Source: Clostridia bacterium
Lineage (GTDB): Bacteria; Bacillota; Clostridia; TANB77; CAG-465
NCBI GenBank assembly: GCA_045537895.1
Contig: JAZSQI010000005.1
Span: 60 to 64,059 of the forward strand
Length of the DNA: 64,000 nucleotides
Reading direction: 5' to 3'
Within the stretch, counting starts at the first letter, position 1; every line of letters begins with the position of its first letter. The translations under genes and the position numbers were made by a program. The notes beneath the pieces were generated by a model. It searched no databases, was not told the origin of the DNA, and saw only the letters and a program-made list of their open reading frames with translations. Positions 1 to 64,000 of this stretch are shown one piece after another.

Positions 1-1085
1 TTTTCTTTACTAGCTTTTGCTATATCTACTGAACTTATTTTAATAATTTCATCCCAACTTTTCTTTATACGCATATTGGGAATTTTAATATCCGGTCTTT
101 CATTTTTTATATAATCTAATACATATTTATAATAAAAATCATTATATTCATTGTTTAAAACCTCAGCCTGCCTATTTAATTTAGGTAAAGCATCTATATA
201 TTTTTTCAAAAATGTCTCGTTTTGTAATATTACTGGATATATATTAATATTATCAAGTGTTTCTCCAATCTCCATAAATGTAACATCTGTTAATGACAAA
301 AAATAATCTGTTAACTCTTTATCTCTAAAAAACTTTGTTTGTGCATATGTAGGTAAAAATCTAACTGCATCCATAACCTTATAAAACTTAGATAAATTTT
401 CTTTTTTAGGTTCTAATTTTTTATCTATACTACCATAATAATAACGTGGCTGTATTGCATCCTCATTTTCTTTTTCACGAGATACCTCACCTTTATTTTC
501 GAAAGAATCAATAATACTTAAAAAACTACCATCATCCATACTTCTCAATAATTCTTCATCTGACATTGAAAATATTTCTTTCATAATCTCTCTATCTTTA
601 TCAGTTTGAATTACATTACCTTTAAGTTGATTATATTCTTTACTTTTATACTCTTTAAAATTATGATGCTTTATATTATGTATATCTATTACTTCCTCTT
701 GAATATCTCTTGGCAACCAATATAGCAATTTATCTAGAATAAAACTTTCAGCATGCCAGGAACCTTCCATATATGATTCCAATGATTCTAATAATTTTTC
801 TTTTGGTTCATTAGCTAACATTTCTTTTGCTATTTGCTCTTCAACTGTTAATGGTAATAAATCTTTTATTTGCTCTGGTTTTAATTCTAGTATTTCTGTT
901 GCAAGCATATCCTGCATCTCTATAGAAATCCCAGCCGAAACTTTTGGATGGTTTCTTATTTTCAATATTAATTCTATTTTCTTTTCTGACTTTACGTTTG
1001 GATTTTTTAATTCATTTACTAGTTCTTCTAATAATCCTAATATCTCTGGATCTTTATCAGAGAGATCAATAATTGGATTTATCAT
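1..1085 (-). CDS. hypothetical protein, runs off the window (3' end missing)
   Basis: Manually translated stop-free frame from ATG at 1085 (MINPIIDLSDKDPEILGLLEEL...) with AGGAGG RBS upstream; absent from the ORF track because no stop lies in the window. Confidence 0.8.
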   Translation of the reverse strand, partial: MINPIIDLSDKDPEILGLLEELVNELKNPNVKSEKKIELILKIRNHPKVSAGISIEMQDMLATEILELKPEQIKDLLPLTVEEQIAKEMLANEPKEKLLESLESYMEGSWHAESFILDKLLYWLPRDIQEEVIDIHNIKHHNFKEYKSKEYNQLKGNVIQTDKDREIMKEIFSMSDEELLRSMDDGSFLSIIDSFENKGEVSREKENEDAIQPRYYYGSIDKKLEPKKENLSKFYKVMDAVRFLPTYAQTKFFRDKELTDYFLSLTDVTFMEIGETLDNINIYPVILQNETFLKKYIDALPKLNRQAEVLNNEYNDFYYKYVLDYIKNERPDIKIPNMRIKKSWDEIIKISSVDIAKASKE

Positions 1086-1156
1086 TATTCTTTCCTCCTA
1101 AAAAACGCTCTTTATACTTATATATCATATATATATATTTTTTTCAAGTATTTCAT

Positions 1157-1404
1157 TTACATTTTGTTTTTTGTTTTTTCTTTGTAATTAGTTATTAGAT
1201 TAATAATTTCTTCTACCCTTTCTTTATCAGATATTATATTTTTTATCTTACTCTCAATATTGTTTAATTCTTTTTCCTGTGAATTGTATAATGTTTTAAA
1301 GAATCTTTTGTCTTTTTGTCAACTATACAGATTTGTTCTTGATGATCATATATAAAATTTAATATAATATATTTGTCATCCCATCTCGTTATTTTTTCTA
1401 ACAT
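1157..1404 (-). pseudogene. small frameshifted hypothetical gene
   Basis: AGGAGG RBS + ATG 1404 (MLEKITRWDDKYIILNFIYDHQEQ...) stops at 1264; a coding-like -1 frame (FKTLYNSQEKELNNIESKIK...) continues to 1157. Confidence 0.45.
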
Positions 1405-1494
1405 AATATTATTCCTCCTTATGATTATGTGTGATATTAACTCTCTTTAAATATATTGTCAGCATTTTTATTAAAGCTTATTAAATTTTTTGAA

Positions 1495-2065
1495 ACCCCT
1501 CATTCTGTCGTTTCGTTTATGGTAGTCTAGTATGTAGCAGCGCTACTGCAGATGCTGTTAAATTAATAACTTGTTCATACTTGCCCTAACTTTTTACATC
1601 TACATATCCACATTCAAACTTTGCCTCCTGACACTCTTTTATTATTGTGAGTTTTCGTTACGAGATCTCACCGACACATATAGTTTTAATAGACTCTTAA
1701 AACTACTGCGGGACACTTATTGCAACGGCTGACCAAACCTATCCCTTTATTATTTTACAACGAGTTTAAGGCATCTCTCGTATATAAAAAGCACCCATAG
1801 TTTTTTAACTATGAATACTCTTTGAAATATATAATTTTTTTACTTAAAAATGCTATTTTGCATTTTTACAGGAAGAGGGAGTTATACAAACTCCCATTAA
1901 CTGCCTAAAAGTGTAACTTTTAGCGTATTTCTATTTTTTTATGTGTATATCAAATAGATATACAATTTTTTGCCTATAAATTAACTTTTTTAATATAAAA
2001 TTAAGCCCAGAGAATAAACCTCTAGGCTGTTTAAATGACTCAAGGCTTCAAAAGTTTCTTGAGTA
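1495..2065 (-). ncRNA. candidate structured non-coding RNA / cis-element (unnamed)
   Basis: No long ORF, locally higher GC, chain of inverted repeats; the stem at ~1789-1820 pairs fully only with G-U wobbles on the minus strand. Confidence 0.35.
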
Positions 2066-2226
2066 CTAATCAATATATTTATAACATATTTTCATTATAA
2101 TTCCAAGATGTTTACTAAAAATTCAAATAAATTATGGATTATTTGTTTTATACTAATTCTTATATTTTTTCGCCACAAAATCGATTCTGTGCCCTTTTTA
2201 TTATTAAGTAAATAAATTTATACCCT

Positions 2227-2769
2227 TTACGTATAAATTAACATATCTTGTCCAATATATGATTTTAATTTTTCAAATCCTGAAACTGGTATTTGATTTG
2301 TCTTGCCTTCTAGCCAACCATATAATGTGCTTGCTGATATATTGCTTTTCTTTGCAAATTCTACATATGTTAAGTTATTCTCTGATATATATCTTTTTAT
2401 TATCTCTACTGGATTGTTTTTAATAAATTTAACATAGTCTGGTATATATTTTTCTTCCATATCAAGAATGTTTATTATCTTTTCTATTGTTGATATGCTA
2501 TTTAATCTTTTTTCATCAGTTTCATATCTATGATATGCATCTACAGAAATACCAATCTTACTTGCCATCTCTTTTAAACTATAACGTTTTAACATTCTAT
2601 AATAGACAATTGCATCAGAAAATTTATTTGTTAAAAGTAATTCTTTATTAGGTTTTTCTCTTGCATCCACATACACACTTTCATTTAAAACACCTTTATT
2701 TCTAAGCTTTCTAAATAAGTTACCTATATCTTTATATAATATAAATTGTTCTTTTTTATTTGTTGTCAT
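2227..2769 (-). CDS. double helix-turn-helix (XRE-like) DNA-binding protein, copy 2
   Basis: Two HTH motifs (SLKEMASKIGISVDAYHRYE; TYVEFAKKSNISASTLYGWLEG); paralog of 5926..6468. Confidence 0.8.
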   Translation of the reverse strand: MTTNKKEQFILYKDIGNLFRKLRNKGVLNESVYVDAREKPNKELLLTNKFSDAIVYYRMLKRYSLKEMASKIGISVDAYHRYETDEKRLNSISTIEKIINILDMEEKYIPDYVKFIKNNPVEIIKRYISENNLTYVEFAKKSNISASTLYGWLEGKTNQIPVSGFEKLKSYIGQDMLIYT

Positions 2770-2912
2770 CAGACCAGTGGAGCATCTGCCAAAATTCTAA
2801 CTGTCATTCCTACCAAATCTGCCATTTCATCATATATGTTAACTACTTTAAAAAGTACATCATATCCATAAGATTTTCTTGCTACTACATCTCCTACTTT
2901 TAGCTTTAACAT
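2769..2912 (-). pseudogene. yabG: 47-aa 5' fragment resembling sporulation peptidase YabG N-terminus, copy 2
   Basis: MLKLKVGDVVARKSYGYDVLFKVV...VRILADAPLV* matches the YabG N-terminal pattern (GD.V.RKSY..D..F ... R..ADAP); GAGGTG RBS; stop overlaps the HTH start (TGATG). Confidence 0.7.
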
Positions 2913-2920
2913 TAAAAATC

Positions 2921-2960
2921 ACCTCATATCATATTTTATGATATGAGGTTAAGGTTTGTT
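2921..2960 (-). promoter_or_regulatory. sigmaK-like promoter embedded in a 13-bp-arm palindrome
   Basis: AACA-N16-CATAAAATA on the minus strand (consensus mACm-N16-CATAnnnTA); perfect IR ACCTCATATCATA-ttt-TATGATATGAGGT. Confidence 0.55.
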
Positions 2961-3010
2961 AATTTTATGTGTTTTTATAATTTCATGATTTAAAATTTAT
3001 TTATACATAG

Positions 3011-3496
3011 TTATGTATCTAATTCATAATAATACAATATGTTTGTATCTGTATCAAAAATTGCAACAGTGTAATTATATGAATGTCTATCATATATTGC
3101 TTTTTCGTCATATTTATTCATTGCTTTACTATGTCTATCCAAGAAAAACCAATATCCGTTTTCTATGATTGGCAATTCCATATTATCACCAAATTTATCT
3201 ATTGTAACTTCTTCTTGAAGCTCTGCACTCATAGGGAGCTTATTCCAATGCTCATTCCCCTTTATTTTCTTTATAAATCTTTTTGCTTGTCTATTATTAA
3301 AATAGACTCTTGAATATATTTCACCATCCATATGAAATCCTGCATGTGTACCCTTATAGTACATCTCACAAGATAATGGTACATATATTCCTATATCCAT
3401 TGCTATCCTTCTATATTCACTAACTTTAAACTCTACTACAATTAATATTATTGCTATAGCTAATATGCTAATAAATATTATTAACTTCTTGTGCAT
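3011..3496 (-). CDS. membrane-anchored hypothetical protein B2 (putative immunity-like)
   Basis: N-terminal TM; THAGFHMDGE motif; C-terminus nearly identical to 6713..7201. Confidence 0.7.
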   Translation of the reverse strand: MHKKLIIFISILAIAIILIVVEFKVSEYRRIAMDIGIYVPLSCEMYYKGTHAGFHMDGEIYSRVYFNNRQAKRFIKKIKGNEHWNKLPMSAELQEEVTIDKFGDNMELPIIENGYWFFLDRHSKAMNKYDEKAIYDRHSYNYTVAIFDTDTNILYYYELDT

Positions 3497-3499
3497 ATT

Positions 3500-4527
3500 T
3501 TACACCTCTATATCAAAGTTTATATTAACTTCAAATTCATTTAAAACACCAGTTTTCATTGAAAAGTATGCAAAATTATATAATGAACTAGAGAAAATAC
3601 TCTTTTTCACATTTTCAGTAGCCTTAAAATATTCTTTAAGAGTTTTTAATTTTGTATAATCATAAACATCATATATGTTTATATTCAAATTCCATTTTCC
3701 ATTTTGCTTGTTTCCTTTTACTTTAAATTCTGCTTTGTTAATGGAATAAAACAAATCACTTTTACTTAGAACAATAGATGTATCTTCATTTATTTGGTTT
3801 TTATTTTTCTTCTCGTACTCTTGTATTATTTTATTTAATTCATCAACAAAAATTTTATCCGATTTTATTTTTTCTACCACTTTTCCTGATGTAAAATACA
3901 AATTTTCTGGCTTTTCTTTGAGTGAATGTTGCAATAAGTCAGCCGAAAAATCAAATCCAGCATATTTTCCTCCGACTTCAATTATAGATTGCCAAAAGGC
4001 ATATTGCATAGCTTTAGACATATCTTTCTTATATTGATTTTTATTTTTATAAAAATTAAATATAAAACTAGCACCTGTTACTAACAATTTGAATTCATTT
4101 ATATCAAGTTCACCATTTTTTACATTACTAATAAATTCTTCAAATTTGATTTGCATTTTATACAAATCATAAGCTTCTTTTAATATTATTTTCCTCACAC
4201 TTTTAATTTTTTCAAATATAGTTACTTTTTTGATGTTATTTATATCTTTATTTACTTGTTCCTTTATTTTATCAAAGTTGCCATATTTTAACATATCTAA
4301 ATATCTATATGTTAAGTATCTATCCGTAATCCATATCTTTTGATTTTTATTTAACCCTGTTATTCCTGTTTTCTGCATTACACTATTATATAACTCTTTT
4401 TCTTTATACTTTGATTTGCTAGGTTGTTCCAATTTAAGAAATGTATATATATATTATCTATACATCCATTACCAAATGTATCTTTACATTTTTTCATATC
4501 TCTTTTACAAAGCAGACACTCTTTCAT
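3500..4527 (-). pseudogene. gene A2, frameshifted by one extra TA in a (TA)n tract
   Basis: Start MKECLLCKRDMKKCKDTFGNGC at 4527 is identical to A1; (TA)5 at 4444-4453 versus (TA)4 in A1; span 1028 nt = 3n+2. Confidence 0.8.
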
Positions 4528-4597
4528 ATTATCACACTCCCACAACAAAATATTATATTTTTAATTTAAATCTCACCACACTATAAAACAAATATAT

Positions 4598-5644
4598 TTA
4601 GTTTTTAATATATTTGCTTGCTCTTGAAGAACCAATACGTCTTATTTTTCCATCCTTAACCATTTGTCCTAATACAGCTTCTACTGTAGTTGGACTAACA
4701 TCAGGAAGGACATTACATATTTCTGCTTTTGATATTGGAGTTAAACTATTCAATATTGTTGCCTCTATACGTTGTTTTTTAGTTATTTTTCCATTGTTTA
4801 CAACACTAAATCTCTTATCTAACTCTTTATAACACAAATATAGTGTTGATAAAAAATTTTCAATAAAAGGTACATATGTATTTTCATTATTCTCCCATCT
4901 TTTTGATGATTTTTCAAGAGAATCATAATAATATGCTTTATAGTTGTTTATTTGTTCCTCAAAAGAAACATATTTACCAACATCAAATCCACTCTTATAT
5001 AACAATAATAACGATAGTAATCTTGACATTCTACCATTTCCATCTCTAAATGGATGTATACTTAAAAAATCAAGTATAACGCATGGTATTAATAATAAAT
5101 GATTAATATTAGCATTACTTCTTGCATCCATATATGCAAGCACTAATTGTTCCATTGCTTTTGGTGTTTCTGCACTAGATGTTGGCTTAAAACGAATTCT
5201 TCTATTACCTTCTTGATCTATTTCTATAATATAATTGTCATTTTCCTTATATTTACCTGAAAATTCATAGTCACTATATGACATCATAATTTCATGCAAA
5301 GCTAATATATCCGATTCTTTAAAATCTAATTCCTTGTACCCTAAATGAATTTTATTTAGAGCATCTCTATAACCAGCTATTTCTTCTTCATTATGATTTA
5401 ATGGTTCTACATTTTGATTTACAATTTCTTTAATACGTTCATCACTTGTTACTATTCCCTCTATTGCATTTGAACTTTTTACAGATTGCACTATTGCTAT
5501 CTTCTCCAACTCAATAAATATTTTTTCATACTCATCTTTTCTAACCCCTGCCATAGTTTTTAAAGAATATATTGTACTTATCAAATTAACTAAATTAGCA
5601 GGTAATAGCCCATTATTTAAAAAAGAATAATCAAATTTTCTCAT
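4598..5644 (-). CDS. Fic family protein with C-terminal HTH
   Basis: HPFRDGNGRMSR Fic motif; SSNAIEG inhibitory-helix-like motif; start moved to MRKFDYSF (GGGGGAG RBS). Confidence 0.9.
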   Translation of the reverse strand: MRKFDYSFLNNGLLPANLVNLISTIYSLKTMAGVRKDEYEKIFIELEKIAIVQSVKSSNAIEGIVTSDERIKEIVNQNVEPLNHNEEEIAGYRDALNKIHLGYKELDFKESDILALHEIMMSYSDYEFSGKYKENDNYIIEIDQEGNRRIRFKPTSSAETPKAMEQLVLAYMDARSNANINHLLLIPCVILDFLSIHPFRDGNGRMSRLLSLLLLYKSGFDVGKYVSFEEQINNYKAYYYDSLEKSSKRWENNENTYVPFIENFLSTLYLCYKELDKRFSVVNNGKITKKQRIEATILNSLTPISKAEICNVLPDVSPTTVEAVLGQMVKDGKIRRIGSSRASKYIKN

Positions 5645-5656
5645 GTTACTCCCCCA

Positions 5657-5691
5657 TTTCTGCATATATTCTATCATTTTATATGCAGAAA
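5657..5691. promoter_or_regulatory. operator-like inverted repeat upstream of fic
   Basis: TTTCTGCATATA-N11-TATATGCAGAAA; further TATGCA half-sites to ~5752. Confidence 0.4.
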
Positions 5692-5925
5692 ATCAACGTT
5701 TAATGCATATGTTTTTAAATATTTTATGCAGCAAACCAGTTTATATGCAAAAAAACAAATATCAATATACATTTTTTCGGTTATTTATAGAGTTTTATAA
5801 TTTATTTTTACACTATTCTATTTTTGTATACTACTTATATTAGTATAATATATAAATATTTGTATGATAAAGGCACATAATCAATTGTGTGCCCTTTTTA
5901 TTATGAAGTAGATAAATTATACCCA

Positions 5926-6468
5926 TTACATATAAATTAGCGCATCTTGTCCGATATATGATTTTAATTTTTTAAATCCTGAAGATAATATTTGCTTTGT
6001 TTTTCCCTCTAACCAACCATATAATGTACTTGCTGATATATTACTTTTCTTTGCAAATTCTACATATGTTAAGTTATGCTTTGATATATATCCTTTTATT
6101 ATCTCTACTGGATTGTTTTTAATAAATTTAATATAGTATGGTATATATTTTTCTTCCATTTCAAGAACATTTACTATCCTTTCTATTGTTGATATGCTAT
6201 TTAATCTTTTTTCATCAGTTTCATATCTATGATATGCATCTGCAGAAATACCAACCTTACTTGCCATATCTTTTAAACTATAACGTTTTAACATTCTGTA
6301 ATAGATAATTGCATCAGAGAATTTATTTGTTAATAGTAATTCTTTATTAAGTTTTTCTCTAGTATCTACATATATACTTTCATTTAAAACACCTTTATTT
6401 CTAAGCTTTCTAAATAAATTACCTATATCTTTAAATAATATAAATTGTTCTTTTTTATTTGTTGTCAT
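5926..6468 (-). CDS. double HTH (XRE-like) protein, copy 1
   Basis: Two HTH motifs; highly similar to 2227..2769. Confidence 0.8.
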   Translation of the reverse strand: MTTNKKEQFILFKDIGNLFRKLRNKGVLNESIYVDTREKLNKELLLTNKFSDAIIYYRMLKRYSLKDMASKVGISADAYHRYETDEKRLNSISTIERIVNVLEMEEKYIPYYIKFIKNNPVEIIKGYISKHNLTYVEFAKKSNISASTLYGWLEGKTKQILSSGFKKLKSYIGQDALIYM

Positions 6469-6611
6469 CAGATCAGTGGCGCATCTGCCAAGATACGAAC
6501 TGTCATTCCTACCAAATCTGTCATTTCATCATATATATTAACTACTTTAAAAAGTACATCATATCCATAAGATTTTCTTGCTACTACATCTCCTACTTTT
6601 AACTTTAACAT
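6468..6611 (-). pseudogene. yabG: 47-aa YabG-like N-terminal stub, copy 1
   Basis: MLKLKVGDVVARKSYGYDVLFKVVNIYDEMTDLVGMTVRILADAPLI*; same RBS and TGATG coupling as copy 2. Confidence 0.7.
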
Positions 6612-6618
6612 TAAAAAT

Positions 6619-6659
6619 CACCTCATATCATAAAATATGATATGAGGTGTATTTTTGTT
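6619..6659 (-). promoter_or_regulatory. sigmaK-like promoter in palindrome, copy 1
   Basis: AACA-N16-CATATTTTA on the minus strand; IR CACCTCATATCATA-aaa-TATGATATGAGGTG. Confidence 0.55.
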
Positions 6660-6712
6660 AATTTTGTGAATTTATATAATGTAAATTAATTTCTTAATGC
6701 ATCTATTTATTA

Positions 6713-7201
6713 TTATGTGTCTAATTCATAATAATACAATATGTTTGTGTCTGTATCATAAATTGCAACAGTATAATTATATGAATATCTATCATATATT
6801 GCCTTTTCATCATATTTATTTATTGCTTCACTATTTCTATCAAGGAAAAACCAACATCCATTTTCTATTTCTGGAATTGTTATTTTGAAGTCATCTAAAT
6901 TAGAAATTACCCTTGTATATAGTCCGGAAGTAACAGGTAATTTTCTCCAATTTTTATTTTCATTTATTTGTTTCAAAAATATCTTTGCTTGAAAATCATT
7001 AAGATATATTTTATCTATTGACTCTCCGTCTCCGTGAAACCCTCCGTGCGTATCTTCGTACTTACTTCTTGTTAATAATGGTACCCACACTTCTAGCACT
7101 TTGCTCATTTCATATTTTCTTCCAAAAAGCAAATCCTGAATAATATATAGTATCATAAGTGATACTAAAATAAGCAAAACAACTTTTACTTTCTTTTTCA
7201 T
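6713..7201 (-). CDS. membrane-anchored hypothetical protein B1 (putative immunity-like)
   Basis: N-terminal TM, YEDTHGGFHGDGE motif; start overlaps the A1 stop. Confidence 0.75.
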   Translation of the reverse strand: MKKKVKVVLLILVSLMILYIIQDLLFGRKYEMSKVLEVWVPLLTRSKYEDTHGGFHGDGESIDKIYLNDFQAKIFLKQINENKNWRKLPVTSGLYTRVISNLDDFKITIPEIENGCWFFLDRNSEAINKYDEKAIYDRYSYNYTVAIYDTDTNILYYYELDT

Positions 7202-8250
7202 TATTCCTCCACCTTATAATTTTCAATTTTAAATTTTATATCTACACAATATTCTTTTACGACTCCTAATTTTGTTGATATAAATGCCAAATTATATAAA
7301 GTGCTCGAAAAAATACTTTTTAATATACTGTTTGCATCAAAATAATAGTCATCAAAACTTTTCCATTTTGTATAATCATATTTATCAGTTATATGAACAC
7401 TTATATCCCATATGTTGTCATGTTTTTTTATAGCACTAACATGCATTGTTCCGCCATGAATTGAAAAATACAAATCACTATTATCAAATTGAACGTGCTC
7501 ACCTTTTAATGTAAATTTAGACTTGTTAATATTATTTTTTATTATTTCTTTAATTTGCTTCTTGAAACTATTATCATTATTTATATCTTCAATTATTTTA
7601 CCATCTGTTATGTACAAATCTTTAGGCTCTTCTTTTAATGAATGCTTTAATAATTCAGCAGAAAATTCAAATCCAACATATCTCCTACCAACTTCTATTA
7701 CCGTTTGCCAAAACGCGTATTGCATTTCTTTGATAGCATCTTGCTCATACTGCTTTTTATTTATTTGCATATTAAATATAAAACTAAAACTTGTTAATAA
7801 TAGTTTTATTTTTGAATCCCAATTTTCTACCATCTTTAAATCTAATAATTCTTTTATTTTCTTTTTGAATTTGTTTTCTTTTTTATATAAATCGTAACTT
7901 TCTTTTAGTGTTATTTTCTTCAAGCTTTTTAAATTTGATTCCTTTTGAACACTTTTTATATTTTCTATATCTAAAGTTATACTTTTCTTTAATTTAGTAA
8001 AATCACCATACTTTAATGAATCTAAATATTTATATGTTAAGTATCTATCTGTAAGCCATATCTTTTGATTTTTATTTAATCCTCCTATTCCTGTTTTATT
8101 TATTACACTATTATATAACTCTTTTTCTTTATATTTTGCTTTACTTGGTTTTTCTAGTTTGAGAAATGTATATATATTATTTATACATCCATTCCCAAAT
8201 GTATCTTTACATTTTTTCATATCCCTTTTACAAAGCAAACACTCTTTCAT
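7201..8250 (-). CDS. hypothetical protein A1 (N-terminal Cys cluster, variable C-terminus)
   Basis: CxxC...C...C N-terminus; GGAGG RBS; paralog of A2. Confidence 0.75.
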   Translation of the reverse strand: MKECLLCKRDMKKCKDTFGNGCINNIYTFLKLEKPSKAKYKEKELYNSVINKTGIGGLNKNQKIWLTDRYLTYKYLDSLKYGDFTKLKKSITLDIENIKSVQKESNLKSLKKITLKESYDLYKKENKFKKKIKELLDLKMVENWDSKIKLLLTSFSFIFNMQINKKQYEQDAIKEMQYAFWQTVIEVGRRYVGFEFSAELLKHSLKEEPKDLYITDGKIIEDINNDNSFKKQIKEIIKNNINKSKFTLKGEHVQFDNSDLYFSIHGGTMHVSAIKKHDNIWDISVHITDKYDYTKWKSFDDYYFDANSILKSIFSSTLYNLAFISTKLGVVKEYCVDIKFKIENYKVEE

Positions 8251-8272
8251 TATATCCCTCCTAGTTTATGAT

Positions 8273-9463
8273 TTATACTTTACCTAATAGCCAATCTAAA
8301 ACATTTATTTTCTTTATACCATCAAAATCTGCTATTGGATCTAAATCCATAGTAAGTATATATTTGGGGTAATTATCATTAATTTCTTGTAACGACCTTA
8401 ATTCTCTCTCAAGTGTTGATTCTTCTCTTGTTGTATATGCTACTTGAAAATATGTAAATCCGTCTTTGTTTTCAGCTATAAAATCTATTTCTTTTTCTCC
8501 AGTCTTTCCTATATATACTTTATACCCTCTTCGTATAAGTTCAAAGTATACAATATTTTCTAGTATGCGACCTATATCTAAATTTCTTCTACCTAAAAGT
8601 GCATATCTCATAGTAACATCTGTTGCATAATATTTTTCTCCTGATTGTAAATACTGTTTCCCTTTTACATCGAATCTTTGAGCTTTACTAAATATGTAAC
8701 TATCTACTAGTGCTTCCAAATAACTTTCCACAGTATGAACAGATATGGATCTTCCATCAGATGTTAATGTATCAGCTATTTTTTTTATAGATAACGAATT
8801 ACCTATATTATCAAACATAAACTTAGTAACAGTTTTTAACATCGTTACATCGGCTATCTTTTTCCTTTGTATAATATCTCTTACTATTATTGTATTATAT
8901 AGCGCTTCTAAGTAATCGTCTATTTCTGACTCATTTTCCAATTGTAACGCATATGGAAATGAGCTTTTGTTGATATAATTAAGATAATCTCTCTCATTTC
9001 CCTGCACATTACAGTAATCAACATATTCTTTAAAAGATAATGGATACATTTTTATCTCTACATATCTTCCTGATAATAATGTCGCTAATTCACCAGATAA
9101 CAAATAAGCATTAGACCCTGTTATATAAATATCCACATTCTTTATTATATATAATCCATCAACTGCTTTTTGGAAATTATCCACATTCTGAACTTCATCA
9201 AGAAACACATAATATTCTTTTTCATCTTTTATTTGATTTTTTACAAATTTATACAATTCTTTATAATCTGCAAACTCGTATTCTGGATTTTCAAAATTTA
9301 TTGATATGATATGATCTTCTTCTACTCCTATACCTTTCAAATAGTCAATATATAATGTAAACAATGTGGATTTGCCAGATCTTCTTATGCCTGTTACTAC
9401 CTTTATCAAATCTTTATCTTTCCACTTTTTTAATTTTTCTATATATTTATTTCTTTCTACCAT
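8273..9463 (-). CDS. AAA+ ATPase (AAA_14/DUF4143 type)
   Basis: GIRRSGKS Walker A, FLDEVQ Walker B, TGSN, C-terminal EIDF...QV motif; start at MVERNKY with GGAGG RBS. Confidence 0.85.
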   Translation of the reverse strand: MVERNKYIEKLKKWKDKDLIKVVTGIRRSGKSTLFTLYIDYLKGIGVEEDHIISINFENPEYEFADYKELYKFVKNQIKDEKEYYVFLDEVQNVDNFQKAVDGLYIIKNVDIYITGSNAYLLSGELATLLSGRYVEIKMYPLSFKEYVDYCNVQGNERDYLNYINKSSFPYALQLENESEIDDYLEALYNTIIVRDIIQRKKIADVTMLKTVTKFMFDNIGNSLSIKKIADTLTSDGRSISVHTVESYLEALVDSYIFSKAQRFDVKGKQYLQSGEKYYATDVTMRYALLGRRNLDIGRILENIVYFELIRRGYKVYIGKTGEKEIDFIAENKDGFTYFQVAYTTREESTLERELRSLQEINDNYPKYILTMDLDPIADFDGIKKINVLDWLLGKV

Positions 9464-9692
9464 ATTATTTCCTCCAATAATATTATACATCACCAAAAAC
9501 AAATTTGCAACACATTGCAAATTATTTTGTTAAATTTACAAAATTTGCAACGTCGTACAAAAAATATCATATACATTTTAATAAAATTACATTTATAGTT
9601 TTTATCCTTAAACTAATACATCTTATCCAATATATGATTTCTTGGAAAATACAAAAATAGAGCACAGCAATAATCAACTGTACTCTAAATAC

Positions 9693-12320
9693 TTACATAT
9701 TCTTTAAACTTTCTTCTATCTTCTCTAATATTTCAGTATATTTTTTTACTTTTTCCTTTTCTCCTGCTATAAGCTTTTCTGGTGCTTTTGCAACAAACGA
9801 TTCGTTTGAAAGCATTTTATTTGCTCTTGCAAGCTCATTTTCTGCTTTTTTCTTTTCTTCTAATAATTTTTCTCTTTCTTTATCTTTGTCTATTACAGAA
9901 GATAAATCTAAGTATGCATCTATATTTTGTGTATGCATTGCTGTCATATTTACTATCTTGCTTGCATCTACACTGTTTAATATTTCTAAATTCTCTATAC
10001 ATGCCATCTTGCATATCATATCTCTTGATTTAGAAATTGTATCTGCAAAGTTTTTACTTACTATTATAGCATTTGCTTTTTTGCTATTTGGAATATTATT
10101 CTCAGCTCTAACATTTCTTATTTGTCTTATAAGCTCAAGCTCTTCATCAACAAGTTTTTTATCTTCACTAAAATTATATTCTTCTTTTACGGCTGGCCAT
10201 TTTGATATCATTATGCTTTCATCATTATGTTTTAAATTCATATATATTTCTTCTGTTATAAATGGCATATATGGATGTAATAATTTTAATGTATTAGAAA
10301 GTGCATAATTAAGTACGCTCACTGCCTCTTTATACCCTTCGTTGCTTTCGTCATAAAGTCTTGGCTTGCACATTTCTATATACACGTCACATATATCTGA
10401 CCACATAAAATCATATATTATTTGAAGTGCAACACCTATTTCATAGTTTGAAATATTATCTGTTACCTCTTTAATAACTGAGTTTAATTTTGTTAATAAC
10501 CATTTATCTTCAGGCATAAGTTTGCTTACGTCAATGTTCACATTATCAACTTTTTCAATGTAGCTAAGTGCAAATCTTGCAGCATTCCATATCTTATTTG
10601 CAAAGTTTGCTCCTGCTTCTACTTTTTCTTTCATATATCTTATATCATTTCCGGCAGATATATTTTGAGTAAGAGAAAATCTTAACGCATCTGTACCATA
10701 CTCATCTATAACTTCAAGTGGATCAACACCGTTACCCAAAGATTTAGACATCTTTCTTCCTTGTGAATCACGAACTAAACCATGTATATACACATCTTTA
10801 AATGGTACTTTTCCAGTATGCTCAATTGCACTAAATATCATTTTACTTACCCAGAATGTTATAATATCATAACCTGTAACTAGCATTGTTGTTGGGTAAA
10901 AATACTCAAAATCCTCTGTCTTTTCTGGCCAACCCAATGTTGAAAATGGCCATAATGCTGAACTAAACCAAGTATCTAATGTATCTTCATCTTGATACAT
11001 ATGCTGGCTGTTACATTTTGGACAAACTTCTACTTTATTTGCTGATACTTCTACGTGCTTACATTCAGAACAATGATATGCAGGTATTCTATGTCCCCAC
11101 CATAATTGTCTTGAAATACACCAGTCTTTTATATTTTCCATCCAGTTAAAATATATCTTCTCAAATCTTTCAGGTACAAATCTAACTTCACCATTTCTAA
11201 CAGCTTCTATAGCTGGCTCTGCTAACTGTTTCATACTAACAAACCATTGCTTTGATGCATAAGGTTCTACTGTTGAATTACATCTATAACAGCTACCAAC
11301 ATTATGTTTATATGGTTCTACTTTTATTAAATTCCCTAATTTTTCTAAATCTTCAACAATAGCTTTTCTTGCATCTTCTCTAGTCATACCAGAATATCTT
11401 CCATAGCCTTCAACTATTGTAGCATCTTCGTTCATAACATTTATTACTGGAAGATTATGTCTTAATCCAACTTCAAAATCGTTTGGATCATGTGCTGGAG
11501 TTATCTTAACTACACCAGTTCCGAAATCCATTTCAACATATTCATCTGCTACTATTGGAATAGGTCTATTTACTATTGGTAGTATTACATTTTTACCAAC
11601 GAATTCTTTGTATCTTTCATCTTCAGGATGAACTGCAACAGCTGTATCTCCTAAAAGAGTTTCAGGTCTTGTTGTTGCTATTTCAATGTATTTATCTGTT
11701 CCTTCTATTTGATATCTAATATGCCAGAAGAAAGAATCTTGTTCTTCATATTCTACTTCATTATCTGATATAGATGTTTTACATTTAGGACACCAGTTAA
11801 CTATTCTTTCTCCTCTGTATATTAAGCCTTTTTCATATAGCTTTATAAATACATGTTCAACTGCTTTGGTTAGTCCTTCATCCATTGTAAATCTTTCTCT
11901 TGACCAATCACAAGAAGAACCTAATTTTTTAAGTTGTTCTAGTATTCTTCCACCATATTTTTCTTTCCATGCCCAAGCTTCCTCTAAAAATCCTTCTCTT
12001 CCAAGTTCCTCCTTAGTTTTTCCTTCTGCTTTTAATTTTTCAACTACTTTATTCTCTGTAGCTATACTTGCATGGTCTGTTCCTGGAAGCCAAAGTGTTT
12101 CTTTCCCAAGCATTCTATTATATCTTACAAATATATCTTGTATAGTTTCATCCAAGGCATGTCCCATATGTAATTGTCCTGTTACATTTGGTGGTGGTAT
12201 AACTATTGTAAAAGGCTCCTTTTCTTTATTTACACTTGCCTTAAAATATCCTTTTTCTGTCCAATTATTATATATTCTATCCTCTATATCATGAGGATTA
12301 TATCTACTATTCATATTCAT
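9693..12320 (-). CDS. valS: valine--tRNA ligase
   Basis: PPPNVTG-LHMGHAL (HIGH), KMSKS, DWCISRQLWWGH, C-terminal coiled coil. Confidence 0.97.
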   Translation of the reverse strand: MNMNSRYNPHDIEDRIYNNWTEKGYFKASVNKEKEPFTIVIPPPNVTGQLHMGHALDETIQDIFVRYNRMLGKETLWLPGTDHASIATENKVVEKLKAEGKTKEELGREGFLEEAWAWKEKYGGRILEQLKKLGSSCDWSRERFTMDEGLTKAVEHVFIKLYEKGLIYRGERIVNWCPKCKTSISDNEVEYEEQDSFFWHIRYQIEGTDKYIEIATTRPETLLGDTAVAVHPEDERYKEFVGKNVILPIVNRPIPIVADEYVEMDFGTGVVKITPAHDPNDFEVGLRHNLPVINVMNEDATIVEGYGRYSGMTREDARKAIVEDLEKLGNLIKVEPYKHNVGSCYRCNSTVEPYASKQWFVSMKQLAEPAIEAVRNGEVRFVPERFEKIYFNWMENIKDWCISRQLWWGHRIPAYHCSECKHVEVSANKVEVCPKCNSQHMYQDEDTLDTWFSSALWPFSTLGWPEKTEDFEYFYPTTMLVTGYDIITFWVSKMIFSAIEHTGKVPFKDVYIHGLVRDSQGRKMSKSLGNGVDPLEVIDEYGTDALRFSLTQNISAGNDIRYMKEKVEAGANFANKIWNAARFALSYIEKVDNVNIDVSKLMPEDKWLLTKLNSVIKEVTDNISNYEIGVALQIIYDFMWSDICDVYIEMCKPRLYDESNEGYKEAVSVLNYALSNTLKLLHPYMPFITEEIYMNLKHNDESIMISKWPAVKEEYNFSEDKKLVDEELELIRQIRNVRAENNIPNSKKANAIIVSKNFADTISKSRDMICKMACIENLEILNSVDASKIVNMTAMHTQNIDAYLDLSSVIDKDKEREKLLEEKKKAENELARANKMLSNESFVAKAPEKLIAGEKEKVKKYTEILEKIEESLKNM

Positions 12321-12335
12321 TTTGTTCTTTCCTCC

Positions 12336-12530
12336 CTATTTTATACAAAAATATATCGTTACAAGCGAAATAACGACGACTATAAATCCTATAACTTTAA
12401 TGTTTCTGACGACTACGTTTTCATTATCTACGCTTGATTTTTTTCTTATTAATTCTCTCGCTAAAAATATAGAAATAACTCCTGTGCACAATAATATAAT
12501 AGCGATTGTCATTATTAATTTATCTATCAT
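12336..12530 (-). CDS. small two-TM membrane protein
   Basis: Two hydrophobic segments, GGGAG RBS, directly upstream of valS. Confidence 0.65.
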   Translation of the reverse strand: MIDKLIMTIAIILLCTGVISIFLARELIRKKSSVDNENVVVRNIKVIGFIVVVISLVTIYFCIK

Positions 12531-12637
12531 ATTGTATCTCCCATATATAAATATTTCGACATATATATGTTACCAACGAATTTATAAAATGTCAAGAAAA
12601 TACTTAGAATTTAGCCCTTATATTCTACTTTTTACAA

Positions 12638-12668
12638 AAAACTGACGACTAATTTAGTCGTCAGTTTT
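12638..12668. terminator. intrinsic terminator (bidirectional-type)
   Basis: AAAACTGACGACT-aattt-AGTCGTCAGTTTT. Confidence 0.8.
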
Positions 12669-12675
12669 AATTTTT

Positions 12676-13092
12676 TTACTTCTTTAATTTGTTACCACAT
12701 TTAGAGCAGAATTTTTCGCTGTTTTTGTACTCTTTGCCACAATTGGTGCAGAATATTGTGCTTTTTTCTGCTTCTTTTTCAGCCGCTTTTTTAGCTTCTT
12801 CTTCCTTGATTTCTTTAATCTGTGCTTCAAGTGCGCATATCTCTGCTTCTGATTCCACAAGTGCATTGTAACAAGCTGTTACTTCATCTTTGTCAGCTTC
12901 TGCATTATAGCAAAGTTTTCCGTACTCAAACAATAAGCCATCAAACAGTCTTTTTTTGTTTGAGAGCTGCCATTCGAGCCTTGCAACCTCTGTTACATCA
13001 TCAAAGAAACTCTTAGCCTGTCCCATTTTTTCTTCAGCAACTGTCATTATTTTGTCTGCTGCTTCCTGTGCTCTTTTCATAAAATCTTTCAT
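12676..13092 (-). CDS. coiled-coil protein with C-terminal zinc ribbon
   Basis: FCTNCG...FCSKCG; AGGAGG RBS. Confidence 0.8.
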   Translation of the reverse strand: MKDFMKRAQEAADKIMTVAEEKMGQAKSFFDDVTEVARLEWQLSNKKRLFDGLLFEYGKLCYNAEADKDEVTACYNALVESEAEICALEAQIKEIKEEEAKKAAEKEAEKSTIFCTNCGKEYKNSEKFCSKCGNKLKK

Positions 13093-13169
13093 AATTTTTA
13101 TTCCTCCTTAAATTTAGTTTGGATTAATATTTTGCTGATTTATAATTATATCAGCTATTCCTTAGAAAA

Positions 13170-16100
13170 TCAAGATTTTACATACATGTATGATTCTTTT
13201 TCGTTGCGTATTATAAATTTATTATCTACTCTAGTAATTCCTGACTGAGGAGTTGTAACGTTACAATAAATACTTCTTAATACTTTCGCACCGACATTAT
13301 ACATGTATATTTTTCTGTCGCCAACAAAATATAGTGTATTTTTATAAAAACACATGGATTCAGATAATTTTTCACCTATAGAAAATTCTGATACCTTATG
13401 ATTATTATCAACAACTATACATTTATTTTGGCTTCTGTCATTACTATCATTAAATACAATAATTGTACTCTTTGTTACGTCGTCTATGAACGCATCTGCT
13501 TCGTCATAAGTTATAAACTTACTCATAGGTAGTGACACAATTAAGGTGTCATTTATCACAACATCATATGTGCCATTTTGCCCATCTTCTTCGAGTATTA
13601 CAATTTTTTCATTGCCTGTGCCTTGGGCTACCCAGATATTGTTTTGACTTACTCTTTTTACCTCTTTAGTAGTTATATTTCCTGTTTGTTTATCAAATTC
13701 GTCAATGTATAACTTTTTAGTTTCTGGCAAACTCACATAATAAATTTTGTTTTCATTTATATGATAAATATGGGTATAATCATTAGGATATACTTTATAT
13801 AATTTAAAGATTTCTCCAGTTTTATCATTTATTATAAATGTATATTCTTCATAACAAAACATTATATACTCATCACATTGTAATATATTTACTTCTTTCT
13901 CAATGTAATTAGCTTTGAGTCCCGTTAACTTTGGCGTCTCTTTATAATAGAGCACTCCCTTATTATCAATATATACATTTTCGCTTATTTCAATAAACGA
14001 AGGATTTTTTCTTTGAATTTTAATTAGATCCATTTCATTTTTATTAATTTGCTCTAAATAAGATTCAAGAACACTTAACATACTTTCTCTTTTACTGCCT
14101 TCAAATGTATTTAAGAAAAAGTCTATCATCTGTTTAGGCATTAGATCCCAACCTATACTTATTTTAGGAATTTTAATTCCATGGTTGCCTAAAATTGAAT
14201 AGCCCTTTGTCATTCTTTGCATTTCATCTAAAGGCACTTTTTTATTTTTACATATTCCTCTAAAAGGATGTGAGTATGTTAAATAGTAAAAAGCTTGTAT
14301 TGCAAAAGAATACCAGTCGTCTAACTTTGTTATATTCTTATTTTCTGCTGATGGTGGGTATATATATAGGTTAGTGTATACACAGTTTTTAACGTCATCA
14401 AAACTCATTCCGTCCATATCAATTATATATACAGCTTTATCTTTTACTAATATATTGCCACCATTTAGGTCTCCTATGAACCCATTTATTGAATGTAAAA
14501 ATTCAATACCTTTACATGTTTTAATAAGAATCTCAACAATATCTTTTCTTTTATACTCTTTTTCATCTACAAAAGTTTTTTCTTTAAATGAAGATATTTT
14601 AAACGAATCAGCTATAAGCTCTTGTGTATAACCTTCCAAATTCAAAACGCCATCTTTATATGAATATAATACTTCATCAATCGGAACAAATTTAATATCT
14701 TCATGATTATTATTAAATTCTCTAAATTTATCTGCTTTTTGCAGAGCTTTGGCTATAATTTTTGATTTAAAAGAAAGATTTACTTTATCATTAAAAAGTT
14801 TATATAACTTACCCGTCTTTTTACTAATATATAAATTAGCTTCTCCACCTTCAAATGTTCCTTTTTTAGATTTAAGAGAGTCAAAAAAAGCTTTATCTTT
14901 TATAACGATTTTTTCTTTAGGTATACCATCTAAAATACATTCTGGACATATGATATCTTCTTCTGAAAAATGTCTACCATGAACCTTACAAAAACTCTTC
15001 TTAGTCTGTAAATATTTTTTTATATCTTCTTCATTAAAATTACATTCTTTAATGCTTTCAAATATTTTAGTAATTAAAACATCATTTTGTTTTAATTCCG
15101 ATTTAAAAACTTCATCAGAAGATAAATATTCATATAAGAAGTTTGAAAAACACTTTAATGTTTTTTCCTGTTCTTGTTTTCTTAATGCTTCATCAGATGA
15201 TGTATATATCTCCGTATTAAGCAAAGGAAGATTAGGAATTATTATTTCCCCTTTATAGTTTCTGTCCATAAACATTGTATTAAAAACTCTTATGTCAGAT
15301 GTAATAAAAGAATAATCTAATATATATGGTAGTACATTCCTGTAAAGTAACAATACTGCCTTTAACTTCTGAACATCCTTAAATGATTCTAAAAGCATAA
15401 CATTAGAAAAGTCATATTCATCACACACTATTGCTACTGCATTTTCTCTTGCTTTTCTAGTTACTGCTACTTTTTTAGGAACTACACCTACAAACTTTTC
15501 ATATATACCATTTTCAATTCCTAATTTAACTCTTCTAGTAATTTGTTTAGATATATAGTTGTCATCTGCATTTGGGTAATTATTCCAAAGAAGATTTCCA
15601 AGGTAAATTCTAAAAAGTGCTACTCCATCATCATACCTTACTTCACCTTTATAACTAGCATTATCTGTAAGATGATATATTTTTTTGCACATAGGACACA
15701 AGTCATTTGCTAAATGCAATTTAGAGTGTTCCTTGCAATAGCCAATATTTTCAATATTTGATTTAAATATTCTTAATGCCTGCAAGGACCCATCATAAAT
15801 AGGTGCAAGCTCTTTAAATGTAAATAATGTAAAATTATCTAAATAACCACCTATTTCATTCGATATGCACTGCATTACTTTAGAATAATATCTAGGCATT
15901 GATATTCTGTCTGTATCAAATATGTCTGCTAATTGATTAAATGTATTACAATCAAAAACAATCTTGAAATTGTCTTCTAAAAGAAGGCTTCCTATTGGTG
16001 AATTTAAAAAATCAATCCTATATCCACTGTCAAACACATCAAAAATTGATTTTACTAAAGTTTTGTATACATTTTTTACATTAATAACATTGGCTTTTAA

Positions 16101-18011
16101 AAGGTCTTCTAAAGTATAGAGTTTAAACTTATTCCACACAACACCTATTATTTTGTAATTTTGCTCATCGTAAATATCTTTAGAAATAATTACTTTTTCT
16201 GGAAACAAAACCCTTCCATATGTTTCTTTTTCAAAAGATATTTTTGCAATAGCTTTGTTAGATAAATGTAAATCTTCACATCTATCTGTAATGTATCTCA
16301 TTCTTTCATTAAGTGAAATACATTCTACGTTGCTAAAATTACTTTCAGGTTTGTTTGTCCGTTTAGTTATATCTTTAACAAAGAGGTTTTCACTATACTC
16401 CGGCAAAAAACTTACTTTATTAAACAAGAAAGGCTCATTTATAATGTCTTCCAGAAATACTACTTTTGAGCAATTTTTCTCAGTTAATATTTCTTTTAAT
16501 TTGCGAACCATTCCTTTAGGCTGATATTCCTTTGTTTTAAGATATGTTATAAGCTCATCGGTAAACGTCTTAGGAAGAAGTTTAATAAAACTGCACTTAT
16601 ATATATCTTCAAGCAGTATTGAATTTACAGTCATATACTTTTGAACTACCTGCATTATACATAAAGGATACTGAAAGGATATAATATCTTCTTTTTTACT
16701 AAAACATATTTTAGATATATCAAAAAAGCTTAGTTGATCACCTCTATGATTTGTATAAAGCAAATCTAACCAATTCGTATCTTTAGATGCAAAAACTTTT
16801 TGTCTAACGGATGCTTTGCTCAAAAAAGTATCATTTAAAAGTAAAATAAGGTTAGTTATTTTTGCTTCGTTTTTACCTATACTTTCTATATACCCTGATA
16901 AACTTTTTTCATGTCTGTAATTATCATAATCACACAAATAATATTTATCAGTATTGGGGCAGTATAGGCAATGTTTCTTACTTACTAATTCTTCGTCCAT
17001 TAATTCTTCTAGCACTTGCTTGATGTGCTCAAATTCGTTATTATCTTTTAATAACAAAAAGTTAGGACCTTTCTTGTCTTTGTAAGTAAATGAAGTAAAA
17101 TGATTACTTGTCTGACCTTCCTTTAAACTTTTATTAAAGACTCTTTCATCAAATATTATGTTCATATCAAGTAATGAATCATACTTATTTTCTGTGTTTA
17201 CCTCTTTAAAAAAATCTATTGGAGCGTTAAAACAATTTTCATTAAGAGCATATTTAAAAATATTGATGTATATATTATATGGCAACTTTCTAAAACCATA
17301 ATCATCTATTTCCTTCATATATATTCCTCTTTTTAAGAATTTATAAAAAGGAACATCATCATTTTGAATATTTTCTCTTATTTTTGATAGCCCAATACAA
17401 TGCATAGGATTACAATAGTGTAATAATATATTTATCACATGGTCAAGTGCTAATGTATCTAATTCACACACAGCCTCACTTACGTAAATTGCCTTGAAAA
17501 AGCTGTTCCAAAAACTCTGATCTTTGTCAAGAAAATCGTAAGTAAAACTTTTATATGAAAAATTTACCACTTTTTCGCTGGTTGAAAATGTTTCGCAAAA
17601 CCATGTAACCATATCATATAAATCCTCAAGTAATTGTGATTTATAACAGTTTCCCAGTAATCCATCGCTAGCAATAAACACAACTTTCTGCTTTGAATTT
17701 ATAGTTACAAACTTTAAATTTTTAAAAGCTTCTGGTAAATTGTCTGTGTTAATTTTACCTTTAACCAAAGCTTCATATATGTTTTTTGCCAAATTTTCAT
17801 CAACAATATGAAACATACTAAGGTCTTCATCTTCTATAAAATCAAAACATTTTGACACCCCATCGGCATAGTTGCTTGCTTCAATCGCCTTATAGAGTTT
17901 ATACTTGTACTTTAAAACACCAATATTTTCTACCATAGAATTTTCTTCTAATATCTTTTTGTTTTTCGATCTAGAAGTTATTGATGAAATAAAGCCTCTT
18001 TTCTCTGTCAT
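13170..18011 (-). CDS. giant Ser/Thr kinase-like protein (TerY-P/YegI-type kinase module) with Zn fingers
   Basis: EGGEA P-loop, GDLNGGNIL catalytic loop, IDMDG, DDWYSFA...HPFRG; two CxxH...CPxC motifs. Confidence 0.8.
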   Translation of the reverse strand: MTEKRGFISSITSRSKNKKILEENSMVENIGVLKYKYKLYKAIEASNYADGVSKCFDFIEDEDLSMFHIVDENLAKNIYEALVKGKINTDNLPEAFKNLKFVTINSKQKVVFIASDGLLGNCYKSQLLEDLYDMVTWFCETFSTSEKVVNFSYKSFTYDFLDKDQSFWNSFFKAIYVSEAVCELDTLALDHVINILLHYCNPMHCIGLSKIRENIQNDDVPFYKFLKRGIYMKEIDDYGFRKLPYNIYINIFKYALNENCFNAPIDFFKEVNTENKYDSLLDMNIIFDERVFNKSLKEGQTSNHFTSFTYKDKKGPNFLLLKDNNEFEHIKQVLEELMDEELVSKKHCLYCPNTDKYYLCDYDNYRHEKSLSGYIESIGKNEAKITNLILLLNDTFLSKASVRQKVFASKDTNWLDLLYTNHRGDQLSFFDISKICFSKKEDIISFQYPLCIMQVVQKYMTVNSILLEDIYKCSFIKLLPKTFTDELITYLKTKEYQPKGMVRKLKEILTEKNCSKVVFLEDIINEPFLFNKVSFLPEYSENLFVKDITKRTNKPESNFSNVECISLNERMRYITDRCEDLHLSNKAIAKISFEKETYGRVLFPEKVIISKDIYDEQNYKIIGVVWNKFKLYTLEDLLKANVINVKNVYKTLVKSIFDVFDSGYRIDFLNSPIGSLLLEDNFKIVFDCNTFNQLADIFDTDRISMPRYYSKVMQCISNEIGGYLDNFTLFTFKELAPIYDGSLQALRIFKSNIENIGYCKEHSKLHLANDLCPMCKKIYHLTDNASYKGEVRYDDGVALFRIYLGNLLWNNYPNADDNYISKQITRRVKLGIENGIYEKFVGVVPKKVAVTRKARENAVAIVCDEYDFSNVMLLESFKDVQKLKAVLLLYRNVLPYILDYSFITSDIRVFNTMFMDRNYKGEIIIPNLPLLNTEIYTSSDEALRKQEQEKTLKCFSNFLYEYLSSDEVFKSELKQNDVLITKIFESIKECNFNEEDIKKYLQTKKSFCKVHGRHFSEEDIICPECILDGIPKEKIVIKDKAFFDSLKSKKGTFEGGEANLYISKKTGKLYKLFNDKVNLSFKSKIIAKALQKADKFREFNNNHEDIKFVPIDEVLYSYKDGVLNLEGYTQELIADSFKISSFKEKTFVDEKEYKRKDIVEILIKTCKGIEFLHSINGFIGDLNGGNILVKDKAVYIIDMDGMSFDDVKNCVYTNLYIYPPSAENKNITKLDDWYSFAIQAFYYLTYSHPFRGICKNKKVPLDEMQRMTKGYSILGNHGIKIPKISIGWDLMPKQMIDFFLNTFEGSKRESMLSVLESYLEQINKNEMDLIKIQRKNPSFIEISENVYIDNKGVLYYKETPKLTGLKANYIEKEVNILQCDEYIMFCYEEYTFIINDKTGEIFKLYKVYPNDYTHIYHINENKIYYVSLPETKKLYIDEFDKQTGNITTKEVKRVSQNNIWVAQGTGNEKIVILEEDGQNGTYDVVINDTLIVSLPMSKFITYDEADAFIDDVTKSTIIVFNDSNDRSQNKCIVVDNNHKVSEFSIGEKLSESMCFYKNTLYFVGDRKIYMYNVGAKVLRSIYCNVTTPQSGITRVDNKFIIRNEKESYMYVKS

Positions 18012-18075
18012 GTAGTTAACACCTCCTGGTAATTAGGAGGAGAAATACTCCTCCTAATAATATAAATTAAGGCAA

Positions 18076-18795
18076 TTATATATCGATGTTGAAAAAATCA
18101 TCCTCCATAAAGGCCTGATTCTGAGCTACATCTTCTTCTGCATTACCATCTGCCTGTGAAAAGAAAGCCGATTTTAAAGAATATGCACTTTTTGACTGTT
18201 CCTTGCAACTTTTGGAAAGTTCACTTCCCATGCAATTAATAAGTTCTTTTACTGTGTTTATATTCTTTACACAACTAAAGCCCAAATCTTCACCAATACC
18301 ACTATTTATCGCTTCTCTAAAAGCAACTAAAACAGTTGTTGCGTCCAGGCTATTAAGTTCTTTAATAGCTTCTACAGCATTTCCATAGTATTCTCCTGCT
18401 CTATTGTTTTCGCCATCAGTAAATACCAAAAACGTTATTCTAGGTCTTACATTTAAACGTTTAACTATTTCATCATAGTATTCGATAGTATTATTTGCTG
18501 CACAGGTAATTGCATAATATAACGCAGTTGCGCCCTCTACATTGTAGCCTGTGTTAAAGTTTTTCACTTCACTAAAACAACTCATATCAAAATACTGTGA
18601 AAATACACCTTTTGCTATTGCAATAGAGCCTCTTTCTTCAAACTTAGAGAAGTCATCATAAAAGGCTTTATTGGCCTTTCTCATTGCTCCAACATCGTAC
18701 TCCATTGAAGTAGATATATCATAAAGGAGCACAAAGATGTTTATAGTATCCGATGAAAAATTATATTTGCAGTTTTCTAAGTTAAATTTAGCCAT
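18076..18795 (-). CDS. vWA domain protein (TerY-like)
   Basis: Intact MIDAS: DISTS, GATALY, FTDGEN. Confidence 0.85.
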   Translation of the reverse strand: MAKFNLENCKYNFSSDTINIFVLLYDISTSMEYDVGAMRKANKAFYDDFSKFEERGSIAIAKGVFSQYFDMSCFSEVKNFNTGYNVEGATALYYAITCAANNTIEYYDEIVKRLNVRPRITFLVFTDGENNRAGEYYGNAVEAIKELNSLDATTVLVAFREAINSGIGEDLGFSCVKNINTVKELINCMGSELSKSCKEQSKSAYSLKSAFFSQADGNAEEDVAQNQAFMEDDFFNIDI

Positions 18796-18809
18796 AAAAT
18801 CCTCCTGTT

Positions 18810-20297
18810 TTAAAATATTACATATTGTCCAAAGTTTTTTTCTAAATTTTTAAAGCCATTAAAATATGAATAGTTTAAATATATTGATTCATTACGAATA
18901 ACAAAGTCTAAAGACAAAGATTTAAGAAGTCCCGTTATATACGGCACTCTATCATCGAGGTCAAAAAGAAGTACATATTTTTTATCTTTTCCTCCACAAT
19001 AATTTAATACTTTTTCCTTTTCCTTTTTTATATACTCAAAACTATACTCACTATATTTTTCTTCTAGCTTTAAAAACTTGTCTTTTACCATACTGAAAAC
19101 AGTATTATCAGCTATTTTTATAACGTCATCATTTAGTTCAAAAATCTTACATAAGAAGAAAAATTCTCTCCATGATATTTCAATGTTAAATTTGTTAATA
19201 ATTTGCTCAAGCAAATTAGACTTATCATTACCAACTAAGCTTAATATAGATTTTGCAGTGTTGTTTACACTAACCACTTCATTTTCTTCTTCATTAAACT
19301 TAATCATTTTTGAAATATCAAAGGTAAATTTAGTATTATGAATTTTTATCAATCCATATAAAGTATTTTCAAGCTTTATCACAGACTTAAAAAACGTATA
19401 ATCATTAAATGATTGGTTATAATCGTTGAGCTTTATTTCCAAACTCTGTGATTCTTTCAAAACATATTCATACGTTTCGTCTGATTGAAACGTTGAAACA
19501 ATTAAGTTTTGAAGCTCCTCAAAGCTTTCAATAAAGAAATTAAATATTCGAATCTCGTAATTTTCACCTATAAAGAAAGAATATATTTTTGATATTTCTT
19601 GCTTATATTCTGAAAAGTTACTTACAATTCCAATTCTAAGTGCTGATTTAAAAATAATATAATCACTATATATAATATAGTTTAATATATCATCTTTTTT
19701 TCTTGAATCCCTCGCAAAAAATTCATATTCTTTTAAATCATTTACTAATTTCTCAAATGAATTATACGCATTATATAACTGATTTGTAATTATATCGTGC
19801 TGAACTTGTGTCTCCATAAGAGCATTATAGAAAATATTAAGTCTATAACAAAGTTTTGAAAACTTGTCCCTGCACATTTTATAATCGACTTCTAATTCAA
19901 CAAACGATTTTATATCACTTTCTAATTTTAATACCTCGACATATCTTCTAGATTCATCTTCCGGATCAATTGAAAAAGTAATATTTCCTTCAAAGCCTTG
20001 TTCATACCTCTTTAACTCGTTTGAATAATCAGCTTTTAAATTTTGTATAATATCAAAATACTTTTTATATTCATTTGGAAACGTTAATGAAAATATTTTT
20101 ATATACTGTTCTAGATACACTAGTTTGTTATATACAACATTTTCTGATTTAAAAGAAGTAATTTCTTCCTGCTCAGGCTCAAGCTCGTTTAATGTTTCTA
20201 CTGCTTCTTTAATATCTATTTTTTCCTCATCTACTACGGGTTCCCGTTTTGGAAAAAGCCACGATAAAAAAGACTCTTTAATTAAACTTAAGCCCAT
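18810..20297 (-). CDS. hypothetical alpha-helical protein
   Basis: 495-aa ORF with GGAGG RBS in the operon; no recognised motif. Confidence 0.75.
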   Translation of the reverse strand: MGLSLIKESFLSWLFPKREPVVDEEKIDIKEAVETLNELEPEQEEITSFKSENVVYNKLVYLEQYIKIFSLTFPNEYKKYFDIIQNLKADYSNELKRYEQGFEGNITFSIDPEDESRRYVEVLKLESDIKSFVELEVDYKMCRDKFSKLCYRLNIFYNALMETQVQHDIITNQLYNAYNSFEKLVNDLKEYEFFARDSRKKDDILNYIIYSDYIIFKSALRIGIVSNFSEYKQEISKIYSFFIGENYEIRIFNFFIESFEELQNLIVSTFQSDETYEYVLKESQSLEIKLNDYNQSFNDYTFFKSVIKLENTLYGLIKIHNTKFTFDISKMIKFNEEENEVVSVNNTAKSILSLVGNDKSNLLEQIINKFNIEISWREFFFLCKIFELNDDVIKIADNTVFSMVKDKFLKLEEKYSEYSFEYIKKEKEKVLNYCGGKDKKYVLLFDLDDRVPYITGLLKSLSLDFVIRNESIYLNYSYFNGFKNLEKNFGQYVIF

Positions 20298-20312
20298 ATT
20301 TTAAGTTCCTCC

Positions 20313-21173
20313 TTATTTGTAGAAATCAGTTACAATGTGACCAATAATAGGAAAGCCTAACGTAGCTACATCAATTGTCTGGTAGTCTTCCATACAAAAA
20401 TATTTCAAAGTCTTTACTTTTATTTTTGAACATATTTTAGTTATTAAGCTCAAACCATAAATTTTTGCATGCTCTGTTTGCTGACATTTTCCTGTACCGA
20501 TAAAAATTATACTGTTATTTGATGTCTCATATCTTTTGTCTTTGTAATCTATGTTTATAACAGTAGATACTAAAAACTCATTAATATGATTAAGAACGTC
20601 AGTATAATCCACATTCTCATCTTCTTTTTCTTCGCTGGTAATTAGATTTTCAATTATTTTGTTTTTTTCAAAAGAAGCATAATCAACAACATTAAAATAC
20701 TTTTTATCATTTCCTATTCTAAGAAACATAAATAACGCTTGCTGATTTTCCTTAGCTATTTTTTCAACAATTTTTAATATTTGGTTTTTATGTTCTTTTG
20801 TAATAGAAGTATTTTCGATTGCAAAGATTATTATGTTCTTTTTCTCTCTGTATACTGGTCTTGGACTGTTGTATCTATAATACTCTTCTGCTGTAGGTGG
20901 CCCATAAACCACAGGTGTTACACTGTTGGTTTTTACCACATTGTCTCCCCAACAACTAAAATCCACTTTTTTTTCCTTATCTGCTTCTTTTTTACCTATG
21001 TTTTCACTTTTAGGAGTAGACACCATAGGTTTTTGAACTTGTTTGTCATTTGATACATCTAAATTAGAATCGATAACTTCTTTCTGCTTTTTAGCATATT
21101 CGTATCTGTAGTTATCATATCTTTTCCTTTTTTCTTCCTCTTCAGGGTCTTTAAATAAATCCCAAAATCCCAT
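20313..21173 (-). CDS. degenerate vWA-like protein with low-complexity N-terminus
   Basis: IIIFAIENTS and IIFIGTG occupy the positions of the vWA MIDAS strands but lack the Asp residues. Confidence 0.5.
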   Translation of the reverse strand: MGFWDLFKDPEEEEKRKRYDNYRYEYAKKQKEVIDSNLDVSNDKQVQKPMVSTPKSENIGKKEADKEKKVDFSCWGDNVVKTNSVTPVVYGPPTAEEYYRYNSPRPVYREKKNIIIFAIENTSITKEHKNQILKIVEKIAKENQQALFMFLRIGNDKKYFNVVDYASFEKNKIIENLITSEEKEDENVDYTDVLNHINEFLVSTVINIDYKDKRYETSNNSIIFIGTGKCQQTEHAKIYGLSLITKICSKIKVKTLKYFCMEDYQTIDVATLGFPIIGHIVTDFYK

Positions 21174-21185
21174 TATTTCTTCCTC

Positions 21186-21851
21186 CTAAATTAAAATAGT
21201 AACGTCGTCATAGAATAAAGACTGATTTGATCTGATAATTCCCTCTGGAGTATATCTGTTATCTTTTTCCAAAATGATCTTTGCAAAATCATCAAACATT
21301 CTCTTGTCAAGTATCGGTGAAAGACCATCAGAAGCTATTCCTACTTTTTTAAACTTCTCTTTACTAAATCTGAATGTTTTAAACTTAAGCTCTTTGTTAT
21401 AAGTTGTAGTGGTAATCATATTATATGCATAATACGGTGGCGTTTTTCCATACGATAAACGTATATAGCTTAACATATCATCCGTATTAACTGTAATAAT
21501 ATATCCATCTCCAATATACTTTACAACAAATTCATCTTCAAGTTCAAAACAAGCTACAATAGTAAAAAGCATGTTATCTACAATAGCGTTTGATACATCT
21601 TTATTTCCTGTTTCACAAAAGAATTTTACTATGTTTGAAAAAACCTTTTCTACATTTTTTTCAAACATGTTTACATCAAATCTTGTTTCCAGTGACGAAA
21701 AAAGCTGGCAAAAAAGCCTGGTTCCTACTTCAGAGAATTTTCCTTCACTGCATCCATCAGCGAGTAGCTTTAAATTTTTCTCCATGTAGCAAAAATCTTG
21801 ATTATTTAAGCCATTTAAATAATGGCCATTTCCTTGCCTGCAAATTTGCAT
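21186..21851 (-). CDS. PP2C-like protein phosphatase
   Basis: G..H...NQD, ADGCS, IGDG, ASDG, DDVT metal-binding motifs. Confidence 0.85.
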   Translation of the reverse strand: MQICRQGNGHYLNGLNNQDFCYMEKNLKLLADGCSEGKFSEVGTRLFCQLFSSLETRFDVNMFEKNVEKVFSNIVKFFCETGNKDVSNAIVDNMLFTIVACFELEDEFVVKYIGDGYIITVNTDDMLSYIRLSYGKTPPYYAYNMITTTTYNKELKFKTFRFSKEKFKKVGIASDGLSPILDKRMFDDFAKIILEKDNRYTPEGIIRSNQSLFYDDVTILI

Positions 21852-21906
21852 AATTCTTCCTCCTTAAATTTATTAAAACTTAATCATACTATTATATTGC
21901 TGTGAT

Positions 21907-21935
21907 ATTATATCATATTTTTAGTTATTTTTCAA
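21907..21935 (-). promoter_or_regulatory. sigmaA promoter for the PP2C-vWA-kinase operon
   Basis: TTGAAA-N17-TATAAT with extended TG. Confidence 0.7.
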
Positions 21936-22004
21936 TACTTATGTCACCCTTTTACGTAAATAATATATGATAAATAGATAGTTATATTCATTCTTTCAAA
22001 AAGC

Positions 22005-22037
22005 AAAGAGATAAGGTAATTATTACCTTATCTCTTT
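22005..22037 (-). terminator. intrinsic terminator after the TelA-like gene
   Basis: AAAGAGATAAGGTAAT-t-ATTACCTTATCTCTTT perfect IR. Confidence 0.75.
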
Positions 22038-22042
22038 ATACA

Positions 22043-23272
22043 TTAAAATACCAATCCACCTTTAGAACTTGAATTATTATTCATGCCTATTTGACTTGTT
22101 TTTCCAGCGTCTTTTTTCTGAAGATTTTCGACATACGGAGCAAGTTCATCAATAACCCCTTTAAGTTTATCCATCTGCTGAGCCATCTGCTGAGTGCTTT
22201 CGTCACTGATTTTCTTAATTGTGTTATACCCGTCAATAACTGTCTGCGCAGCTCTTTGTGCAGCCTCAGGCGTATATACACCATTAATTAAAATACGTTC
22301 TGCTTCTTCTCCAGTATCTCTTACTCTCTGAGCAACCTCTTCTAAGAGTTTGTTATTAAGTTCTGTTATTGCTTTTTGTCCATCTAACGCTTCCGTATTT
22401 ACAGCATTATAATAGGCGATTTCAAGCTGTTCTGCCATAACTGTACTACTGTGCTTCTTCTGACTATCAACAGCAAGCTGAATACGTCTATTGGAATGAA
22501 GTTCAAGCTTTAGCTCTCCAACTGCAAGACCACGAGCTGCTCTTGATTTTTCAAGATTTACCAGCACTGACTGGAACATTTTTAAGCCTTCATCTAAAGT
22601 ATCGTAATTTTGCTTAGCTTCAACCATTCCTGTAGTTTCCCACTCATTTTTAGCAGATTCCACTTCACCTAATAGTCTGTCTTCAGCTATTCTTCCTGCT
22701 ACAATATACTGTTCAATTTCATAGCAAGCCTGAACCTTACTCTCACCAGAAAGCATAATGGATGCTTCTGTTTTCTTTAAATTTTCAAGCCACATATCAC
22801 ATGATTTTACATATTGCTGAAGAACTTTAAAACAGCTTATAGCCCTTACCTTAACTTCATTACTATCTGATTTAAAACCAGCCATTATTTTAGTAACAAA
22901 TTTTTGTAAGAAGTTTGGTTCTTCAATTACTAAATTATATTTATCTTTAGCTTCTTTAGCAAGTTCTGCAACCATTTTTACAACTTCCTGATCTGCGCTA
23001 GTGCCCTGAGCATTTTCCAGAACTCTTCCGGCCATTTCAAATGTTCTCATAAGAGGAATAGAACCGTAATTCATAACTTTTTCGAACTGTCTTACGTCAA
23101 TCTCATTTGACATACGCATAATTTCGTTTCTTGTTGCCTCATCATAATACACAATAGATTCTGCAGTTAAAATTGCTCCCTCATTTTGAGCCTCTTCATT
23201 TTTTACCTCCACAGGCAAAACAACCTCTGGTGTTATAACTTCTTCACTTTTTACTACTTTTTCTTCATTCAT
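22043..23272 (-). CDS. TelA/KlaB-like toxic anion resistance protein
   Basis: ~400-aa all-helical protein with ID...VMNYG motif; context of vWA/PP2C/kinase genes. Confidence 0.6.
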   Translation of the reverse strand: MNEEKVVKSEEVITPEVVLPVEVKNEEAQNEGAILTAESIVYYDEATRNEIMRMSNEIDVRQFEKVMNYGSIPLMRTFEMAGRVLENAQGTSADQEVVKMVAELAKEAKDKYNLVIEEPNFLQKFVTKIMAGFKSDSNEVKVRAISCFKVLQQYVKSCDMWLENLKKTEASIMLSGESKVQACYEIEQYIVAGRIAEDRLLGEVESAKNEWETTGMVEAKQNYDTLDEGLKMFQSVLVNLEKSRAARGLAVGELKLELHSNRRIQLAVDSQKKHSSTVMAEQLEIAYYNAVNTEALDGQKAITELNNKLLEEVAQRVRDTGEEAERILINGVYTPEAAQRAAQTVIDGYNTIKKISDESTQQMAQQMDKLKGVIDELAPYVENLQKKDAGKTSQIGMNNNSSSKGGLVF

Positions 23273-23327
23273 ATTTTTGTCCTCCTTTATAATTATACTT
23301 TGGATTGGTTTTAAAATTTACATAAGA

Positions 23328-23356
23328 ATTATATCATCTTTTGATGTTTATGTCAA
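23328..23356 (-). promoter_or_regulatory. consensus sigmaA promoter for the TelA-like gene
   Basis: TTGACA-N17-TATAAT with extended TG. Confidence 0.75.
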
Positions 23357-23366
23357 CTGATAGCAA

Positions 23367-23399
23367 AAAACTCTACTTAGCTATGCTAAATAGAGTTTT
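23367..23399 (-). terminator. intrinsic terminator
   Basis: AAAACTCTACTTAGC-tat-GCTAAATAGAGTTTT. Confidence 0.7.
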
Positions 23400-23407
23400 A
23401 TAAAAAT

Positions 23408-24136
23408 CTAATCTTTCTTTTCAACCTCAGTTACTATATATCTTCCACCCTTATATACAACTGTTAATTCAACATCGTTTACTGCTTTTTTCTCACCATC
23501 TTTTGTATTAACACTTCTACAAGTATATGTTAATATCATTTGATTTGCAGTTACATTTTCTATATTATCAAGTTCTTGTAAATATATATTAGATGTATTA
23601 TTTTTATCTACTGTATATTTTCTACTAATTTTATCATAACCATATTTTCCGTCCTTTTTAAATGCATCATCTATTTCTTTTTCAAACATTGTATCTATGA
23701 ACGAATTAATACTTGATTCTAATACTATTACTTCATCATCGTTATCATAGCTTAAATATTTTTCTTCATCAATTTCATTTGAAATAGCATAAAATGCATA
23801 TTCAGATGCCAAAGTATCATTAATATTTACTTTTACATTTACAGGGTAGCTATCAGAGTTTGACATTATATAGTTTACATATTCACTATAATAATCCGAA
23901 AAATAATCTTTAGCTATATTTAAACCTATTCTTACTGTTTCTTGACCTATTTTATTTATACTCTCGAGGTCGTCTCCTAGTGGGTTTTCTTTAACTTCTT
24001 CTTTATTTCCTTCACCTGTTACTATTCCAGTAACATCAAATATTTCTTTACTTGCTAAAATTTGACCTACTATAAATGCTAGAACAATAAAGATTATCCC
24101 CCACAAAAGTAATGCCGTCATTTGTATAGATTTCAT
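23408..24136 (-). CDS. membrane-anchored hypothetical protein
   Basis: N-terminal TM, acidic extracellular domain; follows divIVA. Confidence 0.75.
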   Translation of the reverse strand: MKSIQMTALLLWGIIFIVLAFIVGQILASKEIFDVTGIVTGEGNKEEVKENPLGDDLESINKIGQETVRIGLNIAKDYFSDYYSEYVNYIMSNSDSYPVNVKVNINDTLASEYAFYAISNEIDEEKYLSYDNDDEVIVLESSINSFIDTMFEKEIDDAFKKDGKYGYDKISRKYTVDKNNTSNIYLQELDNIENVTANQMILTYTCRSVNTKDGEKKAVNDVELTVVYKGGRYIVTEVEKKD

Positions 24137-24152
24137 GTTTTTTTCTCCTTAT

Positions 24153-24629
24153 TTATTCATCTTCATTTAATATTTTAATTTGAGCTTCTAACATTGCTAT
24201 TGTTTTTACTTTATATATTTGAAGTTGTTTTTTCTTTTCTTCAAGCTCTATCTCTTTTGCCATTATTTCTTTCTTCAAACCATCTAATTGCATTGCCATT
24301 TTTTCTTCTTCAGCTTTTTTATACTCAGCTACATCCTTCATTGCATCCTTTTTAATTTTATCAGCAAGGTTCATTGCTTCTTCTTTGATATTATCAGCTT
24401 CTACTTGTGCATTTCCCATTGTCTGGTCAATTCCTATTTCTATTGATTTATAATAGGCAACTGATTCTTGAAGATTATCTACTTTATCTTTCATTTCTAA
24501 ATTTTCTTTAAATAATTTTTCATAATCTATTATTATTTTTTCCAAATAATCCTCTACATCATTAATATCATAGCCACTAAATTTAGTTTTCTTAAATACT
24601 TTATTTTCAATATCTGCTGGTGTTAACAT
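24153..24629 (-). CDS. divIVA: DivIVA domain protein
   Basis: MLTPADIENKVF...GYDINDVEDYL signature plus coiled coil. Confidence 0.9.
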   Translation of the reverse strand: MLTPADIENKVFKKTKFSGYDINDVEDYLEKIIIDYEKLFKENLEMKDKVDNLQESVAYYKSIEIGIDQTMGNAQVEADNIKEEAMNLADKIKKDAMKDVAEYKKAEEEKMAMQLDGLKKEIMAKEIELEEKKKQLQIYKVKTIAMLEAQIKILNEDE

Positions 24630-24691
24630 ATATACTCCTCCTTATTTTATACAAAAATAGGCAAGTTAATACTTGCCTTAATTACAAATTA

Positions 24692-25213
24692 TTATTTTAG
24701 CCAAGAAAATGATAATTTATTTCTATATTGTGCTCTTTCAACATCATTTTGTATTTCTACAGAATTTGGTGTCATTAAATATATTAAATTTGATACCTTT
24801 TGAATACTTCCATCAAGTGCAAAAGATGTACCACTTAAAAAATCTAATATACGTTTTCCATCTTCTTTATTTATAGATTCAAGATTAACTATTACTGATT
24901 TTCTTTGTTTTAAATATTCGCCTATCTCTTCAACATCCTCATATGCTTCAGGTTGAGTTATAACTACTTTTGATGTAGAAACTGTTCCTGTCATAGGTAA
25001 TACTTTAGTTTGAAGTTTTGATCTAGACGCAGTATTATCAGCTTCATAATCTTTCTTTATTTCATTTCTTGAAAAATATCCTGCTCTTGCTGGTCTTTCA
25101 TATGTAACTGTCTCTTCTACTTCTTCGTATTGATTTTCAACATCAATATCTTCTTCCTCTTCTTCAGATATCCCTAATACTTCTAAAAATTTATTTAGTA
25201 TTGCTGCGCTCAT
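24692..25213 (-). CDS. sepF: cell division protein SepF
   Basis: VIVNLE...RILDFLSG...LDGSIQKV...TP motif. Confidence 0.92.
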   Translation of the reverse strand: MSAAILNKFLEVLGISEEEEEDIDVENQYEEVEETVTYERPARAGYFSRNEIKKDYEADNTASRSKLQTKVLPMTGTVSTSKVVITQPEAYEDVEEIGEYLKQRKSVIVNLESINKEDGKRILDFLSGTSFALDGSIQKVSNLIYLMTPNSVEIQNDVERAQYRNKLSFSWLK

Positions 25214-25333
25214 ATATACCTCCCACAGTTATATACCAATGTTATATAATGTAATAAATATCATGTCAACATTTTTATGCCTTTTTATTACATTATTTTT
25301 ATTTTTTAATATTTTTGTAATATTTTTATAATA

Positions 25334-26533
25334 TTATTTACTCTCTATCAGCACCTGATCATAACGTTCTAAAATATAATCATTGATGTTTTCTTTTTCA
25401 TAATTTTCCACTATAGCATAAGTTTTGTTCTTTCTTTGAACCTTAACTGGAATATCTACATATTCTCCTCTTGTAATTATTGTTACGTAGCTCTTATCGT
25501 CCTTTTCTTTTATTGCTTTTATTGGAACAACTAATCCCTCATAAGTAGTCCAAACAACCTCTACTTCACATTCTCTAGAATTTATAATGTTTTCTATTCC
25601 GTTTGTTACTCTAAAAAGTACCTCATACCCCTGCTCTGTTTCTGTAATTTTTACTATAGTACCCGTTAGCTCAGAAAGTTCTTCGCCCATAATCTTTATC
25701 TGGTATTTTTTACCTTCTTCAATATATTCACTGCTAACATTATTAGCTCTAACAAAAACATATGCTTCATAATTACTCGTTATTTTTATTTTACTACTAG
25801 TTACAGCTTTACTATTTTTAACATATTCTTTTACGTCTTCATAATTTAAATTCATTATACTTTCTTTAGTAAGCTTGTCTTCTAACCCATCAATTGTATA
25901 TGATATTATTCCACCAATAGGCGCTCTTACATTTGACGAAGATGTTTTTAATTCAGTTTCTAAATCTTCTCTTTGCTTTATTAAATCTTTAACATACGCA
26001 TCTTCTGGACTTAACTCCCCTATTATACTAGCTCTTTTACTAAGCAACTCATTTATATTTGTTTTGTATTCTTGCATTTCTATCATTGATGATATTCCGT
26101 TTGCAGATATAACTGTATTTACAACTTGCGTTTCCAGATTACTTACTTCTACAGAATATTCAATATTAATATCTTGCATTGCCTGTAATATTTTATTGTC
26201 TATTTCCTGCAATTTGTTTTGATAATTCTCATATTCTAAGCCTCTATATGTAGCAATTATGTTGTTTTTTGAAACTCTAGAGCCTTCTGATACCGTTGGT
26301 ACGATAACTTTGCTATTATCTATATCAAGTATAGTTTCATCTTTTATTACATAGCCTATACATGAAGTTGTATATTCTATAACTCCTTCATTTACCAAAT
26401 ATTTTTCTCCAGAATTATACATTTTATATAACATTAGAATTGCTACTGTTATAATAAAAAGAATTACCAACAAATATACTCTAGATGAGCCATGTTTTAG
26501 ATTTTCTTCACATCTCTTTTCTCTATTTTTCAT
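25334..26533 (-). CDS. HlyD/membrane-fusion-like protein (clostridial sepF-cluster type)
   Basis: N-terminal TM, EGSRV and APIGGIISY lipoyl-like halves around a coiled coil. Confidence 0.7.
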   Translation of the reverse strand: MKNREKRCEENLKHGSSRVYLLVILFIITVAILMLYKMYNSGEKYLVNEGVIEYTTSCIGYVIKDETILDIDNSKVIVPTVSEGSRVSKNNIIATYRGLEYENYQNKLQEIDNKILQAMQDINIEYSVEVSNLETQVVNTVISANGISSMIEMQEYKTNINELLSKRASIIGELSPEDAYVKDLIKQREDLETELKTSSSNVRAPIGGIISYTIDGLEDKLTKESIMNLNYEDVKEYVKNSKAVTSSKIKITSNYEAYVFVRANNVSSEYIEEGKKYQIKIMGEELSELTGTIVKITETEQGYEVLFRVTNGIENIINSRECEVEVVWTTYEGLVVPIKAIKEKDDKSYVTIITRGEYVDIPVKVQRKNKTYAIVENYEKENINDYILERYDQVLIESK

Positions 26534-27464
26534 ACATTTTCCTCTTTATATTTTCAATTAATTCATCTTCTGTCATTATTTCATCAAATACAATATCACA
26601 ATTTAATTTTTTAAACCATGTTATTTGCCTTTTTGCATATCTTCTAGTATTCTGTTTTAACTTTTCTAGCGCTTCTTTAATAGGTTCTTTTAAATCCAAA
26701 TAATCAAAAAATTCTTTATACCCTATAGCTTGAATAGCTGTATTATCTTTCGGAAGATTCATGTCCTTTAACATTTTTGCTTCTTCTATTATGCCACTAT
26801 TTTCCATCAAATCTACTCTAGTATTAATTCTATCATATAATTTTTCTCTTGGCATATCAATATATACAGTTATAAAATTATAGTTGCTATCATTTTTATT
26901 CCATAAATCATTTCTACTATCAATAGCACTTTTTTGAGTTCCTTCTTTAGCAAGTTCAATTGCTCTAATTACTCTTTTTATATTATTCATGTGAATTTTT
27001 TTTGCTGTTTCTCTATCTAGTTTAACTAATATGTCATATAAATACTCTTTGCCTTTTTCTAATAATATCTGTTCTAACTCTTGCCTTATGTTACTTTCTT
27101 TTTTAACATAGTTATCAAAATCCATATTATTTACAACTGCATTTATATATAATCCAGTTCCACCAACAATAACTGGTGTTTTTCCTAAAGTCACTATTTC
27201 TTCTATTTTTTCATAGCAAAGTCTTTTGTAATCTGCTACACTAAACTTAGTTTCTATATCACAAATATCTATTAAGTGATGCTTAACCATCTTTTGTTCA
27301 TCTTTAGTTGCTTTAGCAGTACCTACATCTAGTCCTTTATATATTTGCATTGAATCAGCAGAAATTATTTCTCCATTTAATTTATTAGCCACGCAAATTC
27401 CCAGGCTTGTCTTACCAGATGCTGTTGGTCCCACAATTACAATAACATTAGGTTTCTCTTTCAA
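26523..27464 (-). CDS. miaA: tRNA dimethylallyltransferase
   Basis: GPTASGKT, DSMQIY, GGTGLY, YAKRQITW. Confidence 0.96.
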   Translation of the reverse strand: MKEKPNVIVIVGPTASGKTSLGICVANKLNGEIISADSMQIYKGLDVGTAKATKDEQKMVKHHLIDICDIETKFSVADYKRLCYEKIEEIVTLGKTPVIVGGTGLYINAVVNNMDFDNYVKKESNIRQELEQILLEKGKEYLYDILVKLDRETAKKIHMNNIKRVIRAIELAKEGTQKSAIDSRNDLWNKNDSNYNFITVYIDMPREKLYDRINTRVDLMENSGIIEEAKMLKDMNLPKDNTAIQAIGYKEFFDYLDLKEPIKEALEKLKQNTRRYAKRQITWFKKLNCDIVFDEIMTEDELIENIKRKMYEK

Positions 27465-27481
27465 TCTTCTCCCCTTCTTTA

Positions 27482-29362
27482 TTATTTTCTCAAAAATCTT
27501 CTTTCAATTTCATATTTACTAATCTCATAAGCAGTCGGTCTTCCATGTGGACAAGTAAATGGATTGTCTAAATTCATCATCTCATCTAGCAGAGCTATTT
27601 GCTCTTCCTTTGTTATTCCCATATTTCCTTTTACTGCTGCTTTACATGCTAAAGTTGCTAAAAATCTTTTTTCTTTTTCTTCTTTAGCTGTCTTAGATGC
27701 ACCCATAAGTTCATCCACACCATCTAAAAACATCTCTTTATAATCTAAATCATAACCCACATTAGGTATTCCAGATATCTTTATGCCATTGTCCCCAAAA
27801 TCTTCTATTACAAAACCAGCATTTTCAAACATTTCTTTGTTTTCATCTACTAGTTTTTTTTCAGAATTTTTTAGTTCTACTAATGTTGGAATAAGTAACA
27901 TTTGAGTTTCTCTAGATTTGGAATAATAATTTGCTTTTATTCTTTCGTAAAGCAATCTTTCGTGCGCTGCATGTTGATCTATTATATACATTCTTTCATT
28001 TATTTCAATTATTATATATGTATTAAATACATTTCCAACAAATTTATAGCTAATTTTACTTTGTTTCACTTCTTCTAATATTTCTTGTTTAATTTCAGAT
28101 GTTTTGATTTCTTCTTGTACACTTGCGTTACTTATATCTTGTTTTTGGGTATTATCAGCAACAATATACTCATTTATATCATTTACTTCTTCCACACTAT
28201 ATGACGTTGCATAGTTTTTTGATGTGGCGTTATCAACATTTTCCACATGCTCTTCTTGGATAGTTTCATCTTGCTGTGGCTCATTCACACCAACATAATC
28301 TACTCTGTTTACTTTATATGAATCTATTGCATACTCTCTAAATGGGCTTATACTTTCTTCATAACTTTTTACTGCATTTTTTACTGCATGATAAATTGCG
28401 CTATATATTACATGTTCATCTTGAAACTTAACCTCAAGTTTTGCAGGATGCACATTTACATCTACTTCAGATGGATTTAGTTTTACATCAATAATAGCAA
28501 AAGGGAATTTTCCAATACTCAAAGTTTGGTCGAATGCATCCTCTATTGCTTTACTCATTATCTTATCTTTTACAAATCTACTATTTATGTATGTAAATTC
28601 ATTCTGTCTTGTGCTTCTTGATAAATTAGGATTTCCTATAACTCCAGTAACTTTTCTGCCTTCATATTCATAGTTTACTGTCACTAGATTTTGCATAGCA
28701 TCTTTTCCAAAAATATTATATACAACAGTAGAAATATTTCCATCACCTAATGTAGTAATGATATTTTTACCATTATTTATATATTTAAAACTAATTTCAG
28801 GATGAACTAATGCAAGCCTTGTCATAGCATCTTCAATGTACCCTGCTTCTGTATAATCTTTCTTTAAAAATTTATATCTTGCAGGTACGTTATAGAAAAC
28901 ATTTTCAACGATAATAGTAGTTCCCTTATTCCAACCAATATCTTCAAATGTTACTTCATTTCCTCCTTCTATGACATATTTAGTACCTATTTCTTCATCT
29001 TTATTTCTCGTCATTACTGTTACTTTTGCTATACCTGCAACAGAAGCAAGAGCCTCTCCTCTAAACCCCATAGATGTTATATTTAATATATCTTCCTCTT
29101 TTCTTATCTTACTTGTTGCATGTCTTTCAAAAGCAAGCTGAACATCGTCTTTTTTTATACCTGCTCCATTATCTGTAACCTTTAAATATTTTATTCCACC
29201 GTTTTTTATCTCAACAGTAATTTGAGTTGCTCCTGCATCAATCGAATTTTCCACTAATTCCTTTACTATTGATGCCGGTCTATCAACAACTTCACCTGCT
29301 GCTATTTTATTTATTGTGTATTCATCTAACAATACAATATTTCCCATAATTTCTCCTATCAT
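27482..29362 (-). CDS. mutL: DNA mismatch repair endonuclease MutL
   Basis: NKIAAGEV, GFRGEAL, DQHAAHER, CPHGRP. Confidence 0.97.
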   Translation of the reverse strand: MIGEIMGNIVLLDEYTINKIAAGEVVDRPASIVKELVENSIDAGATQITVEIKNGGIKYLKVTDNGAGIKKDDVQLAFERHATSKIRKEEDILNITSMGFRGEALASVAGIAKVTVMTRNKDEEIGTKYVIEGGNEVTFEDIGWNKGTTIIVENVFYNVPARYKFLKKDYTEAGYIEDAMTRLALVHPEISFKYINNGKNIITTLGDGNISTVVYNIFGKDAMQNLVTVNYEYEGRKVTGVIGNPNLSRSTRQNEFTYINSRFVKDKIMSKAIEDAFDQTLSIGKFPFAIIDVKLNPSEVDVNVHPAKLEVKFQDEHVIYSAIYHAVKNAVKSYEESISPFREYAIDSYKVNRVDYVGVNEPQQDETIQEEHVENVDNATSKNYATSYSVEEVNDINEYIVADNTQKQDISNASVQEEIKTSEIKQEILEEVKQSKISYKFVGNVFNTYIIIEINERMYIIDQHAAHERLLYERIKANYYSKSRETQMLLIPTLVELKNSEKKLVDENKEMFENAGFVIEDFGDNGIKISGIPNVGYDLDYKEMFLDGVDELMGASKTAKEEKEKRFLATLACKAAVKGNMGITKEEQIALLDEMMNLDNPFTCPHGRPTAYEISKYEIERRFLRK

Positions 29363-29464
29363 ACATGCGATACTTTTTCACATTTATATTATATCAATAA
29401 ATAGATATTTTTCAATAGAAAAAAGCCATGACTTCAAAAGTCACGACTTTAAATTATTCTTATC

Positions 29465-30811
29465 TTAATAATCAACTTTCATATCAGACGGTGTAAGCGC
29501 AGTTTCTATTGATATAACAGTTGTTCCTGTTAGCGCCTGTAACTCAACAAATTGTTCTTGTTCATACACAGGTTTATCTAATTTATAATAGACGGTTGCG
29601 CCTGTTGTTAAAGCGCCTGTTGTACTAATATATTCTCCTTTTATAGTTTCCCCATTATAGCTTTCAATTACACCAATATTTCTAACTACTATACCGTTAA
29701 TATAATCTATATAGTCAGCAGTATCTCCTACTTTTCTTAAAGGAGCATCAATATACATATCATATGTTATAGGTTCAACATACGGTTCATATGTTTCATA
29801 ATCAATTGCAGAATGCTGTATGCCAAGCATAATATTTGATATTTTTATACTACCACTATGCGTTGCTAGTGTTGTTCCAAAAGCCGATGATTCTCCAACG
29901 GTAAATCTAAAATGCAAATATGGATATTCTTTATAACGATTATCAAAGCTTCCTCTTCCAGTTACATTCTGCACAAATACTCCCTTTACTTTAGAAGAAT
30001 TTTTAGTAAAAACGTTCTGATTCCCCGAAGTAAATGCCGTGTATGTAAATCCTCCTTTAGAATTTGCAATCGCATTATGAACTATATATCTTATATTCGT
30101 ATTCTCAAGCACCTCGTATTGAATTGCATAAGTATATTCTTTACTAGATTTTAATATTATTTTATTGTTTGTACAAAGGTCTTTCCATCCTATAGTCTCT
30201 CCTGCTACTGCTGTTAAAACAGTATCTATTGGAAAATCTGTTAGGTTTTTACCACTAACTTTAATTGGTATTTTGTATTTTCCATAGTTGCTATCTGCTG
30301 AATCTGTTTCTAAATCTCCAACATTTTGTATTTCAACAGGAGCATCTATTGATGGAGTTGTTGCCTGATAACTGTTACCATATATTCTATATTGCATAAG
30401 TTCTTCTTGATTTGAATCATTTAAAACAACAGCTTGATTTTCAAATACTATATCTTCACCTTTTGCTAATATGTTCATTTCTTTTGCTACTTTTTTTATA
30501 TTTTCGTTTGCATCATTTAAAACGATAAGCTTTCCTTCTCTTACAGCAGTTATTTCTTCATATTTTTCGTTATCTATTCCTACGTGAGATAATTTCGTAA
30601 AATCATCTTCATCATGGTGAACTAATAAGCTAGTAAATTTACTAGCAATATCATCTTGCAGAGCAGAAAGTTCAGTAGATATTTTAGATTGATTAGTTCC
30701 TCCAAGTAAATCATTTCCTGTTATTTGAAGTATAATAATTCCTGCTATTATTATCATAACAACCATTGTTATTACAAGAACAATTATCGATATACCTTTT
30801 TTATTTTTCAT
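29465..30811 (-). CDS. type IV pilin-like protein with large C-terminal domain
   Basis: KKG|ISIIVLVITMVVMIIIAG class III signal peptide (no Glu5). Confidence 0.7.
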   Translation of the reverse strand: MKNKKGISIIVLVITMVVMIIIAGIIILQITGNDLLGGTNQSKISTELSALQDDIASKFTSLLVHHDEDDFTKLSHVGIDNEKYEEITAVREGKLIVLNDANENIKKVAKEMNILAKGEDIVFENQAVVLNDSNQEELMQYRIYGNSYQATTPSIDAPVEIQNVGDLETDSADSNYGKYKIPIKVSGKNLTDFPIDTVLTAVAGETIGWKDLCTNNKIILKSSKEYTYAIQYEVLENTNIRYIVHNAIANSKGGFTYTAFTSGNQNVFTKNSSKVKGVFVQNVTGRGSFDNRYKEYPYLHFRFTVGESSAFGTTLATHSGSIKISNIMLGIQHSAIDYETYEPYVEPITYDMYIDAPLRKVGDTADYIDYINGIVVRNIGVIESYNGETIKGEYISTTGALTTGATVYYKLDKPVYEQEQFVELQALTGTTVISIETALTPSDMKVDY

Positions 30812-30883
30812 ATTTTACCTCTCTTATGTACTATTAAATATATTAAATCATATATATCTAGATTTATCAATATTTTTTAGCTA

Positions 30884-33511
30884 CTAACTAATTTTATCTT
30901 TTAATCTATATAATGTGTCTAGTGCTTCTTTTGCTGTAAGTTCGTCTAGACATATTTTATCTAATATCTTTCCTACTTCTGCCAGTTTATAGTTAAACAT
31001 GTCTACCTGCATGTTATGGTTTATAACTTTAGTTTCATTTTTCTTTGCCTTTTTATTAATGTTACTTTCTTCTAGTTTTTTTAATAATTCTTTAGACCTA
31101 TTAAGAACAGATTTTGGAACCCCTGCAAGTTTTGCAACATATATACCATATGACTCATCTGCGCCTCCTTCAACAATTTTACGAAGGAATATTACATCGT
31201 CACCTTTTTCTTTTACTGCAACAGAGTAATTATTAATTCCATCTTGAGTTTCACCAAGCTCAGTAAGTTCATGATAATGTGTAGCAAAAAGCGTCTTGGC
31301 TCCTATTTTTTCTTTGTTCCATATGTATTCTACTGTTGCCCACGCAATAGATAAGCCATCATAAGTAGAAGTTCCTCTACCTATTTCATCAAGTATTATT
31401 AATGAGTTTTTAGTTGCATTATCTAAAATATTTGAAAGTTCTGTCATCTCTACCATAAATGTAGATTCTCCCATCGCTAGGTCATCACTTGCACCAACTC
31501 TAGTAAAGATTCTATCTACTATTCCAATTTTTGCATACGATGCTGGAACATAACATCCTATTTGAGCCATGTACGTTATAACGGCAACTTGCCTCATATA
31601 TGTAGATTTACCTGCCATATTTGGCCCAGTTATAATATGAAAACGATTACTTTCCTCATCCATAGTAGTATCATTTGGAATAAATTCTATATCTCTTAAA
31701 GATTTTTCAACAACCGGATGTCTTCCATCTTTAATTTCAAGCGTTCCATCATTTGTTATAAGTGGTTTTACATAGTTTTCATTTTCAGCCACATATGCAA
31801 AACTACAAAGTACATCTAATATAGATATTGCTTCTGCTGATTTTTGTACCCTATATGTTGCTTCTGCAATTTTACTTCTAATCTCTACAAATAGTTTATA
31901 CTCTAAATCCATTAACTTGTCTTCACTACCTAGTATTTTTTCTTCTATTTGCTTTAATTCTTCTGTTATATATCTTTCTCCACCAGTAAGTGTTTGTTTA
32001 CGTATAAACCTATCTTCTGGAACCTGTGATAAAAAAGACTTAGTTACCTCAATATAATAGCCAAAAACCTTATTATATCCTACTTTTAAATTTTTTATAC
32101 CCGTTCGCTCTTTTTCGTCTGTTTCAAGCTTCATAAGCCAGTTTTTACCTTCTGTAGATGCTAAACGAAGTTCATCCACTAACTGGTTATACCCTTTTTT
32201 TATTATTTTTCCTTCTTTGATTGTTATACCAACATCCTCATCTATACTTGCTTCAATTAATTCATATATATCTTTAAGCTCGTCTATTTGGGCATATAAT
32301 TTTAATAAATAAGTATTATCTTTGCCTTCATTATATTTTATAATATTTAAAATTTTATCTTTAATTTCTGGAAGATAACGTGCTGAATTTTTTAAAGATA
32401 TTAAATCTCTTCCATTAATGCTTCCAGCTACAACTTTAGCAATTATTCTTTCAATATCATAAATATTTCTTAGTGTATCTATTAAATCATCTCTAAAGAA
32501 TATATTAGCTTTTATAGCCTCTACTGCATCTAATCTTTCTGTTATATCTTTAGCATTTAAAAGTGGTTTTTCAAGCCATTTTTTCATTTGTCTTGCACCC
32601 ATTGCAGTACATGTTTTATCAAGAACCCATAAAAGGCTTCCTTTTTTTGTTTTCTCTCTACTAGATTCTAGTATTTCGAGATTTTTTCTAGTAGCACTGT
32701 CTAATCTCATGAATTTTTCTAGAGAATATTTTTCTATTTTATTTATCTGACTTGCCTCAGATTTTTGTGTTTCAGTTATATATGTTAAAAGTTGAATAAG
32801 TGATGTTTCTTCTACCCTGCTTAAATCAATATCATATCTTTTTAGCATATCTAGTGTGTTTTTTTCTGCTTCATCATCCTCTTTATATGTAGAAATATAT
32901 GTATTTATTCTTTTTGTAATGTTATCGATTACATGTTTTTGATTAATCATATTTTCTGATAATATAAACTCAGAAGGTAATACTCTCATTACATCATCTA
33001 TTATCTTATCAACCGAACTTAACCCTTCTACGTGAGTTATATAACATTCTCCTGTAGATATATCAGCATATGAAAAAGCATATTCTTTTCCAATACATGA
33101 AATATTTGCCACATAGTTATTTTTTGTTTCATCAAGCATACTTGATTCTAATAGCGTTCCTGGCGTAACAATCTTTACTACATCTCTTTTTACTAATCCC
33201 TTTGCTTCTTTGGGATCTTCTACTTGCTCACATATTGCTACCTTATACCCTTTTTCAATTAACTTTTGTATATATGTTGCTCTGCTATGATAAGGAACTC
33301 CACACATTGGAGCTCTTTCTTCTAAACCACAATCTTTTCCGGTTAGAGTAAGCTCTAGCTCCCTACTACATAATTTAGCATCGTCAAAAAACATTTCGTA
33401 GAAATCACCTAATCTAAAAAACAATATAGTATCAGGATTTTTTTCTTTTATATCTAAATATTGTTGCATCATTGGCGATAGTGCCATTTTATTTACCCCC
33501 ATCTTTTTCAT
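30884..33511 (-). CDS. mutS: DNA mismatch repair protein MutS
   Basis: PMMQQY, GDFYE, TGPNMAGKSTYMRQ, DEIGRGTST. Confidence 0.97.
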   Translation of the reverse strand: MKKMGVNKMALSPMMQQYLDIKEKNPDTILFFRLGDFYEMFFDDAKLCSRELELTLTGKDCGLEERAPMCGVPYHSRATYIQKLIEKGYKVAICEQVEDPKEAKGLVKRDVVKIVTPGTLLESSMLDETKNNYVANISCIGKEYAFSYADISTGECYITHVEGLSSVDKIIDDVMRVLPSEFILSENMINQKHVIDNITKRINTYISTYKEDDEAEKNTLDMLKRYDIDLSRVEETSLIQLLTYITETQKSEASQINKIEKYSLEKFMRLDSATRKNLEILESSREKTKKGSLLWVLDKTCTAMGARQMKKWLEKPLLNAKDITERLDAVEAIKANIFFRDDLIDTLRNIYDIERIIAKVVAGSINGRDLISLKNSARYLPEIKDKILNIIKYNEGKDNTYLLKLYAQIDELKDIYELIEASIDEDVGITIKEGKIIKKGYNQLVDELRLASTEGKNWLMKLETDEKERTGIKNLKVGYNKVFGYYIEVTKSFLSQVPEDRFIRKQTLTGGERYITEELKQIEEKILGSEDKLMDLEYKLFVEIRSKIAEATYRVQKSAEAISILDVLCSFAYVAENENYVKPLITNDGTLEIKDGRHPVVEKSLRDIEFIPNDTTMDEESNRFHIITGPNMAGKSTYMRQVAVITYMAQIGCYVPASYAKIGIVDRIFTRVGASDDLAMGESTFMVEMTELSNILDNATKNSLIILDEIGRGTSTYDGLSIAWATVEYIWNKEKIGAKTLFATHYHELTELGETQDGINNYSVAVKEKGDDVIFLRKIVEGGADESYGIYVAKLAGVPKSVLNRSKELLKKLEESNINKKAKKNETKVINHNMQVDMFNYKLAEVGKILDKICLDELTAKEALDTLYRLKDKIS

Positions 33512-33685
33512 TTTTGTAAATTATATCAGATTTTTTATATAAAAACAATAATTCTTTTGTAATCATGTAATATTGCTATTTTGGGCTTGTATTGTAACAT
33601 AATTGTAATAATCTTTTTCTCGTATTTTATTGCAAAATTATTATATATACTATATGATTTGTATATATATGAAAGGAGTATATTT

Positions 33686-34786
33686 ATGAGTTTTAATAAC
33701 AATTCAGATTCATTAAGACTTATAGTGTTTAGTAACTGTAAAGAGTTTGGAAGTGCAGTAAATGAGCATTTGAACAAACTAAGAGGAACAAATACAAGTT
33801 ACATTGTTCCAATAAAAGAGAGTAGATTTAGCAATGGCGAGGGTAAAATACAAATAAATGAAACTATACGTAGTAAAGATTTGTATATAATATCAGATAT
33901 TGGTAATCACTCTATGACATATAACATGTTTGGTTATTCTAATCATATGGGGCCTGACGAACATTTCCAAGACATTAAAAGAGCCATTTCGGCTATAAAA
34001 GGACATGCTAAAAAGATAAATGTAATTATGCCTCTTCTTTATTCATCAAGGCAACACAAAAGAGAATCTCGAGAATCTCTGGATTGTGCTATAGCCCTTC
34101 AAGAATTAGCAGCTTTAGGTGTAGACAGTATTATAACATTTGATGCACATGATCCAAATGTGCAAAACGCAGTTCCATGTATGGATTTTGAAAATTTTTA
34201 CCCAACACACACTATTTTAGAAGAATTTATAGATACAGAAGACGTAGATTTAAGTAACATTTTAATAGTTAGTCCTGATGCTGGCGCTATGAAGAGAAAT
34301 ATTTACTATGCAAACATGCTTAATGCAGATGTTGGTATGTTCTATAAAAGACGCGACTTGACTAAAGTTGTTGATGGAAAGAATCCTATTGTTGCACACG
34401 AATATAGTGGTAGAGATGTAGAAGGGAAAAACATTATAGTAGTTGATGATATGATAGCTTCTGGTGATTCTATATTAGATGTTGCAAAAGAGTTAAAAAA
34501 CAGAGGCGCTAATAAAATATTCTTAATTTCTACATTTTGCTTTTTTACATCTGGAATTAAAAAGTTTGAAGAAGCATACAAAAAAGGCTTTTTTGACAAA
34601 ATATATTCAACGGACTTATCATATGTGTATGATGATGTCAAAGAAATGCCATGGTTTAAGGAGGTGTCTTGCTCAAACTACCTTGCTAGTATAATAAACA
34701 CACTAAATAATGAAAAGTCAATATCTCCTTTACTTAATGGAAAAGAACATGTTCTAAACAAACTAAAAGAAAAATTATCAAAATAA
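33686..34786 (+). CDS. prs: ribose-phosphate pyrophosphokinase
   Basis: FSNGE, SPDAGA, VVDDMIASG; start set at the ATG after AAGGAG. Confidence 0.92.
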   Translation: MSFNNNSDSLRLIVFSNCKEFGSAVNEHLNKLRGTNTSYIVPIKESRFSNGEGKIQINETIRSKDLYIISDIGNHSMTYNMFGYSNHMGPDEHFQDIKRAISAIKGHAKKINVIMPLLYSSRQHKRESRESLDCAIALQELAALGVDSIITFDAHDPNVQNAVPCMDFENFYPTHTILEEFIDTEDVDLSNILIVSPDAGAMKRNIYYANMLNADVGMFYKRRDLTKVVDGKNPIVAHEYSGRDVEGKNIIVVDDMIASGDSILDVAKELKNRGANKIFLISTFCFFTSGIKKFEEAYKKGFFDKIYSTDLSYVYDDVKEMPWFKEVSCSNYLASIINTLNNEKSISPLLNGKEHVLNKLKEKLSK

Positions 34787-34832
34787 TATATGTTATTAAG
34801 CTATCTATAAGTTATCTTTTAGATAGCTTAAT

Positions 34833-34861
34833 TTGACATCTTTTTAATAAAGCTGTATAAT
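34833..34861 (+). promoter_or_regulatory. consensus sigmaA promoter
   Basis: TTGACA-N17-TATAAT immediately after the prs terminator hairpin (34796-34831). Confidence 0.75.
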
Positions 34862-34888
34862 TATAGCTAGGTAACAATTATATGAAAG

Positions 34889-36754
34889 GTGGTTTTTATG
34901 AGAATACTAAAAGATTTTAAAATCCCTAATTTTAAATTTCCTAAATTTAAAATGAACGACATAGGAGATATTAAAGAATTGGATTTAAAAAGCACGTCTT
35001 CAAAAGATCTAGCAAAAAAAGATTCTAAGGGATATACTCCTTCAAATTATAAAGATGTAAAAGAAATATTTGAAAAATCCACTACTTTATACAAAGATAA
35101 TGTTTGTATATTGTATAAAAAAGATCACAAAGAACCTTTTCGTGAGTATACATACTCTGATTTTAGGGCTGACGTAATAGGTTTTGGAACTGGACTTTCT
35201 AAAATATTAAAATTAGATAATAGTCCTGTAGTTATATATGGTGAAACTAGCTATAACTGGTATGTATCATATATGACGTTATTATGTTCTACTAATATAG
35301 CTGTTCCAATGGATAAAGAGCTTCCAATAAACGAAGTTGAAAACGTTATAAAACGTTCAAAAGCAGAAGCAGTTATTTTCTCTTCTAAGAAAAAGGAAGT
35401 TATAGAAAAACTAAAAGATTCTTTAGATGGCGTTAAATATTTTATAGAAATGGATTCAGAAGAAACTCTAGAAAACAAATTTGTTGGTATGGAATATATT
35501 ATTGATAAAGGAAAAGATATTTGTGTTTCTGGAGACAATTCCTTTATGGAAACCAAGATAGATCCAGAAGCGTTTAAAGTATTGTTATTTACTTCTGGTA
35601 CTACTTCTTCTGCTAAAGGAGTTATGCTTTGCCACAGAAATTTAGCAGAAAACGTAAATGCAATATCTGCATACGTTAATTTAACAGAAAAAGACAGACT
35701 ATTTTCTGTTCTTCCTCTTCATCACACATATGAATCTACAGTTGGGTTCTTAGAACCAATTTCTGTTGGAGCATCAATTGGTGTATGCGAAGGATTAAAA
35801 TATATAGTACCTAACTTAAAAGAAATTAAACCAACAGCTATTCTTGCTGTGCCACTTTTAGTTGAAAGTTTATACAAAAAAATCTACGGTAATATTGTTA
35901 AGAGTAAAAAAGAAGGCTTAGTAAATTCAATGATTACAATTACTAATGCTCTTAAAGCAACTCATATTGATATAAAAAGAAAAGTTTTTGGAGAAATATA
36001 TGAAAATCTTGGTGGAAACTTAAAATATATTGTTTCTGCAGCAGCTCCAATTGATCCTAAAATAGGTAAATGGTTAGAAAACATTGGTATTATATTCCTT
36101 CAAGGTTATGGTCTTACTGAAACTGCACCTATAGCAGCACTTACTCCAGAATTTGATACAAAAGTAGGCTCTGTAGGTAAACCTGTTATTTGTGCAGATA
36201 TAAAGATTGATAATCCAAATGAAAATGGCGAAGGTGAAATATTAATTAAAAGCAAAACATTAATGCTTGGTTATTATAAAGATGAAGAAGCAACAAAAGA
36301 AGTTATGGATGGAGAGTACTTTAAATCTGGTGATGTTGGTTACATAGATAAAGATGGTTTCTTATACATAACAGGAAGGTCTAAAAATGTTATTGTAACT
36401 CAAAACGGAAAAAATATATACCCGGAAGAAATAGAAAACTTACTAAAAGATATAGATGAAATTTCTGAATGTATGGTATATGGTAAAGAAGTTGAGGGCG
36501 AAAAAGAATTAATAATTACAGCCTTACTTATTCCTAATTATGCATATATTGAAGAAAACTACGGTAAAAATTTAAACAAAGACCAAATACATGATATTGT
36601 TTGGAATAAAATTAAAGAAGTAAACAAATCACTATCTACGTATAAAGCAATTAAGAAACTAGAAATTAAAGAAGATGAATTTGCTAAAACAACTACAATG
36701 AAAATTAAAAGATATGAAGAATTAAAGAAAATGAAACAAGAAGAAAACAAATAG
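34889..36754 (+). CDS. long-chain fatty acid--CoA ligase (AMP-binding)
   Basis: FTSGTTSSAKG, QGYGLTET, SGDVG, GRSKN. Confidence 0.9.
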   Translation: MVFMRILKDFKIPNFKFPKFKMNDIGDIKELDLKSTSSKDLAKKDSKGYTPSNYKDVKEIFEKSTTLYKDNVCILYKKDHKEPFREYTYSDFRADVIGFGTGLSKILKLDNSPVVIYGETSYNWYVSYMTLLCSTNIAVPMDKELPINEVENVIKRSKAEAVIFSSKKKEVIEKLKDSLDGVKYFIEMDSEETLENKFVGMEYIIDKGKDICVSGDNSFMETKIDPEAFKVLLFTSGTTSSAKGVMLCHRNLAENVNAISAYVNLTEKDRLFSVLPLHHTYESTVGFLEPISVGASIGVCEGLKYIVPNLKEIKPTAILAVPLLVESLYKKIYGNIVKSKKEGLVNSMITITNALKATHIDIKRKVFGEIYENLGGNLKYIVSAAAPIDPKIGKWLENIGIIFLQGYGLTETAPIAALTPEFDTKVGSVGKPVICADIKIDNPNENGEGEILIKSKTLMLGYYKDEEATKEVMDGEYFKSGDVGYIDKDGFLYITGRSKNVIVTQNGKNIYPEEIENLLKDIDEISECMVYGKEVEGEKELIITALLIPNYAYIEENYGKNLNKDQIHDIVWNKIKEVNKSLSTYKAIKKLEIKEDEFAKTTTMKIKRYEELKKMKQEENK

Positions 36755-36758
36755 AAAC

Positions 36759-36788
36759 AAACCTCACTCAAAATCTAGAGTGAGGTTT
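36759..36788. terminator. bidirectional terminator between convergent genes
   Basis: AAACCTCACTC...GAGTGAGGTTT. Confidence 0.75.
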
Positions 36789-36791
36789 ATT

Positions 36792-37853
36792 TTATTGTTC
36801 TCCCATTTTTAATCTTTCAGCTTTATCTGCAGCTTGAAGAGCTTCAACCATATCAGTTATATTTCCATTCATAAAAGAATCCAGTTGATACATTGTATAG
36901 TTTATTCTATGATCTGTTACCCTGTTTTGTGGATAATTATATGTTCTTATTTTTTCACTTCTTGCTCCACTTCCTACTTGCAATTTTCTTTCGTTTGCTT
37001 GCTCTGCCATTTGTTTTTCTTGCATAAATTCATATAGTTTAGACCTAAGCATTTTCATAGCAGTTTCTCTATTTTGAATTTGCGATCTTTCTGTTTGACA
37101 AGCTACTACAAAACCTGTTGGAATGTGTGTTATTCTTACTGCTGATTCTGTTTTGTTAATATGTTGTCCACCTGCTCCACTTGCTCTATATGTATCTATT
37201 TTTAAATCACTTGTATTTATCTCTACTTCTACATCATCAATTTCAGGAAGAACTGCAACCGTAACTGTAGATGTATGTATTCTTCCACTTGCTTCTGTTT
37301 CAGGAACTCTTTGAACTCTATGAACACCACTTTCAAATTTAAGTTTACTATATGCTCCTTTACCTTTAATCATGAAGGATACTTCTTTTATTCCACCTAT
37401 TCCAGTTTCATTCATATCTAATACTTCTGCTGTCCAATGCATAGCGTCAGCATACATTGAATACATTCTATATAAATTATATGCAAACAATGCTGCTTCC
37501 TCTCCACCTGCTCCTCCACGTATTTCTATAATTACGTTATTGTCGTCATTTACATCTTTTGGAAGCAATAATATTTTTAATTCTTCTTCTAGTCCTGGAA
37601 TTTTTTCTTTATTTTCATAATATTCCATTTCTGCCATTTCTTTCATTTCAGGATCAGACATTAATTCTTCTGCATCATCCATTGCACTTTTTACTTTTTT
37701 GTATTCTCTAAACTTTTCTACAACATCTGTAAGCATTGATTGTTCTTTCATATATTTCTTAAAACTATTTTGATCTGATATAACTTCTGGATCGGAAATC
37801 AGTTTATTTAATTCTTCATATCTTTTCTCTACTTCTTCTAATTTATCAAACAT
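36792..37853 (-). CDS. prfA: peptide chain release factor 1
   Basis: GGQ motif, PET (PxT) RF1 specificity motif. Confidence 0.96.
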
Positions 37854-37987
37854 ATATTTTCTCCTTTAAAATTCGTATTTGCTCTATATATTTTAACATT
37901 TATACGTTGCTTTTTCAATAACAGAAGCATATTTTGCTAATAATAGCGAAAAAATATGGTATAGAAATAATTCTATACCACTTATTT

Positions 37988-40009
37988 TTATTCAACTGTA
38001 TCACTAGAAGTACCAAATATTTCATCAAATTTCTTCTCTAATTCCTTTTGAAGATCTATCATTTCATTTTGTGTTTGAGCTATTGGAGATGTGTTTTCCA
38101 TTACATTGTTTGTATTTTTTTCTCCTAAATCTATATCAAATGAATCATTTTGACCAACATCCACCTCTGGAATTTCAGTTTCTTTTCTTTGATTTAATAT
38201 TTCTTTTGCTTTTCTTACTCTATCATTAATATGCTTTTGAACATCCATAACTCTTACTTCTACATCATCTGTTTTAGGCATTTCAGATATGTTTCGTATT
38301 TCTGTTCTTCTAGCTATATCTCTCATTGGATGATATTTAAAGTACCATGCTTTCTTTGCCTTTATTGGTTTTAAGCCTCTAACCAAAAGTATTTCCTCAT
38401 CAGAAGGAAGTCTCTTAAGTTCATCTACAGTCATAAGATCTCTTCCTTGTCTTTGCTCACTTAGTGATATTCCTTGTGTTGTCATATTATCTTTATCTCT
38501 ATTTTTTGATTTGCTTTCAAATTTTATTGTCTTTTGTCCTAAACTCTTTGAGAAATACTCACATGTTTTTATAGATTGGCTTCCCAAGAATAAATGAGTA
38601 TCACAGTTACCTAAAATATTTTCATAGTTGTCTTTGTATAACGCTTCTAATTGATCTAAACTCTGCACAACTATAGATATACTTATTCCCAAACTTCTTG
38701 TTGTACTTAGTTTTTTATTAAAGTCAGGTATTTGACCAATATTTGCAAATTCATCAAGCAAGAAATATACTTGATGGTTTAATGTTCCACCATTTCTATC
38801 TGCTTGAACATATAGCTTTTGTAACATCTGACTAAAGAATATAGTTGATATAAAATCATATGTACTATCAGATGCTGATGTTATTACGAAAAGCGCCAAT
38901 TTCTTTTGACCTAAATCATCAAAATTTATATTGTTACTTGTTGTTATTCTTTGCATAGCAGGTGTATCAAATGCAGTTATTTTAGAAATAGTTGAAACAA
39001 CTATACTTTGCATTGTTTTGTCTGCTGCTGTACTAAAGTTTTCATATTCTTTTCTTCCTGGATGTTCAGGTTTTAACTCATTAATAAATAACTTCTTAAA
39101 TATATCTGGGTCAGCTCCACCTTGTCTTATTATATTAAGACAACTTGATATGTTTTGCTCTTCTTTTGGAAGAACAGATATAACGTAGTATATACAAGCT
39201 TTTAAAAGCATCTTAGCCGTTTCATCCCAGAACGGGTCATTACTTCCAGTGCCTTTAGTAGCACCTTGAACAATTGTATGAGCAATAATGTCTACACTAG
39301 TGTGGTCAACTATATGCGCCAATGGATTATATCTATCACTGTATTCAGGATTTACTAAATTAAATGCTCTTACTTCATAACCATTTTCTTTTAGGAAACC
39401 TGATGTTTCTCTATATAACTCCCCTTTAGGGTCTGTTATAACGTAAGAACCTAACATTTGAAGTATGTTTGGTTTAATATAACAAGCTGATTTACCGGCA
39501 CCAGATCCACCGACAACAAGTATATTCTTGTTTATCTTAACCTTTCTTAGATCTGTTCCTAAATAATGTTTTTTACTTAGTATAAAGCCACTTTTTTTAT
39601 TTAATATTTCACTTCCATCTGATAGTTTCTTATACTCTTCTCCACCTTTACTCCAATCACTTGAGCCACTTTCAATGCCATCATATTCATGTTTACTTTT
39701 ATTTTTAACCAAGAAGTATATTGTTAATGCAATAAATACTATAAGTAAATAAAAACAGCCTGATAAAAATTCGCTTATAATTCCTTCTTTGAATATTCCT
39801 CCAATTATTTTAAATGGATTTTTCATATACTCTCCCATAGTAGTAAAAAAGCCATTAAAATCACTAAATATTCCTTCTCCTTCTTCTAGCACTACAGATT
39901 TAGTAACGCAAAAAGCTCCTACTATTTCTATACATAGAATTAAGTAGAAGACTCCTATTGCTATAAGTTGTCCTTTAAATTTTCTAATTGTTTCCATATA
40001 TCCTCCCAA
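37988..40009 (-). CDS. VirD4/TraG-family type IV coupling protein
   Basis: Two N-terminal TMs, GGSGAGKS Walker A, TDPKGEL, LDEFAN, QSLDQL. Confidence 0.88.
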   Translation of the reverse strand: MGGYMETIRKFKGQLIAIGVFYLILCIEIVGAFCVTKSVVLEEGEGIFSDFNGFFTTMGEYMKNPFKIIGGIFKEGIISEFLSGCFYLLIVFIALTIYFLVKNKSKHEYDGIESGSSDWSKGGEEYKKLSDGSEILNKKSGFILSKKHYLGTDLRKVKINKNILVVGGSGAGKSACYIKPNILQMLGSYVITDPKGELYRETSGFLKENGYEVRAFNLVNPEYSDRYNPLAHIVDHTSVDIIAHTIVQGATKGTGSNDPFWDETAKMLLKACIYYVISVLPKEEQNISSCLNIIRQGGADPDIFKKLFINELKPEHPGRKEYENFSTAADKTMQSIVVSTISKITAFDTPAMQRITTSNNINFDDLGQKKLALFVITSASDSTYDFISTIFFSQMLQKLYVQADRNGGTLNHQVYFLLDEFANIGQIPDFNKKLSTTRSLGISISIVVQSLDQLEALYKDNYENILGNCDTHLFLGSQSIKTCEYFSKSLGQKTIKFESKSKNRDKDNMTTQGISLSEQRQGRDLMTVDELKRLPSDEEILLVRGLKPIKAKKAWYFKYHPMRDIARRTEIRNISEMPKTDDVEVRVMDVQKHINDRVRKAKEILNQRKETEIPEVDVGQNDSFDIDLGEKNTNNVMENTSPIAQTQNEMIDLQKELEKKFDEIFGTSSDTVE

Positions 40010-40041
40010 AACAGATAATATTATACTATCATTCCGTCTTC

Positions 40042-40176
40042 TTATTTTGCTTTTTCCTCTTTTTGTTTTTCTATGCTTACTTCACCTAGTGATATATAAG
40101 CTTTTGATGTTTCTTTAAACTCTCTTCCATCCCACGAAAGAGGAGCTGCTGCTATATTAAGCATCATTTTTTCCAC
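40042..40176 (-). CDS. small hypothetical protein (44 aa)
   Basis: GGAGG RBS + GTG; MEKMMLNIAAAPLSWDGREFKETSKAY...; below the ORF-track cutoff. Confidence 0.55.
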   Translation of the reverse strand: MEKMMLNIAAAPLSWDGREFKETSKAYISLGEVSIEKQKEEKAK

Positions 40177-40191
40177 TTTAAATCCTCCAAA

Positions 40192-40710
40192 CTATTTTCT
40201 ATCTAATCTTAATTCTAATATAATGTATGGTCTTAAAGGTAGTAATTTACATTTACCTTTTACCTCATTAGTAACATTATCAACATATAAAGTTGGTTTT
40301 ACTTCTTCGCCAGTGCTTGTATCAATAATAGCAAATTGTCTTTTCATGTTTGGTGTATATGAGAATTCTTTGTACTCAATACCATCTTGATTAAATACTG
40401 TACCATAAGATAATGGTATTGCATTATCTCTAGATACAAATCCATCTTCAGTCACTTCCCCAGTACTTAAAATTGCTCTTGATTTAGTAAGAGTAAGTAG
40501 TACAACCATTTGCTTTTGTTCACCATCAGGTATAATAGTAAATGTCTTCTTTATTTTTCCTTCCTCTTCCCTTTCTATTGATTCTAGTTTTTGCAGTGTA
40601 AATAATGAATTTCCTTTTCTATATTCATTATCGTTTCTTTCTACCAAAAACGCTATTGTATCCATACCTGGCATATCAATTATTTCAAAACTATTCATTT
40701 GTAAATTCAT
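40192..40710 (-). CDS. hypothetical beta-rich protein
   Basis: 172-aa ORF with GGAG RBS. Confidence 0.7.
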   Translation of the reverse strand: MNLQMNSFEIIDMPGMDTIAFLVERNDNEYRKGNSLFTLQKLESIEREEEGKIKKTFTIIPDGEQKQMVVLLTLTKSRAILSTGEVTEDGFVSRDNAIPLSYGTVFNQDGIEYKEFSYTPNMKRQFAIIDTSTGEEVKPTLYVDNVTNEVKGKCKLLPLRPYIILELRLDRK

Positions 40711-40819
40711 ATCATCAATCTCCTATTTAGATTACATAAATCTTAACACGAATATTATACTATATCTAATCAAATTTTTCAATATATTTTCCAATTTTTA
40801 TTATTTTGTTTCTACATTT

Positions 40820-41435
40820 TTACTCTGCACATATTTTATCTTTTATTTTATTAAATTTTCCTTCTCCTATTCCATTAACATTCATAAGTTGTTCAATTTC
40901 AGTAAACTCATTTATTTCTCTATACTCTATTATTTTCTCTGCTGTCTTTTCACCTATTCCATCTAATAGTTTTAATTCTTCAATTGTTGCCGTATTTATA
41001 TTTATTTTGCTGTTATAACTATCATACTCTATTTCTTCTTTTTTTACTGATGGTATAATTATCTTTTCTTGATTTTTAAGTACTCTATTATAGTTTATAT
41101 TCTGCAAATCTGCCTCTTTAGTTATTCCTTCTGCTAAATCTATAGCCTTACTTAATGTCGCTCCCTTTTTTAATTTTATATAGCCGGGGTTTATTTACCT
41201 GTCCATCTATATACACTCCTATTTCTTCTTTTTTTAAAAAGTTTGGCATTAATATACCATTTATTGTTATTCCACCCTTATCTAAAAATTTTATATTAAC
41301 CCCTAGAAAAAATATGATTAGAAATACTAAAATCAATAATGATATTACATATGTTTTTTTATCATTTTTAAACATTTTATTTATTATTATCTGTTTTATA
41401 CTAATTATTTTTATCACTCCTTTATTTTTAATCAT
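40820..41435 (-). pseudogene. comEA: competence protein ComEA split by a +1 frameshift
   Basis: TM + SLBB start (VYIDGQVNKP) in the first ORF; HhH (NINTATIEELKLLDGIGEKTA) in the second; removing one base at CCC CGG restores PGYIKLKKGATLSKAIDLAEG. Confidence 0.8.
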
Positions 41436-41464
41436 ATTTATAGTATAATTATTACGTTTATGAG

Positions 41465-42832
41465 GTGGTTATTAATATGAATAAAAAAATAACTTTAAAG
41501 TTACTAACTATATTACTGTTTTTTATATTATGTTTTTCCAATATTTTTGCAGATAATGTTCCTAATCTAAATTGTAAATCTGCAATTATAGTGGACAATG
41601 ATAGTGGCAAATTATTATTTGGTGTAAATGAAAACGAAAAAATATACCCTGCAAGTACAACCAAAGTTTTAACTGCAATTTTGGCATTAGAAAATTTAGA
41701 TATAAATTCTTCAACAGTCGTTTCACAAAAAGCAATAGATATACCATATGATAGTTCTAATGCTGCTTTAAGACAAGGGGAAGTTATGACTATAAAAGAT
41801 TTACTTTATGCTCTAATGTTAAAATCAGGAAATGACTCTGCCAATGCTTTAGCAGAAGCTGTTTCTGGCGATATTGATAAATTTGTTGTTCTTATGAACC
41901 AAAAAGCAAAAGACTTAGGTTGCACAAACACGAACTTTACCAATACTCATGGTTATCATGATGATAATCATTACACAACTCCTTCCGATATGATGAAAAT
42001 CTTATCTTATGCTATCGAAAATGAAACTTTTGTTAATATATTTTCAACCAAGGAATATGTTATAGAACCTACAAATAAAACATCTAGCAAAAGGACATAT
42101 GACAATACAAACAGACTAATATTAACAAAGGAGGACAGTTACCTTTCTAGATTTTATGAGTATTGCATAGGTGGAAAAACAGGTTATACAGAAGAAGCCG
42201 GAAGAACACTAGTAGCATATGGAAAAAAAGATGATAAGGATTTAATTATAGGTGTATTTAATGCCTCTGCTTCAGGAAGAGAAGATGTAAGATATACAGA
42301 CGCTATAAATTTATTTGAATATGGATTTAATAATTTCTCTAAGTATAAAATATTAGATAAAAAAGATTATAGTTTCTCATATGTAAATTATGATAATGAT
42401 ATTATATATAATTATTCTTTATCTGAAGATATTTATACTCTAGTAAATGATACTGACGCAGACGAGCTTGTAACAATTAATTATGACGTAAAACTTGATT
42501 ATGACAAATTAAATAAATATGATATTAATACCTCGGATTATGAAAATCAAGTAGTTGGTAAAATTAAAATAGATTTTAGACAAAACTTGTCTACATACGA
42601 CAAAGAATATGATTTAGTATTGACCGGAATGGAGAAAATACCTTTCTTAAGTAGGAAGAGCACGCAAAAACTATTAATAAATATTATTTATATAATTATC
42701 TCTATATTCGTGGTAATACTCATTTTAAAAATACTTATTAAAATGGGTAGGAAAAAGAAGAAATCAAAAATACCTACTAATTATGAAAAAGGTAATGTTA
42801 AATATAAATCAAGAAGAAAGAGAAAAGTATAG
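41465..42832 (+). CDS. D-alanyl-D-alanine carboxypeptidase (S11)
   Basis: PASTTK (SxxK), SGND, KTG; signal peptide and C-terminal TM. Confidence 0.92.
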   Translation: MVINMNKKITLKLLTILLFFILCFSNIFADNVPNLNCKSAIIVDNDSGKLLFGVNENEKIYPASTTKVLTAILALENLDINSSTVVSQKAIDIPYDSSNAALRQGEVMTIKDLLYALMLKSGNDSANALAEAVSGDIDKFVVLMNQKAKDLGCTNTNFTNTHGYHDDNHYTTPSDMMKILSYAIENETFVNIFSTKEYVIEPTNKTSSKRTYDNTNRLILTKEDSYLSRFYEYCIGGKTGYTEEAGRTLVAYGKKDDKDLIIGVFNASASGREDVRYTDAINLFEYGFNNFSKYKILDKKDYSFSYVNYDNDIIYNYSLSEDIYTLVNDTDADELVTINYDVKLDYDKLNKYDINTSDYENQVVGKIKIDFRQNLSTYDKEYDLVLTGMEKIPFLSRKSTQKLLINIIYIIISIFVVILILKILIKMGRKKKKSKIPTNYEKGNVKYKSRRKRKV

Positions 42833-42874
42833 CCATAAAAGGCAAGACAGCCAATATATTTTGGCTGTCTTATT

Positions 42875-43792
42875 TTATTCAGCGTTTTCATCTACATCTT
42901 TCTCATTTATTTGTTTTTCTTGCCAATCTTCTTTTATGATTCTCCTTGCCTCTTCTTTGTCTGCTAACACATATGATAAGCCATCAATATATTTAGGTGT
43001 GTTTGGCATTGTAATAGACTGAATTTCATCTATATTTATTTCTTTTATTTCATTTATATACTTCATAATTTCTCTCGTAGTTGCATTGGTTTTCATATTA
43101 GATAGGGCAATTTTTGCTACCTTTGGAATTTTTGATATATTTTCTTTATCAAGCATTGTTTCAATAAACGCCTTAATAAAGTTTCTTTGAGCCTCTACTC
43201 TGCCAAGATCAGCATTTGCATAACCAGACCTAAATCTTACAAAAAGCTCTGCTTCTTCCCCATTTATTACGTGAGTTCCTTCTTCTAAAGTAATCCCTCC
43301 ATTTTCGTCAAAAAACATCTTTTGAGGCACATATACTTCAACCCCACCTATTGCGTCAACAACTTCCTTTACAAAAGTTATATCATATATAGCATAGTAG
43401 TCTATATTTACATCTAACAAATTTTCTATTTCATCTATAAACGGTTGTAAGTTTTTTCCTCTATATATTGCATTTATTTTATGCCCATTACAATATTCAT
43501 TTGTACTGTACGTATCTCTTGGAACTGACATCATATAGAGTTTATTTGTATTTGTATTATATTTTCCATATATTATACTATCTGTAAGATTTTCGTTTGT
43601 TCCTACTATTAAAAAGTTTATTTTTTCCTTTAAATCTTCTTTTTGTGAAATGCTCTCACTTATAGCTGCATATGTATCTTTACTCAAAATATTATTTATA
43701 CCAAATAATATTCCCCATATTGCAATTCCTATTACGCTAAGCAAACTAAATGTTATAGTTAATCTTTTATATGCATTCTTTTTCTTCTTCAT
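42875..43792 (-). CDS. LCP (LytR-CpsA-Psr) family protein
   Basis: SVPRD, KINA, VDAIGGV, FVRFR...DLGRVEAQ. Confidence 0.92.
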   Translation of the reverse strand: MKKKKNAYKRLTITFSLLSVIGIAIWGILFGINNILSKDTYAAISESISQKEDLKEKINFLIVGTNENLTDSIIYGKYNTNTNKLYMMSVPRDTYSTNEYCNGHKINAIYRGKNLQPFIDEIENLLDVNIDYYAIYDITFVKEVVDAIGGVEVYVPQKMFFDENGGITLEEGTHVINGEEAELFVRFRSGYANADLGRVEAQRNFIKAFIETMLDKENISKIPKVAKIALSNMKTNATTREIMKYINEIKEINIDEIQSITMPNTPKYIDGLSYVLADKEEARRIIKEDWQEKQINEKDVDENAE

Positions 43793-43808
43793 TTACTCAC
43801 CAGTTTCA

Positions 43809-44468
43809 TTATAATAATTTTGTACCTAATATAGATATAATTATATTATTTTCATATAACCATTTTGTTATGCAAGACTCATTAATATAGTTTGTTACCG
43901 AATTTAAAATATCTAGTGGCGATAAGAACGATATTATTGCAAGCAATATTAATATTCTAAAAATCATTAATAATACCTCTGTTGATGCTCCCAATGTTCC
44001 ATTTAAAGTTTTTAATACCGGTAATTTGCACACTGTATCTAAAATTAGCCCTATTATTCCCATTAATATAGATACTACTACAAATACTAGTATAAAACTA
44101 ATTCCTTTGATTACAAAATTAGTTATTTTACCTGACCACTCACTTATTACTTCTGTTTTTTTATCTTCAGCTGCTCGATTTATTTCTTCAATTGTTTTTT
44201 CTAATATTGGTATGTTTACGTTGTTTTGTTCTTCTTTTTCTTCAGTTTTAGCAAATTTTACTAATTTATCCTCTACTGCAACGTTTATTGAGTTTTCAAG
44301 TCCTAATGATTCTCCTATAAAAGTAGCAACACTAGACTGAAGTATAAAAGATAGAGCTATTGCTAAAACAAAAGTCCCCAATTTTATTATTACCTTTACA
44401 AATCCTCTTTTATACCCTATAAATGCACCTAATAGCAATATTGCTATTAAAACAATGTCAAGAATCAT
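43809..44468 (-). CDS. CvpA family membrane protein
   Basis: ILDIV...GYKRGFV...LNGTLGA pattern. Confidence 0.8.
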   Translation of the reverse strand: MILDIVLIAILLLGAFIGYKRGFVKVIIKLGTFVLAIALSFILQSSVATFIGESLGLENSINVAVEDKLVKFAKTEEKEEQNNVNIPILEKTIEEINRAAEDKKTEVISEWSGKITNFVIKGISFILVFVVVSILMGIIGLILDTVCKLPVLKTLNGTLGASTEVLLMIFRILILLAIISFLSPLDILNSVTNYINESCITKWLYENNIIISILGTKLL

Positions 44469-44482
44469 AACTTTGCCCCCTT

Positions 44483-45748
44483 TTATATACCTATTACTAC
44501 TATTTTATTCGAATATATTATGGCCATATTCTTTCCGTCATTAAATACTACTGGTTTTGTTATTATACTATCTGATTTATATTTTTTAATATGCATTCCC
44601 CATCTATTATATATATTAATTTCTTTGTTTTGAACCACATAAGCAAGTGAATTATAATAAGTAAAGTATTTAATGGATTCGCTAAATTTGTGTGTTCCTA
44701 GTATACTATATCTGCCATTTAAAAACTGTATAGTATTTTCTTCATCAGATATCTCTTTATATACATATGATATTCCCGACTTATCTAATGATATGTTTGA
44801 TATATTTTTATCTGTTATGTCTAGCTCTCTTTTTGAGTCCGAAGATATATTACATGTGTATACCTTGCTTGAAGTTAGAGCTATTATTTTAGAATTCGTA
44901 AATTCAATATCGTATATAATATCATTCTCAACCTCTAACACCGTTTTCACTTCTTGAGAATTATTAAAATCAATTATCTTTAATATTGAATTAACGCTTA
45001 TTCCTTGAGTCTCTACTTCGTAAATTAATAAATACCTTCCATTTTTAGATACTGTTGCACTTGCTATATTCTCAGTTTTTAAAGTAACTTCATATTTTTG
45101 CTTACCCTTTTTATCAAATATACCTATATCAGATTTTATTCCCTCTTTAGAATAATGTATAACACTTTCTCCATTTTCGTTAATACTTGATTTTTTTATT
45201 GTTCCATCTATTTTCTTTCTACAACTTTCATATTTATTATCAAAAACATAAATATACCCACTGTCTTTATTAACTACTTGTATATATTTCCCATTTGTAT
45301 TTATTTCAGGAATAAAAGTTTCATCAAAAGTATATTCCCATGTTTTCTTTCCATATCTACTATATGTAGTAAGAATTCCTTTAGAATATACCAATATTTC
45401 ATTTTGATATGCACACACTTTATTGTCTGAAGTAGCTATATCAATTACAATAGCATCCTGCTCTGATATTTCTTTTGAAAATGTTATTCCTATAATATGT
45501 CTATACTTAAATAATAATACAATTATAATTATTGAAACTATTATTAGTATATATTTTAAAATACTACTTGTAGATTTCTTTCTCTTTTTTTCTTTCTTTT
45601 CTATTTCCTTTTGTTTTTGTTTCTTTTCCTTTTGAAGAGCCTTTTTTGCTATTTCAATGCCTTTGGAAATATCTTCGTTTTCCATGCCTTGTTTTCTTCT
45701 TTTTTGCTTTACTTCTTGAACTTCTTGACTTTCTTTATTTTTCTTCAT
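44483..45748 (-). CDS. membrane-anchored beta-propeller-like protein (DUF5711-like)
   Basis: Basic N-terminus, TM, repeated beta blades; next to cvpA. Confidence 0.6.
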   Translation of the reverse strand: MKKNKESQEVQEVKQKRRKQGMENEDISKGIEIAKKALQKEKKQKQKEIEKKEKKRKKSTSSILKYILIIVSIIIIVLLFKYRHIIGITFSKEISEQDAIVIDIATSDNKVCAYQNEILVYSKGILTTYSRYGKKTWEYTFDETFIPEINTNGKYIQVVNKDSGYIYVFDNKYESCRKKIDGTIKKSSINENGESVIHYSKEGIKSDIGIFDKKGKQKYEVTLKTENIASATVSKNGRYLLIYEVETQGISVNSILKIIDFNNSQEVKTVLEVENDIIYDIEFTNSKIIALTSSKVYTCNISSDSKRELDITDKNISNISLDKSGISYVYKEISDEENTIQFLNGRYSILGTHKFSESIKYFTYYNSLAYVVQNKEINIYNRWGMHIKKYKSDSIITKPVVFNDGKNMAIIYSNKIVVIGI

Positions 45749-46988
45749 AATACTTCTCCCACTTTTTAGGATTAAAATATTTTCTATCTTTCATTGCATC
45801 TGTCATATACTGTTGATTTACAAATCCGTTTTCATAATCATGTGGGTATTTATACCCATTGCTATATCCTTGCTTTTTCATATCTTCTATTGGTGCATTT
45901 CTAATATGCATTGGAGCTTCTCCTGTATCTTTTGTCCTAACATCCTCAATTGCTTCATTGATACCCATATATGCGCTATTTGATTTTCTACTTAGTGCAA
46001 CAACAAGAGCAGCTTCTGATAGTATAATTCTTGCCTCAGGCATTCCAATTTGGTGCACAGCTTGCATTGCTGCGTTTGCCACAACTAACGCTTCAGGATT
46101 AGCAAGTCCAACATCTTCTGCTGCGCATATTAATATTCTTCTTGCTATAAATAATGGGTCTTCTCCTGCTTCAAGCATCCTTGCCATATATAGCAAAGTT
46201 GCATCAGGATCACTTCCCCTCATTGATTTTATAAATGCACTAATATTGTCATAGTGAGCATCGGCTGACTTATCATACATAATTTTTCTTTTTTGCATAC
46301 ACTCTTCTATTATTTCATCAGTTATTTTTACGCTTCCGTCAATATCCATTTTCGATGTTATAACAGCAAGTTCTAATGAATTTAATGCCGTTCTTACATC
46401 CCCTCCAGACATACTACTTAAAAACATTAATGTATCATCTGATATATTTACGCTATACCCTCCCAAGCCATTTTCATTATTTTTTAATGCTTGTTTTAAT
46501 ATTTTAAATATATCATCATTTGTAAGTAACTCTAATTTTAATACCGTAGACCTAGAAACAAGCGCTTTATTCACTTCAAAATATGGATTTTCAGTTGTAG
46601 CCCCTATTAATATAATTTTACCTTTTTCAACGTATGGTAAAAGAGCATCCTGTTGTAATTTGTTAAATCTATGTATTTCATCTATAAATACAATCGCTTT
46701 TCCTTGTGGATTTAAAAAAGCATTATCTAATTCCTCAGCTATTTTCTTTATATCAGAAACACCTGCACTTGTAGCATTAAGTTCAATAAACCTATATTTA
46801 GTAGTCTTTGATATAACATAAGCAAGTGATGTTTTTCCACATCCTGGTGGTCCCCATAATATAACCGAGGTTAACCTATCTGCCTTTATTAATCTATATA
46901 ACAGCTTGTCCTTGCCTACAATATGTTCTTGTCCATAGAACTCTTCTAGAGTTTTTGGTCTCATTCTATATGCTAGTGGTTTGTCCAT
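45735..46988 (-). CDS. rarA: replication-associated recombination protein A (MgsA)
   Basis: PLAYRMRP, GPPGCGKT, DEIHRF, ATTENP, KSMRGSD. Confidence 0.95.
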   Translation of the reverse strand: MDKPLAYRMRPKTLEEFYGQEHIVGKDKLLYRLIKADRLTSVILWGPPGCGKTSLAYVISKTTKYRFIELNATSAGVSDIKKIAEELDNAFLNPQGKAIVFIDEIHRFNKLQQDALLPYVEKGKIILIGATTENPYFEVNKALVSRSTVLKLELLTNDDIFKILKQALKNNENGLGGYSVNISDDTLMFLSSMSGGDVRTALNSLELAVITSKMDIDGSVKITDEIIEECMQKRKIMYDKSADAHYDNISAFIKSMRGSDPDATLLYMARMLEAGEDPLFIARRILICAAEDVGLANPEALVVANAAMQAVHQIGMPEARIILSEAALVVALSRKSNSAYMGINEAIEDVRTKDTGEAPMHIRNAPIEDMKKQGYSNGYKYPHDYENGFVNQQYMTDAMKDRKYFNPKKWEKYYEEK

Positions 46989-46991
46989 TTA

Positions 46992-47918
46992 TTACTCCTC
47001 TTTCTTTAATACTTCCTCTATTATTCGTTCTTTTGTTATTCCATATAAATTCATTATTTCTTTTGCATTTCCAGATTTTCCAAATTTATCTTGCACACCT
47101 ATTTTAATAATCTTTTTCGGAAATTTCTCACATAATACATCTGCAACAGCAGAGCCTAAACCTCCAATAACGCTATGGTCTTCTATAGTAATTATCTTAT
47201 TTGTTTCTTTTGCACACTTAACTACTGTATTTTCATCAATTGGCTTAATACTATATACATCTACTACTCTTATGTTTACACCTTTTTCTTTTAAAATGCT
47301 CATCGCCTCAAGAGCTATATGTAATGTATAACCAGTTGCAAATACCGTAGCATCATTGCCATCTCCAAATACCTTCGAGCCACCTATCTTAAACTTTTCT
47401 TTCTCATCATAAACACTTGGAACATCACATCTTCCAAGTCTAACATATATAGGTCCATCGTTATATTCTTTTATATTCTCTATTATTTTTTTTGTTGCTA
47501 TTTCATCTGCAGGACTTAAGACTATCATATTTGGTATTGTTCTCATAAGAGAAATATCTTCTACCATTTGATGCGTTGGGCCATCTTCTCCTACAGAAAG
47601 CCCAGAATGTGTTGCACAAAGTTTTATAGGAACTTTTGAATATGCAGCTGCATTCCTTATTTGCTCATATGCACGGCCTGCTAAAAACATTGCAAACGAT
47701 GATAGATATACTTTTTTTAAACTTAAAGCAAGTCCACATGCTGTACCTACCATATCTTGCTCTGCTATACCAACATTAATATGTCTGTTAGGAAATTCTT
47801 TCTTAAATAGTAATGTTTGGGTTGCATGAGCCAAATCAGCATCTAAAACTATTACATCATTATCTTTTCTTCCTATTTCTACTAATGCTTCTCCATAAGC
47901 CTTTCTTGTAGATTTCAT
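46992..47918 (-). CDS. transketolase C-terminal subunit
   Basis: GIAEQ, GEDGPTHQ, EDHSVIGGLG. Confidence 0.92.
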   Translation of the reverse strand: MKSTRKAYGEALVEIGRKDNDVIVLDADLAHATQTLLFKKEFPNRHINVGIAEQDMVGTACGLALSLKKVYLSSFAMFLAGRAYEQIRNAAAYSKVPIKLCATHSGLSVGEDGPTHQMVEDISLMRTIPNMIVLSPADEIATKKIIENIKEYNDGPIYVRLGRCDVPSVYDEKEKFKIGGSKVFGDGNDATVFATGYTLHIALEAMSILKEKGVNIRVVDVYSIKPIDENTVVKCAKETNKIITIEDHSVIGGLGSAVADVLCEKFPKKIIKIGVQDKFGKSGNAKEIMNLYGITKERIIEEVLKKEE

Positions 47919-47935
47919 AATTATACCTCTTTTCT

Positions 47936-48745
47936 TTAATTAAGTTCTTCTTTTGCCTTTATATATTCTTGCTCTGTTAATGATTTCCCATGATAATTAA
48001 AATCGTTTTCCATAAAAGTAACGCCTTTTCCTTTTATTGTTTTCAGCACAACAACACTTGGTTTAGCATTTGGACTATTTTTTATTTCATTTATGGTATC
48101 AATAATCTTTTCTATATCATGACCTGGTATTTCGTATGCATTAAACCCAAAAGATTCGAATTTTTCTTTTATTGGTTCAGGAGTTGTAACTTCTGATAAT
48201 TTACCATCAATTTGCAGACCGTTATAATCAACAAGAGCAATTAAATTATCAAGCTTATATTGTGATGCTGTCATTGCTGCTTCCCATACTTGTCCCTCTT
48301 CTATTTCGCCGTCACCCATAAGGCAATATATATGCCCCTCTCTGCCATCTATTTTTTTGCTTAATGCCATTCCATTTGCAATAGATAGTCCTTGCCCAAG
48401 CGACCCTGAAGATGCATCCACTCCATTTGTTTTTATACTTGGATGTCCTTCAAGACTTCCATCTATTTTTCTAAGCGATAACAGCTGTTTTTTTTCTATA
48501 AATCCTTTAGATGCTAAAACAGAATAATATGTAGGCGCGGCATGTCCTTTAGAAAGTATGAACTTATCTATTCTTTGACCTTTTTCATCTAGATTTAAAT
48601 TCATTATATTATGATATAATGCTACTATAATTTCTACACAAGATAAACTTCCACCTGGATGTCCAGAGCCTGATGCATATAACATTTCAATTATATCTTT
48701 CCTCGTTTCTTTACATTTTTGGATTAGATTTTCCACATTATCCAC
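47936..48745 (-). CDS. transketolase N-terminal subunit
   Basis: GHPGGSLS, SKGHAAP, GDGE TPP motif. Confidence 0.93.
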   Translation of the reverse strand: MDNVENLIQKCKETRKDIIEMLYASGSGHPGGSLSCVEIIVALYHNIMNLNLDEKGQRIDKFILSKGHAAPTYYSVLASKGFIEKKQLLSLRKIDGSLEGHPSIKTNGVDASSGSLGQGLSIANGMALSKKIDGREGHIYCLMGDGEIEEGQVWEAAMTASQYKLDNLIALVDYNGLQIDGKLSEVTTPEPIKEKFESFGFNAYEIPGHDIEKIIDTINEIKNSPNAKPSVVVLKTIKGKGVTFMENDFNYHGKSLTEQEYIKAKEELN

Positions 48746-48822
48746 CTCTATCTTCTTATATATGAATTATATTATATTTTAATTATATTTGCAATTATAT
48801 ACGTATATATCTTTCAAATATA

Positions 48823-49665
48823 TTATTTAAATCCATAGCCTAATACTTCAACAGATGGTGCTATATACATGAACGCTCCCTCGTCTTCTTTTTTAACAAT
48901 AGCTTTTATCTTATATATCTGCGTAATAGTAGCTACACATTCTATTTTTGTATAAGGCTCCTTTGTATATTCTCCAACACAATTAATAGTAGTTACTCCT
49001 CTTTCTATTTCTTCCATTATTCGTTTTGATATAACATCCGGTTTTTTGGTAATTATATTTATAATTTTAGTATAATTTACACCCTCAAATACAACATCAA
49101 TTGTTTTTTTAGAAACAAATATAGCTATTATAGAATAAAGGCCTGAACTTAGACTTTTGAAAACCAATACTGTAACTATAATTACAAAACTATCAATAAA
49201 GAGCATTAGCTGACTTGTACTTGCTATTGGTCTATACTTATATACTATTTGTGCTAATAGTTCAGTTCCACCTGTACTTGCTTTTCCTTTAAACACGATT
49301 GAAAGTCCTATACCTAATATTAATCCCCCAAATACGCTACTTATAAAATAATCCGTTCCTATATTAAAAAGTTCATACTCAGCTATATTAGATGTTGCAT
49401 CTATAAATAGTGAAAGTATAGACGTTCCTATTAATGCTTTAAGTGTAAATTTAAATCCTATTTTTGATATTGATATTATAAATAATGGTAAATTTAATAC
49501 AAAAACAGTAATTCCTATTGGAAATTTAAATATGTGATTTAATACTATGGCAATACCACTTGCTCCTCCACTTGAAATATTATTTGGCACAAAAAACAAA
49601 TTTATTGCTATTGCTGTTAAAAATGTGCCTATTAATATGTATATTATATCTTTAATTTTTTCCAT
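48823..49665 (-). CDS. YitT family membrane protein
   Basis: GGASGIA, STGGTE, RGVT motifs. Confidence 0.88.
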   Translation of the reverse strand: MEKIKDIIYILIGTFLTAIAINLFFVPNNISSGGASGIAIVLNHIFKFPIGITVFVLNLPLFIISISKIGFKFTLKALIGTSILSLFIDATSNIAEYELFNIGTDYFISSVFGGLILGIGLSIVFKGKASTGGTELLAQIVYKYRPIASTSQLMLFIDSFVIIVTVLVFKSLSSGLYSIIAIFVSKKTIDVVFEGVNYTKIINIITKKPDVISKRIMEEIERGVTTINCVGEYTKEPYTKIECVATITQIYKIKAIVKKEDEGAFMYIAPSVEVLGYGFK

Positions 49666-49722
49666 AAAAAATACTCATCTCCAATGTTTTACCATTAGTA
49701 TGAGTATTTTTATTATAAATTA

Positions 49723-50844
49723 TTATTTCTTTTTTTGAACCACTTCAACATAGCAAATATCTTTTTCTTCTAAATATTTTTTATTACATCTGTTATTGCC
49801 AACTACATAATTGACTTGATTTGAAGGAACAATTAATTTTAAAATTGTTGTTGTTTTATTTTCTTTATTCCTATCAATTTTATTACCTATACGCCTTTTT
49901 TCCATTTTGTTTTCTATATACTCTAACATTATTTTTGATAAAATTCTTTCCCTATAATTATCACATACAGGTCCTATTATCTTACTATTTTTGACAGATA
50001 TTTCTTCAGTAGTTTGCAAACCTACTCTAATAACATTAACTCCTCTTTTTATACATTCTTTATACATCATTGTTGCTCTATTTATTGCATCTTCTAATTC
50101 TAATGCTTTATATTTTTTTGTTTTATACATATTAAGAAGTTCGCTATCTTCTAAAACATAAACAGGATATATTCTAATTATATCCGGTTTTAGATTTAAA
50201 CTTTCTAGTACTGTGTTTTTTTCTTTCTCATAAGTGCTACCAGGCAAGCCACACATAAGTTGATGACCTAAAACAAAGCCTCTTTCCTTAATTAAATTAG
50301 ACGCTTTAACAACATCTGCTTTTGTATGTCCCCTTTTTGATAAAATTAATACCTCTTCATCCATTGATTGAACACCAAGTTCAATAATTTCTACATTGTA
50401 TTTTTTTAACACTGCAAGTATCTTTTCATTTATATAATCAGGTCTAGTAGAAATTCTAACTGAACTAACAACCTTTTTATCTATAAATTCTTTAACTATC
50501 TCTAAATATTCTATTTGCTGTTTTTCTTCAATGCCTGTAAAACTACCTCCAAAAAAAGCAACTTCAACTTTTTTTCCATCTTTTTTATATTTATTTAGTG
50601 CGTCATTAATTTGGTTTCTTACGTCACTTGCAGAAACTATTTTCTGCTGACCACTAATCTTCCTTTGATTACAAAAAACACATTCATTTTTACATCCTAC
50701 ATGAGGTATAAAAATAGGAATTGTTCTCTTGTTTTCCTTTGGTATATTTAATCCTAATTCTTTTTTTCCATCTATTTTAATTTTATATGTTTTTAAGCGC
50801 CTCTTCTGCTGCTTTTTGTTGTGCTTCTTTTTTTGATTTACCAT
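49723..50844 (-). CDS. Elp3-like radical SAM protein (start uncertain)
   Basis: IPIFIPHVGCKNECVFCNQ, FFGGSFT, STRPD; usual neighbour of rnc in clostridia. Confidence 0.85.
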   Translation of the reverse strand: MVNQKKKHNKKQQKRRLKTYKIKIDGKKELGLNIPKENKRTIPIFIPHVGCKNECVFCNQRKISGQQKIVSASDVRNQINDALNKYKKDGKKVEVAFFGGSFTGIEEKQQIEYLEIVKEFIDKKVVSSVRISTRPDYINEKILAVLKKYNVEIIELGVQSMDEEVLILSKRGHTKADVVKASNLIKERGFVLGHQLMCGLPGSTYEKEKNTVLESLNLKPDIIRIYPVYVLEDSELLNMYKTKKYKALELEDAINRATMMYKECIKRGVNVIRVGLQTTEEISVKNSKIIGPVCDNYRERILSKIMLEYIENKMEKRRIGNKIDRNKENKTTTILKLIVPSNQVNYVVGNNRCNKKYLEEKDICYVEVVQKKK

Positions 50845-51472
50845 TTCCTTCTCCCATTTTTATATTATTAACATAAACTTCAACATAAAAAACTTTATCA
50901 TGAGCTGGTCCTTCTTCTCTTACCAATTCATACTTTATATCCTTATTCTTTTCTTTTTGCACTTCCTCTTGAAGCCTTGTTTTGTAATCTTTATTTTCCG
51001 TTACATTATTTATTTCATCTTCTATAGTTTTTTCAAGCAATTTAAGGCATATTTTTTCTGCTACGTCAAATCCAGCATCTAAATATATAGCACCAAGAAT
51101 TGCTTCGAACATATCTGCAAGCATTGCATCTTTTTTACTGTTTTTAATCTTAAGTTCACATCTTCCTACTTTTAAGCATTCTTCTAAATTATATTCTTTT
51201 ATAACTGTGCAAAGTGATTTTTCACATACTATTCTAGCTCTTCTTTTTGTTAGCATACCTTCTTTTTCATCAGGCAATTTATTATATAAATATTTTGATA
51301 TTATATGTTCTAATATAGCATCCCCTAAAAATTCAATTCTTTCATTATATGCATCTAGATTGCTATCGCCTTTATCATGAGCGTATGATTTATGCGTTAT
51401 AGCCATATTAGCTAATTTTTTATTCTTAAATGTATAACCTATTCTTAATTCTAATTTTTCTATATTTAACAT
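50783..51472 (-). CDS. rnc: ribonuclease III
   Basis: NERIEFLGDA, ADMFEA, dsRBD (KTRLQE...GPAH...KKEAQQ). Confidence 0.96.
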   Translation of the reverse strand: MLNIEKLELRIGYTFKNKKLANMAITHKSYAHDKGDSNLDAYNERIEFLGDAILEHIISKYLYNKLPDEKEGMLTKRRARIVCEKSLCTVIKEYNLEECLKVGRCELKIKNSKKDAMLADMFEAILGAIYLDAGFDVAEKICLKLLEKTIEDEINNVTENKDYKTRLQEEVQKEKNKDIKYELVREEGPAHDKVFYVEVYVNNIKMGEGNGKSKKEAQQKAAEEALKNI

Positions 51473-51550
51473 TTCTTTCTCCTATCATGTATATATAATT
51501 TTACCATAGTATAAGCTTTCTTTCAACCATACTTACACAAAATAAAACAA

Positions 51551-51576
51551 TAACCACCGGTCAAAACCGATGGTTA
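51551..51576 (-). terminator. terminator after the precursor peptide
   Basis: TAACCACCGG...CCGATGGTTA stem followed by a T-rich tail on the minus strand. Confidence 0.65.
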
Positions 51577-51590
51577 TGTTTCATTGAGAC

Positions 51591-51704
51591 TTAGTCTCCG
51601 TCCACGCAATTGCAATCAGTGCACTGACTACACTGTCCACCACTTGACTGATCCGGGATGCAATCACTTACAAGGAACATTTCTGTTGCTGCATACAAGA
51701 ACAT
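51591..51704 (-). CDS. putative RiPP precursor peptide (37 aa, Cys/Asp-rich)
   Basis: AGGAGG RBS in the last codons of the radical SAM gene; MFLYAATEMFLVSDCIPDQSSGGQCSQCTDCNCVDGD*. Confidence 0.8.
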   Translation of the reverse strand: MFLYAATEMFLVSDCIPDQSSGGQCSQCTDCNCVDGD

Positions 51705-51706
51705 AG

Positions 51707-53116
51707 TTATACCTCCTTCTTTTTATTAGTATAATATATGGTCATCGCATATATGCGAATCACATCAGGTAAACATGATTTGTACAAATTACAGTATGGA
51801 GAAATATGCATAAATGTTTTATATGTAGCATATGTTTGCAAAGGACATGCTCCGGCACAACTGTGCTTCCAAACACACTTGTTACACTCTAAAACATCAC
51901 AAGCTGATGTCTTTGATATATCAGAAAAAATAGTATCAATATCCGATATAATATCCGTCAAATCTGATATGTTTGATTTAGGACATTCAAGTCCTAAACT
52001 ACATGAACCAACAGAACCATCTTGTCCTATTGCAAAGAAATTTTTTCCGGCAGCACAAGCCCTTCTTACAGGTTTTGAAAATGATACATCACCAAATTGG
52101 AAGAACCATCCTAAATCACCATTATTTAGAGCATTTTTCATTATTTCAAAACATTCTTTAAGCACTTCTATACAATGAGATTCATCTTTCAAAATTGCAG
52201 GTCTTCCTGTTTGAGTATCACGCTCAAAAGAAAATCTGAAGAATATTTTTTTGTCTATCATAAATTTAGTTAACTCAGGTAATCCTTCTAAGTTTTCATT
52301 TGTAACTGTTACCATGATAGAGGGTCTTATACCTTCATTAATAAGATTATCTACTCCTCTCATTGCTAATTTATAGCTGCCTGTCCCATCTGCCTTTATT
52401 CTATTTTGGTCATGGTAGTTTTCAATACCGTCAATAGAAATTCCTACAGATATGTGGTTTTCGGCTATATACTTTGCAATCTCTGGTGTAATTAATGTTC
52501 CATTTGTTGGAATTACATAACGAACATTAATATCTCCACAATTTTTTAAGCAATATGATACAATCTCTTTTATCGTATCAAATCTCATAAGTGGCTCCCC
52601 ACCAACAAGCATTAAACACAGCTTTTTATAGTTATGCTTTCTACATGAATCAAACATTTTATCTATAGACTCATACATAACACAACTGCTCATACTTGAG
52701 TGTGACTTATGAATATAACAATACTTGCATTTAAGATTACAATCATTTGTTATATGAAGCCAACACGTAAGCTCACGATTCCATTTAGTTTTTTCATAAA
52801 CAATATTAGGAGTATTTAACATTTGCTTTTCTACCAAGGAACTTATAATTGCTTTTGCCATTTCAGCTTCATTACCACAAAAACCCATTTCATTAATAAC
52901 CGTTTGCATATTTTTCTTTCCATCAAACATTCTTATTAAATCTACTATTTTTTTCCCTACAGTAAGCACTCCTCCATAACCTACAGGATTATACAGCAAG
53001 TATACATCCTCATTATACCGGTTTTCTTGCTTAGGTATAGCAAGGTCAATCAGTAGCTGCTTTGGAACAGTAATAATACTTTTTTCATCTAACATTAATT
53101 TATTTTCTCCTCTCAT
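51707..53116 (-). CDS. radical SAM/SPASM peptide maturase with N-terminal RRE-like domain (likely start 53095)
   Basis: CNLKCKYC, GGEP, SPASM Cys set (CAAG...SC...CNKC..KHSCAGAC...YC); ~110-aa PqqD-like N-terminus. Confidence 0.88.
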   Translation of the reverse strand: MRGENKLMLDEKSIITVPKQLLIDLAIPKQENRYNEDVYLLYNPVGYGGVLTVGKKIVDLIRMFDGKKNMQTVINEMGFCGNEAEMAKAIISSLVEKQMLNTPNIVYEKTKWNRELTCWLHITNDCNLKCKYCYIHKSHSSMSSCVMYESIDKMFDSCRKHNYKKLCLMLVGGEPLMRFDTIKEIVSYCLKNCGDINVRYVIPTNGTLITPEIAKYIAENHISVGISIDGIENYHDQNRIKADGTGSYKLAMRGVDNLINEGIRPSIMVTVTNENLEGLPELTKFMIDKKIFFRFSFERDTQTGRPAILKDESHCIEVLKECFEIMKNALNNGDLGWFFQFGDVSFSKPVRRACAAGKNFFAIGQDGSVGSCSLGLECPKSNISDLTDIISDIDTIFSDISKTSACDVLECNKCVWKHSCAGACPLQTYATYKTFMHISPYCNLYKSCLPDVIRIYAMTIYYTNKKKEV

Positions 53117-53186
53117 ATATTATATTTTTAATTATATTTCTCATTTAGCTTATTAAAACTAAACATTCGTAAGTTACTGTTTCGCA

Positions 53187-53215
53187 ATTATATCACATTT
53201 ACATAATTTTTTCAA
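53187..53215 (-). promoter_or_regulatory. sigmaA promoter of the radical SAM-peptide unit
   Basis: TTGAAA-N17-TATAAT with extended TG. Confidence 0.65.
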
Positions 53216-53281
53216 GTAAAATAGAAAAAGAGCTCTATATAAAAGCTCCTTAAACTATTTTTTAGTCTTACAACATATATT

Positions 53282-53461
53282 TTAGCTTGTAAATACAGCT
53301 GCCATCCATATTAACACAAATAATGTTATAAGTGCTAAAATTATTTTTGCGTTAGATATTTTTATAGATATAATGCCTTTTTTCTTAAAAAAATAATCCG
53401 CTATGTACATTGTTATTATTGATAATAAATTAATCAAAAACATAATAAACCACAAAAGCAT
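53282..53461 (-). CDS. small two-TM protein (59 aa)
   Basis: GGAGG RBS + ATG; MLLWFIMFLINLLSIITMYIADYFFKKKG...; below the ORF-track cutoff. Confidence 0.55.
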   Translation of the reverse strand: MLLWFIMFLINLLSIITMYIADYFFKKKGIISIKISNAKIILALITLFVLIWMAAVFTS

Positions 53462-53666
53462 TTTAAATTCCTCCCACTACACATATTAATATTTTCCAAT
53501 CTTTTTATTTAAAAAGACATTTATTTTTAAAGCTTATACATTATACTCTCCCTATTTTATTTTGTCAATAAAAAAGTTGGTATATAGACTAAGTCATTCG
53601 GTCAGTCAGTAAAAAAGCCAATATATAGAATATATCTATATACTAGCTTTTATTTTTATTTACAAA

Positions 53667-53903
53667 TTAAACATTTGCTTTTATATACTCAACAACATCA
53701 CCAACTGTTGAAATCTTTTCAGCATCAGCCTCTGGAATTTCAATATCAAATTCTTCTTCTAAAGCCATTATTAATTCAACTATATCTAAAGAATCTGCTC
53801 CTAAATCATCAATAAATGTGGTATCCATTGTTATTATTTCAACATCTTCTACACCTAGTTGTTCAGAAATAACATCTCTTACTTTTTCAAAAACACCTTC
53901 CAC
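53667..53903 (-). CDS. acpP: acyl carrier protein
   Basis: DLGADSLD phosphopantetheine site; start set at the GTG after GGAGG. Confidence 0.96.
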
Positions 53904-54020
53904 TTTATTCACCTCCCAATAATAGTTAGTCTTTATATGTGTATTATCTACTATTTTATTATACTTGTCAATAGCTATTTTGTATTTTTTATATAATTCA
54001 CATATTTATATATATGTATT

Positions 54021-55028
54021 TTATTCCTCTATATTCTCAGTTATCTCTTTAATTAAGTCATTTTTTAATATTTCATCTGCTTGATATATAGCCGTCTCAT
54101 AGTTATTAGCCCTAGCATTTCCGTGTATTTTAATAACTGGTTTTCTAATTCCTAATAAAACTGCTCCTCCATATCTTGTATAATCATATTTGTACAAGGC
54201 TTTTTCTATCAAACTTTTTGCTACTAACGCTCTTATTTTGCTGAATAAATTTTTCTTCATTTCAGTTACAAGAGCCGTTTTCATGGTTTTAGCAGTTCCC
54301 TCCATTGATTTTAAAGCAACATTTCCCATTAACCCTTGAGCCACAACAACATCTGCTTTTCCTGTTAAAATATATCTTGCTTCTATATTTCCAATAAACT
54401 CTGGAAATCTTTCAGTAAGCTGTTTATTTGCATCTTTTAACTCTTGAGATCCCTTCTCATTTTCTGCTCCTATATTTAAAAGAGCAATCTTTACATCTTT
54501 TTTCTTTTGAACTAACGATGCATATATTTTTCCCATTTTAGCATACTGCAACATAGAAATAGTTGCAGCATCTACATTAGCGCCACAATCTAGCAATATT
54601 GTCCCTTTTGAATTTGCTGTAGGAAGTATTGTAATAAGTGCAGGTCTATGAATTCCTTTTATTCTTTTTAGTTTCAAAAGTCCTCCTGCCATTATTGCAC
54701 CAGTGCTACCTGCAGATATAAAGACAGTATCATCATGTTCCTTCATATAGTCATATGCTTTTACAATGCTTGATTCTTTTTTATTCTTAATTGCAAAAGC
54801 TGGTTCATCATTATTTGTTATTACATCTTTAGCATCAATTATCTTTATTTTTTCTAATATTTCATTAGCTTTATCTGCTTTATATTCTTTTTCTAAAACA
54901 TCCTTTATTTTGTCTTCGTCACCAACTAAAGTTATTGTTGCATCAGTATTTTTAGCTGCTTTTATACTTCCTAATACTGCAGGCTCAATCCCATTATCAG
55001 AGCCATTTATATCTATTAATATTTCCAT
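54021..55028 (-). CDS. plsX: phosphate acyltransferase PlsX
   Basis: SAGSTGA, RPAL, DCGAN, NIGAE, GNVALK, YGGA. Confidence 0.93.
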   Translation of the reverse strand: MEILIDINGSDNGIEPAVLGSIKAAKNTDATITLVGDEDKIKDVLEKEYKADKANEILEKIKIIDAKDVITNNDEPAFAIKNKKESSIVKAYDYMKEHDDTVFISAGSTGAIMAGGLLKLKRIKGIHRPALITILPTANSKGTILLDCGANVDAATISMLQYAKMGKIYASLVQKKKDVKIALLNIGAENEKGSQELKDANKQLTERFPEFIGNIEARYILTGKADVVVAQGLMGNVALKSMEGTAKTMKTALVTEMKKNLFSKIRALVAKSLIEKALYKYDYTRYGGAVLLGIRKPVIKIHGNARANNYETAIYQADEILKNDLIKEITENIEE

Positions 55029-55592
55029 TTATTCTATCCCCTTTAATATGAATTTTCCTTTAAATCTTAACTGATTTTCCTTGTCATATATTTTTACCCA
55101 CACTATATAATTTGTATCTCTTTTTTTCTTAACTTCAGCATGAGCATAAACAACTTCATTTTTTAATATTTTCTTCACATATTTTATATTTGCTATTCCA
55201 ACAAGTGCCACTTTACTCGGTATAATACTTATTGCTAAACTCTCTGCCATTGAATAAATATGGTAACCCTTTATTACATCTGTGTTTTCAAATGACATGT
55301 AATCTTTCGTTTCCATCACAGAAATAGCCTTTTCACCTGGGGTATATTCTATTATATTACCTATTATTTCTTCCTTGCTAAGAGATACTATTTTTTTTAC
55401 ATTTTCAGAAGCCCTATCTTTTATTCTTTCTCTAACTTCTTTAATTCCCAATCTAGCTCTATCTAATCTTATTGTATTTATACTTACGTTAAAATATTCT
55501 GCTAGTTTCTCATCATTAGCAAAAGGTTCATTCTCTAAATATTTAATTATTTCTTTATTTCTTTCTTTTCTAGCATAATCATTTCTTGGCAC
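55029..55592 (-). CDS. fapR: fatty acid biosynthesis repressor FapR
   Basis: PF..DE.LA..F.VS..TIRLDR HTH plus thioesterase-like domain; upstream of plsX. Confidence 0.9.
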   Translation of the reverse strand: MPRNDYARKERNKEIIKYLENEPFANDEKLAEYFNVSINTIRLDRARLGIKEVRERIKDRASENVKKIVSLSKEEIIGNIIEYTPGEKAISVMETKDYMSFENTDVIKGYHIYSMAESLAISIIPSKVALVGIANIKYVKKILKNEVVYAHAEVKKKRDTNYIVWVKIYDKENQLRFKGKFILKGIE

Positions 55593-55714
55593 TTAAATTC
55601 ACCTCTTAGTTATTTTACTATACTTACTTCTTTTTTTCAATCTTTTAAATACAATAAATAAATTTTAAAAATTTGGAGATAATATTTATACAAACTACTT
55701 GAAAGGAAAGAAAA

Positions 55715-56245
55715 ATGAATTCAAAAATGTTAACAGATTTAGTAAAAAAAGCATATGTATCTCTTCAAGAAACTTTAAATTTACCGACTATTGAAAGCCT
55801 AAAAAACATTGATTGGTCGGATATTAGTAACATTATTACAACTATCGGAGGTATATTAATTTTAATTGTTTTTTCTGCATTTGCGTTATGGTTAATTAAA
55901 GCAATTGGGCTGTATAAAATGGCCAAAAACAAAGATGATAAATTTGCTTTTCTTGCTTTTGTTCCTTACGGTTCATCATTTGTAATGGGAAGAATTGTTG
56001 GAAAAACAAAATTATTCAAAATAGAGATAGATTATCCTGAATATCTATTACCCGCATTAATTATAACTATGATGCTGCCAGTAAGTAGCTCATTATCAAC
56101 TATACTTTTTGTGTTTTTTTACTACGGATTATTGTATAAACTATATAAATTAAAATGGAAAGGCTTTGCGCTAGTTGCACTATTTATTTCTTTATTTGTT
56201 CCTGTGTTTCAACCAATCTTTTTGTTCTTTCTTAGAAATATGTAA
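55715..56245 (+). CDS. hypothetical membrane protein
   Basis: Several TMs, GLYKMAK...LAFVPY motif. Confidence 0.7.
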   Translation: MNSKMLTDLVKKAYVSLQETLNLPTIESLKNIDWSDISNIITTIGGILILIVFSAFALWLIKAIGLYKMAKNKDDKFAFLAFVPYGSSFVMGRIVGKTKLFKIEIDYPEYLLPALIITMMLPVSSSLSTILFVFFYYGLLYKLYKLKWKGFALVALFISLFVPVFQPIFLFFLRNM

Positions 56246-56267
56246 AAAAGAAGCCCCTCGGCTTCTT

Positions 56268-56669
56268 TTATTTTTTAATTTTCTCAAGCATGTAAAACCT
56301 TGCTACCCATAACCCTTCTAATATTGAACATAGAATTGAAATCATGCATTGATATTCATTTTGAATTAGCACAAAGTTAATTACTAGTTTACATATTGAA
56401 TATATTGTTATTATTTCTTTTATATTAGATGTCATCGATAGATTTCTTTTTACTACTTGAAAACCCAAATAACAAACTAAATATATGTTAGAAAAAAGCA
56501 CATAAATAGCCATCTCTGGATTTTTTGAAACTTGTAATACTCCGATTAGTATAATCAAAATATTAACTCCTACTATTCTCCACAATAAGTCTAATTGTTG
56601 GCCACACTTTAAGGTCATAATTATCTCCCTTCCAAAATTCCTCTGTATAATATTATACACCACATTCAT
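56268..56669 (-). CDS. hypothetical membrane protein (start probably ~56618)
   Basis: Hydrophobic ORF ending at the shared terminator 56248-56267. Confidence 0.55.
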   Translation of the reverse strand: MNVVYNIIQRNFGREIIMTLKCGQQLDLLWRIVGVNILIILIGVLQVSKNPEMAIYVLFSNIYLVCYLGFQVVKRNLSMTSNIKEIITIYSICKLVINFVLIQNEYQCMISILCSILEGLWVARFYMLEKIKK

Positions 56670-56681
56670 TATTATGTCAAT

Positions 56682-57506
56682 TTGTATATTTTCACAACAA
56701 CAAATATACCACTTATCTTCTATTTTTGTGATATTTTTGATATAATATATATGGTGATAATATTGAATAAATATATAGATTGGTTAAAAGATATTAAAAT
56801 AGCTCATAGGGGCTTGCATAATTTAAACAAAGGCATTCCAGAAAATACAATTATATCATTTGAAGAAGCCATAAAACGAAATGTTGCTATTGAATTAGAC
56901 GTTCATATTTTAAAAGATAATACCATTGTAGTTTTCCATGACGATGATTTAAATAGATGTTGTAATATAAATAAAAAAATTAAAGACTGCTCAATAGATG
57001 AAATTAAGAAATATAGGCTTTTGGGCACTGAACATAAAATACCTACTCTTGTAGATACATTAGATTATATCGACTCACGAGTTCCTGTAATCATAGAAAT
57101 AAAAACAGATATAAAAGCAAGTATTATTTGCCCTATTCTATTAAATATATTAGAAAAATATAATGGTAAAATAGCTATTAAATCATTTGATCCTAGAATG
57201 TGTATTTGGTTTAAGAAAAATGCTCCAAAATATGTTAGAGGATTACTTGTAACCGATTTTAGAAACGAAAAAAAACATAAATTATTAAAAAAATTATTTA
57301 TCACAAGCTTAATTTTTATGAAAGTAGCAAAACCAGACTTTTTATCAGTGAATAAAAATATGCTTAAGAGTAAAAAGATTAAAAAACTTCGTTTAAAAAA
57401 CAAATTAATTATCGGCTGGACATTCAGAAGTAATTATGAACTTCTAAAACATGAAAATTATTGCGATAGCTATATATGTGAAGAAAAAGATGAGATTTAT
57501 ATTTAA
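56682..57506 (+). CDS. glycerophosphodiester phosphodiesterase (true start probably ~56754-56763)
   Basis: IAHRG, PENT, IELDV, VVFHD, IEIK, SFD. Confidence 0.9.
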   Translation: MYIFTTTNIPLIFYFCDIFDIIYMVIILNKYIDWLKDIKIAHRGLHNLNKGIPENTIISFEEAIKRNVAIELDVHILKDNTIVVFHDDDLNRCCNINKKIKDCSIDEIKKYRLLGTEHKIPTLVDTLDYIDSRVPVIIEIKTDIKASIICPILLNILEKYNGKIAIKSFDPRMCIWFKKNAPKYVRGLLVTDFRNEKKHKLLKKLFITSLIFMKVAKPDFLSVNKNMLKSKKIKKLRLKNKLIIGWTFRSNYELLKHENYCDSYICEEKDEIYI

Positions 57507-57534
57507 AATCCCATCTTTTAATACATTGTTTTTA

Positions 57535-57948
57535 TTAGAAATAATTAAACCATCTTTTATCATCATTCTTTTGAAAGAAATCTTTAATAATGCATATTAT
57601 ATCATATATTATCATGCAAAAATTCATGATAATAAATACTCCCATTGATACACATACCATTGACATATTAATGTACCAACAACACACTATATGAATTAGT
57701 GATATAACTATACCCAATAAATTAACAATAAAAGTTTTCTTCCTTTGTTTAGTAGTAATATACCAAATAAAATGGATTGCACATAGAAATGCCATTGCTA
57801 CTATCAAAATGAGTACTCCAACAACATTTAAAACATCATTTAAGAATCCAAGGCCATCTGCAATCATTCCTGCTAAATAAATAATTCCCCCTAAACCATA
57901 TATTTGTACTATTTCTTTTCCAAGCTGCTGTCTAAGTTTTTCCTTCAT
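57535..57948 (-). CDS. small 4-TM membrane protein
   Basis: Hydrophobic; resembles 57962..58360. Confidence 0.7.
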   Translation of the reverse strand: MKEKLRQQLGKEIVQIYGLGGIIYLAGMIADGLGFLNDVLNVVGVLILIVAMAFLCAIHFIWYITTKQRKKTFIVNLLGIVISLIHIVCCWYINMSMVCVSMGVFIIMNFCMIIYDIICIIKDFFQKNDDKRWFNYF

Positions 57949-57961
57949 AATAACACATCCT

Positions 57962-58360
57962 TTAACGATTTTCTCTTCTCACTATTTTACTATATACAGA
58001 ATAGACATCAATTAAGTCCATTATAAAAAGTATAATTACAAAAAGTAAATAAATTAATGTAAGTACAAATGAAGGCCACATGCTCCAGAATCCGTAGAAA
58101 AACAAACTAGCTGCCCCAATTAATAGTGTAAATAAATGAATTGTTGCTGATTTAAGATACTTAATGTTATTATTAAACCAACTGCATGATATTGATATAG
58201 AGAAAACTATACTCGCAAGAAGGAGTGGCAATGAAACTAAGTATTCTAGATAGTTACTCAAGTAACCATATGCATCACATATTACTCCTAAAACATACAT
58301 AAGTATCGCAAGTAAATGTATTTTTGTCTTATCGTTTTTTATTGTTTCCATTAACTTCAT
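57962..58360 (-). CDS. small 4-TM membrane protein
   Basis: Hydrophobic, GGAGG RBS. Confidence 0.7.
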   Translation of the reverse strand: MKLMETIKNDKTKIHLLAILMYVLGVICDAYGYLSNYLEYLVSLPLLLASIVFSISISCSWFNNNIKYLKSATIHLFTLLIGAASLFFYGFWSMWPSFVLTLIYLLFVIILFIMDLIDVYSVYSKIVRRENR

Positions 58361-58442
58361 ATTCTTCCTCCTAAAATTTTATTCAGATTTATATATTTTG
58401 CCAAAACATTATATCATTTTTTGTTGCTTATGTCAACAAAAA

Positions 58443-58468
58443 GCACGTTTAGTTAATACTAAACGTGC
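58443..58468 (-). terminator. tuf terminator
   Basis: GCACGTTTAGT-taat-ACTAAACGTGC followed by a T-tract on the minus strand. Confidence 0.75.
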
Positions 58469-58496
58469 AATTATATATCTCTATTTAATTATAGAA

Positions 58497-59699
58497 TTAA
58501 GCGATTATGTTAGAAACATTACCTGCTCCTACTGTTCTACCACCTTCACGGATAGCGAATTTTAATCCTTTTTCTATAGCTATTGGAGTTATAAGTTTAA
58601 TTTTCATTGTTACGTTATCTCCTGGCATTACCATTTCTTTATCTTTTGGTAATTCAATAACACCTGTAACGTCAGTTGTTCTGAAATAGAATTGTGGTCT
58701 ATATCCTTGGAAGAATGGAGTATGTCTTCCACCTTCTTCTTTAGTTAAGATATAAACTTCAGCTTCGAATTCAGTATGAGGTTGAATAGAACCTGGTTTA
58801 GCAAGTACTTGACCTCTTTCAACTTCTGTTCTTTGAACTCCTCTTAGAAGTACACCAGCGTTATCTCCACATTGTGCTTCTGCAAGTTCTTTTCTGAACA
58901 TTTCGATTCCAGTTACTACTGTTTTCTTAGTTTCGTCAGTTAATCCAACGATTTCAACTTCTTCAGAAACTTTTAATGTTCCTCTTTCAATTCTACCAGT
59001 TACAACTGTTCCTCTACCTGTAATAGTGAACACGTCTTCAATAGGCATTAAGAAAGGTTTATCAGTGTCTCTTTCTGGAGTTGGAATGTAAGAGTCAACT
59101 GCTGCCAATAATTCTTGAATTGGTGCATATTCTGGAGCACTTGGATCTGTTGAAGCACATTCTAATGCTTTTAATGCAGAACCTTTAACGATTGGAGTAT
59201 CGTCTCCAGGGAAATCATATTTAGATAATAAATCTCTGATATCCATTTCAACTAATTCTAATAATTCTTCATCGTCAACTTGATCGCATTTGTTCATGAA
59301 TACAACGATGTAAGGAACACCAACTTGTCTAGCAAGTAATATATGTTCTCTTGTTTGTGGCATTGGGCCATCAGCTGCAGAAACAACTAGGATAGCACCG
59401 TCCATTTGTGCAGCACCAGTGATCATGTTTTTAACATAGTCTGCGTGTCCTGGACAGTCAACGTGTGCATAGTGTCTATTTGCAGTTTCATATTCAACGT
59501 GAGCTGTAGAAATTGTGATTCCTCTTGCTCTTTCTTCTGGAGCACCATCGATTTGATCGTATGCTTTAAATTCTGCTCCACCAGATAATGATGCTACTTT
59601 TGTAATAGCAGCTGTTAATGTTGTTTTACCATGGTCAACGTGACCGATTGTTCCAACATTACAGTGTGGTTTAGTTCTTTCAAACTTAGCTTTTGCCAT
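58497..59699 (-). CDS. tuf: elongation factor Tu
   Basis: [17 protein letters not shown]. Confidence 0.99.
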
Positions 59700-59852
59700 T
59701 TTAAATTCCTCCTTAATATAAATAAATTATACTCTTTTAATTAATGTTTACACATTATTTTAAATTATTTTACTATAAAATACCAGCTTTTGCAACACAT
59801 AAACCAGTATTTTATAGTTTAATTTACAAATTTTTAATATAGTTTTAATAAA

Positions 59853-61937
59853 TTAGTCTTCTTTTTTAGCTCTTGAAGAAACGATTGTATCAAGTACTGA
59901 TTTTGGAACTTCTTCATAGTGACTTGGTTCCATAGAGTAAGTACCTCTACCTTGAGTCTTACTTCTTAAGTCAGTAGCATAACCAAACATTTCAGATAAT
60001 GGAATAAATGAATGGATTTCTGTTGTTCCATTATTTGTGTCCATACCTTCAAGTCTACCACGTCTAGAGTTAACGTCTCCAATAACATCTCCCATGTATT
60101 CTTCTGGAACTGTTATTTCAACTTTCATTACAGGTTCTAATAATACTGCTCCACCTTGACGGCAAGCTTCTTTAAATGCCATAGATCCTGCAATATGGAA
60201 TGCTGCTTCAGATGAGTCAACGTCATGGTAAGAACCATCTACTAATGCAACTTTAACGTCAACAACTGGGTAACCAGCAAGAACACCAGCTTTCATAGCT
60301 TCTTGAACACCTTCATCTGTTGGTTTAACATATTCCTTAGGAACAACACCACCAACGATTTTAGATTCAAATTGATATCCTTTACCAGCTTCGTTTGGCT
60401 CAACTTCTAACCAAACGTGACCATATTGTCCTCTACCACCAGATTGACGTATAAATTTACCTTCAACCTTAACTGGTTTCTTAATAGTTTCTTTATATGC
60501 AACTTGTGGTTTACCAACATTACAATCAACATGGAATTCACGTTTTAATCTATCAACGATGATATCTAAGTGTAATTCACCCATACCTGCGATAACTGTT
60601 TGACCAGTTTCTTGGTTTGTATATGTTTTGAAAGATGGATCTTCTTCAGCAAGTTTTGCTAAAGCTACGCCCATTTTTTCTTGGTCAGCTTTTGATTTTG
60701 GCTCAATAGCTATATCAATAACTGGATCTGGGAATTCAATTGATTCAAGTATTATTGGATGTTGTTCGTTACATAGTGTATCACCAGTAGCAACGTCTTT
60801 TAGTCCAACTGCTGCAGCGATGTCTCCTGCATAAACTTTATCAATATCTTTTCTTTCATTTGAGTGCATTTGAAGAATTCTTCCGATTCTTTCTTTTTTA
60901 CCTTTATTTGCATTGTAAACGTATGAACCACTTTCTAATGTTCCAGAGTAAACTCTGAAGAAAGTTAATTTTCCTACGAATGGGTCAGTAGCAATTTTAA
61001 ATGCTAATGCTGCAAATGGTTCACTGTCAGATGAAGGTCTTTCATCTTCTTCACCATTTTCAAGTACACCTTTTATAGCTGGTACATCAAGTGGTGATGG
61101 CATATAATCAACTATAGCATCTAAAAGCTTTTGAACACCTTTGTTTTTATATGATGTTCCACAAGTTACAGGAACCATTTTGTTTTCTATTGTTGATTGT
61201 CTGATACATTTTTTGATTTCTTCTATAGAAAGTTCTTCGCCTTCTAAGTATTTCATCATTAATTCATCGTCAAATTCAACAATATGATCTAATAATTCAG
61301 ATCTGTATTTTTCAGCTTCTGCTTTCATGTCTTCAGGAATTTCTTCTTCACGAATATCTTTTCCTAATTCATCATAATAAACATAAGCTTTCATTTCAAC
61401 TAGATCTATAATACCTTTAAATGTATCTTCTTTACCTATTGGTAATTGAATAGGCACTGCATTTGCACCTAATCTTGTTCTTAACATGTTTACACAGTTA
61501 TAGAAATCTGCACCCATGATATCCATTTTATTTACATATATCATTCTTGGTACGCTATATTTATTTGCTTGTCTCCATACAGTTTCAGATTGTGGTTGAA
61601 CTCCACCTTTAGCACAAAGTACTGTTACAGAACCATCTAGAACTCTTAGAGATCTTTCAACTTCAATTGTAAAGTCAACGTGTCCTGGTGTGTCGATAAT
61701 ATTTATTCTGTTATTATTCCAGAAACAAGTTGTAGCAGCTGAAGTAATTGTTATACCCCTTTCTTGTTCTTGCTCCATCCAGTCCATAGTTGCGCTACCA
61801 TCGTGAGTTTCTCCTATTTTATGATTTACACCTGTATAGAAAAGTATTCTTTCAGTAGTGGTTGTTTTACCAGCATCAATGTGAGCCATGATACCAATAT
61901 TTCTTGTCCTCTCAAGAGGATATTCTCTATTTGCCAC
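59853..61937 (-). CDS. fusA: elongation factor G
   Basis: [24 protein letters not shown]. Confidence 0.99.
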
Positions 61938-61964
61938 TTTAAATTACCTCCTAAACTCTTTGGT

Positions 61965-62468
<504 letters not shown>

Positions 62469-62539
62469 TTAAATTTCTGTTAGTGCTTTTATTAAAACTA
62501 CTTATTTGTATATTTTAAAATCAAGCACCATGAAGTCTA

Positions 62540-62953
62540 TTACTTCTTAGCTTTTTTAGCTCCATATTTTGATTTAGATTGTACTCTTCCAGCAACTCCT
62601 GCTGTATCTAGTACTCCTCTGATGATATGGTATCTAACACCAGGAAGATCTTTTACTCTTCCTCCTCTTATAAGAACAACACTGTGCTCTTGTAAGTTGT
62701 GACCTATACCTGGAATATAAGCTGAAACTTCCATTCCGTTTGTAAGTCTAACTCTGGCTACTTTTCTTAAAGCAGAGTTTGGTTTTTTAGGAGTTTGAGT
62801 TTTTACTACTGTACATACACCTCTTTTTTGTGGTGAAGATACATCTGTAGCTATTTTTCTTCTAGAGTTGTATCCTCTTTGCAAAGCTGGTGATTTAGAT
62901 TTAGTAGTTTTATCTTCTCTTCCTTTTCTAACTAACTGGCTAAATGTTGGCAC
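62540..62953 (-). CDS. rpsL: 30S ribosomal protein S12
   Basis: [21 protein letters not shown]. Confidence 0.99.
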
Positions 62954-63109
62954 TTGACTTCACCTCCTTAAATTAATAAAATCGCTTGTCATTTTGAAGT
63001 GTTACAAATATATTACAAAAACACCTCAACATGCTATATTATTATAACATTTAAGGTGCTTACGTGTCAATAAAAATTGTTAATATTTAGCAAAATCTAG
63101 TTATATTTT

Positions 63110-63808
63110 TTACATAATATTTAAATTAACATTTGCCCAATTTAACGAGTCATATACGATATCATCTATACACTCTTCATTCGGCATAAAATGTGTTGTT
63201 TCTTGATACCATTTTATTCTTTTTTCTTTAGAACCAATTTTATCATATATTTCTTTTGCGCCAGCAGGCTCTGCTACGTAATCACGTACTGACTGAACAA
63301 TATATGCATCTGAAGTTATATTCTCCAAGTTGTTTCTTACATAGCCTTGTAATCTTCTAAGTTCCAAACTATTACGTATTTTTGAGTAATTTAAGCTGCT
63401 TAATACCGTTTTAAGATGATATACCTTTTGCTTAGGTTTCTTGTTTACGATAGTCCATAAGAAGTTCCTAAAATTCCAAATATGCATAGGAGCATTAAAC
63501 AATATAAGTTTATCTATTTTAGTATTTACAGCTAGCCCCATAGACACAAGTCCACCCATTGAATAGCCAAAAACATATATTTTATCGTACTCTAAACAAT
63601 TATCGTTAATATATATTGTCAACCCATCAATTATATCTTCATATTTTGTTCCTATTTTTATTCTTCCTTTTATGCCATGTCCTTTTAACAAAGGTGTATA
63701 TATGTCTTTTTCATTAATTCCATTTATAATAAGCTGTTTTTTTATGCTTTCAACATCTTTTGGCGTTCCACCAAATCCATGTACAACTATATATGCTATT
63801 CTTTCCAC
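63110..63808 (-). CDS. alpha/beta hydrolase (carboxylesterase-like)
   Basis: HGFGG oxyanion loop, GYSMG nucleophile, late D and H. Confidence 0.85.
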   Translation of the reverse strand: MERIAYIVVHGFGGTPKDVESIKKQLIINGINEKDIYTPLLKGHGIKGRIKIGTKYEDIIDGLTIYINDNCLEYDKIYVFGYSMGGLVSMGLAVNTKIDKLILFNAPMHIWNFRNFLWTIVNKKPKQKVYHLKTVLSSLNYSKIRNSLELRRLQGYVRNNLENITSDAYIVQSVRDYVAEPAGAKEIYDKIGSKEKRIKWYQETTHFMPNEECIDDIVYDSLNWANVNLNIM

Positions 63809-63880
63809 ATTATCACCAGTTACATTATATCATATAACATGCCATAAATTAAACATTATTGTCAAAATTTATCGAATAAA

Positions 63881-64000
63881 TTTCCACCAGCTTAGCTGGT
63901 GGTTTTTCCTTTTCGGCTGAAAGCCTATATTATTGGCATCCACTAAAGTGGCCTTTTGCGACTGACATTTGCAATTGTCACTCGCTACCCTTTAAAAGGG
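63881..64000 (-). mobile_element. probable 3' end of an IS200/IS605-family element
   Basis: GC-richer tract of stacked hairpins ending in CCACCAGC-TAA-GCTGGTGG; CCCTTTTAAAGGGTAGC resembles the PFKGS-coding end of clostridial IS200 TnpA (from memory); transposase outside the window. Confidence 0.45.

What the first reader, a model, noticed from the sequence alone, without database searches (positions are those of the whole stretch)
2227..6659. Two sigmaK-promoter/yabG stubs, cut at the same codon and coupled to double-HTH genes: a possible cassette array at a sporulation gene
Seen: two 47-codon ORFs (2769-2912, 6468-6611) missing from the ORF track. Both end right after ADAPL, and each stop overlaps the ATG of a double-HTH gene (TGATG). 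Each follows AACA-N16-CATAnnnTA. The stubs differ by 5 synonymous and 2 non-synonymous codons, consistent with alleles of a selected protein. Known: the pattern matches the YabG N-terminus; yabG is sigmaK-dependent in B. subtilis; excisable elements interrupt mother-cell genes (skin in sigK, SPbeta in spsM). Inference: the ADAPL junction is an att site. The 3.7-kb unit between the junctions (HTH-fic-A2-B2-stub) would be a recombinase-less cassette carrying its own yabG 5' end. Accreted cassettes could be excised during sporulation to rebuild yabG, with the sigmaK-driven HTH acting as regulator or directionality factor.
Basis: partly seen in the sequence, partly recalled or inferred. Interest (0 to 1): 0.8.

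Follow-up and report, generated by a model that had tools for sequence, protein, structure and literature searches.

The report
Split yabG gene with severed integrase
The sporulation protease gene yabG of this gut Clostridia genome is cut in two by a mobile element whose own integrase gene is also cut by the insertion, so that the integrase's tail piece ends up behind the yabG promoter, and an older copy of the same junction sits 3.7 kb upstream.

Summary
Both 47-codon ORFs are true YabG N-termini (Pfam PF05582, 42.5 and 41.3 bits against a cut-off of 25). The missing 3' part of yabG lies on another contig of the same genome (C8), directly after a 591-aa large serine recombinase (LSR). Joining either stub to it at the shared core GCAGATGCNCCA gives an in-frame YabG colinear with the intact orthologues. 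Three same-genus genomes have intact yabG between valS and the same ABC gene, so empty sites exist. The same architecture (stub, HTH, ..., LSR, yabG 3' part) lies on a single contig in a related genus, where the element is a conjugative element.

New point: the inferred attP lies inside the integrase ORF. In the circular form the LSR would read in frame into the double-HTH gene (772 codons). Natural fused LSR-HTH proteins exist, and both fused and severed forms of one integrase occur in metagenomes. A complex model supports binding of the severed piece to the integrase (0.62 against 0.00 in controls).

The two stubs are two attL-type junctions in tandem. The upstream 3.7-kb unit is more likely a relic or a duplication than a self-integrating cassette. 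Excision during sporulation is not shown.

The parts
6468..6611 (-). yabG 5' stub, copy 2 (47 codons; the last 2 codons and the stop come from the element's P' arm)
   Evidence: PF05582 positions 1-46, E 1.5e-10. Colinear with the intact YabG of G003/G004/G005 up to ...RILADAP.
6458..6512 (-). attL2: host arm, 12-nt core GCAGATGCGCCA (6488-6477), P' arm ATCTGATGACAA (6473-6462)
   Evidence: The core is identical (12/12) to the attR core on C8. The P' arm is a perfect 12-nt inverted repeat of the P arm at the recombinase 3' end.
6619..6658 (-). yabG promoter region, copy 2: sigmaK-like AC-N17-CATAnnnTA (6658-6631), lying inside a 14-bp-stem palindrome (6649-6619) that also holds the ribosome-binding site
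   Evidence: Regular-expression match. Terminator-like hairpin. Conserved upstream of the intact yabG in G003 and G004.
5926..6468 (-). HTH2: 180-aa double-HTH protein whose start overlaps the stub2 stop (TGATG)
   Evidence: HTH_3 E 4.3e-11. 87.7% identical to HTH1. In frame with the recombinase ORF in the inferred attP form.
4598..5677 (-). Fic-family gene (359 aa, HPFxxGNGR motif present). It is the only gene of the 3.7-kb unit that is not duplicated.
   Evidence: PF02661 E 6.1e-15. Translation. It lies between the two repeat copies.
3500..4548 (-). A2: paralogue of A1, in two frames in this assembly. The break lies at a TA run near 4444.
   Evidence: 50% identical to A1. Contigs of runs X1 (part of the depth) and X4 lack 2 letters at 4444. 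The two frames differ by 2, so those versions are in one frame.
3011..3496 (-). B2: small protein with an N-terminal membrane helix, paralogue of B1
   Evidence: 49-58% identical to B1. No Pfam family.
2921..2959 (-). yabG promoter region, copy 1: sigmaK-like motif (2959-2932) inside a 13-bp-stem palindrome (2949-2921)
2769..2912 (-). yabG 5' stub, copy 1
   Evidence: PF05582 positions 1-46, E 6.3e-11.
2759..2813 (-). attL1: core GCAGATGCTCCA (2789-2778, 11/12 to attR), P' arm GTCTGATGACAA (2774-2763, 11/12 to the P arm)
2227..2769 (-). HTH1: 180-aa double-HTH protein, the severed C-terminal module of the integrase
   Evidence: HTH_3 E 1.1e-12. In frame with the recombinase in the attP form, giving 772 codons. 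Complex model with the recombinase scores ipSAE 0.62 against a best control of 0.00, with the interface at HTH residues 8-41.
1..2226 (-). Left-end interior of the element. It runs off the contig 59 nt before window position 1.
   Evidence: Positions 1167-1786 are 77-91% identical to C2:42041-42735, beside a conjugation-gene region of a second element in the same genome.
6713..8250 (-). A1 (7201-8250) and B1 (6713-7201): the upstream copy of the A-B pair, on the valS side of attL2

Best explanation
**What it is.** yabG, a mother-cell sporulation protease gene, is interrupted after codon 45 (...ADAP) by an integrated mobile element of the skin / SPbeta / yin kind.
- The window holds the left junction twice (attL1 and attL2).
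- The right junction (attR), the large serine recombinase (LSR, 591 aa) and the rest of yabG lie on contig C8 of the same genome.

**How it would work.**
- Recombination of attR with either attL at the core GCAGATGCNCCA would rebuild an in-frame yabG and release a circle.
- The element's attP lies inside its own integrase ORF. In the circle the integrase is one 772-codon ORF: LSR core plus a C-terminal double-HTH module.
- Integration severs that module. It then lies behind the yabG promoter and the first 45 yabG codons, with the stop and the start overlapping (TGATG). The TGATG is itself part of the attP arm.
- Inferred, about 0.4: when the sigmaK-type yabG promoter fires, the free HTH module is made and docks back on the truncated integrase at the zinc-ribbon domain and coiled-coil base. 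This switches excision on, so the target gene's own promoter times its repair.

**The two stubs.** They are two attL junctions in tandem. The upstream unit (HTH2, Fic, A2, B2, promoter, stub1) is most likely one of two things:
- the left-end relic of an earlier element, kept after yabG was restored by imported DNA and then invaded again; or
- a segmental duplication across attL.

**Shown:** the split gene, the att sites, the LSR, the empty sites, the frame fusion and the natural fused and severed forms.

**Inferred:** excision in the mother cell, the role of the HTH module, and the history of the duplication.
For: **The split gene**
- The stubs hit PF05582 positions 1-46.
- In the own genome, PF05582 positions 40-280 match at C8:13117-13881 with 289.8 bits and no stops.
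- The 591-aa ORF directly upstream has Resolvase, Recombinase and Zn_ribbon_recom domains.
- That ORF carries every one of the invariant residues of a 41-sequence alignment, including Y10, S11, R12 and four zinc-ribbon Cys.

**The junctions**
- The attR core is identical to attL2 (12/12) and 11/12 to attL1.
- The frame is continuous across the join, and the product is colinear with the intact YabG of G003, G004 and G005 (...RILADAP|IYDLK...).
- The inferred attP has 12-nt perfect inverted repeats 22 nt apart. G016 has the same layout with 13 of 14 positions matching.
- Only these three sites in the 1.34-Mb genome carry the core plus arms.

**Empty sites**
- G003, G004 and G005 (same genus) have valS, intact yabG and the ABC276 orthologue in that order.

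**The same architecture elsewhere**
- G016 has, on one 127-kb contig, the stub, an HTH gene overlapping it, 30 kb of element, an LSR 55% identical and the yabG 3' part.
- The 30 kb encode a T4SS coupling protein, a VirB4-like ATPase, a relaxase, ArdC, RepA_N and ParB.
- G041 and G077 also have this LSR (57%) beside the yabG 3' part.

**The frame fusion**
- The recombinase ORF joined at the core to either attL reads 772 codons to the first stop. In G016 it reads 824.

**Natural fused forms**
- 3 of the 120 best recombinase homologues are 780-782 aa and carry HTH_3 domains: P0162, P0168 and P0182, each 56% identical.
- P0148 (716 aa) and P0018 are also fused.
- In metagenome contigs, L108 and L118 carry the fused ORF (719 aa).
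- L110, L111, L112, L119 and L121 carry the same integrase, cut at the same point and followed by an ABC-ATPase gene end.
- L107 (fused) and L106 (cut) form a second such pair.

**Complex model**
- ipSAE was 0.62, the median of runs scoring 0.62, 0.61 and 0.66. The best of 3 controls scored 0.00.
- In the tool's calibration the mark was reached by 58 of 80 solved complexes and by 2 of 110 mismatched pairs. My own alignments were used, so those counts hold only roughly.
- The runs agree in at least 88% of contacts, and the partner's pLDDT is at least 77.
- The interface covers recombinase residues 368-369, 395-425, 500-511 and 536-566, and HTH residues 8-41.
- That HTH segment holds the family's most conserved motif.

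**Parallels in the literature**
- In SPbeta, sprB lies beside the 5' gene fragment and sprA beside the 3' fragment. The two flank attP in the circle, and sprB depends on SigK/SigE (PMC8270828, passages read).

**Sporulation capacity of the host**
- The genome has Spo0A and SpoIIID matches above their cut-offs, and an unbroken sigK-like gene.
Against: - No read or contig shows the rebuilt yabG or the circle. Only assembled contigs of four runs could be laid, and none joined the junctions.
- The element is not assembled end to end, and C13 and C8 share no end overlap. Their linkage rests on synteny with relatives and on the att sites.
- Engineered integrase-RDF fusions favour excision (PMC11722253 section 4; PMC12286644 passages). 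The natural fused form must be able to integrate, so the HTH module cannot be a classical RDF when it acts in cis.
- A conserved 52-59-aa ORF lies directly upstream of the recombinase in 4 of 4 elements at this site (G000, G016, G041, G077). It has the size of known RDFs and was not tested.
- The same LSR-HTH family sits in non-sporulation genes: a RhuM-like gene in L061 and L062, and ABC transporter genes in L111 and P0027. Placing the HTH behind the target promoter is therefore a family trait, not a sporulation adaptation.
- HTH1 and HTH2 differ at 23 non-synonymous against 14 synonymous codons, which suggests relaxed constraint on at least one copy.
- yabG is frameshifted in two same-genus genomes, G001 and G002. 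The elements of G041 and G077 have lost the HTH, and their stubs or cores are degenerate. Permanent loss of yabG therefore does occur in this family.
Confidence: 0.8

Rival explanations
1. Dead insertion. The element no longer excises, yabG is permanently broken in this organism, and the stubs and the HTH genes are relics without function.
For: - yabG is frameshifted in the same-genus genomes G001 and G002.
- The elements in G041 and G077 have lost the HTH gene. The G041 attL core is degenerate and the G077 stub is frameshifted.
- No excised form was seen (contigs only).
- The ratio of non-synonymous to synonymous differences between HTH1 and HTH2 is high.
Against: - Every part needed is intact here: the LSR has all invariant residues.
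- The attR and attL2 cores match 12/12 and the inverted-repeat arms are perfect.
- Both yabG parts are open. The 3' part is 86-89% identical to the orthologues over 246 aa.
- The stub differences are mostly synonymous, 5 of 7 codons.
Confidence: 0.12
2. The 3.7-kb unit (HTH2, Fic, A2, B2, promoter, stub1) is a recombinase-less mobile cassette. It integrates at the ADAP site and brings a replacement yabG promoter and 5' end, so the site is regenerated and cassettes pile up.
For: - The two junctions lie in the same register 3699 nt apart.
- G019 has the matching picture: a stub plus HTH, 5 kb of remnants, then a yabG whose 5' end is whole. The 204-nt duplicate there is 99% identical.
- A second duplicated junction lies at the other insertion site of G019.
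- The stub alleles share codon variants with different species. Codon 39 is AGA in stub1, as in G004, G001 and G002, but CGT in stub2, as in G003. This points to different origins.
Against: - The circle of such a cassette would carry an attL-type site (host arm plus P' arm), not an attP. By what is known of large serine recombinases (recalled; the general scheme is in the PMC11722253 abstract), attL does not recombine with attB.
- A-B homologues occur in 8 of 79 family genomes and are not beside yabG in any of the 7 other genomes that have them.
- Contigs of runs X2 and X3 join 2063 to 3011 with 85 other letters between. So A2-B2 (99% identical) exists without the stub1-HTH1 module.
- No contig joins 6468 to 2769.
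Confidence: 0.1
3. The free HTH protein is the element's transcription regulator, an Xre-type repressor or activator made in active form only after integration, as in integration-dependent immunity. It is not a factor that acts on the integrase.
For: - It has two HTH_3/Xre-type DNA-binding domains.
- The same arrangement occurs behind non-sporulation target genes.
- In mycobacteriophages with integration-dependent immunity, attP lies inside the repressor gene and integration changes the repressor (PMC9262239, passages read).
- A separate small ORF that could be the RDF lies beside the recombinase.
Against: - Behind a sigmaK-type promoter a maintenance repressor would be made only late in the mother cell, where it serves no purpose.
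- The model places the contact in the N-terminal 41 residues, outside the HTH domains, on the integrase region where RDFs bind.
- That segment is kept in G077 although the HTH domains are gone.
- The two roles do not exclude each other.
Confidence: 0.3
4. No mobile element is involved. The stubs are an independent small-protein family or a plain tandem duplication beside an intact yabG elsewhere.
For: The two units do form a 2.4-kb direct repeat.
Against: - The only other yabG match in the genome lacks exactly the part that the stubs supply, and it abuts an LSR.
- The join is in frame and colinear with the orthologues.
- The same split occurs on one contig in G016.
Confidence: 0.02

Closest known systems
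SPbeta prophage in spsM of Bacillus subtilis (SprA integrase, SprB directionality factor)
   Same: - A mother-cell gene is split.
- The large serine integrase gene lies at the margin beside the 3' fragment, and the partner gene lies at the other margin beside the 5' fragment.
- The two genes flank attP in the circle.
- The partner gene is under SigK/SigE control (PMC8270828, passages read).
   Different: - Here the two genes form one ORF in the circle, because attP lies inside it.
- The partner is a 180-aa double-HTH protein, not a 58-aa protein.
- It has no visible promoter of its own. It is translationally coupled to the target gene's stub and driven by the target's promoter.
- In G016 the element is a conjugative element, not a phage.
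yin element in yabG of Clostridium botulinum V73 (Douillard et al. 2023, PMC10747680; abstract and passages read)
   Same: - The target gene is the same.
- It has a serine recombinase with Resolvase, Recombinase and Zn-ribbon domains, and a short repeat at attL and attR.
- Excision restores yabG and gives a circle; this was shown there by PCR.
   Different: - There the recombinase lies beside the 5' part of yabG, and a 53-aa RDF was proposed.
- The authors state that the element was found in no other strain or species.
- Here the LSR lies beside the 3' part, and the integrase ORF is severed by integration.
- Here the site recurs in several genera of another family, and there are two left junctions.
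- The position of the yin site within yabG was not compared, because the paper's figures and supplements were not available to me.
skin elements in sigK (SpoIVCA; CD1231/CD1234 in Clostridioides difficile)
   Same: [quoted passage not shown] Excision is confined to the mother cell and controlled by an RDF (PMC5025042, abstract seen in a listing).
   Different: The target differs, and no severing of the recombinase ORF is described there.
Integration-dependent immunity of mycobacteriophages (attP inside the repressor gene; PMC9262239, passages read)
   Same: attP lies inside a coding sequence, so integration changes the protein that is made and thereby the state of the element.
   Different: - Those systems use a tyrosine integrase and a tRNA target.
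- The gene that is cut is the repressor, which loses a degradation tag.
- Here the integrase itself is cut, and the cut-off part is re-expressed from the host gene's promoter.
Engineered integrase-RDF fusions and split integrases (PMC11722253 section 4; PMC12286644 passages)
   Same: A C-terminal partner tethered to an LSR, acting at DBD2 and the coiled-coil base.
   Different: Those are man-made and drive excision. The natural fused form here must support integration.
gin element in gerE of Bacillus cereus (PMC5595907; abstract seen in a listing only)
   Same: A gene-intervening element in a sporulation gene that is not prophage-like.
   Different: It was not compared in detail.

Membership tests
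Sporulation gene-intervening element (skin / SPbeta / yin kind) | A sporulation gene is split into a 5' and a 3' part that together are colinear with the intact orthologues | tested here: met
   PF05582 positions 1-46 (the stubs) and 40-280 (C8). The alignment with G003, G004 and G005 is continuous across ADAP|IYDL.
Sporulation gene-intervening element (skin / SPbeta / yin kind) | [quoted passage not shown] | tested here: met
   A 591-aa LSR ends 8 nt before the yabG 3' ORF on C8.
Sporulation gene-intervening element (skin / SPbeta / yin kind) | A common core at both junctions, with inverted repeats around it | tested here: met
   A 12-nt core. The inferred attP has 12-nt perfect inverted repeats. 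G016 shows the same, with 13 of 14 positions matching.
Sporulation gene-intervening element (skin / SPbeta / yin kind) | Related genomes have the uninterrupted gene at the same locus | tested here: met
   G003, G004 and G005 have valS, yabG and the ABC gene in that order.
Sporulation gene-intervening element (skin / SPbeta / yin kind) | Excision in the mother cell during sporulation rebuilds the gene | not testable with these tools
   Only assembled contigs of 4 metagenome runs could be laid, and no junction was seen.
Sporulation gene-intervening element (skin / SPbeta / yin kind) | A directionality factor under sporulation control | tested here: inconclusive
   The HTH gene lies behind a sigmaK-like motif, and the complex model supports binding. 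Function was not tested, and a second candidate of 53 aa was left untested.
Large serine recombinase | Resolvase catalytic domain with the nucleophile serine, plus a recombinase domain, plus a zinc ribbon with a coiled-coil insert | tested here: met
   PF00239 at 1.4e-31, PF07508 at 9.3e-15 and PF13408 at 9.5e-13. Y10, S11, R12 and C352, C355, C379, C390 are invariant in 41 sequences. The coiled coil itself was not examined.
Integrative conjugative element | Relaxase, coupling protein and type IV secretion ATPase inside the element | tested here: inconclusive
   Met for the G016 element. In G000 only the two ends are assembled. Their DNA and one protein resemble a second element on C2 that holds such genes.
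Integration-dependent switch (attP inside a coding sequence) | attP lies within an ORF, so the integrated and free forms encode different proteins | tested here: met
   The in-silico join gives 772 and 824 codons. Natural fused and severed versions of one integrase exist: L108 and L118 against L110, L111, L112, L119 and L121.
Accreted recombinase-less cassettes (cis-mobilisable elements; a recalled concept, not taken from any call) | A unit without a recombinase, bounded by sites that the resident recombinase can recombine | tested here: not met
   The unit lacks a recombinase, but both of its borders are attL-type. No excised or single-junction form was seen.

The most novel reading that the evidence does not exclude
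This would be a natural split-integrase switch. Integration cuts the element's integrase into a core and a C-terminal module, and hands the module to the promoter of the gene it has just broken. The module is made only when that promoter fires, here a sigmaK-type promoter late in the mother cell. It then re-associates with the core at the coiled-coil base and licenses excision. The interrupted gene would thus time its own repair with no separate sensor. The tandem junctions would then offer two alternative excision end points, and so two yabG 5' alleles and promoter contexts.
Probability: 0.3. Interest if true: 0.85.

Novelty: new variant of a known kind. Interest (0 to 1): 0.7.

Why it matters
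Gene-intervening elements in sporulation genes are a textbook case of programmed DNA rearrangement. For yabG, however, the literature I could search holds a single case, which its authors say is unique to one strain (PMC10747680).

This analysis adds four things.
- yabG is a recurrent target in a whole family of small-genome gut Clostridia.
- It is hit at about four codon positions, by at least two LSR types that are only about 21-23% identical (a third and fourth, in G047 and G024, match both at 22-27%).
- The pieces lie far apart or on different contigs in 9 of 79 genomes.
- At least one of the elements is a conjugative element.

The attP inside the integrase ORF would be a new way to couple the state of an element to its integrase. 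I found no description of it in three full-text searches.

If the severed module controls excision, it would be a compact natural design for promoter-gated, self-reversing DNA switches built from serine integrases.

Tried and rejected
- Contig-end overlaps between C13, C8 and all other contigs: none of 15-150 nt. The element could not be closed.
- Laying the contigs of runs X1-X4 on window 1-10000:
  - No joint from 6468 to 2769 appears among the joints listed.
  - No loose end at either att core appears among the 24 loose ends shown (327 more were not shown).
  - These are contigs only, so this says nothing about rare excised forms.
  - One X4 contig ends at 2774, at the attL1 core. I draw nothing from that.
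- Search for longer proteins containing HTH1: no hit among 1105 candidates (the tool itself calls this weak evidence). The fused forms were found later by the profile search and the recombinase search.
- Metagenome scan with the fused protein P0182: 270 pattern matches, none confirmed.
- Plasmid and phage collections searched with P0182: 0 of 94 and 0 of 102 matching records cover 80% or more of the fused protein.
- Earlier findings of this scan: nothing on this genome fitted.
- Protein atlas search for A1: best score 0.88, with weak leads to DUF3289, DUF6402 and Colicin_M clusters, all below 0.9. These are leads only.
- The exact crossover dinucleotide: the dyad axes of the inferred attP and attB differ by one base, so I place the crossover only within GCAGATGC.
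- The history of the duplication was not resolved. Relic plus re-invasion, in-situ duplication followed by allele exchange, and the cassette model all remain open.
[quoted passage not shown] 2021) is known to me only from reference lists, and its text was not available.
- Supplements of PMC10747680 (the att sequences of yin) were closed.

Full report
**1.

On the minus strand the window encodes two 47-codon ORFs, at 2769-2912 and 6468-6611. Both match the first 46 positions of the Pfam model of YabG peptidase (PF05582). The scores are 42.5 and 41.3 bits against a curated cut-off of 25, with E-values of 6.3e-11 and 1.5e-10.

Each stop overlaps the ATG of a 180-aa protein with two Xre-type HTH domains. 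The stubs differ at 5 synonymous and 2 non-synonymous codons.

A sigmaK-like AC-N16/17-CATAnnnTA motif precedes both stubs. It also precedes the intact yabG genes of three same-genus genomes and the stub of G016, so 6 of the 8 upstream regions scanned have it. That is a consensus match, not a test of promoter activity.

**2. The other half of yabG**

A search of the window's own genome (49 contigs, 1.34 Mb) with PF05582 gave three matches: the two stubs, and C8:13117-13881 covering profile positions 40-280 at 289.8 bits with no stops.

Directly upstream on the same strand lies a 591-aa ORF (C8:13856-15631) with Resolvase, Recombinase and Zn_ribbon_recom domains. It carries all residues that are invariant in an alignment of 41 relatives.

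- The recombinase gene ends inside the sequence ...GGTGCAGATGCGCCAATATATGA....
- Stub2 ends ...TTGGCAGATGCGCCACTGATCTGATG, and stub1 has GCT in place of GCG.
- Joining a stub to C8 within the shared 12-nt core keeps the frame. The product reads ...RILADAP|IYDLKLMGPDE..., colinear with the intact YabG of G003, G004 and G005 (...RILADAPIYDLKIMSPDE...).

**3. Empty sites and synteny**

In the same-genus genomes G003, G004 and G005 an intact yabG lies between valS and the orthologue of the ABC ATPase gene that follows the yabG 3' part on C8. Contigs C13 (valS and the stubs) and C8 (yabG 3' part and the ABC gene) are therefore the two sides of one locus. The DNA between them is an insertion.

**4. 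The att sites**

The left arm of attR (in the recombinase 3' end) reads TTGTCATCAGAT. The right arm of attL2 (in the HTH start) reads ATCTGATGACAA. These form a perfect 12-nt inverted repeat, 22 nt apart, around the core. attL1 matches 11 of 12 positions.

Only these three places in the genome carry the core with its arms.

**5. The same element elsewhere**

G016 belongs to another genus of the family. On one 127-kb contig it has:
- a stub;
- an overlapping HTH gene, 33% identical to HTH1;
- 30 kb of element;
- an LSR 55% identical;
- the yabG 3' part.

The core and the arm layout are the same. Its 30 kb encode a T4SS coupling protein, a VirB4-like ATPase, a relaxase, ArdC, RepA_N and ParB, so it is a conjugative element.

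G041 and G077 also have this LSR (57%) beside the yabG 3' part. Both have lost the HTH gene, and their sites are degenerate.

In G000 only the two ends of the element are assembled. They resemble a second element on contig C2 that holds conjugation genes.

**6. yabG is a hot spot in this family**

Across the 79 genomes of the family, 77 have a YabG match. In 9 of them the pieces lie more than 1 kb apart or on different contigs.

| Approximate profile position | Genomes |
|---|---|
| 46 | G000, G016, G041, G077 |
| 245 | G019, G022, G054 |
| 160 | G047 |
| 110 | G024 |

- The position-245 element of G019 and G054 has a different LSR, 21-23% identical.
- G019 also has an extra stub plus HTH at the position-46 site, upstream of a yabG whose 5' end is whole.
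- A further dozen genomes have adjacent or overlapping pieces. Apart from G001, G002, G012 and G083, I did not inspect these.

**7. The integrase gene is itself cut**

Reading the recombinase ORF through the core into the DNA after either attL gives an open frame of 772 codons that runs into and through the HTH gene. In G016 the same join gives 824 codons.

This architecture exists in nature.
- 3 of the 120 best homologues of the recombinase are 780-782 aa with C-terminal HTH domains (P0162, P0168, P0182; 56% identical).
- A profile of the HTH family also finds P0148 (716 aa, complete LSR plus HTH) and P0018.
- Among 79 metagenome loci with relatives of the recombinase, L108 and L118 carry a fused 719-aa ORF.
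- L110, L111, L112, L119 and L121 carry the same integrase, identical up to ...GATGGTAGA. After that point there are a few foreign codons, a stop and the end of an ABC-ATPase gene.
- L107 (fused) and L106 (cut) form a second such pair.

Many homologues share ...LSSEKGSRC followed by unrelated tails. The codons of (S)RC spell the core GCAGATGC.

So in this LSR family attP lies inside the integrase ORF, between the LSR core and a C-terminal double-HTH module, and integration severs the two. Relatives sit in other genes as well: a RhuM-like gene in L061 and L062, and ABC transporter genes.

I found no description of this arrangement in three full-text searches. The nearest concept is integration-dependent immunity, where attP lies in a phage repressor gene (PMC9262239, passages read).

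**8. Does the severed module act on the integrase?**

A complex model of the 591-aa integrase with HTH1, both given as alignments, supports binding.
- ipSAE was 0.62, the median of three runs. The best of three controls scored 0.00.
- The mark was reached by 58 of 80 solved complexes and by 2 of 110 mismatched pairs in the tool's calibration. Those counts hold only roughly for my own alignments.
- The runs agree in at least 88% of contacts, and the partner's pLDDT is at least 77.
- The contact involves HTH residues 8-41, which precede the HTH domains and hold the family's most conserved motif.
- On the integrase it involves residues 368-369, 395-425, 500-511 and 536-566, that is, the zinc-ribbon domain and the segments flanking the coiled coil.
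- In SPbeta integrase the RDF binds this same general region (PMC11722253, section 4).

The interface is also what one expects if it simply mirrors the packing inside the uncut protein.

The layout parallels SPbeta. There sprB (next to the 5' fragment, SigK/SigE-dependent) and sprA (next to the 3' fragment) flank attP (PMC8270828, passages read).

My reading, at about 0.4: the yabG promoter supplies the missing module in the mother cell, and this licenses excision.

Four points count against it.
- Engineered integrase-RDF fusions favour excision, whereas the natural fused form must integrate.
- A conserved 52-59-aa ORF next to the recombinase (4 of 4 elements) is an untested classical RDF candidate.
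- The arrangement also occurs at non-sporulation targets.
- HTH1 and HTH2 differ by more non-synonymous than synonymous codons.

**9. Why two stubs?**

The repeat is 2174-4533 against 5874-8256. Each copy holds A, B, the promoter, a stub, an HTH gene and a terminator. Only the Fic gene lies between the copies.

Divergence is mosaic: 92-97% identity over stub plus HTH, and 40-65% in the middle of the A-B pair.

- Both junctions are attL-type.
- The stubs are each other's nearest relatives, with 7 differences in 135 nt against 14-16 to G003. Yet they carry codon variants shared with different species.
- A-B pairs are sporadic accessory genes. They occur in 8 of 79 genomes, with a third copy on C6, and are never beside yabG elsewhere.
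- Contigs of two other runs join B2 (99% identical) to the DNA after HTH1 without the 947-nt promoter-stub1-HTH1 module.
- G019 shows a comparable picture: a stub plus HTH, then remnants and an IS, then a 204-nt 99% duplicate of promoter plus stub that continues into yabG.

I rank the explanations as follows.
1. Relic of an earlier element, left after yabG was restored by imported DNA and invaded again: about 0.45.
2. Segmental duplication across attL, followed by allele exchange in A-B: about 0.35.
3. Its circle would carry an attL-type site, which by the usual LSR rules (recalled) does not recombine with attB.

Whatever the history, attR can in principle pair with either attL. That would give two excision products and two yabG 5' alleles.

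**10. What is not shown**

- No excised form was seen, and only contigs could be laid.
- The element is not closed.
- The organism has Spo0A, SpoIIID and an unbroken sigK-like gene, but sporulation itself is inferred.
- yabG is frameshifted in two same-genus genomes, so a dead insertion remains possible (about 0.12).

**11. Verdict**

This is a real, well-supported gene-intervening element in yabG. It is a new variant of a known kind. The new features are the severed integrase ORF with its module behind the target promoter, the tandem left junctions, the conjugative nature of the element, and the recurrence of yabG as a target in this family.

Noticed in passing
window 3011-4548 and 6713-8250; G000:C6:2988-4022: A-B gene pairs. 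A is about 349 aa with an N-terminal CxxC...C...C motif and no Pfam family. B is about 161 aa with an N-terminal membrane helix. The two pairs have conserved outer ends and a highly diverged middle (the A C-terminus plus the B N-terminus), like a polymorphic toxin-immunity-type module. There are three copies in this genome, A homologues occur in 8 of 79 family genomes, and G084 has tandem copies. The atlas gives only weak leads: DUF3289, DUF6402 and Colicin_M, all under 0.9.
   Followed up: partly
window about 4441-4454: A TA-dinucleotide run at the break between the two frames of A2. Contigs of run X4, and part of the depth of X1, lack 2 letters at 4444, which puts the two parts in one frame. 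G077 has the same kind of split in its A homologue. This may be slipped-strand phase variation.
   Followed up: partly
window 2921-2949 and 6619-6649: A perfect 13-14-bp-stem palindrome just before each stub's start codon. Its loop holds the CATAnnnTA motif and its 3' arm holds the ribosome-binding site, and a T-run follows. It is conserved before the intact yabG of G003 and G004, so it is a host feature. It could be an operator, an insulating terminator or a translational hairpin.
   Followed up: partly
G000:C2:6780-8636 (L057 3780-5636): A second LSR (554 aa) with the same 52-aa and 140-aa upstream genes. Its 3' end abuts a 5' fragment of an alpha/beta-type SASP gene (PF00269, E 2.9e-6, profile positions 1-26 of 59). 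The C2 region at 43-60 kb holds conjugation genes related to the G016 element. Another sporulation-related gene may therefore be interrupted.
   Followed up: partly
L025 (G019:C1:157000-176500): yabG carries two different insertions at once: a stub-HTH relic at the position-46 site and a second LSR element at about position 245. The second site also has a duplicated junction, 119 nt at 92%. A DDE transposase gene lies directly upstream of the yabG copy.
   Followed up: partly
L030, L031 (G001, G002); many rows: yabG is in adjacent, out-of-frame pieces in the same-genus genomes G001 and G002, and in about ten other family genomes. This points to frequent decay of yabG in this reduced-genome family. 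Some rows show only TAG stops inside the match, which was not looked into.
   Followed up: no
L024 13350-13375 (G016, about 75 nt upstream of the attR core): A second copy of a core-plus-P'-arm-like sequence lies inside the 3' end of the G016 recombinase gene. It may be the trace of an older site.
   Followed up: no
window 4598-5677 and 8273-9520: An intact Fic-family gene with a C-terminal winged-helix region lies between the repeat copies. An AAA_14/DUF4143 ATPase gene lies between valS and A1. The valS-yabG interval varies among same-genus genomes, at 0.6, 3.4 and 5.3 kb.
   Followed up: no
L043 (G083:C36:6699-7593): yabG has a one-base frame shift exactly at the att core (...ADAPRI*), with no insertion. 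This could be an excision scar or a sequencing error.
   Followed up: no

Follow-up and report, generated by a model that had tools for sequence, protein, structure and literature searches.

The DNA stretch analysed here (64,000 nt in full, referred to as the window) was found to carry, on the minus strand at 51550..53215, a two-gene cassette in which the gene for an RRE - radical SAM - SPASM enzyme is followed by a gene for a 37 aa peptide rich in cysteine and aspartate. The cassette is probably a RiPP locus, in which the peptide is modified by the enzyme encoded upstream of it, most likely by thioether cross-linking. The pair is best read as an uncharacterised, new RiPP family. The novelty originally predicted held for the enzyme, which by its sequence lies outside PapB, QhpD and SCIFF, the three named library families compared here, and has to be qualified for the peptide, as one relative is already included as 'Other Uncharacterized' in a published RODEO list (PMC10288494). 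No title or abstract start named this family among the matches listed in the literature on ranthipeptides.

Organisation of the cassette

Sequence inspection and a promoter/terminator scan resolved the segment into a promoter-like site, the maturase gene, the peptide gene and a terminator-like hairpin, all on the minus strand. The promoter-like site (53187..53215) consists of TTGAAA, a 17 nt spacer and TATAAT with TG, agreeing with the consensus at 11 of 12 positions, and an alignment of the upstream regions showed conservation of its -35 box and extended -10 box across three genomes despite their differing flanking genes. The scan as a whole gave no enrichment of promoters (14 sites against 15.5 expected) and found 2 terminator-like hairpins where 0.5 were expected. 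From the alignment of the three upstream regions, a 5' untranslated region (53096..53186) with the ribosome-binding site AGAGGAG precedes an ATG at 53095. The longest reading of the maturase ORF, from the first ATG at 53116, is 469 aa (51707..53116); the ATG at 53095, which is the position of M8, is the start used by the homologues in the alignment and gives a maturase of 462 aa (51707..53095), ending with a TAA stop (51707..51709). The 37 aa peptide gene (51591..51704) begins with the ATG at 51704, 2 nt past this stop, and its GGAGG ribosome-binding site (51712..51716) lies within the final codons of the maturase gene and is conserved in genomes G052 and G053 and in metagenome contig L084. 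The hairpin (51550..51577), with a 12-bp stem and a T run, is found 14 nt past the peptide stop; the hairpin sequence 3' of the peptide gene is not conserved in the other genomes.

This succession of promoter, maturase, peptide gene with its ribosome-binding site 2 nt after the stop, and terminator bears out the original prediction. A cassette transcribed from its own promoter, as a self-contained unit of enzyme and precursor, is the best explanation. As had also been foreseen, no protease or exporter gene is present in the cassette, and no C39 peptidase was found in the window's genome.

Domains and fold of the maturase

The maturase matched the Pfam Radical_SAM model with 73.4 bits (cut-off 29.5; E 3.2e-20), and its CxxxCxxC cluster motif, CNLKCKYC (52718..52741; residues 126-133, with C126, C130 and C133), was invariant in 21/21 aligned homologues. 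SPASM domains follow the pattern C-x9-15-G-x4-C, gap, C-x2-C-x5-C-x3-C, gap, C. The corresponding region of the maturase (51791..52057) holds seven cysteines spaced as C354-x12-G-x4-C372, C411-x2-C414-x5-C420-x3-C424 and C442, likewise invariant in 21/21 sequences. Neither the Pfam SPASM model nor the PqqD model matched the maturase at E<=1, so the two domains were called from motifs and fold. In the AF2 model (pLDDT 89.6), the N-terminal domain (52829..53053; residues 22-96 of the 469 aa reading) is composed of three strands followed by three helices. The closest folds found with Foldseek were CteB (5wgg), TigE (8vpo) and anSME, and the 459 columns aligned with CteB include the N-terminal domain; CteB, which is thioether-forming, is also the closest solved relative by sequence (E 2.9e-26). 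By fold and model, the N-terminal domain is predicted to be of the RRE type, a PqqD-like winged helix that would bind the leader. The RRE-bearing SPASM enzyme originally proposed was recognised in its CxxxCxxC, its seven SPASM cysteines and, from the model, its N-terminal fold. No database name was attached to any homologue, and the best ESM Atlas score (0.80) was at chance level.

Relationship of the maturase to known families

The best NCBIfam match was PapB (NF047865, described as a ranthipeptide maturase) with 153.6 bits against a cut-off of 340, followed by QhpD (TIGR03906) with 125.3 bits against 453 and by DynA, a non-thioether enzyme, with 118 bits. The SCIFF model (TIGR03974, described as a thioether cross-link-forming maturase) was lower down the match list with 109.6 bits against 425, the RumMC sactisynthase model gave 103 bits, and AlbA and SkfB were absent from the best 25 matches. 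On the PapB model, true SCIFF and QhpD enzymes scored 264-299 bits and a true PapB-family enzyme (L022) 397.9 bits. In the tree the maturase belongs, together with enzymes from other phyla, to a separate clade of 20 rows (support 100/99), outside the group formed by SCIFF, QhpD and PapB, the last of these represented by a single sequence in the reference set; the clade joins an anSME/DynA-like sequence at 90/84, a position that carries a long-branch warning. As the clade is separate and the scores are below the cut-offs, homology predicts the chemistry weakly, and the PapB analogy drawn in the original prediction was not established, given the sub-cut-off score and a different, strongly supported clade.

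The cassette resembles PapB/PapA (freyrasin) in combining an RRE - radical SAM - SPASM enzyme with an acidic, Cys/Asp-rich peptide containing C-x3-D. It differs in the enzyme, by score and by clade, in gene order, the peptide gene of the window coming after that of the enzyme, and in the leader, of at most about 11-14 residues in the window. PapA has six in-line CX3D/E units, whereas the window peptide has two overlapping units, one of them invariant.

With SCIFF (ScfA/ScfB; CteA/CteB) the cassette shares a minimal two-gene layout, Clostridia-type genomes, a short multi-Cys peptide and, in CteB, the closest solved relative of the enzyme by sequence and fold. SCIFF cassettes are not known to encode a protease or exporter. 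The earlier conclusion that the sequence is unlike SCIFF was nevertheless upheld by the low maturase score (109.6 bits), by the peptide, which has 5 Cys in 37 residues against the six of SCIFF and no NCBIfam match at E<=1 in a library that includes the SCIFF peptide model, and by the position of its gene after that of the enzyme.

QhpD forms Cys-to-Asp/Glu thioethers. Its profile, second-best for the maturase, is aligned near full length (residues 53-458), N-terminal domain included; the enzyme differs from QhpD in its sub-cut-off score and separate clade, and the cassette is flanked by rnc on one side and by the small membrane ORF and acpP on the other, with no dehydrogenase genes nearby. The QhpD match and the lack of export and protease genes would suit a peptide from which a protein-derived cofactor or a cross-linked subunit of an enzyme is made, as with QhpC/QhpD, PQQ or mycofactocin, instead of a free natural product. 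Such a role is very improbable, as no dehydrogenase or other partner gene is part of the cassette, the neighbours differ in the three genomes that carry it, and its presence in only 3/6 genomes of the genus fits an accessory trait.

The position of the enzyme outside the SCIFF/QhpD/PapB group bears on the type of bond as well, since the same cassette logic could lead to sactionine bonds, from Cys sulfur to the alpha carbon, and the product would be a sactipeptide. In PMC10288494 the members of that group are described as 'highly similar to one another' and sactisynthases as sequence-diverse, and all of the six new groups of precursors that have no characterised enzyme are predicted to be sactisynthase substrates. 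A sactipeptide is nonetheless unlikely: the PapB and QhpD profiles rank ahead of the sactisynthase models, and the invariant acidic residues beside Cys resemble acceptors of the PapA/QhpC type.

The precursor peptide

The precursor peptide (MFLYAATEMFLVSDCIPDQSSGGQCSQCTDCNCVDGD) contains 5 Cys (positions 15, 25, 28, 31 and 33) and 5 Asp (14, 18, 30, 35 and 37), and is strongly acidic, without Lys, Arg or His. The residue counts given originally were right, as were the overlapping C31-x3-D35 and C33-x3-D37 units and the CxxCxxCxC run. A search of a 5.8-billion-protein set, with an alignment headed by a 51 aa relative as the query, returned 11 peptide clusters of 35-39 aa, to which one further genome was added. 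In the 12 aligned variants 16 positions are invariant (M1, F2, C15, Q19, G22, Q24, C25, S26, C28, T29, D30, C31, N32, C33, V34 and D35), among them every one of the five Cys as well as D30 and D35 (12/12). The C31-D35 unit is therefore invariant, and the C33-D37 unit is kept in 11/12. The importance that had been attached to CX3D was not established, since one variant lacks the second unit and distant members of the enzyme clade have no CX3D at all.

Within the core pN was 0.06-0.10 against a pS of 0.38-1.07 (pN/pS about 0.1), compared with a pN of 0.29-0.46 for residues 1-11; the core appears to be under strong purifying selection. The peptide gene is found right after the maturase gene, 2 nt apart, in all three enzyme-bearing genomes. 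Within the genus the core DNA pattern occurs in only two of the five other genomes, both enzyme-bearing, once in each, and the peptide core pattern is single copy in the window's genome. For 4 of the 10 non-window peptide clusters, the longest contig is equal in length to that of a maturase cluster; equal longest contigs are the sole link to a peptide for P0002-P0019 (18 full-length close homologues), P0021 and P0022. Recurrence in 11 clusters, selection on the core and the 3/3 pairing confirm, at the level of sequence, that the peptide is a real gene, beyond chance. A conserved peptide beside homologues, the lack of which had been named as refuting the original prediction, was present (adjacent in 3/3 genomes; 12 variants), and the prediction passed this check.

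A double-glycine leader (S-G-G/A before Q24) was considered and rejected, as the genome has no C39 peptidase and G-Q-C is kept across the distant clade as a part of the core.

The relative already listed belongs to Group 87 ('Other Uncharacterized') of the RODEO sacti/ranthipeptide dataset, in the accessible part of which (PMC10288494) its core is given as CTDCNCPDGDCC. This precursor shares the core C-T-D-C-N-C-x-D-G-D with the window peptide and with L083, and differs in being longer, with a leader of typical length and an extra CC tail. The Group 87 rows hold two radical SAM accessions each, and two strings of the window peptide's own core gave 0 matches each in this part of the dataset file. 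The entry shows that relatives had already been picked up by genome mining.

Predicted recognition and modification of the peptide

Docking of the peptide on the maturase gave a score of 0.73, against 0.01 for the best of 3 controls. The docking mark is passed by 116/157 solved complexes and 2/215 mismatched pairs, counts that are only rough here because analysis-specific alignments were used, and as complexes of maturases with leader peptides have already been solved, the pass may reflect likeness only. The runs share at least 5% of contacts, and the partner pLDDT, at least 40 throughout, is below 50 in one run or more. The predicted contacts of peptide residues 1-7 are with enzyme residues 48-54 (strand), 83-97 (helix) and 460-465, and peptide residues 32-33 are placed near 347-351.

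In the mechanism proposed, the enzyme whose gene directly precedes that of the 37 aa peptide would take this peptide as its substrate. The N-terminal MF(I/L/V/A)(Y/F/L) of the peptide would dock as a strand on the RRE domain, delivering the invariant C-terminal core V12-D37, with five Cys, D30 and D35, to the radical SAM/SPASM active site. Upon reductive cleavage of SAM, the 5'-deoxyadenosyl radical would take a hydrogen from an acceptor residue, and the carbon radical would be joined to a Cys sulfur held at an auxiliary cluster, each intramolecular thioether, of which up to five are possible, changing the mass by -2 Da. Side chains of the invariant Asp would be the most likely acceptors, as in PapB and QhpD, with T29 and N32 as possible further ones. 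Modification of the peptide, the thioether nature of the bonds and the identity of the joined atoms, including the alpha or beta position of the carbon, are inferred; PapB-like chemistry at CX3D would apply by analogy.

The CxxCxxCxC run, as read from the peptide, resembles a cluster-binding spacing, and the peptide might instead serve the enzyme as a small metal- or Fe-S-binding partner and be no substrate, or else undergo a modification other than thioether formation (C-C or C-O links, epimerisation, decarboxylation). The clade is distinct and uncharacterised, the non-thioether DynA is the third-best NCBIfam match, and the Chloroflexota enzymes carry the motif within their own N terminus, with one locus (L010) having CxC in both enzyme and peptide. 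These outcomes are judged quite improbable, as an RRE-type domain with predicted docking of the peptide N terminus is the standard arrangement for substrate recognition, and metal binding alone would not require D30, N32 and D35 to be strictly conserved along with Cys. To our knowledge, characterised radical SAM/SPASM systems acting on Cys-rich peptides make thioethers, which counts against a modification of another kind. Thioether cross-linking of the peptide by its neighbouring enzyme is thus the reading retained here.

Distribution and insertion of the cassette

The cassette was found in 3/401 genomes of the order, in three species of one genus (3/6 genomes of that genus) and at three different chromosomal places, with differing neighbouring genes. 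It is a small mobile unit, inserted in the window between acpP and rnc. The original prediction of an insertion at this place stood as regards the insertion itself, and not as regards a position directly after acpP, since a native small membrane ORF (53461..53282), which follows acpP, intervenes between acpP and the cassette, with rnc on the other side. This 59 aa ORF (53282..53461, minus strand) was considered as a cassette member and rejected, as promoter-like and terminator-like sites of its own were detected and the G052 and G053 cassettes lack it. In G052 the interval from acpP to rnc carries no cassette and yet holds a comparable small membrane ORF. As to mobile-element ends, only short AT-rich repeats (<=26 nt, 73-93% matching) and no convincing terminal repeats were detected, and the window's cassette contains no recombinase.

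In the L084 metagenome contig the peptide gene is intact while no more than a 56 aa remnant of the enzyme is left next to it, which was counted against the enzyme-substrate reading.

A scan of genome contigs found no relative with the maturase as a single protein, and distant relatives only with the maturase alignment. A strong match of PapB/SCIFF type was present in 321/401 sampled genomes of the phylum, and a SCIFF maturase at or above the cut-off in 0/79 genomes of the window's family. The cassette-bearing genomes are very small (1.1-1.3 Mb).

Related loci in other phyla

Enzymes of other phyla, at 27-31% identity, are paired with, or carry, Cys/Asp-rich peptides with G-Q-C / D-C-x-C, the only elements kept in these distant clade members. 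The peptide is encoded before the enzyme in Patescibacteria and in a Pseudomonadales MAG, and after it in the window, while in Chloroflexota the Cys/Asp motif is within the enzyme's own reading frame, at the N terminus, in 5/5 loci; L010 has CxC motifs in both the enzyme N terminus and a separate peptide. As a substrate, the fused Chloroflexota motif is a less obvious fit than a separate peptide.

A bolder and fairly unlikely reading is that the clade defines a new RiPP class, in which the G-Q-C / D-C-x-C element would be cross-linked in an undescribed pattern, with the substrate after, before or fused to the enzyme. Overlapping rings from four clustered Cys to Thr, Asn and Asp are an example of such a pattern. 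If this were true, the fused Chloroflexota enzyme would be a radical SAM maturase that modifies itself. Borosin methyltransferase-core fusions follow a comparable logic.

Significance

Stable thioether macrocycles and new radical chemistry can be obtained from radical SAM/SPASM enzymes that staple Cys-rich peptides. The cassette adds a separate enzyme clade with a very short recognition sequence, predicted to be of about seven residues, and a compact 26-residue core with five Cys, and with two genes in 1.7 kb it offers a tractable test case. Should the enzyme-fused Chloroflexota variants prove to be real substrates, they would attract wider interest. The occurrence of the cassette in genomes of 1.1-1.3 Mb, in a family without an above-cut-off SCIFF maturase, raises the question of the use of the peptide to the cell, where its product may be a signal, a metal binder or an antagonist.

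Organization of the cassette and features of the maturase

The whole cassette is encoded on the minus strand, where a promoter-like site at 53215..53187 (TTGAAA, 17 nt, TG-TATAAT; 11/12) precedes a 469 aa maturase ORF (53116..51707, TAA stop at 51709..51707). The probable translation start is the second ATG (53095; 462 aa), which has AGAGGAG ahead of it and is the start common to all close homologues. The 37 aa peptide ORF (ATG at 51704 to 51591) starts 2 nt past the maturase TAA, with a GGAGG (51716..51712) placed within the final codons of the maturase gene, and a hairpin of 12 bp followed by a T run (51577..51550) is found 14 nt beyond the peptide stop. On re-reading, the peptide sequence, its Cys and Asp counts and its motif counts matched the original prediction exactly; the peptide contains no basic residues. 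The cassette includes no protease or exporter, as had been claimed, and no C39 peptidase was found in the window's genome.

The maturase matched the Pfam Radical_SAM (73.4 bits) and Fer4_12 families. The radical SAM motif CNLKCKYC (C126, C130, C133) and the full set of seven SPASM cysteines (C354, C372, C411, C414, C420, C424 and C442) are retained in 21/21 aligned homologues. As the Pfam PqqD and SPASM models gave no match to the maturase at E ≤ 1, the RRE and SPASM domain calls are based on motifs and fold. An AlphaFold2 model obtained from the 21-homologue alignment (mean pLDDT 89.6) has three strands then three helices across residues 22–96, the arrangement of an RRE domain. The closest solved relative by sequence is the SCIFF maturase CteB (5wgg, E 2.9e-26), and the closest solved folds are those of CteB, TigE (8vpo) and an anaerobic sulfatase maturase, with the CteB fold alignment spanning 459 columns, the N-terminal domain included.

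Conservation of the peptide and its pairing with the enzyme

A profile built from five natural copies of the peptide, searched against 5.8 billion proteins, recovered 11 peptide clusters of 35–39 aa, every one with E ≤ 4.5e-12; Pfam and NCBIfam gave no match. When these clusters were aligned with the copy in G053, a relative from the window's genus (12 variants), 16 positions were invariant (M1, F2, C15, Q19, G22, Q24, C25, S26, C28, T29, D30, C31, N32, C33, V34 and D35) and D37 was kept in 11 of the 12. Position 18 is D or G, position 14 is D, N or Q, and residues 5–11 vary freely. In six pairs drawn from four sequences, pN was 0.06–0.10 against a pS of 0.38–1.07 for codons 12–37, and codons 1–11 had a pN of 0.29–0.46. 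Judged from its sequence, the peptide ORF is a genuine gene under conservation, and it is not a SCIFF peptide, in agreement with the earlier view. The residue four positions after each cysteine is invariant or nearly so (C15-Q19, C25-T29, C28-N32, C31-D35, C33-D37), though these partners do not single out acceptors because nearly the whole core is invariant.

The original prediction had proposed looking for the peptide beside homologues of the enzyme, and the peptide gene directly follows the enzyme gene in 3/3 enzyme-bearing genomes, those of the window, G052 and G053, all of one genus. The genome of the window has a single copy of the core DNA pattern; among the other five genomes of its genus, only the enzyme-bearing G052 and G053 have it, with one copy each. 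For 4/10 of the non-window peptide clusters, the longest contig is exactly as long as that of some maturase cluster (19833, 4849, 3655 and 7070), an indirect sign of pairing. Two contigs fit this picture less well. In one metagenome contig (L084) an intact peptide gene of the 37 aa family is preceded only by a 56 aa remnant of the maturase N terminus; either the cassette has decayed here or a different enzyme has taken over the peptide. The order there (285-2092, minus strand) is two small peptides with ends of the form C-x-N-G-C-Q-R-A-x-G-S-P-T-G, a 406 aa radical SAM gene of another kind, the remnant and the intact peptide. A second contig (L083, 1186-2138) encodes a 51 aa variant with the core GQCAECGPCTDCNCVDGDCCENY and has no enzyme in view, the contig ending 325 nt upstream; on the same strand, the variant is followed by a 250 aa ORF with HExxH that had no match in Pfam or NCBIfam.

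Predicted interaction of maturase and peptide

The predicted maturase-peptide complex scored 0.73, the best of three controls 0.01; the mark set for this score was reached by 116/157 solved complexes and 2/215 mismatched pairs, rates that are only rough here because custom alignments were used. The runs share at least 5% of contacts, and the pLDDT of the partner was at least 40 but below 50 in at least one run. Contacts were predicted between peptide residues 1–7 and strand 48–54 plus helix 83–97 of the RRE-like domain, and peptide residues 32–33 were placed near 347–351 in the SPASM region. The prediction supports standard RiPP logic, although, as maturase-leader complexes have already been solved (e.g. 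5v1t, 9gm3), the docking pass may reflect likeness only. The N-terminal residues 1–7 would dock on the RRE-like domain of the enzyme, and the steps beyond docking would proceed as in the PapB mechanism, from which they are taken over by analogy.

Distribution and genomic context

Close homologues of the maturase comprise 18 full-length clusters at 54–74% identity and two fragments, the next sequences being at 40%, 35% and then ≤28%. The enzyme was found in 3/79 genomes of the family and in 3/401 sampled genomes of the order, all three belonging to one genus (3/6 of its genomes) and measuring 1.1–1.3 Mb each. DNA datasets sharing 0.23–0.32 of the sampled words were gut metagenomes from two studies, a measure of word sharing that does not establish habitat.

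The cassette occupies three different chromosomal places in the three genomes. It is flanked in the window by rnc and a small membrane ORF that follows acpP, in G052 by a 353 aa ORF and another radical SAM gene, and in G053 by acyl-CoA ligase-like and mutS-like ORFs, as read from translations. The gap between acpP and rnc is 109–494 bp in four relatives versus 2194 bp in the window, which marks the window cassette as an insertion; the locus examined in G055, the fifth relative, yielded no acpP. Insertion between acpP and rnc, as first described, thus stands, except that the small membrane ORF separates the cassette from acpP. The three genomes share a conserved stretch of about 120 nt ahead of the enzyme gene, with the -35 and extended -10 boxes in it, and nothing is conserved past the peptide stop, so that the moving unit of approximately 1.7 kb consists of promoter, enzyme and peptide. 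Neither terminal repeats nor a recombinase were detected for the window cassette.

The small membrane ORF (59 aa, 53282-53461, minus strand), which reads like a two-helix membrane protein and has no family match, was rejected as a cassette member, being native to the site; it has a promoter-like site (53568..53540, 12/12) and a terminator-like hairpin (53251..53227) of its own on the same strand. A similar 68 aa ORF is present between acpP and rnc in G052. Downstream of rnc (50783-51472, minus strand), a 373 aa radical SAM ORF (49723-50844, minus strand) overlaps the rnc end by 62 nt, counted from the first start codons of both ORFs, and its true start is probably later than the first start codon. 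This pair is kept in five relatives.

The wider clade

Distant enzymes with 27–31% identity (E 1e-50 to 1e-67) were detected by a second genome-collection scan in Patescibacteria, a Pseudomonadales MAG and Chloroflexota, each accompanied by a Cys/Asp-rich element. Immediately upstream of the enzyme, locus L004 encodes a 38 aa peptide with the C-terminal end YGQCDACGNDNNLE, and L005 a 50 aa peptide ending in CQDDCACENNN; L010 has a separate 70 aa peptide containing GQCDCNCDCACA. In 5/5 further Chloroflexota loci a D-C-x-C motif lies inside the maturase's own frame, at the N terminus and with no intervening stop (L006 3842-5383, L007 3292-4791, L008 3791-5287, L009 3830-5098 and L026 3833-5263). 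The motif, exemplified by DCDCEDCACVDYN, CDCDDCDCPYT (twice), QCNCAC, EDCAC and GDCAC, precedes the RRE, or in L009 the radical SAM core, and these five ORFs look like substrate-enzyme fusions. Common to the whole clade are G-Q-C and/or D-C-x-C, and CX3D is not.

The upstream neighbour in L007, L009 and L026 is an AAA_16/NACHT and TPR protein of ~900–1040 aa. In L004 (369-4240), from a Patescibacteria MAG, the peptide and maturase pair adjoins a large serine recombinase (Resolvase, Recombinase, Zn_ribbon_recom) and is flanked on both sides by a repeated segment (translation GALAALPLKYSSNFFVKRPQ), which together look like a small mobile element.

Relationship to known families

Among NCBIfam models the maturase ranked PapB first (153.6 bits, cut-off 340) and QhpD second (125.3, cut-off 453), followed by DynA, CcpM and SCIFF (109.6, cut-off 425), falling far below the cut-off for all. 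Distant clade members reach 131–165 bits on the PapB model, whereas loci above the SCIFF or QhpD cut-off reach 264–299 and one PapB family enzyme 397.9. No SCIFF maturase above cut-off was found in the 79 genomes of the window's family. A strong PapB/SCIFF-type match was present in 321/401 sampled genomes of the phylum, and 7/8 such loci tested exceed the SCIFF cut-off.

In a careful IQ-TREE analysis of 44 sequences (midpoint root, one PapB reference), 11 close homologues, the homologue clusters P0021 and P0022 and seven distant enzymes formed one clade (support 100/99, stem length 1.58), separate from a group of SCIFF, QhpD and PapB (85/84). An anSME/DynA-like sequence joins the maturase clade (90/84), with an IQ-TREE warning of possible long-branch attraction.

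Among the matches listed in the ranthipeptide literature, no title or abstract start named the peptide or enzyme family. In the available portion of one supplement (PMC10288494), a precursor with the core CTDCNCPDGDCC is listed twice in group 87, 'Other Uncharacterized', and the strings CSQCTD and DCNCVD of the present core have no match; a relative of the peptide, according to this portion, has therefore already been met by genome mining, without any characterisation. The cassette logic and the enzyme superfamily are already known. What sets the cassette apart, on comparison of the sequences, is an enzyme clade of its own with a precursor motif of its own, the product of which would be cross-linked.
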